Of a stretch of DNA of 64,000 bases, positions 1 to 64,000 are shown one piece after another; positions within the stretch are counted from its first letter, which is position 1; the number at the start of each line of letters is the position of its first letter. A model generated the notes under the pieces. That model ran no database searches. It worked only from the letters and a program-made list of their open reading frames with translations, and was not told the origin of the DNA. This DNA comes from Acidobacteriota bacterium (GTDB lineage: Bacteria > Acidobacteriota > Polarisedimenticolia > J045): contig JALOKP010000017.1 of the NCBI GenBank assembly GCA_025456425.1, forward strand, positions 2,128 to 66,127. Direction: 5' to 3'. The position numbers and the translations under genes were made by a program.

Positions 1-1
1 G

Positions 2-622
2 CTCTGGTGGGCCGCCCACCACCGGCACCACCACGCGCACGCGGACGAGGACCAGGACGCGCACTCGCCGCGGCGGCACGGCATGCTCTGGGCCCACGTC
101 GGCTGGATCACCGCGCGGGCCAACTTCCCGACCCGGCTGCGCCTGGTCCCCGACCTGGCGAAGTTCCCCGAGCTGCGCTTTCTCGACCGCTTCGACGTGC
201 TGGTCCCGGTGCTGTTCGCGGCCGCGCTGTTCGGCCTGGGCGCCGCGCTCGCGGCCTGGGCGCCGGGCCTCGGCGTGACCGGGCCGCAGCTGCTGGTCTG
301 GGGCTTCTGCATCTCGACCGTCGCGCTGCTGCACGGGACCTTCACGATCAACTCGCTGGCCCACCGGATCGGCCGGCGGCGTTACCCGACGAAGGACGAC
401 AGCCGCAACAGCTGGCTGCTGGCGCTGATCACGCTGGGCGAGGGGTGGCACAACAACCACCACCGCTACCCCGCCGCGGCGCGCCAGGGGTTCTACTGGT
501 GGGAGTTCGATCCCACCTACTACGGGCTGCTCGTGCTGAAGTGGCTGGGCGTGATCTGGGACCTGAAGCCGGTGCCGGCGCGGGTCCGGGAGTCCTGGCG
601 GACGGAACGGGCGGCGGCCTGA
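2..622 (+). CDS. Membrane acyl-CoA (delta-9-type) fatty acid desaturase, 5'-truncated by the window edge
   Basis: The frame is open from base 2 (LWWAAHHRHHH...). It carries His boxes HRHHH and GEGWHNNHH, plus INSLAH and WWEFDPTY, which are typical of this family. Confidence 0.92.
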   Translation, partial: LWWAAHHRHHHAHADEDQDAHSPRRHGMLWAHVGWITARANFPTRLRLVPDLAKFPELRFLDRFDVLVPVLFAAALFGLGAALAAWAPGLGVTGPQLLVWGFCISTVALLHGTFTINSLAHRIGRRRYPTKDDSRNSWLLALITLGEGWHNNHHRYPAAARQGFYWWEFDPTYYGLLVLKWLGVIWDLKPVPARVRESWRTERAAA

Positions 623-638
623 GCCGCGGGGAGGCGGC

Positions 639-1777
639 GTGAGGATCGCGGTCGTCGGGGCGGGGATCTCCGGGCTGCTCGCCGCGTACGTCCTGGGCCG
701 CGAGCACGAGGTCACGCTGTTCGAGGCCGAGGACCGGCTGGGCGGCCACACCCACACCGTCGACGTGACGGAGCCGGACGGCACGGTGCGCGCCGTCGAC
801 ACCGGCTTCATCGTCTTCAACGACTGGACCTACCCGACGTTCATCCGCCTGCTCGACCACCTGGGCGTGGCCTGGCAGCCCTCCGACATGAGCTTCGCGG
901 TCAGCTGCGCGGCGCGGGATCTCGAGTACAACGGGACCAGCCTCGACACGCTCTTCGCCCAGCGCCGCAACCTGGTCTCGCCGCGCTTCCTGCGGATGGT
1001 GCGGGACATCCTGCGCTTCCACCGCGAGGCGCCCCGGGTCCTCGAGCAGCCGGAGGACGGGCAGACGCTGGGGCAGATGCTCGCCGCAGGCCGCTACTCA
1101 GACGGGTTCGTCCAGGACTACATCGTGCCGATGGGGGCCGCGATCTGGTCGGCCGACCCGGCGACGATGTTCGGCTTCCCCGCGCGCTTCTTCGTCCGCT
1201 TCTTCGCCAACCGTCGAGGCGCTGCGCGCACGGTTCCGCGGGCGGGTGCTGGCCGGGACGCCGGTGGCGCGGGTCGAGCGCTCCGTGACCCACGCGACCG
1301 TCACGCCGCGCGGCGCCGAGCCACTGCGTTTCGACGAGGTCGTGCTGGCTTGCCACGCCGACCAGGCGCTGGCGCTCCTGGCCGACGCCGACCCGGTGGA
1401 GCGCGAGGTGCTGTCGGCCTTCCCCTACCCGGAGACCGTCGCGGTGCTGCTGGAACTACCTGCGGCGGGAGGGGGACGGCGGCGGCCGCCTCGTCCTGAC
1501 CTACTGGATGAACCGGCTGCAGGCGCTGCCGCGGACCCGCGACTACTTCGTCACGCTCAATGCCGAAGCCGCCATCGACCCGGGGGCGGTGCTCCGGCGA
1601 ATCGTCTATCACCACCCGCGCTACACGCCGGCCTCGATCGCGGCGCAGGCCCGCTGGGAGCAGGTCAACGGCGTGCGCCGGACCTCGTTCTGCGGGGCGT
1701 ACTGGGGCTTCGGTTTCCACGAGGACGGGGCGAAGAGCGCGCTCGCGGTGACCGAGCGCTTCGGGTTGACGCTGTGA
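639..1777 (+). pseudogene. COG2907-type FAD-dependent oxidoreductase (amine oxidase family, UfaD-like), split over three frames
   Basis: Frame 1 (639-1211) has GAGISG, GGHTHT and VDTGFIVFN. Frame 2 (1213-1449) has FDEVVLACHADQAL. Frame 3 (1451-1777) has WNY..TYWMNRLQ and CGAYWGFGFHEDG. There are two +1 shifts with apparently missing sequence. This could be a real pseudogene or an assembly error. Confidence 0.85.
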
Positions 1778-2550
1778 GCCGCGCCAGCGCGATCTACGGC
1801 GGGTGGGTCCGGCACCGCCGCTTCCAGCCCCACCCGCACGCCTTCTCGTACCGGATCTTCCTGGCCTACCTGGACCTCGACGAGCTGCCGGAGCTGTTCC
1901 GCGGGCGCTGGCTCTGGTCGGCGGAGCGGCCGGCGCCGGCGCGCTTCCGCCGCGCCGACCACCTGGGAGACCCGGCGGTCCCGCTCAAGCAGGCGGTGAT
2001 CGAGGCGGTGCGCGAGGCGACCGGGCGCGCCCCCGCCGGGCCGATCCGGCTGCTGACGCACCTGGCCTACTTCGGCTACTGCTTCAACCCGGTGAGCTTC
2101 TTCTACTGCTTCGACGCGGACGGGTCGCGGGTCGAGACGATCGTCGCCGAGGTCGACAACACGCCGTGGGGCGAGCGGCACGTCTACGTGCTCGACCCGG
2201 CGCGCGACGAGGGGCGCGACGGCCGCCACCGCTACCGCTTCCCGAAGGCGTTCCACGTCTCCCCCTTCCTGCCGATGGAGCTCGACTACGACTGGCGCTT
2301 CGTCGACCCCGGGCGCTTCCTGGCGGTCCACATGGACTGCAACCGGGGCGGCCGGAAGGTCTTCGACGCGACGATGACGCTGAAGCGGCGCGAGATCACG
2401 GGCGGCGCGCTGGCCGCGACGCTGGCCTGGCACCCGTTCATGACGGGCAAGGTGCTGGCGGCGATCTACTGGCAGGCACTCCGGCTCTGGCTGAAGGGGA
2501 CGCCGTTCTTCACGCACCCGGACAAGCGGGCCGGCGAGGGGCGACCGTGA
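1774..2550 (+). CDS. DUF1365 family protein (UfaO-like)
   Basis: GTGA overlap with the upstream stop. Motifs VRHRRF, FNPVSFFYC, EVDNTPWGERH, KAFHVSPF and IYWQALRLWLKG. Confidence 0.93.
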   Translation: MSRASAIYGGWVRHRRFQPHPHAFSYRIFLAYLDLDELPELFRGRWLWSAERPAPARFRRADHLGDPAVPLKQAVIEAVREATGRAPAGPIRLLTHLAYFGYCFNPVSFFYCFDADGSRVETIVAEVDNTPWGERHVYVLDPARDEGRDGRHRYRFPKAFHVSPFLPMELDYDWRFVDPGRFLAVHMDCNRGGRKVFDATMTLKRREITGGALAATLAWHPFMTGKVLAAIYWQALRLWLKGTPFFTHPDKRAGEGRP

Positions 2551-3089
2551 TCGAGCGCGTCGCCAACTTCCTGTTTTTCCAGATCGGCTGGTTCGCGACG
2601 GTGGCCGGCGCGGCGCTCGGGTTTCCGTGGGCGGGACCGATCCTCGCCGCGGTGCTCGTCGCCTTCCAGCTGGCGGTCGCCCCGGACCGAGGGGGGCGCC
2701 TCAGGACGATCGTCGCGGTCGCCGCGCTCGGGACGCTGCTCGACACGCTGCTGCGCTGGGCCGGCGTGACCGCCTTCCCGGACTGGCCGGCGGCCCCCTG
2801 GCCCTGCCCGCCGTGGATCACCGCGCTCTGGGCGCTCTACGCCAGCACGCTGGGCTCGTCGATGGCCTGGCTGCAGGGGCGGCCGGCGGTGGCGGCCCTG
2901 CTGGGCGCGGTGAGCGGCCCGCTGTCGTACCTGGCCGCGGAGCGGCTGGGGGCGGTCGTGCTGGCTCCGGATCCGTTGCGGCGCTGGGGCGTGCTGGCGG
3001 TGGCGTGGGCGGTCGCCGTGCCGGTGACGCTGGCGGTGGCGCGGCGCGTATCTACTGCGCCGCCCCGAACAACCCCCTCCGCTCCGTGA
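2547..3089 (+). CDS. DUF2878 family membrane protein
   Basis: GTGA overlap. Motifs NFLFFQIGWF, PPWITALW and GPLSYLAAERLG. Hydrophobic, and a usual neighbour of DUF1365. Confidence 0.85.
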   Translation: MIERVANFLFFQIGWFATVAGAALGFPWAGPILAAVLVAFQLAVAPDRGGRLRTIVAVAALGTLLDTLLRWAGVTAFPDWPAAPWPCPPWITALWALYASTLGSSMAWLQGRPAVAALLGAVSGPLSYLAAERLGAVVLAPDPLRRWGVLAVAWAVAVPVTLAVARRVSTAPPRTTPSAP

Positions 3090-3393
3090 GCCACGCGCGC
3101 CAGCCCGGCGCGCGCCGCGCGCGCAGCAGCAGGTAGACCGCCGTCACCAGGTTCCCCAGCACGAGCAGTAGCGCGATCGCGACGAACGAAACGCGTCGGT
3201 CCGACTCCACCACGCCGATCCAGAGCGCCGCGAAGAACAGGCCGCAGAACAGGTCGATCAGCGTGACCAGGCCCCATGGATCGCTGCCGATCGCGACCAG
3301 CGCGGTCAGGACGTCCTCCTGCCCCGAGGCGATCACGATCGTCACCACCAGCCCGACCGCGAAGAGCGCGAGCACCCCCAGCGCCAGCCGCAT
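3052..3393 (-). CDS. Small membrane protein, DUF1475-like
   Basis: Three to four hydrophobic segments, PWGLVTLIDL..G and LGNLVTAVYL motifs, GGAGAGG RBS. Confidence 0.7.
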   Translation of the reverse strand: MRLALGVLALFAVGLVVTIVIASGQEDVLTALVAIGSDPWGLVTLIDLFCGLFFAALWIGVVESDRRVSFVAIALLLVLGNLVTAVYLLLRARRAPGWRAWLTERRGLFGAAQ

Positions 3394-3407
3394 CGTTCAC
3401 CTCTCCC

Positions 3408-3598
3408 GAAAACCGGGGACAGCTACCGTGAAAACCGGGGACAGCTACCGTAATTCGGTAAGCCGCGAATTACGGGGACAGCATAACCCCGTATCCAGGC
3501 ACGACGGATCGCTCCCCGCTCCTGGCCCCGTCCCGTTTCGGAGCATGGTGTCCCCGGAATTCGCGGCTTACCGAATTACGGCAGCTGTCCCCGGTTTC
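3408..3598. repeat. REP/REPIN- or MITE-like palindromic element, copy 1
   Basis: A 22-bp tandem duplication GAAAACCGGGGACAGCTACCGT (3408-3451). Inverted arms of about 53 bp (3432-3484 and 3545-3597, 3 mismatches) surround a spacer of about 60 bp. Confidence 0.9.
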
Positions 3599-3640
3599 CG
3601 GTTTCGCGGGCCGGCGGAGATGCGCTACGCTGCGCGCTCC

Positions 3641-4438
3641 ATGAGCGCCTCCACCCCCCCGCCGGGCGAGCGCCCGGGACACGATCCGCTCCGCCCGCAC
3701 CCGCTGCTCACCGACTACTACGGCGACGAGCAGCAGCGGCGGCGCCAGGTCGACGCCTGGTTCGACGCCTCCGCGCCGCACTACAACTTCATCACGCAGG
3801 CGATGAGCTTCGGCTCGGGCCACTGGTACCGGAAGCAGGCGCTGCTGCGGGCCGGGCTCGCCCCCGGGATGCGGCTGCTCGACGTCGCCTGCGGCACGGG
3901 GGTGATCGCGCACCACGCGCAGGACGTCGTCGGCGAGCAGGGGCTGGCGGTCGGGCTCGACCCCTCGATCGGGATGCTGCACGAGTCGCGGGCGCGCGGC
4001 GTCCGCGGGCTGGTCCAGGCGCTGGCCGAGGCGCTGCCGTTCCGCACGGCGAAGTTCGACATGCTGAGCATGGGCTACGCGCTGCGCCACGTCGTCGACC
4101 TGCACCGGACCTTCGCCGAGTACCGCCGCGTGCTCAAGCCGGGCGGGAAGCTGCTGATCCTGGAGATCACGCCGCCGCGCTCGCGGCTCTCCTTCCATCT
4201 GCTGAAGTTCTACCTCCGGGGGTTGGTCCCGCTCGTCGCGCGGATCGCCGGCGGCGGGACGGGCTCGCAGACGCTGATGCAGTACTACTGGGACACGATC
4301 GAGCACTGCGTCGCCCCGCCGGTGATCATGAAGGCGCTGGAGGAGGCCGGGTTCCTGCAGGTCTCCCGCTACGTCGAGCTGGGGATCTTCAGCGAGTACA
4401 CCGCCATCACTCCGGGGCCTGCGGCCGCCGGCCGATAA
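3641..4438 (+). CDS. Class I SAM-dependent methyltransferase (UbiE/MenG-like)
   Basis: LLDVACGTG motif I, AEALPF, GYALRHV and RVLKPGG. Confidence 0.9.
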   Translation: MSASTPPPGERPGHDPLRPHPLLTDYYGDEQQRRRQVDAWFDASAPHYNFITQAMSFGSGHWYRKQALLRAGLAPGMRLLDVACGTGVIAHHAQDVVGEQGLAVGLDPSIGMLHESRARGVRGLVQALAEALPFRTAKFDMLSMGYALRHVVDLHRTFAEYRRVLKPGGKLLILEITPPRSRLSFHLLKFYLRGLVPLVARIAGGGTGSQTLMQYYWDTIEHCVAPPVIMKALEEAGFLQVSRYVELGIFSEYTAITPGPAAAGR

Positions 4439-4526
4439 ACCGCCCCGGATCGGCGGCTCCCGGGGGGCGGCCGCGTTCTGATAAACTCGCCGAGGGGCCG
4501 CGGTGAGGGCCCGTGGAGGGGCCCGG

Positions 4527-5558
4527 TTGAGCGCGACGAGCAGCCCGCATCCGGCCGTGCCGGCCGTGCGCCGGGACGGTTTCGGCTTGTCGCTCGCCCC
4601 TCGCGAGGGGCTGGCGGAAGCGGTCCGTCGCCACGCGGGGCGGCTGCTCTTCGCGGTCCGCTACGGGATGCCCCGCGCGGCACTCTCGGCCGACGCGACA
4701 CCGGTCCTCGACCTCGCGAACCCCGTGCTCGGCGACGGCCCCTCGATCGAGCTGTGGCTCTCGCCGGAGCCGGTCCAGGTCCGGCGCGAGGGCCGCTTCC
4801 TGTGCGCCGGCAACGGCACGGTGCTGTTCGGGGCCACGGTCTGCCCGCTGGCCGGCGACCTCGAGGGGGAGACGCTCGCCGTCTACCGCGAGCTGCTCGA
4901 TCTCCTGCCGCGCTCGGGCGCAGCGTCGCTGCAGCGGATCTGGAACTACCTCCCCGACATCAACGGCGACCAGCGCGGCGTCGAGCGCTACAAGCGCTTC
5001 TCCGCCGGGCGCGCGCGAGCCTTCGAAGCGGCGTTCGGGGCCCCGGCCGAGCGCCACTTCCCGGCCTCTTCGGCGATCGGCACGACCGGCGACGCGCTCG
5101 TCGTCGCCTTCCTGGCCGCACGCGAGCCGGGCCGCCACGTCGAGAACCCGCGCCAGGTCAGCGCCTTCCGCTACCCGCCGCAGTACGGCGAGAAGAGCCC
5201 GTCGTTCGCGCGTGGCACGCTCTCCCCGGCGGCCCTGGGCCACGCCTTCCTGCTCTCTGGAACGGCAAGCGTGGTCGGCCACGAGTCGCGCCACGAGGGG
5301 GACGTCCTGCGCCAACTTCATGAGACGCTGCGGAACATCGAGACGCTGGCCGCGTCAGTCGGCGCGGTCTCGACCCGCCCGGGGCCGGGCCTCGCGCGGT
5401 TCGACTACGTGAAGACCTACCTGCGGCGATCGTCCGACCTGCCGGTGGTCCGGGCCGCGCTGATGCCGCGACTGGCCCCGACGGCCGCGACGGTATGGCT
5501 CGAGGCCGACATCTGCCGGGCCGAACTGCTGCTCGAGATCGAGGGGCTGGCGCTCTAG
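4527..5558 (+). CDS. Chorismatase-like protein (FkbO/Hyg5/XanB2, 'pteridine-dependent deoxygenase' family)
   Basis: RIWNYLPDIN, ERYKRFSAGR, PASSAIG, ENPRQVSAFRYPPQYG, SGTASVVGHE and DICRAELLLEIEG. The start (TTG) is uncertain. Confidence 0.88.
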   Translation: MSATSSPHPAVPAVRRDGFGLSLAPREGLAEAVRRHAGRLLFAVRYGMPRAALSADATPVLDLANPVLGDGPSIELWLSPEPVQVRREGRFLCAGNGTVLFGATVCPLAGDLEGETLAVYRELLDLLPRSGAASLQRIWNYLPDINGDQRGVERYKRFSAGRARAFEAAFGAPAERHFPASSAIGTTGDALVVAFLAAREPGRHVENPRQVSAFRYPPQYGEKSPSFARGTLSPAALGHAFLLSGTASVVGHESRHEGDVLRQLHETLRNIETLAASVGAVSTRPGPGLARFDYVKTYLRRSSDLPVVRAALMPRLAPTAATVWLEADICRAELLLEIEGLAL

Positions 5559-5803
5559 CCCGGCCCGAATCACCCCCGGCTCGCCAAGCCCGGCCGAGAA
5601 CGGCCGCCCCGCGGGCCCTCCCGCGGAGACGGGGCCAGCTAACAAGCGGCCTGACCCATGTATCTCTTTCGCCCGGGCCGCCTCTGGATGTGACGAGCGC
5701 ACACTCGCTCCCGGGCCCCTCGCAGTACGCTCCGGCCCGGATGCCACGGACATCCCCGCGCCAACCCCGCCCGGGGGCGCGGTGCTTCGGGAGGGACATC
5801 GCC

Positions 5804-8800
5804 ATGCTTCGACGCCCGCTTGCCGCCTGCAGTCTCCTGCTCCTCGCGATCCTGATCCCGTGCACCTCCACCGTTGCCGCGGAGCGGCTCCCCGCGCGCT
5901 GGGTTCCCGGCGACGCCGCGGTCTCGCCAGCCGCGGCCGACCAGTCGGCACCGTCGCTGGCCGCGGGGGGCGGGATGGTCCTGGCGCTCTGGTCCGACAA
6001 CCGGGCGAACAGCACCGGCGGCTACGAGGGCGAAACCTCGCGCGACATCTACGCGATGCGCTTCGACGGCAACGGCGCGCCGTTGGACGCGGTCCCCTTC
6101 GCGGTCACGGCCGCGCGCGCGTCGCAGGAGTTCCCGCGCGCCGCGTTCAACGGGACGAACTGGCTGGTCGTGTTCGAGAGCTACGACCTGACCGGGACGG
6201 GCTACTACTACCAGAAGTCGCTGGCCGCGGTACGCGTCGCTCCCGACGGGAGCGTGCTCGACCCGGTCCCGATCCGGATCCTCAACGTCAGCCCGGTCGG
6301 GGCGACCTGGGCCGTCGCCTCCGACGGCAGGGACTGGGTCGTCGCGATGCAGGGCTCCGCGACGGGTGGCGACCTGACCGCGGCTCGGATCTCGGCGGCC
6401 GGCGTCCTGCTCGATCCGAACCCGCGGATCCTGGTGGCGGAGACCTACTACCTGCGCGGCGCGCTGCGCCTGGCCTTCGCCGGCGGCGTCTACCTGATGA
6501 CCTTCGACGAGGCGATGACCGGCAGTTCGGAGACCTCGGCGCTGCGCTTCGACGCAACCCTGACGCCGCTCGATCCGGCGCCCGTTACCCTCCTGCCCCA
6601 CCCGATCGGCATGCTCGCCTCGAACGGCTCGGGCTTCTACGCGGTCTGGACCGAGCAGCTTCCCGACTACAGCGTCGCGGTCCTCGGCACGCGGATCGAC
6701 ACGGCGGGCCACGCGCTCGACGGCACCGGCGTCAACATCTCCGGGCTCAATGCGCCCGTTGCCTACACCTCGACGTCAGTGGCATGGGACGGCGCGAACT
6801 GGAAGGCGAGCTGGGGCGCGGCGGGCGGGACGCGCCTCGCACGGATCAGCAGCGGCGGCCAGGTCCTCGACCCGGGCGGCGTCGCCGTCCCGGGCCCGCA
6901 GACCGGCCCGACCGCCAGCGTCGGCAACGGCAGCCTGCAGCTCGCCTGGACCGTCTTCGCTGCCAGCACCAACGACGTCGTGACGGCCAACGTCTCGTCC
7001 TCGAACGTCGCCGGCCCCAACCGCACCGCGTCGACCGGCGCGCCGGCCCAGTCGCAGCCGGACCTCGCGACCGGCTCGAATGGTTTCATGGTGGCCTACC
7101 GCAGCATGACCTCGGCCCGCCACCGGATCCTGGCGCAGCCGCTCGACGCGGCCGGCAACCCGCTGACCGCCGAGCCGACCGAGCTCGACGCCGGCGACCC
7201 GCTGTCGCTGCGGGGGGCCCCGGCGGTCGCCTGGAACGGCAGCACCTACCTGGTCGCGTGGCCCGGGCCGAACGGCGTGATGGCCCGCCGCGTGCGCCCC
7301 GACGGCTCGCTGGCCGACGCCGCCCCGGCGATCGTGCTGGCCTCCAGCTTCGGCGCGGTCGACACCGAGGCGCTGGGCGGCGACTTCCTCGTGATCGGCC
7401 TGCGTTGCGGTTACACCTGCCAGTACATCAACCCGGTGGCGGCCCGCGTGCGCGGCAGCGACGGCGCGCTGCTCGACCCCAGCCCGATCGGGCTCTACGG
7501 GACCTACAGCAGCAGCCCGCGGCTGACCGTGCTGGGCGGCCGCTGGCTGGCGGCCTGGCAGGACAACTGGAGCCACGACGATCCAGGCGCCAGCACGGCC
7601 GGGGCCTTCATCGACGCGGCCGGAGCGGCCTCCAACAGCTTCAGCATCCACGGCCCGTACTCGACGGCCGGCGGCAACGGGATCTTCACCCTCGGCCTCG
7701 CCTCGAACGGGAGCGTGGCGCTGCTGGTTCAGTCGCAGGAGCTGACCTCCGGCGTCGAGAACGACCTGCTCGGGGTCTTCGTCCGCCCCGACGGGACGGT
7801 CGCCCCGTACTTCAACATCACGCCCTGGGCGGGCAACCAGTACCGGCCGCAGGTGGCCTGGGACGGGTCGCGCTTCGTCGTCGTCTTCCAGGACCAGAAG
7901 GCGCGCGTCACGCGCTGGAGCCTCGAGCAGCTCGACGCGCGCTCGGACCTGTTCGGGATGCGGATCACGCCGTCCGGGGCGATCCTCGACCCGCAGGGAT
8001 TCGTCTTCTCGAACAGCGCGGCCGCCGAGGCCTTCCCCAGCGTCACCGCCACCGCGGACGGCCGCACGCTGATCGCGGCGGCGGTCGTGCGCAACGAGCC
8101 GCCGCTGGTCAACTACCGGATCGGCTACGAGCTGTTCGGCGCCGGCGGGAACGCCTGGCCGGTCGCCGTCGCATCCGCAGCGCCGGCGGGCGGCGATGTC
8201 CCGCTGGGCGTCTCCTTCAGCTCGGCCGGATCCGGCGACCTCGACGGCACGCTCGCCTCGTATGCCTGGGACTTCGGTGACGGCGGGACCGCGACCGAGC
8301 CGAACCCGACCCACGTCTACGCTGCGGGCGGGCCGTTCCTGGCGACGCTGACGGTCGCCGACACCGCCGGCGCCCGCACGACGCAGGAGGTCCTGATCGA
8401 CGCCCGGACCCCTAACGTCGCGCCGGTGGCCCACGCCTCCTCGAACATCGCCTCGGGCCAGGCCCCGCTGGACGTCGTCTTCTCCGCGACCGGGTCGTAC
8501 GACCCGGACGGCTGGCTGGGGAACATCCGCTGGACCTTCGGCGACGGATCCGAGTCCTGGGGCGCCACCGCCTACCACACCTTCTACGACGCCGGCACCT
8601 TCCACGTGACCCTGACCGTCTACGACGGCAGCGACGCGACGGGGACCGACACCCTCACCGTCACCGTCTCGGCCGAGACTCCCCCCGCCGCCCCCTCGAA
8701 CCTGGTCGCGACGGCCGCCTCGACGACGCAGGTCAATCTGACCTGGAAGGACAACTCCGACAACGAGCGCGACTTCTATATCGAGCGCTGCACCGGGACG

Positions 8801-9274
8801 GCCGCGGTCTGCAACGCCTCGCCCGAGCTGTTCTCGTTCCTCGACTGGCCCGCCGCCAATGCCACGGCCTACAGCGACTACATGGTCTCCCCCAACACGA
8901 CCTACAGCTACCGGATCAAGGCCCGCGGCGTCACGGTCGACTCCGGCTGGTCGAACACCGCGCAGGTCACGACCTCGGTCGGCCGGCCGGCGGCACCGAC
9001 GCAGCTGACGGCCACGAGCAGCCTGAAGTTCATGCGCGCGGTGGTCGACCTGCGCTGGAAGGACAACTCCGGCAACGAGACCGGGTTCGTGGTCGAGCGC
9101 TGCAAGGGGAGCGGCTGCACCAACTTCGCGGTCGTCGCGCAGCCCGCGGCGAACGCGGTGAGCTGGCGCGACAACGGCGTGGCCCGGCGCGCGATCTACC
9201 GCTACCGGGTCAAGGCCCGCAACGGCGCGGGCGATTCGACCTACTCGAACGTCGCGACGGCGATGACGCCGTAG
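5804..9274 (+). CDS. Large secreted protein: repeat-rich N-terminal region, two PKD domains, two fibronectin type III domains
   Basis: Signal peptide and GGAGG RBS. YAWDFGDG and WTFGDG are PKD motifs. PSNLVAT..VNLTWKDNS and YRYRVKARN are Fn3 motifs. Confidence 0.88.
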   Translation: MLRRPLAACSLLLLAILIPCTSTVAAERLPARWVPGDAAVSPAAADQSAPSLAAGGGMVLALWSDNRANSTGGYEGETSRDIYAMRFDGNGAPLDAVPFAVTAARASQEFPRAAFNGTNWLVVFESYDLTGTGYYYQKSLAAVRVAPDGSVLDPVPIRILNVSPVGATWAVASDGRDWVVAMQGSATGGDLTAARISAAGVLLDPNPRILVAETYYLRGALRLAFAGGVYLMTFDEAMTGSSETSALRFDATLTPLDPAPVTLLPHPIGMLASNGSGFYAVWTEQLPDYSVAVLGTRIDTAGHALDGTGVNISGLNAPVAYTSTSVAWDGANWKASWGAAGGTRLARISSGGQVLDPGGVAVPGPQTGPTASVGNGSLQLAWTVFAASTNDVVTANVSSSNVAGPNRTASTGAPAQSQPDLATGSNGFMVAYRSMTSARHRILAQPLDAAGNPLTAEPTELDAGDPLSLRGAPAVAWNGSTYLVAWPGPNGVMARRVRPDGSLADAAPAIVLASSFGAVDTEALGGDFLVIGLRCGYTCQYINPVAARVRGSDGALLDPSPIGLYGTYSSSPRLTVLGGRWLAAWQDNWSHDDPGASTAGAFIDAAGAASNSFSIHGPYSTAGGNGIFTLGLASNGSVALLVQSQELTSGVENDLLGVFVRPDGTVAPYFNITPWAGNQYRPQVAWDGSRFVVVFQDQKARVTRWSLEQLDARSDLFGMRITPSGAILDPQGFVFSNSAAAEAFPSVTATADGRTLIAAAVVRNEPPLVNYRIGYELFGAGGNAWPVAVASAAPAGGDVPLGVSFSSAGSGDLDGTLASYAWDFGDGGTATEPNPTHVYAAGGPFLATLTVADTAGARTTQEVLIDARTPNVAPVAHASSNIASGQAPLDVVFSATGSYDPDGWLGNIRWTFGDGSESWGATAYHTFYDAGTFHVTLTVYDGSDATGTDTLTVTVSAETPPAAPSNLVATAASTTQVNLTWKDNSDNERDFYIERCTGTAAVCNASPELFSFLDWPAANATAYSDYMVSPNTTYSYRIKARGVTVDSGWSNTAQVTTSVGRPAAPTQLTATSSLKFMRAVVDLRWKDNSGNETGFVVERCKGSGCTNFAVVAQPAANAVSWRDNGVARRAIYRYRVKARNGAGDSTYSNVATAMTP

Positions 9275-9301
9275 CGTTCCCGGCGCGGGGGCCCGGCCGG
9301 C

Positions 9302-10030
9302 TCAGGCCGAGGTCCCCGCGTCCACGACGACCTCCTGCCCGGTGACGTGACCCGCGTCGCCGGACAGCAGGAAGTCGATCACCCCCGCCACCCCCGCCGG
9401 AGGGACCGGCGCGCGCAGGCACTGGTCGGCGCGCAACTGCGCGCGGCGCGCGTCGGTCAGGTCGGCGGTCATCGCGGTATCGACCAGCCCCGGCACGACC
9501 GCGTTGACGCGCACGCCCGAGCGGCCCAACTCGCGCGCCAGGCAGCGCGTCAGCGCCAGCAGCCCGGCCTTCGACGCCGCGTAGGCCGCCTGGCCCGAGA
9601 CCCCGCGATAGGCCGAGAGCGACGCCACGTTGACGATCGCGCCGCGCTTCGCGGCGATCATCCCGCGCAGCGCCGCGCGCGCGCAGCGGAAGGCCCCGCC
9701 CAGGTTGGCGTCGATCACGGCGTCCCAGTCCTCGTCGCTGCAGAAGCCGACGAGCGCCTCGCGCCGCACCGCGGCGTTGTTGACGAGCCCGAGCACCGGT
9801 CCCAGCGCCGCCTCCGCCGCCTCGACCACGCGCACCGGCGCCGCGCGGTCCAGCAGGTCCATCGGGAAGGCGCGCACGCCCGGCCCCAGAGCCGACTCCA
9901 GCGCGCGGGCCTCGTCCTCGCCGCGGTGGAAGGTGAACGCCACCCGCTCGCCCCGCGCGGCGAGCCGTTCGACGAGCGCGCGGCCGATGCCGCGGCTGCC
10001 GCCGGTCACAAGGACGACGCCCTGTTCCAC
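9302..10030 (-). CDS. fabG: 3-oxoacyl-ACP reductase (FabG-like SDR)
   Basis: TGGSRGIG, LVNNA, YAASKAG and VNAVVPG. Confidence 0.88.
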   Translation of the reverse strand: MEQGVVLVTGGSRGIGRALVERLAARGERVAFTFHRGEDEARALESALGPGVRAFPMDLLDRAAPVRVVEAAEAALGPVLGLVNNAAVRREALVGFCSDEDWDAVIDANLGGAFRCARAALRGMIAAKRGAIVNVASLSAYRGVSGQAAYAASKAGLLALTRCLARELGRSGVRVNAVVPGLVDTAMTADLTDARRAQLRADQCLRAPVPPAGVAGVIDFLLSGDAGHVTGQEVVVDAGTSA

Positions 10031-10710
10031 GAGTGGGTCTCCATCCGCGCGCGGATCACGGCGCGGGCGATCCGCAGGCTGTCGATCAGCGGGCGGTAGT
10101 GGCTGGTCGTGCGGCCGTCGGCGCACGCCAGGCGAACCGGCGTGCAGGCGACGGGGAACCCGGCGCGCACCGCGCGGACGACCACCGCGCTCTCGGCCTC
10201 GAAGCGGTCTTCGGGCATCCCGAGCTGGGCGTACAGCGTGCGGGTGTAGAGCCGGAAGCCGGTCTGCACGTCGGACAGGAGCTGCCCCGCCAGGAACGAG
10301 ATGCCGCGCGACGACAGGCGGTTGGAGAGCCGCCGCACCCAGAACATCTCGGCGAACAGGTGGTCGCGCACGCCGAGTACGAGATCCGCCCCCTGCTCCC
10401 AGGCGGCGAGCAGCTTCGGGATCTCCTCGGGCGGGTGCTGCGCGTCGGCGTCGACCGTGACGACCGCCTCGAAGCCGCGCGGGAACAGGTCGTCGAACGC
10501 CGTGCGCAGCGCCGCCCCCTTGCCGCGGTTGCGCTCGTGACACAGCACCCGCACGCCGGCGGCGCGCGCGGCCTCGGCGGTGCCGTCGGTCGAGCCGTCG
10601 TCGACGACCAGGACCTGCGGGATCTGCCCCAGCGCGCGGCGCGCGACGTCGGCGATCGTCGGCGCGGCCTGGAAGGCGGGGATCGCGACGGCGACGCGAC
10701 GGGCGTTCAT
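10006..10710 (-). CDS. Glycosyltransferase family 2
   Basis: VVDDGSTDGT, NRGKGAAL, DADAQH and DVQTGFRLY. Confidence 0.92.
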   Translation of the reverse strand: MNARRVAVAIPAFQAAPTIADVARRALGQIPQVLVVDDGSTDGTAEAARAAGVRVLCHERNRGKGAALRTAFDDLFPRGFEAVVTVDADAQHPPEEIPKLLAAWEQGADLVLGVRDHLFAEMFWVRRLSNRLSSRGISFLAGQLLSDVQTGFRLYTRTLYAQLGMPEDRFEAESAVVVRAVRAGFPVACTPVRLACADGRTTSHYRPLIDSLRIARAVIRARMETHSWNRASSL

Positions 10711-10715
10711 CGCGC

Positions 10716-11993
10716 TCAGGCCGGGTCGAGCAGCAGCCAGGCCGCCGCTCCGGCCGCCGCGAGCGTGGAGACCAGGACCGTCTGCGCCGGCGGCGCGTCG
10801 AGCGCGTCGACGGGCACGATCCCGACCCCTTCGTCCTCCTCCTCGAACCAGCGCGGCGCCGCGACCAGCCCCGACTCGACCGCCAGCACCGCGGCCCCCG
10901 CGAGGAAGCCGCCGTACTCGCCGGTCGCCCCCTTCGGCGCGGTCACCGGCGGCAGGGGCGCCCCTTCCCAGCCCGCGCGCAGTACCTGCCCCTCGAGCAG
11001 GTCGCCGCGCCGCGCTCCGGAAGCGCCGCTGACGACGAGGCCGATCTCCTCGGGCAGCACGCGGTGGCGCGCCAGGCCGGCGGCCAGCGCCTCGGCCAGC
11101 TCGTCGACGCCGCAGCCCCAGCTCGCGGCGGGCGCCGACGGGTCGGTGGCCTGGAACGCGCCGCGCACGCGGGCGAGGACGCGAGCGCCGCGCGCGGCCG
11201 CGCGCTCGGCGCTCTCGAGCAGCAGGACCGTCGCGCCCTCCGCGGCGACGAAGCCGTCGCGGCGCGCGTCGAGCGGCCGCGCCGCCTCGGGCTGGGCCCC
11301 ATGCGGCCGCGCCAGCGCGCGGAAGCGGTCGAGCGCGGCGTGCAGCAGCGGCGACAGCTCCTCGACCGCGCCGGCCAGCGCCCAGTCGGCGCGCCCCAGC
11401 CCGATCTCGCGCGCCGCGCCCGCGACCGCGGCCAGGGGGCTGGCCTCGCGCAGCGTCAGCGTGACGTTGGCGCCGGTGATCCCCAGCGCCAGCGCGACCT
11501 GCGCGGTCGGCGCGTTGGCGACCGACTCGGCGAAGCGGAACGGGGAGGCCTGCTCCGGGTCGCGGAAGATCTCGCCCAGCAGCTGCTCGGAGAAGAGCGC
11601 GGAGCCGAACGCCGTCCCCAGGAAGACCGCGCCGCGGGCCGCCAGCTCCGGCGTCACCTGCGCGCGCGGCAGCCCGCCGTCCTCGAGCGCCATCATCGAG
11701 GCCGCGACCGCGAAGCGCGAGGGCAGCCCCATCCGTCGGGCGGCGGCGGGCGGGATCCAGCGCGCGAAGTCCCGCTCGGTCACCAGCGCGGCGCGGCGCG
11801 CCGAGTGGCTGCGGTGGTAGCCGGGCGGCCGCTCGACCGGCGACAGGCGCGGCGCTCCCGAGCGCAGCCCCGCGGCCAGCGCTTCGCGGCCCGCGCCGAA
11901 GGCGCCGAGCGCCCCCAGCCCGGTGACGACGACGTCGCGCAGCCCGGGGTACGGGTCGCGCACGCGGATCGCCTCGCCGCCCGCGCCGCTCAC
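10716..11993 (-). CDS. Beta-ketoacyl synthase-like protein lacking the catalytic Cys (chain-length-factor-like)
   Basis: KS fold (VVVTGLG, RPLDARRDG..AEGA). LREAS replaces the TACAS motif and GASG replaces HGTGT. Confidence 0.85.
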   Translation of the reverse strand: MSGAGGEAIRVRDPYPGLRDVVVTGLGALGAFGAGREALAAGLRSGAPRLSPVERPPGYHRSHSARRAALVTERDFARWIPPAAARRMGLPSRFAVAASMMALEDGGLPRAQVTPELAARGAVFLGTAFGSALFSEQLLGEIFRDPEQASPFRFAESVANAPTAQVALALGITGANVTLTLREASPLAAVAGAAREIGLGRADWALAGAVEELSPLLHAALDRFRALARPHGAQPEAARPLDARRDGFVAAEGATVLLLESAERAAARGARVLARVRGAFQATDPSAPAASWGCGVDELAEALAAGLARHRVLPEEIGLVVSGASGARRGDLLEGQVLRAGWEGAPLPPVTAPKGATGEYGGFLAGAAVLAVESGLVAAPRWFEEEDEGVGIVPVDALDAPPAQTVLVSTLAAAGAAAWLLLDPA

Positions 11994-13237
11994 GCCGGCT
12001 CCCCGGCGCGCTCGAAGACGAGCGCGGCATTGGCGCCGCCGAAGCCGAAGTTCACCGACAGCGCGTAGCGCGCCCCCGGGACCACGAGCGGACCGTCGAG
12101 CCCGATCCGCACCGGCGTCCGCGACGACGGCGGCTCGGCCGGCGGCCCGCCGCCGGGCGTCGCGTGCAGCGCGCCGGAGCGCAGCGCGTCGATCGTCACC
12201 ACCGCCTCGACCGCGCCGGCCGAGCCGAGCAGGTGCCCGATCAGCGCCTTGGTCGAGGCCACCGGGATTTCCCGCGCGCGCGCGCCGAAGACCGCGCAGA
12301 GCGCCGCCCACTCGGCGTCGTCGTTGAGCGGCGTGCCGGTGCCGTGCAGGTTCACGAAGTCGATTTCGTCGGGGCGCAGCCCGGCGTCGGCCAGCGCGTC
12401 GCGCATCGCGCGCACCGCTCCCGCCCCCTCGGGGTGCGGCGCCGTCATGTGCGAGGCGTCGCAGCTGACGCCCGCGCCGGCCAGGATCGCCAGCGGCGCC
12501 GCGCCGCGCGCCGCGGCGTGCTCCCGCGTCTCGAGCACCAGCACGCCGGCGCCCTCTCCCATCGACAGCCCCTCGCGCCCCTCGCGGAACGGCCGCGTCA
12601 TCCCGGGATCGACGGCTCGCAGCGCGTTGAAGCCGCCGTAGGTCAGTTGGCAGAGCGAGTCGGAGCCGCCGGCCAGCGCCAGGTCGCAATCGCCCAGCCG
12701 CAGCGCGTCGAGCGCGCGCGCGACCGACATCGCGCCCGAGGCACAGGCGGCCGAGACCGTCTCGCTGGGCCCGGCCGCGCCAATACGCCGCGCGACCGCC
12801 TCGGCCGGGCCGCTGCAGGGCTGCGAGGCCAGGAGGCCGGCGCGCGCGCGGCGGCCGCCGGTCGCGGCCAGCTCGGCGAAGAAGCGCTCGGCCTCGACCA
12901 TGTTGCCGGTCGAGCTGGCGAAGTAGACCGCGGCCTCCGGCCCCAGCTCCCGGCGCCCCAGCCCGGCCGCGACCAACGCTTCCTCGGCCGCGAAGACGGC
13001 GAAGGCGTCGGCGTGCGGCATCCCTTCCAGGGCGAGCGGGCGGCCGGCGGCGGGAACCTCGGCCGCCAGGTGCGTGCGGTGGCGCGCGGCGTCGAAGCGC
13101 CCGATCGCGCGGAAGGCGCGCGCCCCGCGAGCCAGCGCCTCGAACAGCGGCGCCACGCCCCAGCCGAAGCCGGTGACCGCGCCGGTCCCGGTGACCACAA
13201 CGAGCGGCCGGGCGGGGGACTTTTCGGGCGGGCTCAC
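11990..13237 (-). CDS. Beta-ketoacyl-ACP synthase (FabF-type, intact Cys-His-His)
   Basis: SAACASG, HGTGT, KALIGHLLGSAG and NFGFGG. GTG start with a GGAG RBS. Confidence 0.92.
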   Translation of the reverse strand: MSPPEKSPARPLVVVTGTGAVTGFGWGVAPLFEALARGARAFRAIGRFDAARHRTHLAAEVPAAGRPLALEGMPHADAFAVFAAEEALVAAGLGRRELGPEAAVYFASSTGNMVEAERFFAELAATGGRRARAGLLASQPCSGPAEAVARRIGAAGPSETVSAACASGAMSVARALDALRLGDCDLALAGGSDSLCQLTYGGFNALRAVDPGMTRPFREGREGLSMGEGAGVLVLETREHAAARGAAPLAILAGAGVSCDASHMTAPHPEGAGAVRAMRDALADAGLRPDEIDFVNLHGTGTPLNDDAEWAALCAVFGARAREIPVASTKALIGHLLGSAGAVEAVVTIDALRSGALHATPGGGPPAEPPSSRTPVRIGLDGPLVVPGARYALSVNFGFGGANAALVFERAGEPA

Positions 13238-13330
13238 GGCGTCTCTCCAGGCCGGGGGCGAGGACCGGAACACGATCCGTGGGGCCGGTGACCGGCACTC
13301 GCGGATTCCGGTAACCTGTCGGCTAAATCG

Positions 13331-14797
13331 ATGACTAACGCGATCTTACTTGACTGGCGGCGGACGCTTCAAGCCGCGCCCGACGCGCCCCTCCTGCTGC
13401 GTCCCGGCGCGCCGGCGACGACGCGCGCGCTGCTCTCCGTGCTGGCCTCGGGGGCGGCCGCGCGGATCGCCGGCGCAGCGCTGCCGGAGGGCGCGCTGGT
13501 CGTCTTCTCCGCTCCCAACGGCAGCGCCTTCCTGGCCGGGCTGGTCGCGCTCTGGGACCAGGGGCTGGTCCCGGCGCTGGCCGACAGCGGCGCGCCCGAC
13601 GAGGAACTGCTCGGCGTCGCGCGCGCGCTCGGCGCGGCGGCGGTGGTGCGCTGTGGCGAGCCCTGGCCGGCCTCGCTGGCCGAGCCCGGCGCGCTGGCGA
13701 TCGCCGCGGCGGCGGCGCCGGACGCAGCCCGCGCGGCGGCGGCACGCGCGGCGGTGGCCGGGGCGGCCGCGGTGAAGCTCTCGTCCGGCACGACCGGCGA
13801 GCCCAAGGGGGTGATCGCCAGCGCCGCCGCGCTGATCGCCGACGACGAGCAGTTGACGCGCTCGATGGGGCTGGTGGCCGAGGACCGGATCGTCGCGGCG
13901 ATCCCGCTCTCGCATTCCTACGGGCTGTCGTCGGTCGCACTGCCGGCTTTGCGGCGCGGCGCGGCGCTGATCTTCCCCGGGACCGAGGGGCTGTTCGCGG
14001 CGCTCGACGCGGCGCGACAGTTCGACGCGACCTTCCTGCCGACCGTGCCGGCCTTCATCGCCGCGCTGGTCGCGCTGGGGACGCCGCCATCCTGGCCCCC
14101 TTCGCTGCGGCTGGTGATCACCGCCGGGGCCCCGCTGTCGCCGGAGGCGGCCCGCCGCTTCCGCGCGACCTACGGCCGCGGCGTGCACGCCTTCTACGGC
14201 GCCTCCGAGTGCGGCGGGATCGCCTTCGACCGGCGCGGCGACGCCGCCGAGCGCGGGGCGATCGGCGCGCCCGTGGACGGCGTGACGCTCGAACTCGTCC
14301 CGGAGGACGGGGCGCCGGAGGGGGCGGGGCGCGTCGTCGTCCGCTCGCCGGCGGTGACGACCGGCTACCTGCCCCTGCCCGACCCGCGCCTCGCCGGCGG
14401 CGTCTTCCGCACCGGCGACTGGGGCCGGCTCTCGAGCGGGGAGCTGTGGCTGGCCGGCCGCGCCGACGGCTGGATCAACGTGCGCGGCAAGAAGGTCGAC
14501 CCGGCGGAGGTCGAGCGCGTGATCGCCGCGATGCCGGGGGTGGACGAGGTCGCGATCCTCGCGCTGCGCGACCCCGCGACCGGGACCGAGCGCGTCGCGG
14601 CCGCGATCGCGACGCGCGCCGGGCTGAGCTGGAACGCGGTGCGCGCCTTCTGCGTCGAGCGGCTGGCCGCGCACAAGGCGCCGCGCGCGATCGCGTTCTT
14701 CGAGGCGCTGCCGCGCAGCGCGCGCGGCAAGCTCGACCGGCGCGCGATCCTGGCGCGCTTCGCGGACGGCGCGGGGGCGCCGGACCCGGCCGACTGA
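13331..14797 (+). CDS. AMP-binding acyl-CoA/acyl-ACP ligase (ANL superfamily)
   Basis: SSGTTGEPKG, YGASE, FRTGD and LPRSARGK. Confidence 0.9.
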   Translation: MTNAILLDWRRTLQAAPDAPLLLRPGAPATTRALLSVLASGAAARIAGAALPEGALVVFSAPNGSAFLAGLVALWDQGLVPALADSGAPDEELLGVARALGAAAVVRCGEPWPASLAEPGALAIAAAAAPDAARAAAARAAVAGAAAVKLSSGTTGEPKGVIASAAALIADDEQLTRSMGLVAEDRIVAAIPLSHSYGLSSVALPALRRGAALIFPGTEGLFAALDAARQFDATFLPTVPAFIAALVALGTPPSWPPSLRLVITAGAPLSPEAARRFRATYGRGVHAFYGASECGGIAFDRRGDAAERGAIGAPVDGVTLELVPEDGAPEGAGRVVVRSPAVTTGYLPLPDPRLAGGVFRTGDWGRLSSGELWLAGRADGWINVRGKKVDPAEVERVIAAMPGVDEVAILALRDPATGTERVAAAIATRAGLSWNAVRAFCVERLAAHKAPRAIAFFEALPRSARGKLDRRAILARFADGAGAPDPAD

Positions 14798-15567
14798 TGG
14801 CGCGCTGGCGGCCGTCGCCGTTCCTCTGGGGCTCGGCGGGGCTCCACGGCGGGCTGCTCGGGCTGACCGCGCTCGCGCCCGCGGCCTGGCCCTGGACGCT
14901 GGGCCTGCTCGTCGCCGACCACGCGGCGCTGGCGGCCGCCGGGATGTGGCCGCGCTCGCGCCTGCTGGGCCCGAACCGGCGCGAGCTGCCGGCCGCCGCC
15001 GCCGCGCGCGGCGAGCTGGCGCTGACGTTCGACGACGGCCCGGACCCCGAGGTCACCCCGCGCGTGCTGGACCTGCTCGACGCGGCGGGGGCGAAGGGCT
15101 CGTTCTTCGTGGTGGGCGAGCGGGCCGAGCGGCACCCGCGCCTCGTGGCCGAGGCGGCCCGGCGCGGCCACGCCGTCGAGAACCACACGCTGCGCCACAG
15201 CCCGCACTTCCCGTGGTACGGCGTGCGCCGGCTGACGCGCGAGCTGGCGGCCGCCAACGCGCAGATCGAGTCGCTGACCGGGCGGCGGCCGGCTTACTTC
15301 CGCGCGCCGGCCGGGCTGCGCTCGCCGCTGCTCGATCCGGTGCTGGCGGCGCTCGACCTGTCGCTGGTGTCGTGGACGCGGCGCGGCTTCGACGCCGTGC
15401 GGACCGATCCCGGCGCCGTCTGGCGGCGGCTCGCCCCGGCGGTGCGGCCGGGGGCGATCCTGCTGCTGCACGACGGCCCCGGCCAGCGCGCGGTGCTGGA
15501 GGTCCTGCCGCGCGTGCTCGACGCGGCCGCGGCGCGCGGCCTGCGGCCGGTGGCGCCGCTCGGCTGA
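14797..15567 (+). CDS. Polysaccharide deacetylase (CE4/NodB) with N-terminal membrane segment
   Basis: LTFDDGP, ENHTLRH, YFRAPAG and ILLLHD. TGATG coupling to the upstream gene. Confidence 0.92.
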   Translation: MARWRPSPFLWGSAGLHGGLLGLTALAPAAWPWTLGLLVADHAALAAAGMWPRSRLLGPNRRELPAAAAARGELALTFDDGPDPEVTPRVLDLLDAAGAKGSFFVVGERAERHPRLVAEAARRGHAVENHTLRHSPHFPWYGVRRLTRELAAANAQIESLTGRRPAYFRAPAGLRSPLLDPVLAALDLSLVSWTRRGFDAVRTDPGAVWRRLAPAVRPGAILLLHDGPGQRAVLEVLPRVLDAAAARGLRPVAPLG

Positions 15568-15570
15568 CGG

Positions 15571-16044
15571 TCAGAGTCCGGTGTGCGCGGCGCGCGGCTC
15601 GTGGATCGTCAGCACCGGGCAGGTCGCGTGGCGGATCACCTGCTCCGCGACCGAGCCGAAGACCAGCCGGCGCCAGCCGGTGCGGCCGTGGGTCGCGATC
15701 ACGACCAGGTCGGCGTGCTCGCGCTCGGCCGCGGCGACGATCGCGTCGGCCGGGTCGCCGTCGACGACGAGGCCCCGCACCGCGAGTCCGGTCGTCTGAA
15801 GCGTCTCGGCCATCGCGCCGATCATCTGCTCGGCCTGCTCGCGCGCGTGGCGCAGGGTCACCTCCGGCGTGACCGCGGCCCCGACCGGGATCTCGACCGC
15901 CACCGGGATCGCGACCGGGACCACGACGTTGAGCAGCAGCAGCTCGGCGTGCATCGCGTGCGCCATCTCGCGCGCGACCTGCAGGGCGGAGTCGGCGGGC
16001 TCGCTGAAGTCCGTCGGGCAGAGGATCTTCCTGAAGGGGTACAT
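15571..16044 (-). CDS. Universal stress protein
   Basis: KILCPTDFS, ADLVVIATHGRTG..FGSVAEQV and CPVL. Confidence 0.93.
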   Translation of the reverse strand: MYPFRKILCPTDFSEPADSALQVAREMAHAMHAELLLLNVVVPVAIPVAVEIPVGAAVTPEVTLRHAREQAEQMIGAMAETLQTTGLAVRGLVVDGDPADAIVAAAEREHADLVVIATHGRTGWRRLVFGSVAEQVIRHATCPVLTIHEPRAAHTGL

Positions 16045-16189
16045 GGACGGCCCTCCCGCGGCTGTTTCACCCGCGACAGCCGGCGCGAACCAGCGTTTCA
16101 ACGGCCCGCCCCGCGGGCCGGTCGGGTGCGACCCAAGGGACGTGGACATCTTACTGCGCGGCCCGGAAGCCGGTTCGAATTCTTTGCGA

Positions 16190-16539
16190 TGGTGGAGGCG
16201 GTGGGAATCGAACCCACGTCCGAGGATGGTCCACGACGGGCTTCTACACGCTTAGCCGCTTCATTTGGATCTCGCCTCGCGCGCTCCGAAGGGCAGGATC
16301 GCGTCCGGCCAGCCCGTTGATCTCGCTCTCGGCGGGTGGGCCGCCCACCTCGAGCCAGCCCGCGTTCATTGACGCCCTGCCTCCCACCCACGGGCGGATC
16401 GGAGAGGACGCACCGCCTTTAGTTAGGCAGCGATTGCGTAGTTGGTGTTGGCGTTTGTAAGCTTCCCGTTTTTTACGAGGATCGGGAGCCTCGGCGTGCC
16501 ACCCGCGCTTTCCGAACCCCGTCGAGTCCTTTCGCCCCC
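16190..16539 (-). ncRNA. ssrA: tmRNA; tag peptide (A)ANTNYAIAA encoded at 16452-16423
   Basis: 5' end GGGGGCGAAAGGACTCGAC. 3' end GGACGTGGGTTCGATTCCCACCGCCTCCACCA, with T-arm, G-U acceptor pair and CCA. About 350 nt, with an internal tag ORF ending AA-TAA. Confidence 0.97.
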
Positions 16540-16561
16540 ACGGGTGCGCGTTGACGAAAAG

Positions 16562-16590
16562 AGAGTAAGACTGCGGCGCCCCGGTTGCAA
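16562..16590 (-). promoter_or_regulatory. Sigma70-type promoter of ssrA
   Basis: TTGCAA-N17-TACTCT about 22 nt upstream of the mature 5' end. Confidence 0.75.
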
Positions 16591-16640
16591 GCTGGAGGCT
16601 GCCGTCCGGCGCGGGGAGCGCGGCCCGCCATCGCCGGCCC

Positions 16641-17120
16641 TTACTGCGCCACGAACTCGACGAACAGCACCTCGGCCACGCCGTCGTCCGGCAGCGTTCG
16701 GTTGATTTCGCGCCGCAGCTCGTCGCGCAGCGCGTCCCGGGCGCCGGGGCGCGTCACCTCCTCGAAGGTCTTCGCCGACAGCGCCGAGAGGATCCGGTCG
16801 CGGGCACGGGCGCGCATGAGCTCGTCGCGCTGCAGCTCGCGCGCGAGCCGCGGGTCGCTCACCACCGCGCGGACCGAGGCCCGCAGGTAGCGCTCGACGC
16901 CGGGGTCGGCGAGGTTGACGACGAAGGCGTCGAACGCGACCAGCGACGGCGAGGCCGGCGCGCCGGCCCGGACGCCCTGGGCCTCCGCCCGCCCCGCGCC
17001 GCCGCGCAGCAGCAGCGCCGTCGTCCCGCCCACGGCGGCGAGAACCAGGAGCGCACCGGCAAGAAACAGCAGCGGGATCCGGCGGCCGGATCCGTCCTCG
17101 GACTGGGCCTGCAGCGACAT
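16641..17120 (-). CDS. fliL: Flagellar basal body-associated protein FliL
   Basis: One N-terminal TM helix, FVVNLAD..RYL, and C-terminal EVLFVEFVAQ. Confidence 0.9.
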   Translation of the reverse strand: MSLQAQSEDGSGRRIPLLFLAGALLVLAAVGGTTALLLRGGAGRAEAQGVRAGAPASPSLVAFDAFVVNLADPGVERYLRASVRAVVSDPRLARELQRDELMRARARDRILSALSAKTFEEVTRPGARDALRDELRREINRTLPDDGVAEVLFVEFVAQ

Positions 17121-17144
17121 CGCGGCTCCTCGCGCGGCAGGCGC

Positions 17145-17858
17145 TCAGGGCCCGGCGCGGAGCAGGATCTCGACCCTCCGGTTGCGCTGGCGCCCCTCCT
17201 CCGTCGCGTTGTCGCCGACGGGGCGGGTGTCGGCGTGGCCCACCGCCTCGAGCCGCGCCGGGGCCAGGCCGTGCGCGGCCAGGAACCGGACCACCGCCCC
17301 GGCGCGCGCCGCCGACAGCTCCCAGTTGCTCGGGAACGCCGCGCCGCGAACCGGCAGGTTGTCGCTGTGCCCCTCGACCGTCGCCCGCGCACCGGACTCG
17401 CGGACCAGCGCCGCGATCCGCGCCAGCGGCGCGCCGGCCTCCGGCTCCAGCCGCGCGCTGCCCGGGCGGAAGAGCGGTCCGTTGCTCATCCGGATCCGCA
17501 CCCCGCGGTCCTCGAGGATCACCTCGGCCCCCAGCTCCGGCGCCGCGCCGCGCAGCGCATCGTGCGCCTGCTCGAAGATCCGGGCCTTGGCCTCGGCCGG
17601 CATCGCGGCCGGCCGGTCGAAGAGCGTCGCGCCCGACAGGGGAGCCTCCGCGCGGCGCTCGGTCTGCGTGCCGAAGGCGTCGCGGATGTAGCCCGAGACG
17701 ACCTTGAAGCGCTCGCGCTCCATCGTGCTGAAGGCCAGCAGCATGATGAAGAAGCAGAGCAGCAGCGACATCATGTCGCCGTAGGTCAGCATCCAGGCCG
17801 GCGCGCCCGGGCGCGGCACGTCCTCTTCCAGCAGCGCCGCCAGGGGCTCGCGCCTCAC
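17145..17858 (-). CDS. motB: Flagellar stator B subunit (MotB/PomB, OmpA-like domain)
   Basis: WMLTYGDMMSLLLCFF, EGHSDN, SNWELSAARA and NRRVEI. Confidence 0.93.
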   Translation of the reverse strand: MRREPLAALLEEDVPRPGAPAWMLTYGDMMSLLLCFFIMLLAFSTMERERFKVVSGYIRDAFGTQTERRAEAPLSGATLFDRPAAMPAEAKARIFEQAHDALRGAAPELGAEVILEDRGVRIRMSNGPLFRPGSARLEPEAGAPLARIAALVRESGARATVEGHSDNLPVRGAAFPSNWELSAARAGAVVRFLAAHGLAPARLEAVGHADTRPVGDNATEEGRQRNRRVEILLRAGP

Positions 17859-18634
17859 GCCGCCTCCGTCCCCGCGCTTCGCTCGGCGCCCTGCCGCAGC
17901 GCGGGCGGGACGTGCGCGGTCAGCTTCTGCCGGACCGACGTCGGGTGGTCCCCCTCGACGATCGCCAGGATCCCCTCCAGCACCAGCATCCGCGCCGCGA
18001 CCTCCTCGCGGCTGCGGTTCTTCAGCTTCTCGGCCAGGGGCAGGCAGACCAGGTAGGCGATCAGCGAGCCGTAGAGCGTGGTCAGGATCGCCAGCGCCAT
18101 CGCCGGGCCGATCCGCGCCGGCTCGTCGAGCGTCGAGAGCATCTTCACCAGCCCGATCAGGGTCCCGATCATCCCGAAGGCCGGGGCCGAGGCCGCCATC
18201 CCCTCGAGCAGCTCCTGCCCGTAGCGGTGCCGCTGGACCAGCGCTGCGGTTTCGGTCTCGAGCATCTGGCGGATCGCGCCGGGCTCGTAGCCGTCGACCG
18301 CGAGCGCGACCGCGCGCGCCAGGAAGGGGTCGCGGATCTGGCGGCGCTCGAGCGCCAGCAGGCTCTCGCGGCGTGCGGTGCGCGCCAGCTCGACCAGCTC
18401 GGCGATCAGGTCGTCGGGGCGCGATGCGGTGCGCGTGAAGGCGTTGCGCACGACGGCGAAGGTCGAGAAGACCCGTCCCAGCGGGTTCTTGATGAAGGTC
18501 ACGCCGAGCGTGCCGCCCAGCACGATCAGCAACGAGGCCACGTCGACGAACTGCACCGGCCGGTCGCCCAGCGCCACGGCGGCGCCGATCAGGGCGACGG
18601 CCACGATCAGGCCGATGACGGTCGAGGCATCCAC
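17855..18634 (-). CDS. motA: Flagellar stator A subunit (MotA/PomA)
   Basis: SLLIVLGGT, ARRESLLALE, APAFGMIGTLIGLV and LTTLYG. Confidence 0.94.
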   Translation of the reverse strand: MDASTVIGLIVAVALIGAAVALGDRPVQFVDVASLLIVLGGTLGVTFIKNPLGRVFSTFAVVRNAFTRTASRPDDLIAELVELARTARRESLLALERRQIRDPFLARAVALAVDGYEPGAIRQMLETETAALVQRHRYGQELLEGMAASAPAFGMIGTLIGLVKMLSTLDEPARIGPAMALAILTTLYGSLIAYLVCLPLAEKLKNRSREEVAARMLVLEGILAIVEGDHPTSVRQKLTAHVPPALRQGAERSAGTEAA

Positions 18635-18639
18635 GCGGG

Positions 18640-18906
18640 CTACCTGTCGTCTCCGTTCGAGGACCCGCCGCGGGGCGCGTGGCGCCGCAGCCGGGCGGCG
18701 AGGTCGGCGACCGCCGCGGGGTCGGCCGCCGTCGCGCGGAGGTTGTTGTCGGCGACCTCGCGATGCAGTTCCTCGCGGACGACGGGCACGTCGTCCGGGG
18801 CCTCGAGCCCGAGCCGGACCTGCTGCCCGCGGATCTCGACGACCTTGATCCGGATGTCGTTCCCGATCAGGAGCGACTGCCCTATCTTGCGGCTGAGGAC
18901 GAGCAT
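18640..18906 (-). CDS. csrA: Carbon storage regulator CsrA
   Basis: MLVLSRKIGQSLLIG..VRLGLEAP..VREEL, with the C-terminal helical extension seen in FliW-regulated CsrA. Confidence 0.95.
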   Translation of the reverse strand: MLVLSRKIGQSLLIGNDIRIKVVEIRGQQVRLGLEAPDDVPVVREELHREVADNNLRATAADPAAVADLAARLRRHAPRGGSSNGDDR

Positions 18907-19373
18907 GCGGGGGACCTCCCTGTCCCGGAGTGCGCCGCGGCCTGCTCGGGCCGCGCGAACTCGAAGCGGACCGGCCAATCGCCGTCGTCCAGGATCACCT
19001 GCTCCCCGCGCATCGTCTGCGGGTCGATCACCAGCGGGGCGCGGAGGTTCGCGCTGGCCCCCTCAGCTTCGAGCTGGACCACCACGAGGCACAGGCTGCG
19101 GCCCTCGCTCCCCTCCCCCAGGCGGGACCAGACGCCGGACGGGATGGCGGGCGGGTAGCCGGCGAGCAGCAGGGCAGGGTCCGCGACCGGCAGGGCCAGC
19201 TGCGGCTGCTCGACCGAGCGCAGCCAGCGGAGGGGGCGCGTCTCGTCGCGCTCGACCAGCTCCCAGCGGCGCAGGCCGTCGTACCCGGGCAGGCCCCGGT
19301 CGAAGTAGACGACCGTCGGCGCGCTGCGCTGCAGCGCGGACCGGCACTCGCGATCGGCGACGGTGGGGCTCAC
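18882..19373 (-). CDS. fliW: Flagellar assembly factor FliW
   Basis: F..GLPGY, WLRSVE..LALPVADP, ANLRAPLVI and QVIL. Directly upstream of csrA. Confidence 0.9.
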   Translation of the reverse strand: MSPTVADRECRSALQRSAPTVVYFDRGLPGYDGLRRWELVERDETRPLRWLRSVEQPQLALPVADPALLLAGYPPAIPSGVWSRLGEGSEGRSLCLVVVQLEAEGASANLRAPLVIDPQTMRGEQVILDDGDWPVRFEFARPEQAAAHSGTGRSPACSSSAAR

Positions 19374-19723
19374 GGGAACCTCGTTTCGATGCGGGCGGAC
19401 ATCGTGCGCTCCTCGTCGAGCATCGCCTCCGCGATCCGGCGGCCGTTGGGACGGTAGAGCCCGGCGGCGAGCTGCGCGCGCAACCGCGCGACCAGCGCCT
19501 CGCGCCGATCCGGCGTTGCCGCGAGCGCGGCGCGCAGGGCCGCAAACTCGCGGGCCCGGGCGGGGAGGCCGCGGCCGTTCTCCGGAAGCGGGGCCGTGGC
19601 GCCGGCGCCCGGCGTCCCGGGGGACGCGCCGCGCCACGCGACAGAGAGCTCCCGCTCGGCCCGGTCGAGCCGGTCGAACAGCCCGTGCAGGGCCCGGACC
19701 GGGTTGTCGTGCTGGATCCTCAA
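19370..19723 (-). CDS. flgM: Anti-sigma28 factor FlgM
   Basis: C-terminal R..LVARLRAQLAAGLYRPN..RIAEAML. Probable TTG start (MRIQH), with a sigma28 promoter upstream. The start is uncertain. Confidence 0.8.
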   Translation of the reverse strand: MRIQHDNPVRALHGLFDRLDRAERELSVAWRGASPGTPGAGATAPLPENGRGLPARAREFAALRAALAATPDRREALVARLRAQLAAGLYRPNGRRIAEAMLDEERTMSARIETRFP

Positions 19724-19785
19724 GGGGTCCGCCTTCGGGTGCCGCGCCACGGGCCGGGCCCGCGGCATAGGCCACCCCGAGTGGC

Positions 19786-19812
19786 GTATCGGCCGCCATG
19801 GGCGCGGCTTGA
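19786..19812 (-). promoter_or_regulatory. Sigma28 (FliA) promoter for flgM-fliW-csrA-motAB-fliL
   Basis: TCAA-N15-GCCGATAC against the consensus TAAA-N15-GCCGATAA. Confidence 0.8.
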
Positions 19813-19837
19813 GGCCCGGCGGGAGACCACCGCCGCC

Positions 19838-20056
19838 TCAGCCCGCGCGCTGGCGGAACCGCACCAGGCGCCGTCGCAGGGCCGGCTCCGCTGCCAGCCC
19901 CCCGCGACCGGCCCGCGCGGCCGGCCCGCCGAGTCCGTCCCCGGCGGCGGCCCGCGCGCCGCGCGCGCGCTGCCGCGTGCTGCGCTCCAGCGCCAGCAGG
20001 GCGAAAAGCATCGCGAGGTCGAAGGCCAGCTGGACCCACAGCAGCTCGCGCATCAC
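19838..20056 (-). CDS. Small hypothetical membrane protein in the flagellar operon
   Basis: Overlaps the fliN stop by 4 nt. N-terminal hydrophobic helix and basic tail. Confidence 0.5.
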   Translation of the reverse strand: MMRELLWVQLAFDLAMLFALLALERSTRQRARGARAAAGDGLGGPAARAGRGGLAAEPALRRRLVRFRQRAG

Positions 20057-20361
20057 GGCGTCCCCCCGCGGGCCAGCTCGCGCACCCGGAAGGCAAAGCG
20101 CCCGTCGACCACGACGAGATCGCCGATGGCGACCGGCCGGTCCTGGACGAACAGCGTGACGGTGTCGTCGCCGTCGAGGCCGACCGGCACGGCGTCGCCG
20201 GCCCGCAGCCCGAGCACGCGCTCGAGGCTCCAGACCTGGCGGCCCAGCCGCACCTCGAGCGGCAGCTCGATCCGATCGAACGGCGAGCCGTCGGCGCCCG
20301 GCGCCGCGTCGGCCGCCGCCCCGCCCGGGACCTCGACGTCGTGCAGGTCGTGCAGGTTCAC
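20053..20361 (-). CDS. fliN: Flagellar motor switch protein FliN (SpoA domain)
   Basis: IELPLEVRLG, VLGLRAGD and AIGDLVVVDGRFAFRV. Confidence 0.85.
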   Translation of the reverse strand: MNLHDLHDVEVPGGAAADAAPGADGSPFDRIELPLEVRLGRQVWSLERVLGLRAGDAVPVGLDGDDTVTLFVQDRPVAIGDLVVVDGRFAFRVRELARGGTP

Positions 20362-21308
20362 GGTTCCCTCCCCTCCGCGCCGGCCGCGGCCGGCACGAAC
20401 CGGCGGATCTCGAGCACGCGCCGCGTGTCCTGGCGGCGCAGCACCCCTTCCGCGAGCAGCGCCCCGTTGAGGCGCAGCCCGACCCCTTCCGGATCGGGCA
20501 GGTCGAGCTGCAGCACGTGGCCGGGGCGCAACCGCTGCAGGTCGGTGACCCGCAGGCTGGCCCCGGCGAGGACCGGCTCGAACGTCACCGGGGCCCGGCG
20601 CAGCGCGTCGAGCAGTTCCGGCGCGGCGTCGCGCGCCGACGGCCGCGGCGCGTCCGACGCGAGCCGGCCCGCCAGGGGCGGCGCCATCAGCAGGCGGCAG
20701 ACCGCCTCGCCCCCGGGCAGCTCGAGCCGGAACGCCGCCGCGGCGAGCATCCCGCCGCGGCGCACGAGCCGGCCGAAGTCCGGTTCGGGGTCGAGCCCGC
20801 CCGGCTGCAGCGGCGCCAGCGCGGAGCGCTCGCCGAGCGCGCGGGCGAGCCGCTGGAAGGCCTCTTCCAGCAGGCGCGACTCGACCACCGAGAGCGCGCG
20901 CGGCGCGGCCGGCCGCCCCTCGCCCCCCTGCAGCCGATCGACGATCGCCAGCGCCAGCTCGTGCTGGAACGAGATCCCGCCGACCACTTCGCCCGCCTCG
21001 TCGACGAACAGCCCGAGCGGCTCGCCCTGGACCAGCGTCGCCAGGACCGTTCCCGCCGGCTGCTGGATCAGCCCGGTGAACTCCGCGCGGAGGGGCGCGC
21101 TCGCGGCGAGGATCGTCGTGAACGCGCTGGCGACCTCGCCGGCCAGCCTCTCGCAGGCGGCGTGGACGAGCGAGAGCCGCTCCCCGGCCAGCAGCAGCGG
21201 CGCCCTCAGGTCGTACGGGACCGCGTCGGAACCGGCCGGGCCGGCCTCTTCGGCCCCGAAGGATCGAAGCAGGGAGTCGACCTCGGCCTGGGACAGCAGG
21301 CGGCTCAT
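20358..21308 (-). CDS. fliM: Flagellar motor switch protein FliM
   Basis: N-terminal CheY-binding motif LLSQAEVDSLL, PYDL, IVDRLQGG, LSVVE, and a C-terminal SpoA domain. Confidence 0.88.
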   Translation of the reverse strand: MSRLLSQAEVDSLLRSFGAEEAGPAGSDAVPYDLRAPLLLAGERLSLVHAACERLAGEVASAFTTILAASAPLRAEFTGLIQQPAGTVLATLVQGEPLGLFVDEAGEVVGGISFQHELALAIVDRLQGGEGRPAAPRALSVVESRLLEEAFQRLARALGERSALAPLQPGGLDPEPDFGRLVRRGGMLAAAAFRLELPGGEAVCRLLMAPPLAGRLASDAPRPSARDAAPELLDALRRAPVTFEPVLAGASLRVTDLQRLRPGHVLQLDLPDPEGVGLRLNGALLAEGVLRRQDTRRVLEIRRFVPAAAGAEGREP

Positions 21309-22087
21309 CGCAGCGCCTCCTCCAGGGGGACCGTGAGCCGCTCGCCGACGCGCGCGCGCAGCCGGCTGATGGCGCGGGTGTGGATCTGGCAGACCCGCGA
21401 CTCGGTGACGTCGAGCACGGCGCCGATCTCCTTCAGCGTCAGGCCCCGCTCGTAGTAGAGCGACAGGACCATCCGCTCCCGCTCGGGCAGGTGGTCGATC
21501 TCCTGGGCCAGGACCTCGCGCCGCTCCTTCTCCTGGATCGCGAACAGCGGGCTGGCGCCGGGATCGGCCGGGTCGTTCCCCTCGTCCTCGCCGGCCGGCA
21601 TGTGGCCGAGCCGGACGCCTCGCGCCTGCTGGTAGAGCGCGTGCAGCTCGTCGACCGAGAGCCCCAGCTCGGACGCGATCTCCTCGTCCTCGGCGGGGCG
21701 CCGCGTGCGGTGCTCGACCGCGACGATCGCGGTCTCGAGCCGGCGCGCGGCGCGGCGCAGCGAACGGGGGGCCCAGTCGCGGCAGCGCACGCCGTCGAGG
21801 ATCGCGCCGCGGATCCGCGCCTCGGCGTAGGTCTTGAACTGCACGCCGTGCGACGGGTCGAAGCGGTCGATCGCCTCCATCAGCCCCAGGATCCCGTCTC
21901 CGACCAGGTCGTCGAAGTCGACCGGGCCGGCCAGCCGCGAGCCGATCCGGTGGGCGAGGTACTTCACCAGCCCGGTGTGCCCGACGAGCAGGCGCTCGCG
22001 GGCGGCAGAACCGGGAACCCGGGCCGCGGCCGCCCATTCGACCGTCGGGTCGACGAGCGGGGCGTCGGTGTGCGAGGCGCCGCGCAT
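21305..22087 (-). CDS. fliA: RNA polymerase sigma28 FliA/WhiG
   Basis: GILGLMEAIDRFDP, FKTYAEARIRGAILD, DWAPRS and LTLKEIGAVLDVTESRVCQIH. The ATG is coupled to the flhG stop; 22126 is an alternative start. Confidence 0.94.
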   Translation of the reverse strand: MRGASHTDAPLVDPTVEWAAAARVPGSAARERLLVGHTGLVKYLAHRIGSRLAGPVDFDDLVGDGILGLMEAIDRFDPSHGVQFKTYAEARIRGAILDGVRCRDWAPRSLRRAARRLETAIVAVEHRTRRPAEDEEIASELGLSVDELHALYQQARGVRLGHMPAGEDEGNDPADPGASPLFAIQEKERREVLAQEIDHLPERERMVLSLYYERGLTLKEIGAVLDVTESRVCQIHTRAISRLRARVGERLTVPLEEALR

Positions 22088-22935
22088 CAGTGCTGGAGTC
22101 CCGGGTGCGTTGCGTTCCCGTCCCATCGTGGCGACGCTCCGGAGAGGCTGCGCGCGCGGGCGCGCGCGACGACCTTGGCGGCCAACCGCTCGAGCGAGCG
22201 ACTGGCGGGGGCGAGGGGCTGTTCGATCACGAGCGCGGCCTGGCGGCGCGCGGCGTCGGCGACCGCAGGGTCCTTGAGGACGAAGCCGTCGAAGTCGATC
22301 CCGCGGCCCAGGAACTGGCTGGCCGCGGCGACCAGGCGCCGGTGGACGCGGCGGGCCTCGTCCTCGTCGTCGGCGCCGTTGACGACGAGGCCGATCTCCT
22401 GGCCCGGATCGCGCCGCAGCGCGACCTTCAGCGCGGCGTAGGCGTCGACCAGCGCGGCCGGCTCGGGCCAGGTCACGAGCAGCGTGCGGTCCGCCAGCAT
22501 CAGCATCCGGGAGACCTGGTCGCCGATCCCGGCCGCGGTGTCGATCAGCAGCACGTCGCAGCACTCGCCGACCGCGCGCAGCCCCTCGACGAAGTGCAGC
22601 ATCTCCTCGGGCGGCAGGCTGGCCAGCTCGGGGATCCCGGAGCCGGCGGGGATCAGGCGGATCCCGCCGGGCCCCTCGATCGCCAGCTCGGTCAGCGGGA
22701 CGCGCTCGCGGAAGAAGTGCTCGATCGTGCGGGGCGGAGCGAGACCGAGCAGCACGTCGGCGTTGGCCAGCGAGAGGTCGGCGTCGAGCAGCGTCGTCGC
22801 CAGGCCGTTCCGGGCCAGCGCGATCGCCAGGTTGACCGCGACGAAGGTCTTGCCGACACCCCCCTTGCCGGAGGTGACGGCCAGCACCAGCGCGCGGCGC
22901 GCGCGGCGCGGCGGGGGGGCGGCGCGGTCGCTCAT
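22087..22935 (-). CDS. flhG: MinD-like ATPase FlhG/FleN
   Basis: TSGKGGVGKT, DADLSLAN, IDTAAGI and PEPAALVDAYAALK. Located between flhF and fliA. Confidence 0.92.
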   Translation of the reverse strand: MSDRAAPPPRRARRALVLAVTSGKGGVGKTFVAVNLAIALARNGLATTLLDADLSLANADVLLGLAPPRTIEHFFRERVPLTELAIEGPGGIRLIPAGSGIPELASLPPEEMLHFVEGLRAVGECCDVLLIDTAAGIGDQVSRMLMLADRTLLVTWPEPAALVDAYAALKVALRRDPGQEIGLVVNGADDEDEARRVHRRLVAAASQFLGRGIDFDGFVLKDPAVADAARRQAALVIEQPLAPASRSLERLAAKVVARARARSLSGASPRWDGNATHPGLQH

Positions 22936-23945
22936 CGCCCGGTCCCCGCGCCGCGCCAGGGGGCGGCCGGCTCGCCCGGCAGCGGCACGGCCCACGCCGC
23001 GAGGCGGCGCGGATCCGCGATCTCGAGGTCGTCCGGGACGTCGGGGCCGGTCCCGAGGTGGCGCAGCGGCAGTCCGGCCCGCGCCAGCGCGGTCACCAGG
23101 CCGCCCGGCCGCACGGCCTCGTCGATCCGCGTCGCGCCCAGCGCACCGGGGCGCAGCGGGGCGAAGCGTTTGACGCTCTCGGTCAGCGAGTCGGCGTCGC
23201 GGTCGGCCGCCAGCAGCAGCTCGATCTCCTCGCGCCGCACGCCCGCCAGCAGACCGGCGAGCCCCTCCATCGCGGCCCGGTCGCCGCGCGGGATCCCCGG
23301 CGTGTCGAGCATCAGGAGCGCGCCGCGGCCGGCGCGCTCGCGCGCCCGCTCCAGGTCGCGCCGCTCGCGGACCGCGACGAAGGGCGCGCCGAGGATCCGT
23401 GCGAACGCCTCCATCTGCTCCGCGCCGCCGAGACGCCGGCCGTCGGCCGAGGCCAGGACCACGGGGTGCTCGCCGCGGCAGATCTCGCGCGCGGCGAGCT
23501 TGGCCAGCGTCGTCGTCTTGCCCACGCCGGGGGGGCCGACCAGCGCCAGCACCGCGGGGGCGGGGGCGGGACCGGCCGGCAGCCAGAGCGCGACCAGCCC
23601 GCGCGCGTACGAGAGCGCGGCGATCCGGTCTTCGAGCTGCTCCGCGTCGAGGTTGTGCCGGGCGGCGGCCGCGATCCGGGCAGCGAACGGGAGCGAGAAC
23701 CCCCACGCGACGAGGTCGTCGCGCAGCCGCTCGGCGGCGGCGGGGGGCGCGCCCAGTTCCGCCGCCAGGACCGGTGCCGCGGGCGCCGCGGCGCCCCACG
23801 TCCCCGGCCGTTCCGCGGCCGCGACGACCTCGACGCCGCCGGCGCCGCGGCGCGTCTCGAGCACCGCGGCCCCGGGGCCGAACTGCTCGCGCACCTGCGC
23901 CAGCGCCTCGGCCGCCGTCTTCCCGAAGAAGGTCCGCAGGATCAT
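22932..23945 (-). CDS. flhF: SRP-family GTPase FlhF
   Basis: N-terminal EALAQVREQFGPGA.VL, GPPGVGKTTTLAKLAA, DTPG, TRIDE and GTGPDVPDDL. Confidence 0.9.
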   Translation of the reverse strand: MILRTFFGKTAAEALAQVREQFGPGAAVLETRRGAGGVEVVAAAERPGTWGAAAPAAPVLAAELGAPPAAAERLRDDLVAWGFSLPFAARIAAAARHNLDAEQLEDRIAALSYARGLVALWLPAGPAPAPAVLALVGPPGVGKTTTLAKLAAREICRGEHPVVLASADGRRLGGAEQMEAFARILGAPFVAVRERRDLERARERAGRGALLMLDTPGIPRGDRAAMEGLAGLLAGVRREEIELLLAADRDADSLTESVKRFAPLRPGALGATRIDEAVRPGGLVTALARAGLPLRHLGTGPDVPDDLEIADPRRLAAWAVPLPGEPAAPWRGAGTGR

Positions 23946-23969
23946 CTCAGCTCACCGCTTCCGGCGCGC

Positions 23970-24257
23970 TCAGCCACGGTCCTGTCCCAACCGCGTCAGG
24001 CGCAACGCGAGCTGCCCCCGGACCTCGACGACCTCCCCGGCCCCGATCACCGCTCCGTCGGCGAGCAGCCGGCAGGGCTCGCCGACCGGCGTCGTCAGCG
24101 GCACCAGCTGGCCGGGCGCCAGCTCGCGCAGCGCGGCGAGGCGCGCGCGCCCGGTGGCGATCCGCGCCGAGAGCGCGATCGGCAGCGCGGCAAGCTCGGG
24201 GCGCAGCAGCCCCGCGTCCGGCGTCCCTCCCGAGCGTCCGTCCCTCGTCCCGGCCAT
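23970..24257 (-). CDS. Second FliN/SpoA-domain protein
   Basis: LAPGQLVPL..GEPCRL and IGAGEVVEVRGQLALRLTRL. Confidence 0.8.
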   Translation of the reverse strand: MAGTRDGRSGGTPDAGLLRPELAALPIALSARIATGRARLAALRELAPGQLVPLTTPVGEPCRLLADGAVIGAGEVVEVRGQLALRLTRLGQDRG

Positions 24258-24329
24258 CGCCGCGCTCCCGGGGCGGTCCCGTCGCCGTCGCGGCGGCGGA
24301 CCGCACCCCTTCCGTGCGAGAGCCTTTTC

Positions 24330-24345
24330 AGCAAGCCGTGTGCCG
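24330..24345 (-). promoter_or_regulatory. Sigma54 (-24/-12) promoter heading the flagellar operon
   Basis: CGGCACACGGCTTGCT has GG-N10-GC and closely matches TGGCAC-N5-TTGC. Confidence 0.8.
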
Positions 24346-24571
24346 CGCGGGGGATGCCGCTATCCGCTTGATCGAGCGCCAGTTGGTGCGGTTGTCCGGA
24401 GATCGGACCCGGGTTTCGCGGCGGGGTGCCGGCAGCCGGCCGTCGGATGCTTGACGGCACGCCGCAGGCGCGGCGCCGCCCGCCGGCTCAAGCGGCGCCG
24501 CGTCCGTCCGAAACGGTCCTCCGAGGAGGGACTCGCCGGCGCGGCGCCGGGGAGCCTCGCGGAGCGAGCGC

Positions 24572-25660
24572 GTGGACCGGACCCCGCCCAGCGTTCTCGC
24601 GCGCATGCTGCGCGGCCACGCCGGCGCGCTCGCGGGTCAGATGCGGGAATCGCTCGAAGCGCTGGTCGGCCGCTCGGTCCAGCTGGAGCGCCTGCAGGCC
24701 GATCACCCCGAGCTACCGCGGCTCTTCGGCCAGCGCGAGCTGTTCCTGTTCCCGTTCGCCGACGGGGACGGCCGCGCGCTGCCGACATTCCTGGCACTCG
24801 ACCGGCCCGCGGCGGTGGCGACGGGCGCGGCTTTCGGGCTGATGAACACCGGCGGGGTCCGCGAGGCGGCCGACCCCGGCGAGCTGCCGGAGCCGCTGCT
24901 CGGCGCGATCCGCGAGGTCGCCGGGATCCTCGGCGGCGCCGCCCGCCGGATGGTCCGCGCGCGGGGCACGGACAGGACGTGCGGCTTCGGTTGCGGGCAC
25001 GAGCTGCGCCGGGTCACGGCGGGCGCCTGGCCGGCGATCGTCGGGGAGATCGACCACGGCGTGCGGTGGGACCTGCTCGGCTTCCGGCTGCGGATCGACG
25101 GGGAGCCGGCGGGCGCGATCCTGCTGGGCTCGAGCGAGCGCTGGGAAGGCCCGCTCGAGACCGATCTCGACGAGGACGCCGACACGGCCGAGGTCTTCGT
25201 CGAGGAGCCGACGCCCGGCAGCGACGAGTACGCCGGAACGGCCGCCGCGCCCGCGCCGTTTCCCGCGAACGCCGAGGCGGCCGGCCCGCCGCCGCCGATC
25301 CCGCAGGGGATTCGGGTGCAGGTCGCTGGGGATCCCAAGGACCGCGCAACGGCCGCGCTGCGAACGGCGCTCGCCGAGGCCGGCTGCCACGTCCTGCCGG
25401 CCTACTCCGCGGGTGGCGCCGGGCCGCAGCCGAGCGTGCTGTTCGTCTTCAGCCGCTCCCCGATCGACCTGAGGATGCGGCTGGCCGCGTCGCTCGCGAA
25501 GCGCCGGGCGGGGCTGATCGTCGCCTGCTCGGACCGCCCCACGGCCGACCTGGTCCGGGCCGCGCACGCCGGCACGGCAGACTCGTTCCTCGTCCTGCCC
25601 GCGGACAGGCTGCGGCTGCAACGCCTTTTCCAGCGCTTTGCAGAGCTAGCGCCAGCCTGA
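24572..25660 (+). CDS. Hypothetical protein: CheC/FliY-like N-terminal domain, acidic linker, degenerate receiver-like C-terminal domain
   Basis: ESLEALVGRSV, A.FGLM and AIREVAGILGG resemble the CheC fold. VRAAHAGTADSFLVLP resembles the end of a receiver domain. Confidence 0.55.
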   Translation: MDRTPPSVLARMLRGHAGALAGQMRESLEALVGRSVQLERLQADHPELPRLFGQRELFLFPFADGDGRALPTFLALDRPAAVATGAAFGLMNTGGVREAADPGELPEPLLGAIREVAGILGGAARRMVRARGTDRTCGFGCGHELRRVTAGAWPAIVGEIDHGVRWDLLGFRLRIDGEPAGAILLGSSERWEGPLETDLDEDADTAEVFVEEPTPGSDEYAGTAAAPAPFPANAEAAGPPPPIPQGIRVQVAGDPKDRATAALRTALAEAGCHVLPAYSAGGAGPQPSVLFVFSRSPIDLRMRLAASLAKRRAGLIVACSDRPTADLVRAAHAGTADSFLVLPADRLRLQRLFQRFAELAPA

Positions 25661-25691
25661 CGGACGCCCGGAAACGGGCGCCAGGGCCGGG

Positions 25692-25727
25692 AAAACGCGG
25701 GGGGGCGGCCGATCAGCCGCCCCCTCG
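25692..25727 (-). terminator. Intrinsic terminator downstream of the histone gene
   Basis: Perfect 9-bp stem GGGGGCGGC/GCCGCCCCC with a 6-nt loop, followed by ...GCGTTTT on the minus strand. Confidence 0.65.
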
Positions 25728-25737
25728 GGACTCCACC

Positions 25738-25974
25738 TCAGACGTAGAAGTCGTAGGGGCGGATCGTCTTGCGGCCGTTGGCCTGGGCGAGCTTCGCAGC
25801 CCGCACACAGAGGTCGTACAGCACCTTGTTCAGCGCCTCGGGGGCGTCGGACGCCACGTTCATCCCGTGGTCGCGGAGGGCGCCCTTGACCTTGCTCATG
25901 ACGAGCAGCATCTCGACGGCCTTCGCCTTGCCGGCCTTCGGCGCGGCGGTCTTCTTGGCAGCCTTCTTTGCCAT
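25738..25974 (-). CDS. Bacterial histone-fold protein with a Lys/Ala-rich N-terminal tail (78 aa)
   Basis: LLVMSKVK...MNVASDAPEALNKVLYDLCVRAAKLAQANGRKTIRPYDF matches the Bd0055/HMf-like histone-fold pattern with the RKT-x4-D signature. Strong AGAGGAG RBS. Confidence 0.88.
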   Translation of the reverse strand: MAKKAAKKTAAPKAGKAKAVEMLLVMSKVKGALRDHGMNVASDAPEALNKVLYDLCVRAAKLAQANGRKTIRPYDFYV

Positions 25975-26180
25975 GTTCTCTGGCTCCTCTCTTTCGTCGA
26001 TCCGGCGGCACGTCGCGCGCCGCACGCGCGAAAGGACGGGCTATAGGTAGCATTACCGGTGCGGGAGATTCAAGCGGGAAACGCGTTTTTTTTGGGTCTG
26101 GCGGCGGTTTTCTGCCCTTCGGCGCCGGGCCCCCGCGGCGCGCACCGCGGTTTCGGGCTAGCATTCCGGCGCCTGCCACC

Positions 26181-28364
26181 ATGTCGAAGCGTCGTTCCAG
26201 CGCAGCAACAGAGGGGTCCCCGCAGCCCGTTCCGGCCGCGCCGCCGTCGCTTTCCCCGCCGTTTCCCTCCGGCAAGGCGCTGCTCGCGATCGCCGCACTG
26301 GCCTTCTTCGCCTACCTGATGCTCCCCCCCAAGCCGATCATCAGCGACGCGGTGCGGGCCGTGACGCTGAACCCGGTCGTCCAGGAGAAGCCGCTCTCCG
26401 CGGTCTTTTCCAGCGATTTCTGGGGGGCTCCGGCCGACGCCTCCTACGGCACGCGGTCCTACCGCCCGCTCGTCGCCCTGACCTACGCGATCGAGGCGCG
26501 CGCGCTGGGCAACGCGCCGCAGGTCTACCACGTCACCGACATGCTGCTGCACGCCGGGACCGCGGTGCTGGTCACGCTGCTGGCCGCTCTGCTGCTGGCG
26601 GGCAGCCCGTGGGCGCTCGCGGCGGGCGCGCTGTTCGCGGTTCACCCGGTGGCGACCGAGGCGGTCGCGTCGATCGTCGGGCGCGCCGACATCATGGCCG
26701 CGGCGGCGCTGCTCGGGGCGCTGATCCTGCACCTGCTCGCCGGGAGCAGGGCCTCACCGTGGGCCTGGGAAGCGGGGGCGCTGGCGCTGCTCGGCGCCGG
26801 GCTGCTCTGCAAGGAGTACGCCGTCGCGTTCCCGTTCATCCTGGCGGCCTGCGACCTGGCGTTCCGCGCCTGCGGCCGCAGCTCGCGGGCCGACGAGCGG
26901 CGGCAGCCCGTGGTCCTCGGCCTGGCGCTGGGGCTGCTGGTGGGCTACCTCGCGCTGCGCTACGCGCTGATCGGGGCCCTGGGCGGCGTGCCGATGCTGG
27001 GCGACGGCGATCAGCCGCTGTACGACCAGCCGCTCGGCGTGAGGCTGGCGACCGCCCTCTGGCTGGTCGTCGTCTCGGCGCGCTTCATGGTCCTCCCCGT
27101 CGCCCACGACTACTTCTACGGCGCGGGAACGATCGCAATCGTGAAGGGGTTCCTCGAGCCGCGCGCGCTGGCCGGGATCGTGCTGATCGGCCTGCTCGTG
27201 GCGTGGGCCGTGCGCTCGATCGCGCGGCGGATGGACCCGGTCCCGGCGCTCGCCGTCGCGCTCTTCCTGCTGCCGCTCGCGCCCTCGCTCAACACCGTGA
27301 GCGTCGCCGGCGTGCTCTACGCCGAGCGCTTCCTCTACCTGCCGCTGGCCGGCTTCGCGCTGGGCGTGGGCTGGCTGCTGACGCGCTACGCGACCGGGCC
27401 GGCGGGCGAGCGCGCCGGCCGGATCGCGATGGCGGGAGCGCTCCTGGTCTGCCTGGTGCTGACGATGAACCGCGTCGGCGACTGGCGCTCGCAGGAGGCG
27501 CTGGCGCGGGCCTCGCTGCGCTGGTACCCGGAGAACTCCCGGGCCTGGTACGAGGTCGGGCTGGCCCACGGGCAGCGGGCGCAGGAGCTGGAGGCGAAGG
27601 GACAGGCCGAGGCCGCGCGCGCCGAACACACCGCCGCGGCGGAGGCGATCCGGCGGTCGCTCGCGGTGGAGAACCGCGCGGCGCAGATCTGGCGCGCGTT
27701 GGCGCTGGCGGAGAAGCGCCTCGGGCGCTACGGCGAGTCGGTCAAGGCCTACCGCGAGGCGATTCGCAACGCGCCGACCGAGATCGGGATGCTCTACGCC
27801 GGGCTGGGCGAGGCGGAGCTGGAGGACGGCCAGTTCGAGGCCGCGGTGCGCTCGCTGGCACGGGCGCACGAGCTGATGCCGCGAGAACCGGGCATCGCGG
27901 CGCTGCAGGCGCGGGCCCAGGTGCGGCTGGCGCAGAAGCGGCTGCTCGAGGGACACGCCGAGGAGGCGGTCGACCTGGCGCAGCGCGGGCTCGACAGCGG
28001 CGCGCTGTCGGCCGAGGGGACCTGGACCGCGGGCGAGGTCTTCGCCCGGGCCGGGCATCCGGAATCGGCGGCCGCCGCGTTCCGACAGGCGGCGGCCCGC
28101 GACCCGAACGTGCTGCGCAGCCGGTTCGGCGCCGCGATGCAGCTCGACCAGGCGGGGAAGCACGAGGAAGCGGCAGCCGCGTTCGCGGCGCTGCTGGTGG
28201 CCGATCCCGACCACGTCCCAACGCTCTTCAACCTCGCGCGCAGCCTCGTGCTGCTGCAACGGCCGGCCGAGGCGGTCCCGCTGCTCGAGCGCGGACTGGC
28301 GCTGAAGGAGGACGAGCGGGCGCGGGCGCTGCTGGCGGACGCGCGGCGACAGGCCGCTCGCTGA
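26181..28364 (+). CDS. TMTC-like (GT-C) membrane glycosyltransferase with C-terminal TPR repeats
   Basis: DFWG, SYRPL, LFAVHPV.TEAVASIVGRAD, CKE and AERFLYLP, followed by multiple TPR helices. Confidence 0.88.
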   Translation: MSKRRSSAATEGSPQPVPAAPPSLSPPFPSGKALLAIAALAFFAYLMLPPKPIISDAVRAVTLNPVVQEKPLSAVFSSDFWGAPADASYGTRSYRPLVALTYAIEARALGNAPQVYHVTDMLLHAGTAVLVTLLAALLLAGSPWALAAGALFAVHPVATEAVASIVGRADIMAAAALLGALILHLLAGSRASPWAWEAGALALLGAGLLCKEYAVAFPFILAACDLAFRACGRSSRADERRQPVVLGLALGLLVGYLALRYALIGALGGVPMLGDGDQPLYDQPLGVRLATALWLVVVSARFMVLPVAHDYFYGAGTIAIVKGFLEPRALAGIVLIGLLVAWAVRSIARRMDPVPALAVALFLLPLAPSLNTVSVAGVLYAERFLYLPLAGFALGVGWLLTRYATGPAGERAGRIAMAGALLVCLVLTMNRVGDWRSQEALARASLRWYPENSRAWYEVGLAHGQRAQELEAKGQAEAARAEHTAAAEAIRRSLAVENRAAQIWRALALAEKRLGRYGESVKAYREAIRNAPTEIGMLYAGLGEAELEDGQFEAAVRSLARAHELMPREPGIAALQARAQVRLAQKRLLEGHAEEAVDLAQRGLDSGALSAEGTWTAGEVFARAGHPESAAAAFRQAAARDPNVLRSRFGAAMQLDQAGKHEEAAAAFAALLVADPDHVPTLFNLARSLVLLQRPAEAVPLLERGLALKEDERARALLADARRQAAR

Positions 28365-28428
28365 GCCGCGCTGGCGGGTCTGCGGCGCGATCGTGCGTCC
28401 GGGCCCGGATCGTGCGAGGCTGTCCGTC

Positions 28429-29073
28429 ATGATCGACACGCCGACTCCTCCTCCCATCTCCCGCAGCCTGGCGCTGCTCGCCGCGCTGGTCCTGCTTCCC
28501 CTCGCTGCCGCTCGGCCCGCGGCGGGGCAGTCGCCGGCGCCGGACCCGAAACCGGGCGGCGACCCGCCGCCCCAGTCGCTCAGCCTGGCCGCGCCCGATC
28601 TCGCCTCGCGCCCCGACCTGGTCGAGGCGGCGAAGGTGAAGCCGGTGCCGCCCGAGACGCTCGAGCGCGTCCTCCCGGCGAAAGTCGCGGGACTGTCGCG
28701 GACCGGGACGGACAAATCGGTGCAGCCGATCGGCCCGGTCGTGATCTCGGTCGCCACCGGGCGCTACGGCGCGGCCGGCGCGGCCCGGACGGCCGAGGTC
28801 GCCGTGTTCGACCCGGCGGGGCTGCCGAAGATCGGCGAGATCCTCCCCCTTCCGGAGCCGGGGCAGGAAGTGGAGTTCACCGGGCGCGTGCTGCGCCGGA
28901 CCGAGATCGGCGGGTTCCCGGCCGTCGTCGCGGACGGAGCGGACGGCCTGCCGAGCCTGCTCCAGGTCATCCCCGGAGGCCGGATCCGGGTCACGATGCA
29001 GGGGAGCGGCGTGAGCGCGAAGGACCTCGCCGCCGCGGCTGCGTCGATGAACCTGGCCAGCCTGGTGCGGTAG
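28429..29073 (+). CDS. Hypothetical secreted protein
   Basis: Signal-peptide-like N-terminus, Pro-rich linker and strong GC3 bias. Confidence 0.65.
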   Translation: MIDTPTPPPISRSLALLAALVLLPLAAARPAAGQSPAPDPKPGGDPPPQSLSLAAPDLASRPDLVEAAKVKPVPPETLERVLPAKVAGLSRTGTDKSVQPIGPVVISVATGRYGAAGAARTAEVAVFDPAGLPKIGEILPLPEPGQEVEFTGRVLRRTEIGGFPAVVADGADGLPSLLQVIPGGRIRVTMQGSGVSAKDLAAAAASMNLASLVR

Positions 29074-29080
29074 GGGCGCG

Positions 29081-29632
29081 CTACCGCCCGCGCGGCCGCT
29101 CGGCGCGCGGGCGCTCGCGCTGGCGGCGCTCCAGCAACTGCATCAACTGCACGCGCTGCTCTTTCGTCAGGACCTTGGCCACGTCGACGCGCGAGGCGTG
29201 GCGCAGCCGCGCCCCCTGGCACTCGGCGTCGACCAGCCGGTCGATCGCCTTCTTCGCTGCGGCGTCGTCGATCGCGTCGGCGGAGATCACGCGGACCATC
29301 TCGAGCCGCGCCTTGTCGATCGCGGCGCGCAGATCGATCATCTTCTCGCCCGAGCCGAACATGATCGACTGGATCGCCTTCTCCTGCTCGGGGCTGAGTC
29401 CCAACTGCGTCTTGAGCCGCGGCGAGGTCCACCACTCGAAGTCGGGGCCGCCGGGGCCGGGACCGAATCCGCCCGGACCGCCGGGCCCGGCGCCCGGCTC
29501 GTCGTCGCCGGGGGGCGGGGCCTGCGCCGCCGCCGGCAGCGCGAAGAGGGCGAGGAGGGCGAGGAGCAGCGCCAGCACCGAGGCGGTGCGCGCAGCGCGG
29601 TGCGTCGTCGTTCGATTCGTCCTGGGGATCAT
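29081..29632 (-). CDS. Spy/CpxP/ZraP-like periplasmic protein
   Basis: Signal peptide, GP-rich linker, and LTxxQ-type motifs LGLSPEQ and VLTKEQR. Confidence 0.85.
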   Translation of the reverse strand: MIPRTNRTTTHRAARTASVLALLLALLALFALPAAAQAPPPGDDEPGAGPGGPGGFGPGPGGPDFEWWTSPRLKTQLGLSPEQEKAIQSIMFGSGEKMIDLRAAIDKARLEMVRVISADAIDDAAAKKAIDRLVDAECQGARLRHASRVDVAKVLTKEQRVQLMQLLERRQRERPRAERPRGR

Positions 29633-29643
29633 CAACGGTCCTC

Positions 29644-30021
29644 TCAAGAGAGCGTCTCTTCCCATTCCATGATGCCGAGGCTGTCCGTCTCCTCGGCGGG
29701 GTCGGTCGCCGCCGGTCCTTCGGGCCACGCGCCAAACGCCTCGAGCGGGTCGGCCACCTCGTTCGCGGGCTCGGCAAACAGCGGCTCGGCCAGCCACGCC
29801 GTGCCGACCACGGGGGCGTCGGGCCCCGCCGTGCCCGCGACGCCCAGCACCGCGACGGCGATCATCGCCGCGGCGGCCGAGGCCGCGGCCAGCCAGCCGC
29901 GCGCGCGGCGCCGCGCCTCGTGAGCCTCGATCCGCGCCATGATCTCGCCCCGCTGGCGCGCGAAGAAGCGCTCCAGCTCCAGGTCGGCGAGCTCCGGGGC
30001 GCCCTGCCGGCCGTCGCTCAT
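29644..30021 (-). CDS. Single-TM putative anti-sigma factor
   Basis: Translationally coupled to the ECF gene. Short cytoplasmic N-terminus, one TM helix and an acidic C-terminus. Confidence 0.6.
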   Translation of the reverse strand: MSDGRQGAPELADLELERFFARQRGEIMARIEAHEARRRARGWLAAASAAAAMIAVAVLGVAGTAGPDAPVVGTAWLAEPLFAEPANEVADPLEAFGAWPEGPAATDPAEETDSLGIMEWEETLS

Positions 30022-30587
30022 CGCGTCCCCTCCACCGCGCCGCCGAGCAGCCGGCGCAGTTCCCGGGCCCCGCGGAACAGGTGCACCTTGACGGTCCCGC
30101 TGTGCAGCCCGAGGCGCTGGGCGATCTCGTTCACGGGAAGCCCCTCCTCGTAGCGCAGTTGGAAGACCTCGCGCTGGCGACCGGGCGGCAGCCGGTCCAG
30201 CGCGCCCCGCACCGCCGTCGCCAGCTCGTCGGCCACCAGCCGCTCGTCGGCCCCCGGCGCCGGGTCGGCCAGGACCTCGGCGAACTGCTCCGCCCCTGGG
30301 ACCTCGCGGCCCCGGCGGCGGCCGCGGTCGGCGAGGTGGTTGTCGAGGATCCGGAACAGCCACGGGCCGAAGCGCGCGTCCTCGCGAAAGCGCGGCAGCC
30401 CCTGCCACGCCCGGAAGAAGGTCTCCTGCACCGCGTCGTCGGCATCCTCGAGCTTCCTCGTGCTGGCCAGGGCCCGCCCGGTGAGCGGTCGCTGGTAGCG
30501 GGCGACCAGGACGGCGAAGGCCTCGCGGTCGCCGCGCCGGGCGCGTGCCACGAGCTGTTCGTCCGGGAGGTCTCGCTCGCTCGGCAC
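30018..30587 (-). CDS. ECF sigma-70 family sigma factor
   Basis: GDREAFAVLV, DADDAVQETF, FGPWLFRI and EIA..LG..GTVKVHLFRG. Confidence 0.93.
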   Translation of the reverse strand: MPSERDLPDEQLVARARRGDREAFAVLVARYQRPLTGRALASTRKLEDADDAVQETFFRAWQGLPRFREDARFGPWLFRILDNHLADRGRRRGREVPGAEQFAEVLADPAPGADERLVADELATAVRGALDRLPPGRQREVFQLRYEEGLPVNEIAQRLGLHSGTVKVHLFRGARELRRLLGGAVEGTR

Positions 30588-30712
30588 GGGTCCTCGGCTC
30601 CTTCCTGCAAGACGCGGGAGGCGGCGCCGGGTTGACCCGGCGGCAGGCCGGGCCGCGCCGCCGCGGGCCCGCTCCCTCCTCCCCCCCGCTACAATGCGCG
30701 CCCGGAGGACGC

Positions 30713-31276
30713 ATGGCCCGCCTGACCAAGATCTACACCCGAACCGGCGACGACGGCACCACGGGGCTCGCGGACGGCCGGCGGGTCGGCAAGGACGACG
30801 CCCAGGTCGAGGCCTACGGCACCGTCGACGAGCTGAACTCCGCGCTGGGGCTGGCGCTGGCGCTGGGGCTGTCGAGCGACGTCGCGGCCTCCCTGACCAG
30901 GATCCAGAGCGAACTGCTCAACCTCGGCGGCGAGCTGTCGATGCTCGGGAGCGGGGGCCGACGGCCGCCGCGCGCGCTGATCGAGCCGCGGCACATCGAG
31001 CAGCTCGAGGCCGAGTGCGACCGCTTCAACGCCGAGCTGGGCGCGCTGGCCAACTTCATCCTGCCGGGCGGAACGACGGGGGCCTCGCAGCTCCACCTGG
31101 CGCGCACGATCTGCCGGCGCGCCGAGCGGCGGACGGTGACTCTGGCGCACGCGACCGAGGTCGCACCGGCGCTGGTCCAGTACCTCAACCGGCTGTCGGA
31201 CCTGCTGTTCATCGTGGCGCGCTACGAGAACAAGGTCCGCGGCGCCGGCGACGTGCTCTGGGACACGCGGGTCTGA
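30713..31276 (+). CDS. pduO: ATP:cob(I)alamin adenosyltransferase, PduO type
   Basis: KIYTRTGDDGTTGL, AYGTVDELNS, FILPGG, RTICRRAER and YLNRLSDLLF. Confidence 0.95.
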   Translation: MARLTKIYTRTGDDGTTGLADGRRVGKDDAQVEAYGTVDELNSALGLALALGLSSDVAASLTRIQSELLNLGGELSMLGSGGRRPPRALIEPRHIEQLEAECDRFNAELGALANFILPGGTTGASQLHLARTICRRAERRTVTLAHATEVAPALVQYLNRLSDLLFIVARYENKVRGAGDVLWDTRV

Positions 31277-32166
31277 TGCACCGGGGGGCCCTGCGGCTCG
31301 TCGCGCTGGCCGCGCTGGCGGTCGTCGGCGCCACGGGGGCGGCCGCGGGCGCCGCACCGGCACCGGCCGGGGGCGGCGGAAAGGGCGCGATTCCGCAGCG
31401 GATCTGCTCGGTCAGCCTGATGGGGGACGAGCTGCTCTTCCTGCTCGTGCCGCCCGAGCGCGTGGTCTGCGTCTCGAGCTTCGCCGACGACGCCGAGGCC
31501 AGCAACGTCGCGGGGCGCTACCCGGCATCGGTCCCGCGCCTGGTCGCGCGCACCGAACCGGTGCTCGCGGCCCGGCCCGACCTGATCGTCGCCGCGCCGT
31601 GGAACGACCGGGCCTTCCTCTCCGGGATGAAGGCGCTGGGGGTGCGCTCGCTGACGCTCGACGCGGCCGAGGACTTCGAGGGGATCGAGCGCACACTGCT
31701 GGCGCTGGGGAAGGCGGTCGGCGCGGACGAGGCGGCCCGCGCGCGCGCCGCGGAGCTGCGGGCGCGGCTGCTCGGGCTCGAGCGCGCGCTGTCCCGGGCC
31801 CAGCCGCTGGTGCGGCCGCGCGTGCTCTCGCTCTCGCACCTCGTGGTGGCCGGCAGCGGGACGACGGTCGACGCGCTGATCCGCCGCGCCGGCGGGGTCA
31901 ACGCCGCGGCGGCGATCGAGGGGCACCGCAAGCTCTCGGCCGAGCAGATCCTGGCGCTCGATCCCGACGTGCTGCTGCTGGGCCAGGGGCTCGACACCGA
32001 CGCCGTCCGGGTGTTGCGCGCCTACCCGCAGCTCGAGGCCACCCGCGCCGCGAAGACCGGCCGCGTGATCCTGCTGCCGCCTCGGCTGCTGACGACGGTT
32101 ACGCCGTTCCTGGTCGAGGGGGCCGAACAGCTCGCGCGGAAGCTGCATCCGGAGGCCTTCCGGTGA
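31276..32166 (+). CDS. Cobalamin/iron-chelate ABC transporter substrate-binding protein (BtuF-like)
   Basis: Signal peptide, PQRICSVS..DELL, E.VLAARPDL and SAEQILALDPDV. Confidence 0.85.
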   Translation: MHRGALRLVALAALAVVGATGAAAGAAPAPAGGGGKGAIPQRICSVSLMGDELLFLLVPPERVVCVSSFADDAEASNVAGRYPASVPRLVARTEPVLAARPDLIVAAPWNDRAFLSGMKALGVRSLTLDAAEDFEGIERTLLALGKAVGADEAARARAAELRARLLGLERALSRAQPLVRPRVLSLSHLVVAGSGTTVDALIRRAGGVNAAAAIEGHRKLSAEQILALDPDVLLLGQGLDTDAVRVLRAYPQLEATRAAKTGRVILLPPRLLTTVTPFLVEGAEQLARKLHPEAFR

Positions 32167-33218
32167 CGGGCAGCGGCGCGGCGGGTGCGCGCTCAGGCCC
32201 GCCCGCGGCCGGGCCGGTCTCGCGCTGGCTCGTGCTGCTCGCGCTGCTCGCGCTGGCGCTCCTGGCGGGGGTCGCGTTCGGCGGCGCGGCGGGGGTCGGG
32301 CCGCTCGACGCGCTGCGCGTGCTGTTCGGCCTGCCGCCGCGGCACGCCGACCCGGCGCTGGTCGAGCCGCTGGTCTGGGTCTTCCGGCTGCCGCGCGTGC
32401 TGATCATGGCGCTGGCCGGTGCGGCCCTCGCGGTGACCGGCGCGGCGCTGCAGGCCTCGCTGCAGAACAGCCTCGTCGACCCCAGCCTGGTCGGCGTCTC
32501 GGGCGGCGCATCGCTGGGCGCGGTGTTGGCCTACACGACGGGGCTGGCGGACCGCTGGCTGTTCAGCGTACCGCTGGCGGCCTTCGCGGGGGCGCTGGTC
32601 GCGGTCGTCGTGGTCTACCTGATCGCCTACGCCGCGGGGCGGCCGACCACCGGCGCACTGCTGCTGACCGGGGTCGCGGTCGGCAGTCTCGCCGCGGCGC
32701 TGGTCTCGGTGCTGATCCTCGCCACCGCGCAGCACCGCGTGCACGAGATCTTCGCCTGGCTGCTCGGCTCGGCCGAGGGACGGACCTGGCGCGACGTCCG
32801 GCTAGCCGCGCTGCCGGTCGCGGGCGGGATCGCGGGGCTGCTCCTGCTGCGGCGGTTGATCGACGCGCTGGCGCTGGGCGAGGAGCACGCGCTGTCGATC
32901 GGCGTCGACCTCTTGCGCGGGCGGGCCACGGTCTTCGCCGCGGTGGCGCTGGCAGCGGGGGGCGCGGTCAGCGTCACGGGGCCGGTCGCCTTCGTCGGGC
33001 TGATGGTCCCGCACATGGTTCGGACCTGGACCGGCCCCTCGGCGCGGACGCTGCTGCCGGCGTCGATGCTGGCCGGGGCGGCGTTCCTGGTGCTGGCGGA
33101 CCTGCTGGGGCGCGTGGTGTCGGTGACGGTCGACCTGCCGGTGGGGATCGTGACGACGCTGATGGGGGTGCCGTTCTTCCTGTTCCTGCTGCACCGGGCG
33201 CGGGTGGGGCGGGGGTAG
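32163..33218 (+). CDS. FecCD/BtuC-family ABC permease
   Basis: RLPRV, QNSLVDPSLVGVSGGA, LGEEHALSIGV, FVGLMVPH and LPVGIVT..GVPFF. Confidence 0.93.
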   Translation: MTGSGAAGARSGPPAAGPVSRWLVLLALLALALLAGVAFGGAAGVGPLDALRVLFGLPPRHADPALVEPLVWVFRLPRVLIMALAGAALAVTGAALQASLQNSLVDPSLVGVSGGASLGAVLAYTTGLADRWLFSVPLAAFAGALVAVVVVYLIAYAAGRPTTGALLLTGVAVGSLAAALVSVLILATAQHRVHEIFAWLLGSAEGRTWRDVRLAALPVAGGIAGLLLLRRLIDALALGEEHALSIGVDLLRGRATVFAAVALAAGGAVSVTGPVAFVGLMVPHMVRTWTGPSARTLLPASMLAGAAFLVLADLLGRVVSVTVDLPVGIVTTLMGVPFFLFLLHRARVGRG

Positions 33219-33260
33219 CCGGGTCGGCCGGGCCCTCCCGCAGGCGGCTCCCGGCTTCGC

Positions 33261-34175
33261 TCACAACCACTGCAGCAGCGACACCCCGAGGCCGATCGTC
33301 GTCTGGCGGTGGTTGTAGTCGATCAGGCTCTCGCCGTACCCGGTGAAGAGCTGCACGTGGCCCTTCAGCTCGCCGGCGATCGGGAAGTGCCAGTCGAGCT
33401 GCAGCGAGCCGTGCGAGCGCTCGTCGAGGCGGAGCGAGTGGCGGCCCGTCAGGTCGATCTCGTGGCCGTGGCCGCGCCACACGACGAGGACCTCGATCCG
33501 CCCGACGAAGTCCTCGATCGCGGGGTTCTCGTCCTGCTCGGCGCTGTCGGGGATCCGCCACCACGGGCGGAGCTGCACGACCCAGTCGCCGCGCTCGAAC
33601 CCGGCCATGCCGATCACGCGGTTCCAGCTCCGTGAGAGCGGATCGGCGCGCCCGTTCGACTGGTGGTTCAGGCTGACGCCCAGCAGTCGCCCGCGGAACC
33701 CGAGGAAGGGGAAGTCGGTCGCGAAGCTGAGGATCGCCTCCGGCTCGTAGTTGGACTCCCGGAACGGGCGGGAGGCGGCCTCGTTGTAGAGCTGCCAGCG
33801 CGAGGTCTGCGTGTAGCCCAGCCAGAGGTCACCGTACCGCTTGAACACCCCCTGCCAGATCTTCGTCTTGAAGCTGAGCTGGAACTCGGCCTCCCAGTCG
33901 TCCAGCACGAGCGGCTCCGCCAGCTCGTTCCCCCCGCCCTCGCTGACCGGCAACTCGTTGGGATCGTCGGTCCAGGTGACGGGGAGGATGTACACCGGCT
34001 TGTACGGCCGGATCACGAAGGTGCCGCGCCGCGTCGCCTCGTCGAGTTCCCAGCGGTCGACGTAACCGTGGGTCGTCAGGCCGAAGACGCTGCCGGTCCG
34101 CTCTTCCTCGGCGAGCGCCGTCGTGGGCCCCGCCGCGAGCAGGAGGAGGACGCTGCAGAACTGCCACCTCGCCAT
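33261..34175 (-). CDS. pldA: Outer membrane phospholipase A
   Basis: FQLSFK, SRPFRESNYEPE, catalytic HQSNG..SRSWNR, and GYGESLIDYN. Confidence 0.95.
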   Translation of the reverse strand: MARWQFCSVLLLLAAGPTTALAEEERTGSVFGLTTHGYVDRWELDEATRRGTFVIRPYKPVYILPVTWTDDPNELPVSEGGGNELAEPLVLDDWEAEFQLSFKTKIWQGVFKRYGDLWLGYTQTSRWQLYNEAASRPFRESNYEPEAILSFATDFPFLGFRGRLLGVSLNHQSNGRADPLSRSWNRVIGMAGFERGDWVVQLRPWWRIPDSAEQDENPAIEDFVGRIEVLVVWRGHGHEIDLTGRHSLRLDERSHGSLQLDWHFPIAGELKGHVQLFTGYGESLIDYNHRQTTIGLGVSLLQWL

Positions 34176-34289
34176 GTCGGACGTTCTCGCGGGGCGGCGA
34201 GCCTGCCGCCACGGCATGATGCCACGCCGGCCGGCGGCCGTGTGTCGACCGACCGATTACGGGCAGCCCCGCGCCGGCGCCCCTCCGGT

Positions 34290-35648
34290 CTACCCCATGA
34301 ACCCGACATCCCGGCTGGCGAAGTTCGGGAGCTGAGGGAAGACCGCCGGCAGCGACTCTTCCGCCACGCCGAACCAGCGCGCCAGCGTCGCGCCGTACTG
34401 GCAGAGGCCCGTGGTCGGGATGAACGCGCCGCGCCCGCCGGTGTCATCCGGGCCGCCGAGCTGCAGCGAGGGGAAGGTCCCGTACATGTCGCCCCCCAGC
34501 ACCGCGCCGCCCAGCGCGAGGTGGTGGCCGCCCCAGGCGTGGTCGGTGCCGTTCCCCGAGGGGTTCAGCGTGCGGCTGAAGTCCGACTCGGTGAAGGCCG
34601 TGACCGAGCCCGCCACGCCCAGCTCCTCGGTCGCGCGGTAGAAGGCGGCCATCGCCTCGGAGACCGCCGCGAGGAGGCCGGCCTGCGAGGGGAGCTGGTC
34701 GGAGTGGGTGTCGAAGCCGCCCATCGAGCAGAAGAAGACCTGGCGCCGCAGCCCGTAGACGTCGCGCAGTTGGATGAAGCGCGTGACCTCCTTGAGCTGC
34801 TGCCCCAGTCCGCTGTTCGGGAACTGCGTCTGCAGCTCCGGCCCGGGCGCCGCGCTGCGCAGCATCTCGTCCAGCTCGGCGGCCTTGACGCGGGTCTCGT
34901 TCGACTTCTGGATCAGCCGCATCCCGCTGTCCATCTGCAGGATCTCCTGGTGCGACTGGGACCGCGCGGCGCGGTCCTGCTCGTTCGAGACCTTGAGCGC
35001 CAGGAGCTCCAGGCTGCCGCTGCCAAGCCCCGCCGAGCCGACCTGCTCGCCGATGCAGAACAGGGCGGAGCCCGACATCGACAGCGACGGCGGGAAGCCG
35101 AGCGTGCCGTTCAGGTCCTGGAGCTGGTCGACGCTGCGACCGCCCCAGCCGGTCGAGGAGTCGCCCGGGATCCCGGCCTGCATCTGCGCGATCTGGTCCT
35201 CGTGCGAGAAGAGCTGGTCGGGGACCGGCACGGTGCGGTCGCGGTACTCGGCGCGCGTGGTCGGGCGGACCAGGTTGCCGATGTTGGCGACGATCGCCAT
35301 CCGCCTTTCGGTATAGAGCGTGCGCAGCGCCGACAGGCTGGGGTGCAGCCCGAACTCGCCGGCGGTCGAAGTCCCGATCGGAAGCACCCCCGTCGACGGC
35401 AGCGCCAGCATGCCGCGCCCCCGCCGGTACAGGTCGTAGCGCGCGGCGTCGAGCGGCACGACCAGGTTGTTGGAGTCGTTGCCGCCGAACATGAAGACGC
35501 AGACCAGCGCGCGGTAGTCGCCGGCCTCCTGGGCGTAGGCGTTGAAGCGGCCGAAGCGCTCGAGCGCTCCCACCGTGCCCAGCGCCAGCGCCGTGCGGCC
35601 GCTGACGCGGAGGAACTCGCGACGCGTCGATTCCCTGCGGGTTCTCAT
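34290..35648 (-). CDS. DUF1501 family Tat-exported protein
   Basis: TRREFL Tat motif, DYRALVCVFMFGGNDSNN, LFSHEDQ, GGFDTH, SDFSRT and GTDHAWG. Confidence 0.93.
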   Translation of the reverse strand: MRTRRESTRREFLRVSGRTALALGTVGALERFGRFNAYAQEAGDYRALVCVFMFGGNDSNNLVVPLDAARYDLYRRGRGMLALPSTGVLPIGTSTAGEFGLHPSLSALRTLYTERRMAIVANIGNLVRPTTRAEYRDRTVPVPDQLFSHEDQIAQMQAGIPGDSSTGWGGRSVDQLQDLNGTLGFPPSLSMSGSALFCIGEQVGSAGLGSGSLELLALKVSNEQDRAARSQSHQEILQMDSGMRLIQKSNETRVKAAELDEMLRSAAPGPELQTQFPNSGLGQQLKEVTRFIQLRDVYGLRRQVFFCSMGGFDTHSDQLPSQAGLLAAVSEAMAAFYRATEELGVAGSVTAFTESDFSRTLNPSGNGTDHAWGGHHLALGGAVLGGDMYGTFPSLQLGGPDDTGGRGAFIPTTGLCQYGATLARWFGVAEESLPAVFPQLPNFASRDVGFMG

Positions 35649-38600
35649 CGTGTCCTCCGGCCGCCGCGTGCTGGACGAGGTACTCGCCCGAAGAGAGCGC
35701 GAGGTAGAGCGCCGTCATCGCGCGGCGCGTGGTGCTGGTGCTGTGGGCGTTCAGCGAGCGCAGCAGCGAGTCGCGCATCCCGGCCGACATCCGGCCGTAG
35801 AAGAAGCGCTCGTCGACCAGGTCGACCAGTTGCGTGGGCTGGCCGGCGACCGCGCGGTAGGGCTCGAGGTCGATCGCGATCTCCTTGCGGTAGTTCTCGT
35901 TGAGGTAGCGGTAGAGCAGGTTGGCCCGCGAGACCGAGGTCAGCGGGGTGTAGATCTGGAACTCCGGCCCGTACAGCCCCTCCTCGACCTGGTGCAGCGG
36001 CGAGAAGTAGTTGAAGACCGACGGCGACTCCAGCAGCCGCTGGCCCAGGTCGCGGGTCTCGGTCAGGGTCAGCGTGCGGTCGGGCTGGACCTGCCCGTCC
36101 AGCGCGCGCAGCACGCCGGCCAGGTAGAGGATCGGCTCGCGCAGCTTGCCGGTCTCGGGCGTGAGCTCGGCCGAGCGCGCCTCGGGGTCGAGCAGCACGG
36201 CCTTCAGCACCGCGCGCAGATCGCCGCGCACCCCCTTGCCGTTGTTCTCGAACGCCTGGCTCACGCGCGCGACGTAGGCCGGGCTGGGGTTGCTCTTGAC
36301 CAGGTGACGGATCAGCCGCGTGCCGATGAACGGGCCGACGTTGGGGTGGGCCGCGATGTTGTCCAGCGCCGCCTCCATGTCGAGCGCCGCGCTGCCGCCG
36401 GCGGGGATCGTGAAGCCGTTCAGCAGCACCTTGGAACCGGTGTCGTGGGCCGGGTCGTAGGGGACCATCGGCCCCGAGTAGTTCTGGCGGGTCGGCCAGC
36501 GGAAGGTCTCCCCTTCCGGCACCGGCCAGCCCCAGCCGGTCATCGCGCGGGCCATCTCCAGGATCGTGTCCTGGGTGTAGGTCGGGACCGGTTTGCCGTC
36601 GCCGCCCAGCACCGGCGTCCCGTCGGAGTTCAGTTGGTCCAGGCCGATCGAGAAGAGCTGCAGCACCTCGCGCGGGTAGTTCTCGTTGGGCTGGCTCGAG
36701 CCGTCGGCCGCGGCCTTGGCGCTGTTGGCCAGGTCGAGGTAGCGGCCCATCGTCGGGCTCAGCGTGACCGTCTCGAGCAGCTCGCGGTAGGTCCCGAAGG
36801 CCTGCTGGCTGAGCATCCGCTGCCAGATCAGGAGCTGCTCGGGATCGCCCGTCTTGTTCGCCGAGATCACGAAGATCTGGCCCAGCGCGAAGATCGTTCG
36901 CTGCCGCAGCTGGTCCTCGCCCTGCAGCATCGCGCGGCTGAAGGCCAGGCGGACGTCGACGTCGAGGCACTTCTCGAGCGGCTCGGGGTACTCCGACTCG
37001 GGGAGTGCGAACTGCTCGTCGATCCAGCCCTCGAACCCCAGCTCGCGGACCCGGTCGAGCGTCTCGGCGTCGGGGCCGAAGGCGGCCTGCTCGAGGAAGC
37101 GGCCGGCCTCGGCGGCGGAGACGCGGTAGGTCGTCGTCGAAGGGTCGGAGAGGATCGCCAGCGTCGCCGACGGCGAGATGGAGCCGCCCGGGTCGGGGTT
37201 GACGACCTGGATCGCCGCCTTCCGTCCCGTTTCGCGCGACGCGGTGCCGCGGGCCTCGAGGCGGGTCGGCGAGACGTAGGTCACGGCGATGTCGACGCCG
37301 TTGTAGAGCACGCGCGAGGTCGGCATGTAGCCGGCGCCGCGCACCGAGATCATGAAGGCGCCCGGCCGCACCGCGTCCGGGAAGACGCCGGCGATCGTCG
37401 GCAGCGGGTTGGTGATCGTGACCACCGACTGCCCGGTGGCGGGGGGGGTGGTCGAGCTGGTCGCGGTGATCGTCACCACGGGCGGGACGGGTGGCATCGG
37501 CGGCGCGGTGTACCAGCCGTCGCCGTTGACCTTGCCGAGCGCGTCGTTGCCGCCCGCGATCCCGTTGACCGCCCAGGCGAACGGGTGCTCCGGGTCGCCC
37601 TGCAGCGTGGCATGGAACTGCATCCCGCTGGCGGCCGGCATCGAGGCGGTGGCCGGGTCGATCGTGACCTTGGTGTTGACGCCGTACTCGATCGTGACCG
37701 TGATCGCGTTGGAGCGGCGCTGCGTCGGCATGCTCTCGACGACGGTCATCGAGGCGCGCGGGACCATCGAGGTCGGGATCGTGCCGGTGGCGGTCAGGCG
37801 CGTCGGCGAGACGAAGGTCGTGGTCAGCGCCAGGCTCCCCAGCGTGGCCTTGCTGGCCGGCGTGAACCCGCTCCCCTCGAGCGTGAAGCTCGCCGAGCCG
37901 GTCGCGACCGTCGACGGCGTGACCGACGAGAGCTGGAGCGGCGCGAGCGCCTCGATCGCGATCCGGTAGGGGGCCGAGTCGCGGGCCGGGGGGCCGCCGT
38001 CGTGCAGCACCAGGTCGGCGCCGGGGGCGAGGCTCTCGGGAACGGTGCCGGTCGCCTGCAGCGAGGTCGCCGACAGGAACTTCGTGGTCAGAGGGGTGGT
38101 GCCGATCGCGGCCCGCGTGCCGGCGGTGAATCCCGTGCCGGTGATCGCGAAGGTCACCTTGCCCGGGGCGATCTTGTCGGGCGAGACGGCGGTGACCACC
38201 AGCGGCTCGACCGGCGTGACCGGCACGGCCAGCGGGTCCGAGCGCCGCGCCGGCGGGCCCTCGTCGAGCAGCACGAGCGAAGCCCCGGGGGCCATCGACT
38301 CCGGCACGATGCCCGCCGCGAAGAGCAGCCGGTCCGAGATGAAGGTCGTGGTCAGCGCGACCCCGCCGAGCTGGACGCGGGTCGTCGGCGTGAAGCCGCT
38401 CCCGGTGATCGTCAGTTCGACTGCACCGACGTAAACCGCAGGCGGGGCGACGCTCTCGAGCGCCAGCGGCGTCACGCGCTCGATCACGATCGCGAGCGGT
38501 GCGGAGCGGCGTTCCGGCGTGCTGGCATCGACCAGCACCAGCGCGGCGCCCGGGACCATCGACTCGGGGACCTCGCCCGACGCCGTGAGTTCCGTCGCGG

Positions 38601-39663
38601 AGTGGACCGTCGTGGCCAGCGCCAGCTCGCCGAGCCGCGCGATCGTGTCCGCCTCGAAGCCGCTGCCGTTGACCGTGAAGGTCACGGGCCCGTTGTAGAC
38701 GCGCTCCGGCTCTGCCGTGTCCAGAACCAGCGGCAGGTGACTGACCGCCAGAGTGAAGGGCGCCGAGCGGCGGGCCGGGTTGGCGACGTCGACGACGACC
38801 AGCGGGGCGCCGGGGATCATCGACTCCGGGACGATGCCGCGGGCCTCGAGCGCGGCCGGCGAGAGCAGCGTCGTCGCCAGCTCCTGCGCACCGAGCAGGA
38901 CGCGTGAGGCGGCGTCGAAGCCGCTGCCGGAGATCGCCAGCGTGACCGGCCCGGGGTGGACCGCGGAGGGGGTCACCGAAGCGATCGCGGGGGGAGGACG
39001 GACGGTGATCGCGATCGTCCTGGGCTGGCTGGCGCGGCGCGGCGGACCGGGGTCGACGACGACCAGCTCCGCCTGCGGTGCGAGCTCGTCCGGGACGACG
39101 CCCGTCGCGACCAGTTGCGTCGCCGAGACGAAGCTCGCCGCCAGCTCGACCTTGCCCAGCGCGACGCGGCAGGCCGGGGTGAAGCCGGTACCGGTGAGCG
39201 TCAGGCTCACGGGACCGGACTCGATCGCGGCCGGCGCGACGGCGTCGACGACGAGCGGCGCGCCGCCGGGCAGGATCTTCACGCGGGCAGAGGCCGTCGC
39301 GGCCGGGTCGGCAACGCTGGCCGCCTTCACCGTCACCGTGATCCCGCCACCGCTCCAGGCCGGGGCGCGGTAGACGCCGCGCTCGTTGATGGTGCCGACG
39401 ACCTCGTTTCCGCCCGGAACGCCGTCCACCGTCCAGGTCACCGCCCGGTCGGGGGTGTTCTTGACGCTCGCGGTGAAGCGCTTGATGCCATCGACCGGCA
39501 GCGTCGCAGAGGCCGGCTTGAGCTTGATCAGCACCGGCCCTTTGGACTTGGCGGCCAGCGCGGGGAGCGCCGCGCCGAGCGCGAGCGCCAGCACGACGGC
39601 CAGCGCCAGGCGGCGGCGGATCGAGTCAGAGCGGACGGGAGAGGACGGCCCACGCGTGTTCAT
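34444..39663 (-). CDS. DUF1800 family protein with multiple N-terminal Ig-like/IPT-TIG repeats; homology ends at about 35668 and the native stop appears to be missing
   Basis: Signal peptide and about six (V.P..V..G...L.GSGF) repeats. DUF1800 motifs RFLEQAAFGP, DQLRQR, PNENYPREVLQLFSIG, HPNVGPFI and PSVFNYF. After EYLVQH the ORF runs about 400 low-quality codons over DUF1501. Confidence 0.85.
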   Translation of the reverse strand: MNTRGPSSPVRSDSIRRRLALAVVLALALGAALPALAAKSKGPVLIKLKPASATLPVDGIKRFTASVKNTPDRAVTWTVDGVPGGNEVVGTINERGVYRAPAWSGGGITVTVKAASVADPAATASARVKILPGGAPLVVDAVAPAAIESGPVSLTLTGTGFTPACRVALGKVELAASFVSATQLVATGVVPDELAPQAELVVVDPGPPRRASQPRTIAITVRPPPAIASVTPSAVHPGPVTLAISGSGFDAASRVLLGAQELATTLLSPAALEARGIVPESMIPGAPLVVVDVANPARRSAPFTLAVSHLPLVLDTAEPERVYNGPVTFTVNGSGFEADTIARLGELALATTVHSATELTASGEVPESMVPGAALVLVDASTPERRSAPLAIVIERVTPLALESVAPPAVYVGAVELTITGSGFTPTTRVQLGGVALTTTFISDRLLFAAGIVPESMAPGASLVLLDEGPPARRSDPLAVPVTPVEPLVVTAVSPDKIAPGKVTFAITGTGFTAGTRAAIGTTPLTTKFLSATSLQATGTVPESLAPGADLVLHDGGPPARDSAPYRIAIEALAPLQLSSVTPSTVATGSASFTLEGSGFTPASKATLGSLALTTTFVSPTRLTATGTIPTSMVPRASMTVVESMPTQRRSNAITVTIEYGVNTKVTIDPATASMPAASGMQFHATLQGDPEHPFAWAVNGIAGGNDALGKVNGDGWYTAPPMPPVPPVVTITATSSTTPPATGQSVVTITNPLPTIAGVFPDAVRPGAFMISVRGAGYMPTSRVLYNGVDIAVTYVSPTRLEARGTASRETGRKAAIQVVNPDPGGSISPSATLAILSDPSTTTYRVSAAEAGRFLEQAAFGPDAETLDRVRELGFEGWIDEQFALPESEYPEPLEKCLDVDVRLAFSRAMLQGEDQLRQRTIFALGQIFVISANKTGDPEQLLIWQRMLSQQAFGTYRELLETVTLSPTMGRYLDLANSAKAAADGSSQPNENYPREVLQLFSIGLDQLNSDGTPVLGGDGKPVPTYTQDTILEMARAMTGWGWPVPEGETFRWPTRQNYSGPMVPYDPAHDTGSKVLLNGFTIPAGGSAALDMEAALDNIAAHPNVGPFIGTRLIRHLVKSNPSPAYVARVSQAFENNGKGVRGDLRAVLKAVLLDPEARSAELTPETGKLREPILYLAGVLRALDGQVQPDRTLTLTETRDLGQRLLESPSVFNYFSPLHQVEEGLYGPEFQIYTPLTSVSRANLLYRYLNENYRKEIAIDLEPYRAVAGQPTQLVDLVDERFFYGRMSAGMRDSLLRSLNAHSTSTTRRAMTALYLALSSGEYLVQHAAAGGHDENPQGIDASRVPPRQRPHGAGAGHGGSARALRPLQRLRPGGRRLPRAGLRLHVRRQRLQQPGRAARRRALRPVPAGARHAGAAVDGGASDRDFDRRRVRAAPQPVGAAHALYRKADGDRRQHRQPGPPDHARRVPRPHRAGPRPALLARGPDRADAGRDPGRLLDRLGRSQRRPAPGPERHARLPAVAVDVGLRPVLHRRAGRLGGAWQRQPGAPGAQGLERAGPRRAVPVAPGDPADGQRDAADPEVERDPRQGRRAGRDAAQRGARAGAADAVPEQRTGAAAQGGHALHPTARRLRAAAPGLLLLDGRLRHPLRPAPLAGRPPRGGLRGDGRLLPRDRGAGRGGLGHGLHRVGLQPHAEPLGERHRPRLGRPPPRAGRRGAGGRHVRDLPLAAARRPG

Positions 39664-39695
39664 GTCGGATCCCCCACGATCTCGGGGGCGGGAAA

Positions 39696-39711
39696 TGCAA
39701 ACGGTGGGCCA
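39696..39711 (-). promoter_or_regulatory. Sigma54 promoter of the DUF1800-DUF1501 operon
   Basis: TGGCCCACCGTTTGCA (GG-N10-GC) lies 32 nt upstream of the ATG. Confidence 0.7.
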
Positions 39712-39819
39712 GTCCGCGGAAACCCGCTCCGCGCGGTTCGCCGCGGTTCGGGCGGGTTCCCGGGGCGAGCGGCGCCGCAGGGCGGTGCAGTGCGCCGCGG
39801 AGGTCGGATGCGCTTTTCG

Positions 39820-40848
39820 TTACGCGGGTGCCGTGCGACGGTCGTCCGCGAAACCGAGCCGTAAGAGCAGCGCCTCGGCCTCGCGCCCGGCGTCGCCGCC
39901 GAGCCCGCGCGCCGCGCGCAGGGCCAGCCGCTCGGCGGCCGGGATGTACTGCGTGAAGCGCTCGCGGCCCAGCCGCAGCGCCTGGAAGGCGTAGGTCCCG
40001 ATCGCCTTGAGATCGCGCTGCAGCGCGACCCAGGCGAAGAGCGGGTCGGCGGCGGGGTTGGGGCCGCCCGCCTCGGCGACGTAGGCGCGCGCCGCCTCGT
40101 CCTCCAGCGCGGGGGCGGGGACGACGTACGGGTCGCGCACCAGCGACGCCAGGTCGTACCAGGCCGGCGCGAGCAGCGCGTCCTGGTAGTCGACGACACC
40201 GAGCAACGGGCCGGGGCGCACCAGCAGGTTGCGGGCGTGGAAGTCGCGGTGCGCCAGCGCCAGGGGGCGCGCGGTGAGCTGCGCGACGATCGCGCCGGAG
40301 AACTCTGCGAGTGCCCGGAGCAGCCCCTGGTCGCAGACGCCGCGCCGGCCAGCCACGTCGTGCACGGCGAAGAAGGCCAGTTCCATCCGCAGGCGCTCTT
40401 TCGCCAGCATCGGCCAGGCCAGCGGGTGCTCGACCTTCACTTCCGGCGTGCCGAGCCGCGCGATCCGCCCCGCGATCCGGCCGGCCTCGCCGTAGAGCGC
40501 GCGCTGCTCGGCGCCGGTCTGCGAGCGCAGCGCGTCGGCCAGCAGCCAGTCGCCCAGGTCCTCCAGCAGCAGCGCCGGGATCCGGTCGTCGCGATCGAGG
40601 ATCTCCGCCACCGGGATCTCGATCGCGCGCAGCAGCGCGCACGCGGCCTGCATCCGGTCGAGCGCGGCGGTCCCGCCGCGGGCGTCGACGCAGGCGACGG
40701 CGGTCCCCCCCGCGGTCCGCTCGATCCGCCAGAACTGGCGGACCGAGGCGTCCGCGGCCAGCCGCTCGACGCGGCGCGCGGGCCCGAAGCGGCGGCGCAG
40801 CAGGCGCTCCACGGTGGCGGCGGGGCGGGCTTCCGCGGGCGGCGTCAC
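39820..40848 (-). CDS. APH-family phosphotransferase (AmgK-like anomeric MurNAc/GlcNAc kinase)
   Basis: LAADASVRQFWR, LLEDLGD, HRDFHARNL, DYQDA, YDLASL and QRDLKAIGT. Confidence 0.88.
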   Translation of the reverse strand: MTPPAEARPAATVERLLRRRFGPARRVERLAADASVRQFWRIERTAGGTAVACVDARGGTAALDRMQAACALLRAIEIPVAEILDRDDRIPALLLEDLGDWLLADALRSQTGAEQRALYGEAGRIAGRIARLGTPEVKVEHPLAWPMLAKERLRMELAFFAVHDVAGRRGVCDQGLLRALAEFSGAIVAQLTARPLALAHRDFHARNLLVRPGPLLGVVDYQDALLAPAWYDLASLVRDPYVVPAPALEDEAARAYVAEAGGPNPAADPLFAWVALQRDLKAIGTYAFQALRLGRERFTQYIPAAERLALRAARGLGGDAGREAEALLLRLGFADDRRTAPA

Positions 40849-41909
40849 GGCCCCTCCAGGTCGGCGAAGGGGACGCAGTGCACGCGCCCGGAGGCGTCGT
40901 CCGGGTCCGCGAGGACGACGCCGTCGCGGAACGCCGCGCCGGGCGGGACGCGCGTGCCGGGCATCACGACCGTCTGCCAGAGCAGCGAACCGGGCGCGGC
41001 TTCGGCCCCTTCGAGCAGCACGCTGCCGGTGATCGAGGCCCCGCGGTGCGCCCTCGCGCCGGCCTCCAGCACGACGCCGCCGTCGAAGATCGCGCCGGGA
41101 TCGGCCACCGCGCCGCCGGCCAGCGCGAAGCGCGCTCCCTGCGGCGGACCGGTGCGCGTCACCGATGCGTCGCCTCCCACCAGGCCGGCGGTCGCGTTCC
41201 CGCCCGCGAGCGCCAGCGCGCAGCAGTGCGCGCGGTAGCGGCCCGGCGAGGTGAACTCGATCCACGGTCCGCCGTACGGGACGACGGCCAGCGTGCCCCC
41301 GCCGGCGAGCGCCGGCAGCAGGAGGTCGCGGAACAGCTCGGACGGGCGGCCTGGCGCGACGCGCTCGAGCACCGCGCGCGCCAGCAGCGCGACGCCCAGG
41401 TAGGTCGCCTCCGCTTCGCCGGCGTCGCGCGCCGCACCGAGCCCGAGAAACTGCCCGCCCGCGACCCGCACCGGGTTGTAGCGCGGGTCGCGGCCCGGGC
41501 GGACCAGCAGCGCGCCCAGCGTCGTCCCGGCCGCCGCCTCGCGCAGCGCCGCGACCGGCGCCGCCAGCAGCGTGTCGCCGTTGTGCAGCAGGAAGTGCGG
41601 CGCCTCGGCCAGCCGCGCGGCCGGCGCGGCCAGCGCGCCGCCGGTCCCCATCAGCTCGCGCTCGGGGTACAGCTCGACGCGGCCCGCCGGCAGCCCGGCC
41701 CGCGCGCAGGCTGCGCCGATCGAGTCCGGGGCATGCCAGGCGTTGACGGCGAAGCCGCTCACCCCCTGCCCCGCGAGGTGCTTCACGATCCGCGCGACCA
41801 GCGGGACACCCAGGACCGGCAACGCCGGCTTGGCCCGCGCGGTGGTCAGCGGGCGCATCCGCTCGCCGCGGCCCGCGGCGAGGATCATCGCGGGCAGCGG
41901 GGCCGTCAC
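40845..41909 (-). CDS. NDP-sugar nucleotidyltransferase (MurU/GCD1-like) with C-terminal hexapeptide-like region
   Basis: MILAAGRGERMRPLT..KPALPV, GTGGAL and HNGD. Confidence 0.88.
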   Translation of the reverse strand: MTAPLPAMILAAGRGERMRPLTTARAKPALPVLGVPLVARIVKHLAGQGVSGFAVNAWHAPDSIGAACARAGLPAGRVELYPERELMGTGGALAAPAARLAEAPHFLLHNGDTLLAAPVAALREAAAGTTLGALLVRPGRDPRYNPVRVAGGQFLGLGAARDAGEAEATYLGVALLARAVLERVAPGRPSELFRDLLLPALAGGGTLAVVPYGGPWIEFTSPGRYRAHCCALALAGGNATAGLVGGDASVTRTGPPQGARFALAGGAVADPGAIFDGGVVLEAGARAHRGASITGSVLLEGAEAAPGSLLWQTVVMPGTRVPPGAAFRDGVVLADPDDASGRVHCVPFADLEGP

Positions 41910-42463
41910 GCCGACTCCGGGAAGACCATGTCGCCGGGCTCCTCGCGGCCGGTGCGGGCCTGGTGCAGTTCGCGGTAGGTGCGCGTGTCGTAGTCTGCGG
42001 GCGAGAACCCCAGCGCGCGCGCGGCCGCGTCGATCGCGTCGGGCGGCCCCTCGAGCTCCAGGAAGTTGCCGACCGGCGTCTCGTCCAGCAGCACTTCGAT
42101 CGCGCCCAGGTGGTAGGGCTGGCGGTACTTCTGGTAGCGCCAGGCCGGCTCGTAGCCGAGCGCGCGCAGCACCTGGTCGATCGCGCCGGCGTCCGCCACC
42201 TCGGTCTCGTACTCGTCGCGGACCTTGTAGCGCGTGTCACCGGGCGTCCCCTCGGGCCGGGCCTTGAAGGTCAGCACGGTGCGGCCGCCGACGCTGCGCA
42301 GGCGGAGCAGGCGGCCTGCGCCCTTCAGCGAGCGTGCGGCGTCGTCGTAGAGCCGGTTGTCCTCGAACGAGCGTGCGGCCAGGGCGATCGCGCCGGCCGC
42401 GCCCAGGCGGCGCCGCGCCTCGTCGGCGTCGTCGATCGCCAGCTTGACCTCGATCTCCTTCAT
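41906..42463 (-). CDS. CYTH-domain protein (class IV adenylate cyclase-like)
   Basis: EIEVK, LRLR, LTFK, EYET, YQKYR and DETPVGNFLELEG. Confidence 0.92.
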   Translation of the reverse strand: MKEIEVKLAIDDADEARRRLGAAGAIALAARSFEDNRLYDDAARSLKGAGRLLRLRSVGGRTVLTFKARPEGTPGDTRYKVRDEYETEVADAGAIDQVLRALGYEPAWRYQKYRQPYHLGAIEVLLDETPVGNFLELEGPPDAIDAAARALGFSPADYDTRTYRELHQARTGREEPGDMVFPESA

Positions 42464-42496
42464 CCCGGCCCTCCCCGGCGCCCGCCCCCGGCGGCG

Positions 42497-43465
42497 CTAC
42501 GCCATCTCGAAGGCGCGAGCGAACGCGACCGCGAAGGAGAACGACTTGGCCCGGCTGCGGGCCTCGATCGTCTCGGCCACCCGTTCCAGTCGGGCCGGGA
42601 TCCCGAGGATCTTCTCCTGGGCCATCCGCCCGGCTTCGTTCAGGCCGGTCAGCCTGTCGATCGCCCAGTAGCGGACCTGCTCCTCGACGATCTTCAGGTA
42701 GTCGCGCGGGCCGTAGATCCCGGCGCGCCGGATCACGTCGGCCATCTCGCGGAAGTGCGGCATGCTGATTCCCGGCATGTCGATCGCCGGCATGACCTCG
42801 GCGGCGGAGGCCAGCGCGCGGTTGGGGTCGCGCGCCAGGATGCGTTCGAAGACCGCCCGGTAGAAGACGAAGTGGCGCGCCTCCTCCTTGGCGACGTTCG
42901 CCAGTACCGTGCCGATCAGCGGTTCGTTCTGCCCGGCCAGCTTGCCGGTGTTCGTGTGGCTGACCTGCGTCGCCCGCTCCTGCAGGGTGGTGTAGACGAA
43001 GACGCGGTAGGGGTCGGCGCTCCAGGCTGGCTCGAAGCCGGCCCGCAGGTATTCGAACTGCATCCGCTCCATCTCGGGCAGGTCGAGCACGCGCGACTCG
43101 CGGGCGTAGTCGTGGAGCACCGCGCCGTGGCGGTCCTCCTCGGCGGTCCAGAGGTTGTTCCAGCGCGACCAGAAGGAGCCGGGGCCCAGGTACTGCGAGA
43201 AGATCCGGTGAAAGTGCGGCAACCCCTCCTCCGTGAGGGTGTTGACGCAGAGCGCGATCCGCGCCGGCAGCGGGATCCCCTCGGCGCGGGCGCGCAGATC
43301 CTGGCGGTGCCGGTCGGGATCGGCGTCCGGGGCCGGGTCGAGCAGCTCGGCCGGGGCCCAGAGCGTGCGCTTGGACTCGTGCGCGGCCATCAGCTGTTCG
43401 ACTTCGAGCTCGAGGTCGGCGAGGACCTCGGCCCTTGACTGCGTCTCGCGGGCGGTATCTGTCAT
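42497..43465 (-). CDS. Soluble acyl-ACP desaturase (ferritin-like di-iron, DesA1/FAB2-like)
   Basis: TEEGLPHF, WTAEEDRHG, YTTLQERATQVSH, EEARH and MPG. Confidence 0.93.
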   Translation of the reverse strand: MTDTARETQSRAEVLADLELEVEQLMAAHESKRTLWAPAELLDPAPDADPDRHRQDLRARAEGIPLPARIALCVNTLTEEGLPHFHRIFSQYLGPGSFWSRWNNLWTAEEDRHGAVLHDYARESRVLDLPEMERMQFEYLRAGFEPAWSADPYRVFVYTTLQERATQVSHTNTGKLAGQNEPLIGTVLANVAKEEARHFVFYRAVFERILARDPNRALASAAEVMPAIDMPGISMPHFREMADVIRRAGIYGPRDYLKIVEEQVRYWAIDRLTGLNEAGRMAQEKILGIPARLERVAETIEARSRAKSFSFAVAFARAFEMA

Positions 43466-43793
43466 GGCGTCGGTTCCAGGGGGAGGAGTGCGTCTCGACG
43501 GAGGCTATCTCCGGACGGGCCGCGGGGCTACACCCCCCCCTCCGTGGTCGCTGGGACGTGCCGTGCGCTCGGCTTGATCGACGAGAGCGAACCTGTGAAC
43601 CGGCGGTCTGCTCGCGTGTCGCGCGATCGCCGCGAATCGCCAGGTGAGTCGATCGATCATCAGCCGTGTTGGGAGGCTGCGATGCTCGACACGGCCCTGG
43701 GCCGCGCGATCGAGGACCTCGGCAGCACGGCGCCGACGCGGATGGAGCAGGGCGCCGAGTGGATCGAGTCGCGTCTGACCGCGCTCCCCGGCG

Positions 43794-46700
43794 CTAGGGG
43801 CATTCCCCGGCCGCCGCGACCTGCCGCGGCCCGGCCGTGGCCGTCCCCCCGGGCCCGGAGCCGGCGCCGTTGGCGGCGACGACGAGGTACCAGAGGGCGT
43901 CACCCGCCGCCGGCGACGGCCCGGAGGGCGCAGCGGTCGCGCTCCCCTGCCAGCGGCGGCAGGAGTCGGCCTCCGGCGTGAGCAGCTTGGGCAGGTCCGC
44001 GATCGCTCCCTCGTGGACGGTGTACCAGGCCGCCCGCGGCGCCGGGTCCCACTCGAGCTGGCGGCCGTTCCGCCCGCCCCAGCGCAGGTCCGCGACCTCG
44101 CCAGGGACCGCCTGCGCACAGGATCCACAGGTCGGCTGGTCGAACACGAGATGCAGCGACCAAGAGTCCAGCGTGCCGACGCTGCCGTCCAGCGTATCGA
44201 GGACTTCGAGCTGCCAGGTGCCCGCTGCGGGCAGGCCGTGAAGCGCCGCGAGGGGCGCCTCCGGGCGCAGTGCGCAGGGGTTCGGCGGGAAGAACGCGTC
44301 GAGCCCGCGCTCGGCCCTATCGTCGAAGGTCGTCCCGGCGAAATCGGTACCGGGGCCGCGGTGCAGGGCCAGCGGGACGCGCGTCCGGTCCGGCGCGATC
44401 AGCGTCAGCTCCAGCGCCTCGACGGCGGGGTGAGAGATCCAGACCGTCACCTGGGCCTCGGCCACGACTCCGGCCCGCGCGACCGCGATCGACGAGAGCG
44501 CGGTCCCGGTGTCGGGGATCGCTGCCGGAAGCCCCTCCGCGCGCCCGGAGAACTCGCCCCCGACGACCAGCGTGCGCCGCGCGACCGCACTCGCCCCGCC
44601 TGCTCCGACCGTCAGCTCGAGCTCGAGCGGCGTCCCGCAGGCGACGCCCGCGTCGATGGTGAAGGCCGGAGGCGCCGCGCTGCGTCTGCCCCCCGGTCCC
44701 GGCACGACGCCGAACGTCGCCGCCGCCCGCGTGATCGTCACGCCCGGCGTGTCGGAGCTGAGCGTGGCCGAGGTGTCGGCCGCGAGCGAGGCGAGTTGGC
44801 CCACGCCGATCTCCAGCAGCACGTCCTCGCCCGGATCGATCACGCCGTCGCCACCCGCGCCGGTCCCGGCGCAGGCGTCCTCTTCAACGTGCGAGACCCA
44901 GGCCGCGGGCGGCCCCTCGACGACCTGCACGAAGAGGTCGTGCGTTCCCGGTGGCGGATTGCCCGGGTCGTCGGGCACGACGACCAGCGCGTACCGCACC
45001 TGGTAGGGCGCCGGCACGAACAGGTCGGCGGGCGGTCCCGCCGCACTGCGCGCAGGCGTGCCGAAGACGGTCGCGCCCTGCACCGCGGGAAGGAACGAGA
45101 GGACCATGGTCCCCGACCCGGGGCCGGCTGTGTCCAGAACCTGCCCCTCCGAGCTGACGATCGAGGCGAGATAGGGCACGGCGAGATCCACCGTCACCTG
45201 CACCTGGTGGCCGGAGAGCAGCTCGGCCGGACCGTCGTGCGGGCCGATCGGGATCGGGAACACCGTCGGGTCGATGTCCAGTTCGAAGTGGACCGGAACG
45301 TGGAGGCCGGAGAACAGCGCGGCCTGCAGCGTCGTCTGTTCGTCCTCGTCGCAGGCCAGGCCGATCCCGTCGCCGTCGGCGTCGAGCTGGCTCGCATTCG
45401 CCGCGAAGGGGCAGTTGTCCTGGCCGTCGAGCACCCCGTCGTCGTCGTCGTCCACGTCGCACGGGTTCCCTGCGCCGTCGCCGTCCGGATCGCCGTTGTC
45501 GGCCGATGCGACGCCGGGGCACAGGTCGCAGGCGTTGCCCACGCCGTCCCCGTCGGCGTCGGCCTGGGAGGGATTGGACTGCCCCGGGCAGTTGTCGGAT
45601 GCGTTCTCGATGGCGTCGCCGTCCTTGTCCCAGTCGCAGATGTCCCCGACCGCGTCGTGATCGGAGTTCGCCTGGTCCTTGTTGGCCTGGAGCGGGCAGT
45701 TGTCCTTGGTGTCGACGAGCGTGTCGCCATCGAAATCGTCGCAGGCGTCTCCCTTGGGGCTGCCGAAGGAGTTCTGCTGCCAGGGGTTGGCGACGCTGGG
45801 GCAGTTGTCGCTCGTGTCCGGTTCACCGTCGCCGTCGTCGTCCGCGTCGCAGGTGTCCCCCGCGCCGTCCTTGTCCTGGTCGACTTGACCGGAGTTCCAC
45901 TGCAATGGGCAGTTGTCCTTCGTGTCCGGCACGCCGTCGTCGTCGTCGTCGTTCTCGATCACGTCTTCGGTCCCATCGCAGTCGACGTCTCCCGAGCCGA
46001 GCCCGACCGCGGCGAACGCATTGCGGACGGTGCAGACGTTACCGGCATTGAAACTGTGCTTCCCGGACTTCGCGAATGACGCGGCGGCGCTCACGAAGGC
46101 GTTGCGGGCGGAGAGGAAACTCGACGAGGAGCTCAGGTACTGCGTCAGGACGGCGTACCAGAGCCGCTGGGTTTTCGCCTGTCCGATCCCCGGCACCACG
46201 TAGCCGCTGTGCGTCCCGCCGGCGCTGACGAGGTAGGCCGCCTTGTTCGGGATTCCGCTGTTGCGGTGCACTCCGCCGTTGTCGTCGGGCGCACCGTCGT
46301 TGTCGAAGTCGAGCGAGCTGTTGTAGTCGCTCCAGTGATCCGGCTGGCCCTGGCTGGGCGGGTCGGACATGTCGCGCAGCGGTGGGTTGCTGGGCCAGCT
46401 CTCGGCCAGCGTCCAGTTCCCGGGGTCGAGGAACTGGCCAAATACGTCGGAGAAGCTCTCGTTGAGCGCGCCGGGCTGGTACTTGTAGACCAGGTCCGCT
46501 TCGTGACGCGTCACCGAGTGGGTGTACTCGTGCCCTACCACGTCGGGCTCGACCGTGCCGCCGCTGAACTGCAGGAAGTCGCAGATGGAGCTGGACGTGG
46601 CCTGCGGGAACCCCTGTTTGCCCCAGCTCGCGGCGGTCCCGACGTGGATCGCCATGTGGATCGTCCCGCCGAAGTTGTCGTACGAGTCGCGCTGGTGAAC

Positions 46701-48632
46701 GTCCCAGAAGTACGCGTCGGTCGCCTGGATCGCGTTCCAGGCCGCCCAGCCCTCGGCATCGGGGTTGCCGATGTTGTAGCCGTGCTCGTCGAACCAGACG
46801 GTCAGCGGGAGCCAGCACTTGTATCCCGGCGAGTAGGGGCCGTCGTCGTCGCCGTTCATCAGCCTGAGATCGAACCACGATGCGTCGCGCGGCAGCCGCT
46901 CCAGGACGGTTCCGCTCGCGGCATCGACGAGGACGATCTCGGCGTCGAGCCGGACGGCCCACGCCAGGCGCGGCGGGCGGACTCCGCGATCGTCGAGCAG
47001 CGCCGGCGCGTAGACGACGAGCCCCGTCCGCGCGAGTTGCTGGAGCGGCGCGCCGGCGTGGCTCGTCGCAATCGCCTCCGCCTGCGCGGCGCTGAGGCGC
47101 GGCTCGGGGTCGAGCGCCAGATCGGGAGCATAGCGGCCGGCGATGCCCACCACGCGGCGCCCCTCCAGGTGAACGACCAGCCCGCTCGGGAAGACCGGAA
47201 TCCCGCCGTGACGCTGTCGGAAGAAGAGGTGCCGGTCGTCCCGGGCGCGCCGCACGAGCTGCCACTCCGTCGCCGGATCGGGGGTGCGAAGCAGCGCGCG
47301 GTACTCGCCCAGGAACCAGCGCGCGCGGGATGCGCCGTCCGGCGCGATCACCGAAGGCGGCTCGAGCTCGAAGCTCGCGAAGTGGACCCCGCCCGTCGCC
47401 TCCTCGGTCAGGAGGCGGACCGGCTCGGTCGACGCGGCGGAGAGCCGTGCGCGGTCGGCCTGCTGCGCCGCGTCGCGGGCGCTCAGGTCGGGTGGTACCT
47501 CGGTCGCTGGCATCGCGCACAGCACGCGTAGCCGGGGCGGCCCGTCCGCGCCGAGCGCTTCGCGGCTGTCGATTTCGAGCGTCGTGCCCGGGGTGGGCGT
47601 CGCGAGCTGCAGCGACGGCTCGACCTGTCCGGCATTGGCCCACGCGGCTACGAGCGGGGTCACTTCGATCCCGAGGATCCCCGCCACCAGGGTCGAGGTT
47701 CGGCTGGCGTGCACCGGTCCGGCGGCGGGTTGCGACGACCAGCTCACCGTCGCCTCGTTCCAGGCGCCGTCGACGCGGCGCACCTCGAGCGTGTAGGGGA
47801 CGGTTCCGAGCGCAGCGCGGAGCGGCAGTTCCAGCCGCGCGGCCTGCACCGTCGCCCCGACCGGAATGCTGGGCGTGACGTCGAACCGCAGCAGGGTCCG
47901 CGACTCGTCGTCGCCCTGCGCGACGAGCAGCGTGCCGTCGGAGCCGAAGTTCGTGCCCGCCTGGGAGGCCCGCACCTCGGCGTCGGCCAGCGCGTCGAAC
48001 AGGCCGCCGCAGGCGCAGGGAGCGTCGTCCGCTTCGGCGGCACGCCAGCCCGCGGGGACGGTGGGGGCCGCACCGACGGGCCACACTGCGCTCGTGCCCG
48101 GCCCGAGTGCGTCGGCGTGCTCCACCGCGAGGCGAAACGGAAGGCCGCAGGTTCCGGCCTGCAGGCCGATGATCGAGACCCGGAACTCGGCCGACTCCCG
48201 CGCGCGTCCGATCTGCACCGCGCCGCTCCAGTGCGGCTCGAGGCCGGGCCGGGGAGCCCACCCGCTTCCGGCCGGGTCCCCGTGCCGGCTGGCGCGCACA
48301 CCGCTCTCGACCGCGACCGAAAGGGCGGCGTCGGCGGTTCGGGGCGTCACGCCGCCGTCCCCCTGCGGATCCAGGTAGAGCGCGATCGTGCGCGATGCCG
48401 CGCTCCCCAGCGGCACGTCCACGCAGACCCAGAGCGACGAGCCGTCGTGCTTGAACGAAACGGAGGCCGGCTGCCCGGCGTCGACGAAGCTCTCGGTCAC
48501 GCCGTCGCCGTAGTCCCCGCAGTCCCCGTCGAGCGAGGGGGCGGAGCCGGGCGGGACCAGGAGCGGCGGCGTCTGGGAGAAGGCCACTTCGGCTGACAAA
48601 CCGATCAGTGCGACGAGCAGCGAGCTGCGCAT
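43794..48632 (-). CDS. Secreted multidomain M4 (thermolysin-like) metallopeptidase: DNRLRE-like domain, FTP/PepSY propeptide, M4, thrombospondin type-3 repeats, P-domain
   Basis: HEYTH, GALNESFSD and GGVHRNSGIPNK. Repeated DNCP..N..Q.D.D.DG.GD.CD. P-domain motif GTWQLEVLD..GTLDSWSL. Signal peptide with GGAGG RBS. Confidence 0.92.
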   Translation of the reverse strand: MRSSLLVALIGLSAEVAFSQTPPLLVPPGSAPSLDGDCGDYGDGVTESFVDAGQPASVSFKHDGSSLWVCVDVPLGSAASRTIALYLDPQGDGGVTPRTADAALSVAVESGVRASRHGDPAGSGWAPRPGLEPHWSGAVQIGRARESAEFRVSIIGLQAGTCGLPFRLAVEHADALGPGTSAVWPVGAAPTVPAGWRAAEADDAPCACGGLFDALADAEVRASQAGTNFGSDGTLLVAQGDDESRTLLRFDVTPSIPVGATVQAARLELPLRAALGTVPYTLEVRRVDGAWNEATVSWSSQPAAGPVHASRTSTLVAGILGIEVTPLVAAWANAGQVEPSLQLATPTPGTTLEIDSREALGADGPPRLRVLCAMPATEVPPDLSARDAAQQADRARLSAASTEPVRLLTEEATGGVHFASFELEPPSVIAPDGASRARWFLGEYRALLRTPDPATEWQLVRRARDDRHLFFRQRHGGIPVFPSGLVVHLEGRRVVGIAGRYAPDLALDPEPRLSAAQAEAIATSHAGAPLQQLARTGLVVYAPALLDDRGVRPPRLAWAVRLDAEIVLVDAASGTVLERLPRDASWFDLRLMNGDDDGPYSPGYKCWLPLTVWFDEHGYNIGNPDAEGWAAWNAIQATDAYFWDVHQRDSYDNFGGTIHMAIHVGTAASWGKQGFPQATSSSICDFLQFSGGTVEPDVVGHEYTHSVTRHEADLVYKYQPGALNESFSDVFGQFLDPGNWTLAESWPSNPPLRDMSDPPSQGQPDHWSDYNSSLDFDNDGAPDDNGGVHRNSGIPNKAAYLVSAGGTHSGYVVPGIGQAKTQRLWYAVLTQYLSSSSSFLSARNAFVSAAASFAKSGKHSFNAGNVCTVRNAFAAVGLGSGDVDCDGTEDVIENDDDDDGVPDTKDNCPLQWNSGQVDQDKDGAGDTCDADDDGDGEPDTSDNCPSVANPWQQNSFGSPKGDACDDFDGDTLVDTKDNCPLQANKDQANSDHDAVGDICDWDKDGDAIENASDNCPGQSNPSQADADGDGVGNACDLCPGVASADNGDPDGDGAGNPCDVDDDDDGVLDGQDNCPFAANASQLDADGDGIGLACDEDEQTTLQAALFSGLHVPVHFELDIDPTVFPIPIGPHDGPAELLSGHQVQVTVDLAVPYLASIVSSEGQVLDTAGPGSGTMVLSFLPAVQGATVFGTPARSAAGPPADLFVPAPYQVRYALVVVPDDPGNPPPGTHDLFVQVVEGPPAAWVSHVEEDACAGTGAGGDGVIDPGEDVLLEIGVGQLASLAADTSATLSSDTPGVTITRAAATFGVVPGPGGRRSAAPPAFTIDAGVACGTPLELELTVGAGGASAVARRTLVVGGEFSGRAEGLPAAIPDTGTALSSIAVARAGVVAEAQVTVWISHPAVEALELTLIAPDRTRVPLALHRGPGTDFAGTTFDDRAERGLDAFFPPNPCALRPEAPLAALHGLPAAGTWQLEVLDTLDGSVGTLDSWSLHLVFDQPTCGSCAQAVPGEVADLRWGGRNGRQLEWDPAPRAAWYTVHEGAIADLPKLLTPEADSCRRWQGSATAAPSGPSPAAGDALWYLVVAANGAGSGPGGTATAGPRQVAAAGECP
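45335..45985 (-). repeat. Thrombospondin type-3 Ca-binding repeat array inside the M4 peptidase gene
   Basis: About six (DN/DL)CP...DGDG.G..CD units. Confidence 0.85.
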
Positions 48633-48729
48633 GTCCAACCTCCGTGCTCCTAATACGCAAACGGCTCGAAAGCGGGGTCGCGACAGCGGTATCTTCCCGG
48701 CGTAAGGCTCGCGAACGGAGCGCCGGCGC

Positions 48730-49335
48730 GTGGATCCCGGGACGATCACGCAGCAGCTCCTGGCCGCCCGCGAGGGCGGACGCGAGGAGCGCGATCGCCT
48801 GCTGGAGTCGGTCTACGCACAGCTCAAGCAGATCGCCGTCAACAGCCTGCGCGGCGGGCGCGGTTCGGCGACGCTCGATGCGACCGACCTGCTCCACGAG
48901 GCCTACCTGCGAATGATCGACCAGACGCAGGCCGACTGGCGCGACCGCAGCCACTTCTTCGCGGTCGCGGCTCGCGCGATGCGCCAGATCACGGTCGACC
49001 ACGCGCGGCGACGTCACGCCGCCAAGCGTGGCGGGCCGGCGCGCCCCGAGACGCTCGACGAAACGCACGCGAGTTGGAACCCGTCGCCCGAGACCGTTCT
49101 GGACGTCGACGCTGCGCTGCGCCGGCTCGAGGCGATCAGTCCGAGGCTGGTCGAGGTGGTCGAACTCTGCTTTTTCGCCGGAATGACCACCGAGGAAGCG
49201 GCCGCCGCGCTCGACGTCAGCCCGCGCACCGTGAAACGCGACTGGCAGAAGGCGCGGACGCTGCTCTACGCGCTGATTCGTGGCCCCGTTCCCCCGCCGA
49301 TTGCGTGCTCGGAGCGGGATCGGAGGTCCGGGTGA
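48730..49335 (+). CDS. ECF sigma factor, TIGR02999/ECF43-like (kinase-associated)
   Basis: TLDATDLLHEAYLR, HFFAVAARAMRQI.VDHAR...KRGG, VVEL.FFAG and TVKRDW.KAR. Confidence 0.93.
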   Translation: MDPGTITQQLLAAREGGREERDRLLESVYAQLKQIAVNSLRGGRGSATLDATDLLHEAYLRMIDQTQADWRDRSHFFAVAARAMRQITVDHARRRHAAKRGGPARPETLDETHASWNPSPETVLDVDAALRRLEAISPRLVEVVELCFFAGMTTEEAAAALDVSPRTVKRDWQKARTLLYALIRGPVPPPIACSERDRRSG

Positions 49336-52300
49336 ACGACGACCTGCTGCGGCTGTGGACGCGCGCAGAGCGGATCCTCGACGAGCTGCTCGACCTGGAC
49401 GCCGACGAACGCGCGGCGAGGGTGGGTCCCGCCTGCGGGGATGACGCCGCGCTGCAGCGCGCGGTGCGGGAACTGCTGGACGCCGAGCGCGCCTCCGGGG
49501 AGTTCCTCGCCAGGCCCGCGCTCGCCGTGCCGGGGGACGAGCCCGCGGCCTCGTCCGAGATTGGCCGCCGGATCGGACCCTACCGCCTGGTCGCCGAGCT
49601 GGGGCGCGGCGGGATGGGAATCGTCTACGCCGCGGAGCGCGACGACGGGGAGTTCCAGCAGCGGGTGGCGCTGAAGCTGCTCGACGCCGGGGTGCGAACT
49701 CCCGCCGCGATCGAGCGCTTCCGCCGCGAGCGCGAGATCCTGGCCCGGCTGCAGCACCCGCACGTCGCCCGGCTCTACGACGGCGGCGTGACCGACGACG
49801 GCAACCCCTTCCTGGTGATGGAACTGGTCGAGGGCGCACGGATCGACGAGTACTGCGACGCGCGGGGCCTGTCGCTCGGCGAGCGGCTGCGGCTGTTCGT
49901 GCAGGTTTGCCAGGCGGTCGAGTACGCGCACGGCCGGCTCGTGGTGCACCGCGACATCAAGCCGGCGAACGTCGTCGTCGACCACGCGGGTGCGGTCCGG
50001 CTGCTCGACTTCGGGATCGCGGGCTGGCTCGACGAGATCGGGGAGGCCGCCGGGACGACCGCCACGGCAGCGCGCGTGCTGACGCCGGCTTACGCTGCCC
50101 CCGAGCAGCTGCGCGGCGAGCCGGCGGCGGTCGCGACCGACATCTATCAGCTCGGGCTGCTGCTCTACGAGCTGATCGCGGGGCGCCGCGCCCACGGCGA
50201 CTCGCGCTCCTCGCCAGCCGAGCTGATCGACACCGCGCTGCACCGCGACCCGCCGCCGCCAAGCCAGGGCGTGGCGGCCGACCGGCTCGCGCGCCGGCTG
50301 GCCGGGGACCTGGACGCGATCGCCCTCAAGGCGCTGCGCAAGGAGCCGGCCGAGCGCTACGCCACCGCGGAAGCGCTGCGGCGCGACGTCGAGAGCGTGC
50401 TGGCGGATCGGCCGGTCGAGGCCCGGCGCGGCAACGCGCTCTACCGGCTGCGCAAGGGGCTGCGCCGCCATCGCGTCCCGGTCGCGGCCGCCGCGGCGGC
50501 GGGGCTGTCCATCGTGCTCGGCGTCGCCGGCGTGCTGGCCCAGGCGCGGGTCACGGCGCACGAGCGGGACCGCGCCCGGTCCGCCGAGGCGCGGGCCGCC
50601 GCGATCAACGACTTCCTGGTGCAGGAGCTGCTGCTCGGCGCGACGCCGGAAAAGGCGCGCGGGCGCGAGCTGACCGTGGCCGAGGTGCTGGGCAACGCCT
50701 CGCGCGCCGTCGGCACCGCGCTGGGCTCGCAACCGGCGACCGAGGGGGACGTCCGGCTGGCGCTGGCGCAGAGCTACGTCGCGCTGGGGAACTACCCCGA
50801 GGCCCGGGCCCACGCCGAGGCGGCCATGTCCTGCTTCGCGTCGTCGACGACGGGTGATCGGCTCCGGGCCCGGCGCCAGCTCGCGGAGCTGACGATGCTC
50901 GAGGGACGCGTCCAGGAGGCGCGGGCCGAGGCGGACGCGTTGGTCGCCGCGTGCCTCGGAGGGCTGGGCGAGGACCACGGGGAGACGCTCCGAGCGCGGT
51001 TGCTGGCGGCGCGCGTCGCCACCTCCGAGGGGCGACCGACCGATGCGGCACAGGCCCTGCAGGCGCTGCTCGAGGCCCAGTCCCGCATCTCGCCGGGCGA
51101 CTGGCGCCTCGCGCTGGAGATCCGCGAAGCGCTCATCGACGCGTTGACGCGGGCGCAGCGGGCCGCGGACGCGGCGGCCCTGGCCGAGCAGACGCTGGGG
51201 ATCCTGCGCGAGCGGCTCGGCCCCGACCACCCGGCTTCGATCGAGGGGCTGCGTCGGCTCGCGACGGCGAAGTCGAAGCTGTTGCTGCACCCGCACGCGC
51301 TCGCGCTGCACCGCGAGGTGCTGGCGCTCTGCGAACGGACGGCGGGCCCGGAGCACCCCGACACGGCCGACGCCTGGGTCGACGTCGCGGTCGACCTGAG
51401 CCGGCTCAACCGGGCCGAGCCGGCGCGCGAGGCGACCGAGCAGGCCCTCGCGATCTACGAGCCGGCGCTCGGAGCCGACCACCCGCGGACGATCCGCGCG
51501 CTGCGCAACCTGGCTGTGCTGGCCAGCCAGGCCGGGAACTACGAGGACGCCGAGCGGGCCTACGCGCGGGTGCTCGAGGCGCGAACGCGTCGGCTGGGCG
51601 AGTTCCATCCGGACACGATCGGCGCCCGCCGCGACCGGCAGCTGCTGCTGTTGCGGGCCGGCCGGATCGCGGAGGCCCGCACCGAGGCGCGGACGATCGC
51701 GGCCGCGTACGAGCGGCTGGCCTCGGGTGGCACCCCCGATCCGACGCTGCTCGACGCCTACGCCGGATACCTGCTCGCGGTCGACCCGCCCGACTGCCGC
51801 GACCCGCAGCGGGCGCGCGTCCTCGCCGAGCAGGCCGTCGCCGCGACCGGGCGCCGCGAGTTCCTCAAGCTCGCGACGCTGGCGCGGGCCTGCCGGGCGA
51901 CCGGTGACGCCGAGGGGGCGATCGCCGCGGCGCGCGAAGCGCTGGCCCTGCCCGAGTCGATCCGCTCCTGGACCACCGAGATCCTGATGGTGGAGCTGCT
52001 GCAGGAGCACCGGTCGGAGGTCGAGCTGGAGGCGTTTCTGCGCGAGCGCCTGGAGCGGACGCGCGCGCTGCGCGGCCCCGACGACCCGCTGATCGCCAAG
52101 ACGCTGCGGCACCTCGCACAGCTCGAGGCGCGTGCCGGGCGTACCGCCGAGGCCGAGCGCCTGCTCGGGGAGTCCCTGGCTCAGCTGCGCCGAACGCTGC
52201 CGGAGAGCGACTGGGAGGTGGGGCGGGCCAAGAGCGAACTGGGCGCGCAGATGCTGGAGCGCGGTGCGCGGGCCGAGGCGCTGCCGCTCCTCGTCGACGG

Positions 52301-52388
52301 CTACGAGACGCTGGCCGCCGACCCCGGGATCGACGCCGCGCTGCTCGCCGCGGCGCGACGACGCGTCGTCGAGGCGACGGCCCGGTAG
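49332..52388 (+). CDS. Hanks-type Ser/Thr protein kinase with a TM helix and C-terminal TPR repeats
   Basis: GRGGMG, VALK, HRDIKPAN, DFG and TPAYAAPEQ, followed by LG.DHP TPR repeats. GTGA overlap with the ECF gene. Confidence 0.95.
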   Translation: MNDDLLRLWTRAERILDELLDLDADERAARVGPACGDDAALQRAVRELLDAERASGEFLARPALAVPGDEPAASSEIGRRIGPYRLVAELGRGGMGIVYAAERDDGEFQQRVALKLLDAGVRTPAAIERFRREREILARLQHPHVARLYDGGVTDDGNPFLVMELVEGARIDEYCDARGLSLGERLRLFVQVCQAVEYAHGRLVVHRDIKPANVVVDHAGAVRLLDFGIAGWLDEIGEAAGTTATAARVLTPAYAAPEQLRGEPAAVATDIYQLGLLLYELIAGRRAHGDSRSSPAELIDTALHRDPPPPSQGVAADRLARRLAGDLDAIALKALRKEPAERYATAEALRRDVESVLADRPVEARRGNALYRLRKGLRRHRVPVAAAAAAGLSIVLGVAGVLAQARVTAHERDRARSAEARAAAINDFLVQELLLGATPEKARGRELTVAEVLGNASRAVGTALGSQPATEGDVRLALAQSYVALGNYPEARAHAEAAMSCFASSTTGDRLRARRQLAELTMLEGRVQEARAEADALVAACLGGLGEDHGETLRARLLAARVATSEGRPTDAAQALQALLEAQSRISPGDWRLALEIREALIDALTRAQRAADAAALAEQTLGILRERLGPDHPASIEGLRRLATAKSKLLLHPHALALHREVLALCERTAGPEHPDTADAWVDVAVDLSRLNRAEPAREATEQALAIYEPALGADHPRTIRALRNLAVLASQAGNYEDAERAYARVLEARTRRLGEFHPDTIGARRDRQLLLLRAGRIAEARTEARTIAAAYERLASGGTPDPTLLDAYAGYLLAVDPPDCRDPQRARVLAEQAVAATGRREFLKLATLARACRATGDAEGAIAAAREALALPESIRSWTTEILMVELLQEHRSEVELEAFLRERLERTRALRGPDDPLIAKTLRHLAQLEARAGRTAEAERLLGESLAQLRRTLPESDWEVGRAKSELGAQMLERGARAEALPLLVDGYETLAADPGIDAALLAAARRRVVEATAR

Positions 52389-52400
52389 GGGCCGACGAGA

Positions 52401-52490
52401 GCCGCTGCGCAGGTGCTGCTCTCGGTCGCATTCTGGATCGTCGTGCCGACGGCGCTGGGGACGTACCGGCTGCGACGCGCGGACGTCTAG
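52401..52490 (+). pseudogene. Possible 3' remnant of an ABC-2-type permease gene
   Basis: The intergenic segment reads AAAQVLLSVAFWIVVPTALGTYRLRRADV*, resembling a terminal TM helix plus RR.D ending. It has no convincing start. Confidence 0.4.
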
Positions 52491-52495
52491 GCGCG

Positions 52496-53140
52496 CTACC
52501 GCCCCGCCCCCTCGGCCAGCTTCCGCGTCATGTCGACGAGGTGGTCCCACTCCTCGGGCCCGGCCGCCCAGTGGCTGCCGGCGAAGACCCACGGCCCGAC
52601 GAAGTCGACCTCGAGCGTCCACGCCGGGCCCCTGTCGTGCTCGAGGAAGGCGCGCTGGACGGCGTCGTTGACCAGCTCGGCCGCGACGCCCGGCTGCTCG
52701 CCCGTGACGATCCACATCGCGCGGAAGTCGGACGACCCGACGTCGAGCCGGTCGGGGGTCATCTTCTCGACCAGCGGCACGCGGCGGCTGATCGAGATCG
52801 GGGTTTCGGCGCGCGGCCCGTCGTGGCGCGCGAGGCAGGCGGTGCCGGTGAGGTCGCTCCGGCTGCCCCGCGTCCTCCAGTTGAAAGAGAAGAGGTAGAG
52901 CGAGCGCGGCGGCCCCTCGACGACGGTCAGCCCCCCGACGACTCGGATCTCCGCCGGCGCAAAGAGCGCGAGCGCCTCGCGTACTTCGTCCGGCGTCCCG
53001 GATGGCATTTCCCAGCCGTGCTTCCGGGCGTACTCCTGGCGCGCCGCTCGGTCCCGCTGCCCCTGCCAGCGTGCCACCAGGATGAAGACCACCGCGGCCG
53101 CGAGGAAGCCGCCGATCGTCAGGATCATCGTGCGGTCCAC
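52496..53140 (-). CDS. Hypothetical protein with an N-terminal TM anchor
   Basis: GGAGG RBS and GTG start. TM helix followed by YARKHGWE. Strong GC3 bias. Confidence 0.7.
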   Translation of the reverse strand: MDRTMILTIGGFLAAAVVFILVARWQGQRDRAARQEYARKHGWEMPSGTPDEVREALALFAPAEIRVVGGLTVVEGPPRSLYLFSFNWRTRGSRSDLTGTACLARHDGPRAETPISISRRVPLVEKMTPDRLDVGSSDFRAMWIVTGEQPGVAAELVNDAVQRAFLEHDRGPAWTLEVDFVGPWVFAGSHWAAGPEEWDHLVDMTRKLAEGAGR

Positions 53141-53180
53141 GGCCCCTCCCTCGCGCGTTCGCATCGCCGGCGGTGCGGTC

Positions 53181-53639
53181 TCAGCCGCCGGGCGGTCCCG
53201 GCCGCCGGAGCAGCGCCCCGATCATCGAACCGATCGCGGCGACGGTCAGCCCGGTCGAGACGAGCATGAAGAAGATCGCGAGGATCCCGAAGATCTTGCG
53301 GCCCCACACCGGCCCGAAGTCGACCTTCCGCGGATCGTCGCGCAGGTAGGTGATGTGCGTCGTGCCGCCCACGGAGAGCGAGCGCCAGGCGCGCGAGATG
53401 ATCTTCACCTCCGCCTCGTGCGGGCGCCCCTGCTCGTCCTCGAAGCGAACCCGTGCGTAGAAGTTCTCGAGCGGGAAGCCGCCTTCCTTGCGGAACTTCT
53501 CGAGGACGACGGCCTGGGCGGTCACGCCGTAGGCCCGGAACTCCCGCCCGCGCGACCAGAACCAGATGCTCCCGGCCAGCACGGTGATGCCGGCCACCGT
53601 CGCGAGGAGCGGCAGCAGCGCCTCGAGTCCCTTGCTCAT
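53181..53639 (-). CDS. DUF3592-like membrane protein
   Basis: TM, then GVTAQAVV, VRFEDEQG, VGG..ITYLRDDP, then TM. Confidence 0.75.
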   Translation of the reverse strand: MSKGLEALLPLLATVAGITVLAGSIWFWSRGREFRAYGVTAQAVVLEKFRKEGGFPLENFYARVRFEDEQGRPHEAEVKIISRAWRSLSVGGTTHITYLRDDPRKVDFGPVWGRKIFGILAIFFMLVSTGLTVAAIGSMIGALLRRPGPPGG

Positions 53640-53650
53640 GCCAGCAGGAT

Positions 53651-53728
53651 AACCGGGGACAGCTACCGTAAGTCGGTAAGCCGAGGGGCTTTCCTCGGCT
53701 TACCGACTTACGGTAGCTGTCCCCGGTT
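53651..53728. repeat. REP/REPIN-like palindromic element, copy 2 (perfect 36-bp inverted repeat, 6-nt loop)
   Basis: AACCGGGGACAGCTACCGTAAGTCGGTAAGCCGAGG-ggcttt-exact reverse complement. Nearly identical to the arm at 3433-3465. Confidence 0.93.
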
Positions 53729-54901
53729 TGATTTCTTGCGGACGAGGCGGGCGGGCTGCGCGGCGCCGTCGCCGAACCGCTCGCGTAGCGCGTCGGCCGC
53801 GCGCGCGACCTGCCGCGCCCGCTCGCGCTGCTCGTCGGGGAAGAGCGGCGGCGGGACGTCGCGCGCCGCCATCAGGTCGCGGGCCGCGACCCCCAGCAGG
53901 CGCAGCCCCCGCCCGCGGAACTCCTCTGCTGCGCGCCACAGCGCCCGCGCCGTCCCGTAGATCTCCGCCGCCAGGTCGGTCGGCTCGTCCAGCGTGCGGC
54001 TGCGCGTGATCGTGCGGTAGTCCGCATCGCGCAGCTTGACCGCGACGTTGCGCGCCACCAGCTCGCGGCGCCGCAGTTCGGCCGCGATCCCGTCGGCGCG
54101 TGCGAACAGCTCCTGTTCGATCGCCGGCTCGCCGGCCAGGTCCTCGCCGTAGGTCCGCTCCTCGCTGACCTGCTTGCGCTCGTGCCAGGTCTCGACCGGC
54201 GCGTCGTCCTCGCCGTGCGCCCGCTCCTTCAGGAAGTGCGCCGTGGCGGCCCCCAGCTCGCGCCGCAGCAGCCGCTCGTCGGCGCGCGCCAGGTCACCCA
54301 CCGTGCGCGCACCGAGCCGGGCCAGGTGCTCCTGCAGCTTCGGCCCGACACCGGGAATGACGCGCACCGAGAGCGGCCAGAGCACGCGCTCGATGTCCCC
54401 CGGCCCGATCGTCACCAGCCCGTCCGGCTTCTCGAGGTCCGACGCGACCTTCGCGAGGAAGCGGCAGGGGGCGACCCCCGCGCTGGCGGTCAGCCGCTCG
54501 GCCTCGCGGATCGCCGTCTTCAACTGGCGGGCCAGCGCCGCGCCGTCGGCCAGGTCCTTCGCCAAGCCGGTCAGGTCGCCGTAGGCCTCGTCGATCGAGA
54601 CCTGCTCGACCACCGGGACGGCCTCTTCGACCAGCGCGAAGATCCGCGTCGAGACCTCGTGGTAGAGGGGAAAGTCCGGCGGAAGCCAGATCGCGTCGGG
54701 GCAGAGCCGCATCGCGCGGACCGACGGTATCGCGGAGCGGACGCCGAACGGCCGGGCCTCGTACGAGCAGGTCGCGACCACCCCGCGCGGGCCGGGATGG
54801 CCGATCAGCACCGGCTTCCCGCGCAGTTCCGGGCGCTCCCGCTGCTCGATCGCGGCGTAGAACGCGTCCATGTCGAGGTGCAGGATGACGCGGTCGCGCA
54901 C
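53708..54901 (-). CDS. dinB: DNA polymerase IV (Y family)
   Basis: ILHLDMDAFYA, SYEARPFGVRSA, SIDEAY, AKVASDLEKPDG and IPGVG. Confidence 0.96.
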   Translation of the reverse strand: MRDRVILHLDMDAFYAAIEQRERPELRGKPVLIGHPGPRGVVATCSYEARPFGVRSAIPSVRAMRLCPDAIWLPPDFPLYHEVSTRIFALVEEAVPVVEQVSIDEAYGDLTGLAKDLADGAALARQLKTAIREAERLTASAGVAPCRFLAKVASDLEKPDGLVTIGPGDIERVLWPLSVRVIPGVGPKLQEHLARLGARTVGDLARADERLLRRELGAATAHFLKERAHGEDDAPVETWHERKQVSEERTYGEDLAGEPAIEQELFARADGIAAELRRRELVARNVAVKLRDADYRTITRSRTLDEPTDLAAEIYGTARALWRAAEEFRGRGLRLLGVAARDLMAARDVPPPLFPDEQRERARQVARAADALRERFGDGAAQPARLVRKKSNRGQLP

Positions 54902-55014
54902 CGCTGTTTCTCCCGCGCCATTGTCCCACGCCGGTGTCCCCTCCCGTCCGTTCCGCCCCTTCGTCACACCGCGGGCCGACCGGCGGCGCTATCCTTGACA
55001 GGGAGGGTGCGCGG

Positions 55015-56652
55015 GTGGCCAAGGCACGGATCCCCGGGACGCGCTTCGGCGTCCCGCAGCGGGCCGACGACCCGGCGTGGCTGGTCTTCCTGGCCGGTCT
55101 CGCGCTGGTTGCCGGGTACGCCGCTCTCGCGTGGATCCGTGCGGTCGAGCCGCTTGGGCTGGACCAGGGGCTCTTCGCGCTGTTCGGCCGGCTCGTTCCC
55201 GAGGGCTGGCTCCCCTACCGCGACCTCTGGGACAGCAAGCCGCCGCTGGTGCTCTACACCTACCCGCTGGCCTTCACCCTGTTCGGGGAGCGGGTCGCCG
55301 CGCTCTGGTGGTTCGAGGCCGCGTGGCTCGGCCTGGCCGTGCTGGTCGCCGGGGTGATGGCCTCGCGCTTGTGGGGACGCTGGGCCGGAATCGCCGCGGC
55401 GTTCCTGATGGTCGCCGGGATGTGGGCGCCGGGCTGGGGCGGCTACTGGGCGCGCGCGCAGGCCGAACTGTTCCTTGCGCTGCCGCTGCTCGGCGCGGGC
55501 TGGTTCGCGTGGCTGGGACGCGAGCGGGCCGACGCCCCGTTCTGGTGCGGGGTGCTGACCGGGATCGCGAGTCTCTACAAGGTCCCGGCCGGGCTCCTGC
55601 TCGCAGCCTGGCCGGGGGTCTGGGTCGGCACTCCGAAGGGCGGCCCCTGGTGGCGGAAGCTGGGCGGGATGCTGCTCGGCGCCGCGATCCCGTGGGCGAT
55701 CGTGCTGCTCTACTTCCAGCTGCGCGGCGGGCTGCCCGAGATGATCGCCGCGGTCTTCACCTACAACACGGCGTATGCCGAGCTGATCGCGCGCGGCTCC
55801 TCGCTGCCGGCGACGATCCTCGGTGCGCTCAAGGAGCTGACGCGCACGGTCCCGGTGCTGACGATCGCCGGGACGATCGGCCTCGCGCTGCTCGTCCTGC
55901 GGCGCCGCGCCGAGGCGCTGTGGCTGGTCCCGTGGGTCGTCGCGACGCTGGTCGCGATCGTGCTGCAGCGGCAGCTCGCGGGGTATCACTTCCTGCTCGC
56001 GGTGCCGGGGCTCGCGCTGGCCGCCGCCTACGGGATCGTCGCGATCGGCTTCGCGATCCGGGAGGGGGGCGGGGCGCGGATCCTGGGCGCGAGCGCCCTG
56101 GTCCTGCTGCTGGGGCTCGCGCTGCCGCAGGCCGGGCGCTGGCAGGCGGCCTACGGTCCCGACCTCGACCTGCGCCGCGGCCGCCTCTCGTCCGAAGCCT
56201 ACCTGGCGCGCTTCGACTCGAACGGGCCGTTCTCGCCGGCCGCCGAGCTGGCCGCGGCACGCGTCGTCGACGACGCCTCGGCCTCGCGCCAGCGCCTGCT
56301 GGTCTGGGGGCTTTCGCCCGGGATCTACTTCCACGCCGGGCGCTCGCCGGCGACGCCGTTCGCGTTCCACAACGTGCTGCTGACCGACTCGCCGCTCGCG
56401 GTGCACTTCGGCGACCTCGCGGCGCGACGCGCGCGGCTGATCGAGGACCTCCAGAAGGACCCGCCCGGCGTGATCCTGGTCGGCACGCGCGACGAGAACG
56501 GCTTCGAGCGCGAGGACTCGTACACCCAGATGCTGCGCTTCCCCGAGCTGCGGCAGTTCGTCGAGAAGCGCTACGCCGAGCAGGACCCGGTCGGCCGCTT
56601 CCGCGTCTTCACGCTGAAGCCGGCGTCCGGGGTCCCCTGGGACTCCCGGTGA
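55015..56652 (+). CDS. GT-C fold membrane glycosyltransferase (GT39/ArnT-like)
   Basis: DQGLF, PYRDLWDSKPP, AQAELF and many TM helices. Confidence 0.8.
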   Translation: MAKARIPGTRFGVPQRADDPAWLVFLAGLALVAGYAALAWIRAVEPLGLDQGLFALFGRLVPEGWLPYRDLWDSKPPLVLYTYPLAFTLFGERVAALWWFEAAWLGLAVLVAGVMASRLWGRWAGIAAAFLMVAGMWAPGWGGYWARAQAELFLALPLLGAGWFAWLGRERADAPFWCGVLTGIASLYKVPAGLLLAAWPGVWVGTPKGGPWWRKLGGMLLGAAIPWAIVLLYFQLRGGLPEMIAAVFTYNTAYAELIARGSSLPATILGALKELTRTVPVLTIAGTIGLALLVLRRRAEALWLVPWVVATLVAIVLQRQLAGYHFLLAVPGLALAAAYGIVAIGFAIREGGGARILGASALVLLLGLALPQAGRWQAAYGPDLDLRRGRLSSEAYLARFDSNGPFSPAAELAAARVVDDASASRQRLLVWGLSPGIYFHAGRSPATPFAFHNVLLTDSPLAVHFGDLAARRARLIEDLQKDPPGVILVGTRDENGFEREDSYTQMLRFPELRQFVEKRYAEQDPVGRFRVFTLKPASGVPWDSR

Positions 56653-57677
56653 GCCCGCCCGCGCGGACGATGACGGCGGCGGTGGTCCGCCGGGCGGGAG
56701 AGCCGCTCGCGCTCGAGGAGCGGCCGGTCCCGCAGCCCGGCCCGGGCCAGGTGCGGATCCGCGTCGAAGCCTGCGGGATCTGCGCCGGCGACCTGCACCT
56801 GCAGCAGGGGCACCTCGACTTCGCGCGGCTGCCGGTCGTGCCGGGGCACGAGGTCGTCGGGCGCGTCGACGCCGTCGCGCCGGACGTCGCTGCGTGGGCT
56901 TCGGGGGACCGGGTTGGCGTGCCGTGGATCTGGTCGACCTGCGGCCTGTGCGACGCCTGTGTCGCGGGGGACGACCCGGGTTGCGCGCAGCAGCAGGTCT
57001 GCGGCGTGACCGTCGACGGCGGTTACGCGCCCTACCTCGTCGTGCCGGCGGCCTTCGCGACGCGCGTCTCGGACGAGCTCTCGGCGGTCGAGGCGGCGCC
57101 GCTCTTCTGCGCCGGCCTCTCGGTCTACGCCGGGCTCCAGGCCGCGGAGGTGACGGCTGGGATGACGGTCGCGGTGCACGGGATCGGGGGGCTGGGGCAT
57201 CTCGCGCTGCAGTACGCCAGCGCGCTCGACGCCAAGGTGGTGGCGATCACGCGCGGCACGGACAAGCACGACCTGGCACGCGAGCTGGGCGCGCTCGAGG
57301 TGATCGACGCGCTCGCGACCGACCCGGCCGCGGCGCTGCGCGATCTCGGCGGGGCCGACGTCGTCCTGACCACCGCCCCTTCCGGCGCCGCGATGGGCCC
57401 GCTCCTCGGCGGGCTGAAGCCGCGCGGCGCGCTGGTCGTCGTCGGCGCCTCGACCGAGAGCTTCCCGGTGGTGCCGATGGCGCTGCTGGCGGGCCGGCTG
57501 CGCGTGATCGGGTCGGCCGCGGGCAGCCGCCGCCAGCTACGCGAGGCGCTCGACCTGGCGGTGCGCCACGCGATCCGCCCGGTCGTCGAGACCATCCGGC
57601 TGGACGAGGCTCCGGCCGCGCTCGAGCGGCTGGCGCGGCATGAGGTACGCTTGCGCGCGGTGATCGAGTTCCCGTAG
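56649..57677 (+). CDS. Zinc-dependent alcohol dehydrogenase (AdhP-like)
   Basis: CGIC..D, GHE.VG, CGLCDAC..C, APLFCAG and GIGGLG. Confidence 0.94.
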   Translation: MSPPARTMTAAVVRRAGEPLALEERPVPQPGPGQVRIRVEACGICAGDLHLQQGHLDFARLPVVPGHEVVGRVDAVAPDVAAWASGDRVGVPWIWSTCGLCDACVAGDDPGCAQQQVCGVTVDGGYAPYLVVPAAFATRVSDELSAVEAAPLFCAGLSVYAGLQAAEVTAGMTVAVHGIGGLGHLALQYASALDAKVVAITRGTDKHDLARELGALEVIDALATDPAAALRDLGGADVVLTTAPSGAAMGPLLGGLKPRGALVVVGASTESFPVVPMALLAGRLRVIGSAAGSRRQLREALDLAVRHAIRPVVETIRLDEAPAALERLARHEVRLRAVIEFP

Positions 57678-57682
57678 CGGCC

Positions 57683-58264
57683 GTGGCCGGGGAGAACGAC
57701 GTGTTCCGAGGCTATCGCGACGAGGTCTGGAGGGCGCTGCAGGGGGCGATGAGCGAGGCGGGGCCGTGGGACGGGCGCGCGGTCCGCGTGCACCACCCGC
57801 CCTTCGTGGTGACGATCGACGTCAACGCCCAGCTCGCCGGCTACGCTTCGGAGATCGAGACGCGGCTGCGCGCCGCCTTCCCCAACCCGCGGAAGATCCG
57901 CTTCCGCATGGTGCGGCAGGCCTGGAAGTCCCGGCTGGCCCAGCGCTTCGGCCTCCACGACGTCGAGGTCGGCGACGCGGACTTCGACGCGGCGTTCTGG
58001 ATCCGCGCGCAGGACGGCGAGGCGGTGCGCCGACTGCTGGCCGATCCGGCCCTGCGCGACGATCTGGTCCGCAGCCCGGCCTGGCTGGTCGAGGTCCGAG
58101 ACGACGACGGCTGGTTCGGCCAGGAATTCCCGGCCGGGGTCGACATGCTGCTGCTCGAGGCCCCGGGGCGCGTGACCGACCCCGGAGCGATCGGCACGCT
58201 GTACGACGCGATGGCCCGGCTGCTCGACGGGCTGGCGGAGCAGGAGGCGGAGGCCTCGGAATAG
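57683..58264 (+). CDS. Hypothetical protein (DUF3137-like)
   Basis: TRLRAAF.N and FG..DVEVGDADFD.AF.IR. In an operon with adh. Confidence 0.65.
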   Translation: MAGENDVFRGYRDEVWRALQGAMSEAGPWDGRAVRVHHPPFVVTIDVNAQLAGYASEIETRLRAAFPNPRKIRFRMVRQAWKSRLAQRFGLHDVEVGDADFDAAFWIRAQDGEAVRRLLADPALRDDLVRSPAWLVEVRDDDGWFGQEFPAGVDMLLLEAPGRVTDPGAIGTLYDAMARLLDGLAEQEAEASE

Positions 58265-58307
58265 GCCCGGCTTGGCGGCCGCGGGGCCAACTCCGTATGC
58301 TCCCCGC

Positions 58308-59240
58308 ATGCCCGTCAAGCTCCCCGGCTACTCCCCCTCCCCGCACTCGGCCGCCGGCCGCGCGCGGCTGGGGGGCGTGAGCGGGCCCAAGCCCGACTGG
58401 CTGCGGATCAAGGTCGAGACCGGCCCCGGCTACAACCGCGTGCGCCGGCTGATGCGCGAACTCTCGCTCCACACGGTCTGCGAGGAGGCGCGCTGCCCCA
58501 ACGTCTTCGAGTGCTGGACCCGCGGCACGGCGACGATCATGGTCCTGGGCGACGTCTGCACCCGGCGCTGCGGCTTCTGCGCGGTGGCGACCGGCCGGCC
58601 CGCCGCGCCGCCCGATCCCGCCGAGCCGGACAACGTCGCCCGCGCGGTGGCCGAGCTGGGCCTGAAGCACGTCGTGATCACCTCGGTCGACCGCGACGAC
58701 CTGCCGGACGGCGGCGCGGCCCACTTCGCCGCGGTCGTGCGCGCGCTTCACGCCGCGCTGCCGGAGTGCGCGGTCGAGGTCCTGACCCCGGACTTCAAGC
58801 AGGATCCGGAGCGGGCGCTGGAGCTGGTCCTGGCCGAGCGGCCGGCGATCTTCTCGCACAACATCGAGACCGTGCCGGAGCTGTACCGCGTCGCGCGGCC
58901 CGGTTCCCGCTTCGAGCACTCGCTCGACCTGCTGCGGCGGGCCTCGGCGCGCAAGGCCGCGTTCGGCGGCCGGACCAAGACCGCGATCATGCTCGGGCTG
59001 GGCGAGACCGACGCCCAGGTCCACGGGACGATGCGCGCGGTCCGCGAGGCCGGTGTCGACATCATGGCGATGGGCCAGTACCTCCGGCCCACCGCGGAGC
59101 ACCTGCCGGTCCAGCGTTACGTCTCGCCCGCGGAGTTCGCGCGCTTTCGCGACTTCGGCCTGGGGCTGGGGTTCGCGCACGTGGAAGCGGGACCGCTGGT
59201 GCGGTCCAGCTACCACGCGGAGCAGCAGGCGGGGGGCTGA
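58308..59240 (+). CDS. lipA: Lipoyl synthase
   Basis: KPDWL, CEEARCPNVFEC, CTRRCGFC, HNIETV, GQYL and PLVRSSYHA. Confidence 0.97.
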   Translation: MPVKLPGYSPSPHSAAGRARLGGVSGPKPDWLRIKVETGPGYNRVRRLMRELSLHTVCEEARCPNVFECWTRGTATIMVLGDVCTRRCGFCAVATGRPAAPPDPAEPDNVARAVAELGLKHVVITSVDRDDLPDGGAAHFAAVVRALHAALPECAVEVLTPDFKQDPERALELVLAERPAIFSHNIETVPELYRVARPGSRFEHSLDLLRRASARKAAFGGRTKTAIMLGLGETDAQVHGTMRAVREAGVDIMAMGQYLRPTAEHLPVQRYVSPAEFARFRDFGLGLGFAHVEAGPLVRSSYHAEQQAGG

Positions 59241-59247
59241 CGGGGCC

Positions 59248-60549
59248 CTACGCTCCGCGCAAGTCCGACAGGATCCGCCTCACCGCGCCCTCCACGCTCC
59301 CCGCACGCTCGGCCGTCACCAGCGGCAACTCGGGCCGGATCCGGTGCCAGGTCGCGACCAGCGACGCTTCGGCCCGCGCCGCCCCGGGCGCGTCGCCCCA
59401 CGCGCTGAAGATCGCCTCCGCCGCGCGCGCGGCCGCCGTGCGCGCGCGCTTCGGCCCGGCGCGCAGCGCGACCCGCTCGCGCAGCGCGCCCCCTGCGATC
59501 GCGAACAGCACCGCGTCGGGCGCCTTCCCGCCCGGTCCCGCCGGCACGACCAGCACGCCGTCCGGCGCGGGGGCCAGCCCCGCCGCGCGCCGCGTGTTGA
59601 GCGCCGGGGCGAGGCGCCGGATCCAGCGCGCCTCGAGGATCAGCGCGTCCGGGGGCGTGTCGACCGCGTGGGTCGCCAGCCGCCGGGCCGCGGCGCGGAT
59701 CGCGCGGTCCTTCTCGTCGCGCGGCGGCCCTGCGAAGTACGAGCCGACCCGCGCGCGCAGCGACGACGACTGGCCGACGTAGAGCGTCCGCCCCGTGGCG
59801 TCCTCGAAGGCGTAGACGCCCGGCCCCTCCGGCAGCTCGGCGAGCGTGGCGAGGTCGAACTCCTTGCCGGCGAACTCCGCGGCCTCGAGACGCTCCTCGA
59901 GCAGCGCGTCGAGCGCGTCGAGGGTGGCGATCTCCTCCAGCGCCAGCTCGTCGCGCCAGCGCTCCCAGAGCGCGGCGACCAGCCGGGCGTGCGAGTCGGG
60001 CGTCGTCTCCTCCTCGAGGTGCGGCAACCGCAGCGCCTCGGCGATCCGCAGCGGATCGGGGGCGCCGCGGTAGCCGCGCAGGCGGCGCGCGAACGCGGCG
60101 AGCGGCACGACCCGCGCGGGCAGTCTTCGCCCGGTGATCGCCGCGGCGCGGCGGACCTCGGCCGCGCCGCCGGGCGCGACGGCATAGCACGGTTCGACCG
60201 CGACGCCTGCGGCCGCCGCGCCGACGACCCCGCTCGCGATCCCGTGCAGCGCGGCGAACGGGGCGCCGGGCGGTGCGAAGACGGCGACGAACGGTCCGGC
60301 AAGCGTGGCTTCGCCCGGCGCCTGCGCGTTCCCGCCGGAAAGCGGCGCCGCCAGCGCCCATCCCGCCGGCCCGTGAACGAATCGCGAGTCGTTCGACAGG
60401 ACCGGCCGAAGCAGTTTGTCCGCCACAGTTTCGTCGAGCAGGCCGAGACCGAGGAACTCGCGCGCGAGGTCGGCGCTGCTGCGCGGAGCGCCGCGCGCCG
60501 TCAGCGCTGCAGCAATCCGCTCAATTAGGGCTGGCGAAGCGCGATCCAT
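59248..60549 (-). CDS. GIY-YIG (UvrC N-terminal/Cho-like) nuclease with a degenerate exonuclease-like N-terminal region
   Basis: LPEGPGVYAF..LYVGQSSSLRARVGSYF, ALILEARWI and P.LN. Confidence 0.8.
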   Translation of the reverse strand: MDRASPALIERIAAALTARGAPRSSADLAREFLGLGLLDETVADKLLRPVLSNDSRFVHGPAGWALAAPLSGGNAQAPGEATLAGPFVAVFAPPGAPFAALHGIASGVVGAAAAGVAVEPCYAVAPGGAAEVRRAAAITGRRLPARVVPLAAFARRLRGYRGAPDPLRIAEALRLPHLEEETTPDSHARLVAALWERWRDELALEEIATLDALDALLEERLEAAEFAGKEFDLATLAELPEGPGVYAFEDATGRTLYVGQSSSLRARVGSYFAGPPRDEKDRAIRAAARRLATHAVDTPPDALILEARWIRRLAPALNTRRAAGLAPAPDGVLVVPAGPGGKAPDAVLFAIAGGALRERVALRAGPKRARTAAARAAEAIFSAWGDAPGAARAEASLVATWHRIRPELPLVTAERAGSVEGAVRRILSDLRGA

Positions 60550-60663
60550 CGGCGAACCTTCTCCGGCGGAGGAGGGGGCCGTTCCGGGCGCCGGCAGGCC
60601 AGGTGCCTGCGTGCGTCCCCGGCTTGCCTCCGCACCCAGGCGAAAGCACGGTCGCGCGAGATC

Positions 60664-61680
60664 ATGGCCCAGGCTGGACGGTCCGGTGAAGAGGTGCTCG
60701 TCGTCGGCGCGGGACTCGCGGGCGCCGCGATCGCCTGGCTCTGCGCGCGCGCCGGGCGGCCGACCGTGCTGGTCTCGGTCAACCGCCCCGCCAGCCAGGC
60801 CACCGCGATGTCGGCCGGGGTCGTGCTCGGCGCCGGCCCGCCGGGCGCGGCCGCAGAGTGGGGCCAGCTTTCCGCCGCGGAGATGGAACTCGCGGCCCAG
60901 CGCCTCGCGCGCGGCAGCGACCTGCTGTGCGAGGTGCTGCTCGGCAGCGGCGCACCGGTCGGCTTCGCGCGCCGGCCGCACACCATGGTGCTGGCCGAGG
61001 ACACCGACCCGGCGTGGCTGGTGCGGATCGAGCGGTTGCTGCGCGACGCAGGCTTCCCGACGAGCCTGTCGCGCGCCGCGGACGGCCGACCCGCGCTGCG
61101 GCGCGAGCGCGACGCGGTGGTGCACGCGCGCCGCCTGGCGTTCGAGCTGCTGCGCCTGGCGCGGGCCCACGGCGCACGCGTGCACCTCGGCACCGCGCTG
61201 CGGCGGATCGTCGAGACCGACGGCGACGGGGTGCTGGTCGACCTCGACGACGGGCCGCGCCGGGTGTCGCGCCTGTTCTGGGCCGGGGGCCGGCCGCTGC
61301 CCAGCGACCCGAGCCGGCCGCAGACGCGGACCCAGATCGTCCTGCACCAGGTCTTCGCCGCCGGCCGGGAGCCGCTCGAGACGATCTACGCGGGGGGGGA
61401 TGGGGACATCCTGCTGGCGCCGGCGCCGCTTCGGCCGGGACACGTCGTGCTGGTCCGGATCGCGCGGGAGAACCCGGCCGGCGGGTTGTCCTGGCCCGAG
61501 CCGCTGCGGGCCTGGGAGGTCCACCGCGGCGTGGTCCGGCGCCAACGGCTGGCCGAGGTCTGCTCCGGGCCGGCCTTCCCGATCGCCAGCGAGGGGCGGG
61601 TCGTGTCCCTCAGCGGGCTCTCGGGCTGGCCGGTCGCGGCGGTGCTTGGCCTCTGCCAGGAGGCGGCCGAGCTCGATTGA
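60664..61680 (+). CDS. FAD-dependent oxidoreductase (DAO/DadA-like, divergent)
   Basis: VLVVGAGLAG Rossmann motif, ATAMSAG, and VHARRL..ARAHGARV. Confidence 0.7.
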   Translation: MAQAGRSGEEVLVVGAGLAGAAIAWLCARAGRPTVLVSVNRPASQATAMSAGVVLGAGPPGAAAEWGQLSAAEMELAAQRLARGSDLLCEVLLGSGAPVGFARRPHTMVLAEDTDPAWLVRIERLLRDAGFPTSLSRAADGRPALRRERDAVVHARRLAFELLRLARAHGARVHLGTALRRIVETDGDGVLVDLDDGPRRVSRLFWAGGRPLPSDPSRPQTRTQIVLHQVFAAGREPLETIYAGGDGDILLAPAPLRPGHVVLVRIARENPAGGLSWPEPLRAWEVHRGVVRRQRLAEVCSGPAFPIASEGRVVSLSGLSGWPVAAVLGLCQEAAELD

Positions 61681-61750
61681 CCGGGTTCAGCCGGCCCCGG
61701 CCGCGTTCAGTTTACACCTCGATCCGTTTGATTAATGCGATCTGGCGGTT

Positions 61751-61759
61751 TGGTATGCT
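61751..61759 (+). promoter_or_regulatory. Extended -10 promoter of the fadL-like gene
   Basis: TGgTATGCT in an AT-rich intergenic patch, with an AGGAGG RBS downstream. Confidence 0.55.
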
Positions 61760-61802
61760 CGCCGTCGCCGGAGCCGTCGGCCCGGCAGGAGGAGGCGATC
61801 CC

Positions 61803-63110
61803 ATGTCGTTCCGCTGGCTCAAGGCTGCCGTGGCAGCTGCGCTCGTGCTCGCCGCGCCGATGGCGCTGGCCTCGGGCTTCCACATCTACGAGCAGGGCGC
61901 GAAGGCGTCGGCACAGGCGGTCGCGTTCATCGCGCGGGCCGACGACGCGAGCGCGAACTGGTACAACCCCGCCGGTCTCGTCACGATCGACCGGCCGACG
62001 ATCGCGCTCGGCGGATCGCTCGTCTTCCTGGGCGACACCCAGTTCGACTCGAACATGGACAAGATCAACCCGGTCCTCTTCAAGGGCGGGAGCTGGGACA
62101 TGGAGGACAACATCGGCACCCCGGTCCACCTCTTCTACGCTCAGCCGCTGGGCCGCAGCTTCGTGCTGGGCGTCGGCGTCACGACCCCCTTCGGCCTGGT
62201 CACCGAGTGGAGCGAGAAGTCCGACCTGCGCCTCTCGTCGCGGAAGTCCGACCTCGAAACGGTCGTGGTCAATGTCAACGGCGCCTTCGACTTCGGCTGC
62301 GGCTGGTCGGGCGCGGTGGGCGTCGACTACATCATGGCCGACCTGATCTCGTTCGCGCGAAACATTTCGCTGCGCCCGATCAACCCGGCGCTCTCGGCCG
62401 AGCCGTACGCCGACCTCACGGGCGACGGGGACGACTTCGGCTGGAATGCCGCGATCCGCTTCGCGGACGAGAAGTTCGCGTTCGGCGCGTTCTACCGCTC
62501 GGGGTACAGCGTCGACCTGGAGGGCGAGATCGACTTCTCCGACGTGCCGGGGATCCCGATCGGCGGCGGCCTCACGATCAAGGACCTCTTCCCGGACGGT
62601 CCCGGTGGCGGCACCCTCGACCTGCCCGCGTCGTACGGCGCCGGTGTCGCGTTCATGCCGACCAAGAACTGGGAGTTCGAGTTCGACATCCACGTCATGC
62701 AGTGGTCGGACTTCAAGGAACTCTCGGTCGATCTCGAGAAGAACACCAAGGCCGTCGACGACATCTACCTGAAGGAAGACTGGGACACGACGTATTCCTA
62801 CCGGTTCGGCGGGGCTTATGCCTTCGGGACCGACGAGGCCCACGAGCTCCGCGCCGGGGCCTACTACGAGACGGCCGCGGTGCCGACCGAAACGCTCCGC
62901 CCGTCGATTCCCGACGCCCCCCGAACCGGCGTATCGGTCGGCTACGGCTTCCAGGGAAAGAGCTTCTCCCTCGACTTCTACTACATGTACATCTGGATCG
63001 ACGACGTCTCGACCTCGCGCTCCGAGTTCCTGAACGACAACTCGGTCGTCTGGGGGACCTACGAGTCGGCGCTGAGCCTGCTCGGCGTGACGGGCAGCTT
63101 CAAGTTCTAA
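61803..63110 (+). CDS. fadL: OmpP1/FadL/TodX outer membrane long-chain fatty acid transporter
   Basis: SGFHIYEQ, ARADDASA.WYNPAG, TPFGL.TEW, PSIPD and C-terminal FKF. Confidence 0.9.
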   Translation: MSFRWLKAAVAAALVLAAPMALASGFHIYEQGAKASAQAVAFIARADDASANWYNPAGLVTIDRPTIALGGSLVFLGDTQFDSNMDKINPVLFKGGSWDMEDNIGTPVHLFYAQPLGRSFVLGVGVTTPFGLVTEWSEKSDLRLSSRKSDLETVVVNVNGAFDFGCGWSGAVGVDYIMADLISFARNISLRPINPALSAEPYADLTGDGDDFGWNAAIRFADEKFAFGAFYRSGYSVDLEGEIDFSDVPGIPIGGGLTIKDLFPDGPGGGTLDLPASYGAGVAFMPTKNWEFEFDIHVMQWSDFKELSVDLEKNTKAVDDIYLKEDWDTTYSYRFGGAYAFGTDEAHELRAGAYYETAAVPTETLRPSIPDAPRTGVSVGYGFQGKSFSLDFYYMYIWIDDVSTSRSEFLNDNSVVWGTYESALSLLGVTGSFKF

Positions 63111-63120
63111 AAACGCCGCG

Positions 63121-63144
63121 GGGGCCGGCCTCCGTGCCGGCCCC
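63121..63144. terminator. Hairpin between convergent genes
   Basis: GGGGCCGGC-ctccgt-GCCGGCCCC. A short T tract follows on the minus strand (complement of TAAAAA at 63108-63113). Confidence 0.55.
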
Positions 63145-63989
63145 TACCGCTTTCCGTCCTTGGTCGTGACCCGCACCTTCTCGACCGTCGCCGGGACGCG
63201 GTAGATGAACACGCGCGGCTTCATGAAGACCTGCGCGCAGACCTGCCCCGTGTCGGGATAGAGCTCCTCGAGCAGGAACTCGGCCTCCTGCGGCGACGCC
63301 AGCTTCGACTCCAGCACCCGCGTGCTGCGGCAGCCGTTCTCCCGGGCCCGACCCGTCAGGACCACGACCCGGAACCGGGTGAAGTCGACCGGCTCGGCGC
63401 GGTGCTCGACGTTGAGCTTCTTCATCATGGCGCGGTAGGACGCGTCGTCGGTCAGGATCTTCGAGCCCGCGGCCTCGTCCCACGCGCTCTCGAGCAGCAG
63501 CACCGGGGTCTCGACCGCCTCGCGCACCTGCACCGAGTCCGGGGCGGGGCAGGCGATCGGCACCTCCTTGGCGTTGACCTGCGCCTTCTTCACATAGCGG
63601 CTGACGGTCAGCACCCAGGCGGCGGGGGGCCGCTCCCCGGGCGGGCAGACGCAACCCTCCGGGACCACCGACTCCTCGATCGTGATCGTGGCGCTCGAGC
63701 TGCGGGTCGAGACCTCGGTCAGCGCCGACTCGCGGCAGGCGTTCTCGCGCGGGCGCCCGGTCACCACCAGCACGGTGCGCTCGAGAATGTCGGGGGCCGC
63801 CCCGGCGAACGCGGGATCGAGCCGGGCCAGCGCGTCCGACAGCCCCGCCGTGTCGCGGAAGACCTGTACCCCGGGCTCGCCCCCGGGGAGGCTCCCCTTG
63901 TAGACCACCTCGGGCTCGGGGGCGCCGAACAGACCGAAGAGCGGCAGCGCCACGGCCAGCGGCGCGGCGCAATGCGTGAGGAACGCCAT
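63144..63989 (-). CDS. Secreted protein with two tandem PrcB-C-terminal-like domains
   Basis: Internal duplication VLVVTGRPRENAC...E..PEGCVC and VVVLTGRARENGC...EE.YPDTGQVCAQV, plus VDF. Confidence 0.6.
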   Translation of the reverse strand: MAFLTHCAAPLAVALPLFGLFGAPEPEVVYKGSLPGGEPGVQVFRDTAGLSDALARLDPAFAGAAPDILERTVLVVTGRPRENACRESALTEVSTRSSSATITIEESVVPEGCVCPPGERPPAAWVLTVSRYVKKAQVNAKEVPIACPAPDSVQVREAVETPVLLLESAWDEAAGSKILTDDASYRAMMKKLNVEHRAEPVDFTRFRVVVLTGRARENGCRSTRVLESKLASPQEAEFLLEELYPDTGQVCAQVFMKPRVFIYRVPATVEKVRVTTKDGKR

Positions 63990-64000
63990 CTTTCGTACTC

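Follow-up and report, generated by a model that had tools for sequence, protein, structure and literature searches.

A lysine-tailed bacterial histone, probably of the face-to-face type, in an uncultured Acidobacteriota lineage

The short gene at positions 25738 to 25974 of the window, meaning the whole 64,000-nucleotide stretch of DNA analyzed, encodes a genuine bacterial histone. [quoted passage not shown] The initial annotation, which had taken the lysine-rich tail as a mark of an unusual chromatin system, overstated the novelty: within the subfamily a tail is the rule and not the exception, being present in all 121 of the closest homologues; a basic tail also occurs in 27 of 69 single-domain representatives found by a search with the core alone. 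What the window adds is a histone-bearing lineage, the Acidobacteriota class of the isolate Mor1 (subdivision 22). The features discussed below are as follows.

25738..25974, minus strand: histone gene, 78 codons plus TGA (translation, homologues, single copy in the genome)
25915..25974, minus strand: tail-coding part, residues 1-20, with 7 Lys, 8 Ala and no acidic residue (composition, pLDDT, homologues)
25741..25914, minus strand: alpha3-truncated histone-fold core, residues 21-78 (AF2 model, Foldseek, invariant residues)
25984..25991, minus strand: ribosome-binding site GAGAGGAG, 9 nt before the ATG (read from the sequence)
25692..25724, minus strand: putative terminator-like hairpin plus UUUU, with a 10-bp stem and loop GAUC (fold prediction)
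26040..26045, minus strand: weak candidate -10-like hexamer TATAGC (TATAAG in two relatives)
26022..26029, minus strand: contig ends from four studies, a weak hint of a possible mRNA 5' end, 48-55 nt before the ATG

The window genome is a 4.28-Mb Acidobacteriota MAG in 252 contigs, 85% complete and 72.9% GC, of the same class as the isolate "Acidobacteria bacterium Mor1", which NCBI places in Acidobacteriota subdivision 22. The same protein occurs at 100% and 99% identity in two uncultured Acidobacteriota MAGs, and the Mor1 histone is 61% identical to it. A match at E<=1e-5 is found in 21 of 401 genomes sampled across Acidobacteriota (G000 included), a patchy distribution that takes in four of the five other genomes of the window's own family and eight of the 15 of one other family. 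The window genome carries one histone gene together with four HU/IHF genes, the latter without basic tails, so that the main nucleoid protein could be one other than the histone. Neither Schwab et al. 2024 (PMC11390915) nor Hu et al. 2025 (PMC12701072) mentions Acidobacteriota in the main text as a phylum with histones, although their supplementary tables and figures may list Acidobacteriota histones and tail statistics, and a literature search on Acidobacteriota together with bacterial histones found no related paper.

Homology and fold of the core

In a phmmer search of PDB sequences, the top match was HLp of Leptospira perolatii (9qt0, 2.1e-7), followed by two constructs of HBb/Bd0055 of Bdellovibrio (8cmp and 8fvx, 3e-7 to 4e-7) and then by the archaeal histones HTkC (0.027) and HMfB (0.47). 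A histone-fold core related to Bd0055/HBb, as initially proposed, is confirmed by these matches and agrees with the fold model, and the loop-2 motif RKT-x4-D is indeed found, as R68-K69-T70-x4-D75, along with the RD clamp. As a statement of type, however, the likeness to Bd0055/HBb needs correction, the protein being nearer the FtF type: with a profile built from the 121 homologues, HLp reaches 67.3 bits (1e-17) and HBb 46.9 bits (2.5e-11). The two Pfam models put forward for checking the assignment both match, each below its cut-off (DUF1931, 19.7 versus 21.8 bits; CBFD_NFYB_HMF, 16.9 versus 21.4 bits), as does NCBIfam archaea_histone (21.8 bits versus a cut-off of 50). These scores explain the "hypothetical protein" labels that relatives bear in NCBI records, just as had been anticipated of annotation pipelines; JGI, on the other hand, labels relatives "histone H3/H4".

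Homologous proteins at E<=1e-3 number 248, and 510 loci were confirmed in species genomes. Across the 121 homologue sequences, N66, G67, R68, K69, T70, R72 and D75 are invariant. An exhaustive search with the core alone, covering 1.84 billion cluster representatives, returned 110 matches at E<=1e-3, of which 41 have two matched stretches (most of them doublet histones of 114-150 aa) and 69 have one. Sixty-eight of these 69 were aligned, a single 650-aa fusion being left out, and the FtF interface pair, R or K at position 62 with N at position 66, occurs in 66 of the 68. HBb-type sequences were not found among the 110 representatives, and the HBb-type residue pair occurs in none of the 68 nearest single-domain ones.

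The AF2 model, built with the 121 homologues, has a mean pLDDT of 81, rising to 89-95 in the core blocks, and has the helix-loop-helix-loop-helix form with a long central helix: helices span residues 26-34 and 44-65, with one turn at 73-75, and the chain ends three residues past D75. Alpha3-truncated histones, as defined by Schwab et al. 2024 (PMC11390915), have an alpha3 of merely 3-4 residues, and the window protein as modelled is an alpha3-truncated histone in that sense. The top eight Foldseek matches of the model are all prokaryotic histones, with HBb first by E-value; in superposition, HLp lies at an rmsd of 0.7 A (TMt 0.94, 39-40% identity), HBb and HTkC at 1.3-1.4 A, and HMfB at 2.6 A. 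HMfB and the eukaryotic core histones resemble the window protein in fold (Foldseek probability 1.00 for HMfB), in the RD clamp and in the L2 RKT motif, but their alpha3 is full-length and their alpha2 longer, and they superimpose on the model at 2.5-2.8 A; HMfB, unlike the window protein, has no tail. A nucleosomal arrangement of the HMfB hypernucleosome type was considered and rejected, given an alpha3 of one turn and an rmsd of 2.6 A to HMfB versus 0.7 A to HLp.

Gene structure, start codon and RNA-library contigs

Translated on the minus strand from the ATG at 25974 to the TGA at 25738-25740, the frame yields exactly the 78 aa quoted in the initial annotation. Open frames are cheap at 72.9% GC, and one of 1318 aa on the plus strand runs over the position of the histone gene; the case for the histone gene therefore rests on homology. 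On its downstream side lies a 362-aa ORF that ends at 25660, on its other side the gene for a 727-aa TPR protein that starts at 26181. Both flanking genes are on the plus strand, opposite to that of the histone gene, which is therefore monocistronic by layout, and the AGGAG at 25984-25988, 9 nt 5' of the ATG, bears out the accompanying claim of a good ribosome-binding site. A Pfam search of the 362-aa and 226-aa neighbors gave no match.

The terminator claimed for the gene is a putative one. A hairpin with a 10-bp G+C stem is present at 25701-25724, starting 14 nt past the histone stop codon and followed by UUUU at 25692-25695, but a consensus terminator scan made no call on it, and the fold z-score of the 101-nt region 3' of the gene, at -1.3, is no better than that of shuffles, for which reason we call the hairpin terminator-like. 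The sole terminator-like call made by the scan falls inside the coding sequence, on the plus strand, and is within chance (one found, 0.9 expected); it was ignored. Because a promoter scan around the histone gene returned 0 sites, the hexamer TATAGC is offered as a weak candidate for a -10 element. TTGAAT at 26068-26073 was rejected as a -35 box, lying 22 nt from the hexamer, too far for sigma-70.

Which start codon is used matters here because Hu et al. 2025 (PMC12701072), looking at Shine-Dalgarno sites, rejected a longer annotated form of the Leptospira protein HLp. An error of the same kind in the window gene, with translation beginning at the internal Met22 and a tail-less protein in the cell, would find some encouragement in that precedent, in the ATG codon of Met22 itself (kept in 120 of 121 sequences and preceded, 8 nt upstream, by at best a weak AAGG), and in the tail-less forms from other Acidobacteriota classes (L094, L096 and L098) that start just before the same motif. 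Yet the AGGAG before the first ATG is far stronger, and the same layout recurs in all six tailed Acidobacteriota loci, each with a GGAG-type site 6-9 nt before a start that reads MA[KR]K. In loci L089 to L092 the internal Met lacks any Shine-Dalgarno-like site at a usable distance, and in the Mor1 locus (L091) the frame opens only four codons upstream of the MA[KR]K start. Across the 121 sequences the in-frame lysine-rich composition persists, as does the Met-Ala-Lys start, and contigs from RNA libraries, described below, span the tail-coding part and reach 48-55 nt beyond the first ATG. Loss of the tail through internal initiation, named at the outset as one outcome that would overturn the reading of a tailed histone, is accordingly highly improbable.

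Comparison with the DNA of a same-genus genome places 10 of 11 differences within the gene at third codon positions; two synonymous differences and one that is not fall in the tail, eight synonymous and none otherwise in the core. The kin comparisons made at the DNA level involve 2, 9 and 11 differences, too few for a dN/dS test. Sixty apparent upstream differences to locus L003 proved to be a one-base offset, not divergence.

Words from positions 25400-26400 of the window occur in 24 listed runs of 17 studies, 11 on record as RNA, each run containing 0.14-0.33 of the words. Four metatranscriptomic runs from four studies were compared with this same region as assembled contigs, and all four have a contig on the histone gene: 25651-26029 (one difference), 25700-26024 (four differences, two gaps), 25774-26023 (0 differences) and 25870-26022 (0 differences). 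Each includes the tail-coding part. The four stop at 26022-26029, where there is no loose end, which gives the weak hint of an mRNA 5' end listed above. Such contigs attest presence in RNA libraries rather than strand, ends or level, and DNA carry-over is possible. No weight is given to the stretches left uncovered (26046-26400 in all four runs, 25400-25650 in three of them). In X5, depth is 12.7 on the histone gene versus 2.1 on a neighbor, a difference that cannot rank genes, and the abundance initially ascribed to the protein is only hinted at by these contigs.

The N-terminal tail

Residues 1-13 of the tail have pLDDT below 50 in the AF2 model, and a count from the sequence gives the tail a charge of +7 versus about +3 net for the core, so that the window protein carries a disordered, positively charged N-terminal extension. 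The lysine-rich tail of the initial annotation thus stands, on the strength of predicted disorder, the start site and retention in kin.

A tail of 10-46 aa, median 23, precedes the core in every one of the 121 closest homologues, found with a query that included the tail and so could favor tailed matches. These tails have a median K+R fraction of 0.48 and 11 acidic residues in total, and 107 of them start Met-Ala-Lys; with 20 aa and a K+R fraction of 0.35, the window tail lies at the modest end. Among the 69 single-stretch representatives from the core-only search, 19 have no extension (<=5 aa), nine have 6-9 residues, and 41 have at least 10, the extension being basic in 27 of these 41. Schwab et al. 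2024 (PMC11390915) state that bacterial FtF histones commonly carry tails, most of them positively charged, while Hocher et al. 2023 (PMC10627809) describe most bacterial singlets as being without long tails; the counts obtained here are compatible with both. The tailed form is found in six of six loci examined from the window's own Acidobacteriota class. In other Acidobacteriota classes, four assessable loci are without a basic tail, and at a fifth the contig breaks off. Only 13 lysine-rich windows of this kind turn up when the ORFs of all six frames are counted over the genome, at 72.9% GC, and Pfam and NCBIfam searches with four other lysine-rich ORFs of the genome gave no match.

Residues M1, A2 and K3 are nearly invariant in the homologues, and no tail column beyond residue 3 is conserved. 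A survey of tail conservation, proposed from the start, therefore has a divided outcome: presence and composition are kept, but length and sequence vary. Eukaryotic histone tails are conserved in sequence, modified at specific sites and read site by site. The description "eukaryote-like" fits the window tail as to charge and disorder, but not as to sequence, which is unconserved past Met-Ala-Lys. Because length and sequence drift while composition stays, the tail is most likely a non-specific polycationic DNA-binding arm, a reading drawn from composition. Its K, A, T, S and P content presumably recalls linker-histone-like tails rather than those of H3 and H4. "H1-like" Lys/Ala tails on other bacterial nucleoid proteins are disordered and of low complexity (K/A/P/T), are presumed to bind DNA electrostatically, and sit on HU-type or stand-alone proteins rather than, as far as is known, on a histone fold.

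In the literature searched, no tailed bacterial histone had been characterized experimentally. HLp, the only bacterial FtF histone to have been taken to the bench, is tail-less (PMC12701072); since its short 63-aa form was judged the correct one, it offers no precedent for what a tail does.

Oligomeric state, mode of action and alternatives

We propose, with rather better than even confidence in the explanation as a whole, that this lone histone gene supplies a tailed FtF tetramer that wraps DNA and reaches further along it with polycationic arms. The single gene of this uncultured Acidobacteriota bacterium would be a transcription unit of its own, and translation starting at the ATG at 25974 would give a 58-residue alpha3-truncated histone fold after a 20-residue disordered Lys/Ala tail. 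Two chains would make the usual histone handshake dimer. Two such dimers would most likely join face to face, using loop 2, the one-turn helix 3 and the end of helix 2, in an HLp-like tetramer around which DNA would wrap non-specifically. The tail is expected to exit the fold adjoining the S27-K28 DNA contact. At +7 per tail, four tails would add about +28 per tetramer, and the arm may raise DNA affinity and help bridge or compact DNA, as linker-histone-like Lys/Ala tails do.

The main DNA-contacting residues of HLp are preserved. Residues S14, K15, K17, K21 and R59 of HLp give 52% of its DNA-binding energy (PMC12701072), and they align to S27, K28, K30, R34 and R72 of the window protein, all of them kept; K28 and R72 are invariant in 121 of 121 homologues, and S27 and K30 are each kept in 120.

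The tetramer interface is less straightforward. Schwab et al. 2024 (PMC11390915) describe FtF histones as predicted tetramers with a sequence logo of R48, N52, R54, T56 and D61, and set apart "bacterial dimers", which are HBb-like and lack R48 and N52. In the HLp tetramer solved by Hu et al. 2025 (PMC12701072), R49, S52 and N53 face R55, T61 and F63. The HLp residues align to L62, A65, N66, R68, Y74 and F76 of the window protein, and logo residues N52, R54, T56 and D61 find their counterparts in N66, R68, T70 and D75. The remaining residue, the interface arginine (R48 of the logo, R49 of HLp), is Leu62. This position is R in 91 of the 121 homologues, K in 26 and L in four, and among the 68 aligned representatives it is R, K or H in all 68 and Leu in none. 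With the conserved interface arginine replaced by Leu62, tetramer formation is therefore not secure.

The four sequences with leucine are the window protein and its three nearest relatives, and they alone carry a remodelled stripe on helix 2: D replaces W54, V or S replaces D/E57, R replaces Q58, and L replaces R/K62, while position 77 is changed to Y, F or T. Positions 54, 58 and 62 are spaced one helical turn apart, and R58 occurs only in the four of 121 sequences that lost R62. The interface arginine seems to have moved one helical turn up, from 62 to 58; both positions lie in the modelled dimer-dimer contact. A core tree of 65 sequences and 59 columns (16 of 81 loci were dropped, the core not being found by the motif pattern) is mostly unresolved, with three of 56 branches starred, 11 changes of tail state and mixing of phyla; in it the window clade sits on a long branch, 1.25 versus a median end branch of 0.096.

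Models of the oligomer were obtained with ESMFold2 from four copies of residues 20-78. The ipSAE score was 0.85, versus 0.00 for the best of three controls; the mark applied is reached by 20 of 30 solved pairs and by one of 23 single chains, in a calibration from which the four-copy setup differs. Runs agree in at least 97% of contacts, with partner pLDDT of at least 89. The scored chain makes an extensive low-error handshake with one mate through helix 1, helix 2 and the L1/L2 loops, and in the other dimer it also touches one chain, at residues 58, 61-62, 65-66, 72, 74 and 77-78, a contact that corresponds to the HLp-type interface. Modelling along the lines suggested in the initial annotation, here of the protein core alone, thus predicts both a handshake dimer and an HLp-type dimer-dimer contact, but leaves ring closure unseen, for the contacts are those of one chain only and closure is not readable from them. 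The predicted handshake may reflect likeness to solved histones, and the four-copy score may reflect memory of the solved HLp and HTkC tetramers. On balance we consider an FtF-type tetramer probable.

The chief competing explanation is a dimer-only histone of the Bd0055/HBb kind, in which the change to Leu62 blocks tetramer assembly, dimers bend or coat the DNA, and the tail adds affinity. HBb (8CMP, 8FVX, 9EZZ) has the same alpha3-truncated fold and RKTxxxxD motif at 35-36% identity and, like the window protein, lacks an arginine equivalent to R48, one of the two residues whose absence helps define the bacterial dimers of Schwab et al. (PMC11390915). As a single-sequence match it comes almost level with HLp (3e-7 versus 2e-7), Foldseek puts it first by E-value, and the remodelling of positions 54, 57, 58 and 62, confined to the window clade with its long branch, speaks on the same side. 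HBb, however, has Asp at the N52 position, no tail and a dimeric state, whereas the window protein keeps N52 as N66; the family profile prefers HLp by 20 bits; and the HBb-type pair is absent from all 68 of the nearest single-domain representatives. Confident contacts at the HLp-type interface, residues 58 and 62 included, appear in the four-copy model, and the presence of R58 in exactly the four sequences without R62 may be compensatory. A dimer-only protein seems doubtful to us on this evidence. Further from the proposed tetramer is a specific, non-architectural role, for example as a transcription factor or as partner of the neighboring TPR membrane protein. General nucleoid functions could fall to the four HU/IHF genes, the divergent TPR gene keeps its place beside the histone gene in nine related loci, and a histone found in so few of the sampled genomes is dispensable for most Acidobacteriota. 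Retention of all the main non-specific DNA-backbone contact residues of HLp speaks against such a role, as does the abundance and non-specific DNA binding of HLp and HBb (PMC11390915, PMC12701072); the protein has no extra domain, and conservation of a neighbor among kin can be plain synteny. We regard a specific role as very improbable.

The tail, for its part, had been suggested as a target of acetylation, methylation or phosphorylation, that is, as a regulated platform in a modifiable chromatin like that of the eukaryotic core histones. It is disordered, exposed and rich in lysine, it has one Thr, and tails persist across the subfamily. Nonetheless, the 121 homologues have no conserved modifiable tail position after residue 3, and a sequence so poorly conserved beyond Met-Ala-Lys, in tails of 10 to 46 residues, argues against site-specific modification. 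No modifying or reading gene was found beside the histone gene, and the tail composition presumably points, as noted, to the linker-histone-like kind. Regulated modification is improbable in our judgment, and slightly more so the particular version in which the lysine tail acts as a switch, such that reversible acylation of lysines, or phosphorylation of Thr, in the four tails would tune wrapping and bridging, and this clade with its remodelled dimer-dimer stripe would run a tail-regulated chromatin beside HU/IHF.

Returning to the tailed FtF tetramer, comparison with its solved and sequenced relatives places the window protein most closely. HLp (PDB 9QT0-9QT2; PMC12701072) is the best profile match, has the same alpha3-truncated fold and shares N53, R55 and the RD clamp, but has R49 where the window protein has Leu62, and consists of 63 aa with about seven disordered N-terminal residues versus the 20-aa Lys/Ala tail here; Leptospira, moreover, is described there as being without HU, versus four HU/IHF genes in the window genome. 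The tailed FtF histones of Bacteriovoracia (Halobacteriovorax, Bacteriovorax) are of the same subfamily, at 55-61% core identity, and share the Met-Ala-Lys-Lys start, the Lys/Ala/Thr tail and the core motif. In these and other tailed FtF histones the tails are longer and more charged, at the medians given above, and W54, D/E57, Q58 and R62 are kept, in contrast to D54, V57, R58 and L62 of the window protein. The exchange of R62 for L together with Q58 for R, having arisen naturally, could help to show what holds FtF tetramers together, and cultured Halobacteriovorax or Mor1 would serve equally well for the questions raised here.

Genes flanking the histone gene

The features surrounding the histone gene, and the part of its core that is taken up further below, are as follows.

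Features of the histone region (window coordinates, strand, description)
20358-24257, minus: flagellar gene cluster, adjoining the histone region
22932-23945, minus: FlhF (SRP54-type GTPase) in the flagellar cluster, by Pfam
23970-24257, minus: FliN-type switch protein in the flagellar cluster, by Pfam
24572-25660, plus: ORF of 362 aa, convergent with the histone gene
25738-25914, minus: rewritten helix 2 face (residues 54, 57, 58 and 62) and Tyr77, by comparison with 121 homologues
26087-26094, plus: T8 run (A8 on the histone strand), from the sequence
26181-28364, plus: membrane and TPR protein of 727 aa, transcribed divergently from the histone gene

The 727-aa TPR protein is a conserved neighbor of the histone, found by tblastn upstream and on the opposite strand at nine related Acidobacteriota loci, with 41-97% identity. 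TPR repeats at residues 500-720 are the only part to which Pfam gives a name; the N-terminal membrane part has no Pfam family. The T8 run falls within the divergent intergenic region, some 60 nt upstream of where the RNA-library contigs covering the histone gene stop, and could be an upstream promoter element. The convergent 362-aa ORF matches no Pfam family, and its relatives are restricted to the three closest genomes (62-95% identity). FlhG-, FliA- and FliM-like frames were also seen in the flagellar cluster when ORF translations were judged by eye.

Variation in the histone core

Four substitutions on one face of helix 2 (W54D, D/E57V, Q58R and R62L), together with Tyr77, are clade-specific, occurring in only 4 of the 121 closest homologues; V57 and Y77 are narrower still, with two homologues each. 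The clade with the rewritten face also sits on a long tree branch. A search of cluster representatives with the core alone returned rare long proteins carrying a core-like histone domain, namely P0187 (650 aa, with the domain at its C-terminus), P0225 (1288 aa), P0186 (226 aa) and P0169 (207 aa), and these are fusions of the histone type found in the window.

Other possible lysine-rich coding sequences

An 82-nt RNA-library contig (record 5 of metatranscriptomic run X5) matches solely the Lys/Ala-coding part of the tail, window 25936-25968. Both of its flanks are unlike the window yet similarly rich in GCC and AAG, and the contig is probably the product of a different Lys/Ala-tail gene in the community sampled by run X5.

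A six-frame ORF scan of the genome assembly holding the window brought out four more ORFs with long repeats rich in Lys, Ala, Thr and Arg.

Lysine-rich repeat ORFs (locus, contig, coordinates, strand)
L099, C99:8399-8671, minus
L100, C157:41630-41977, plus
L101, C233:9571-10140, minus
L102, C27:13758-14198, minus

None of the four has a Pfam or NCBIfam family. They may be additional basic nucleoid proteins, or else no genes at all. The genome is 72.9% GC, and the ORFs in all its six frames contain just 13 Lys-rich windows, these four included; two of the four begin with Met-Ala-Val-Arg-Lys-Lys.
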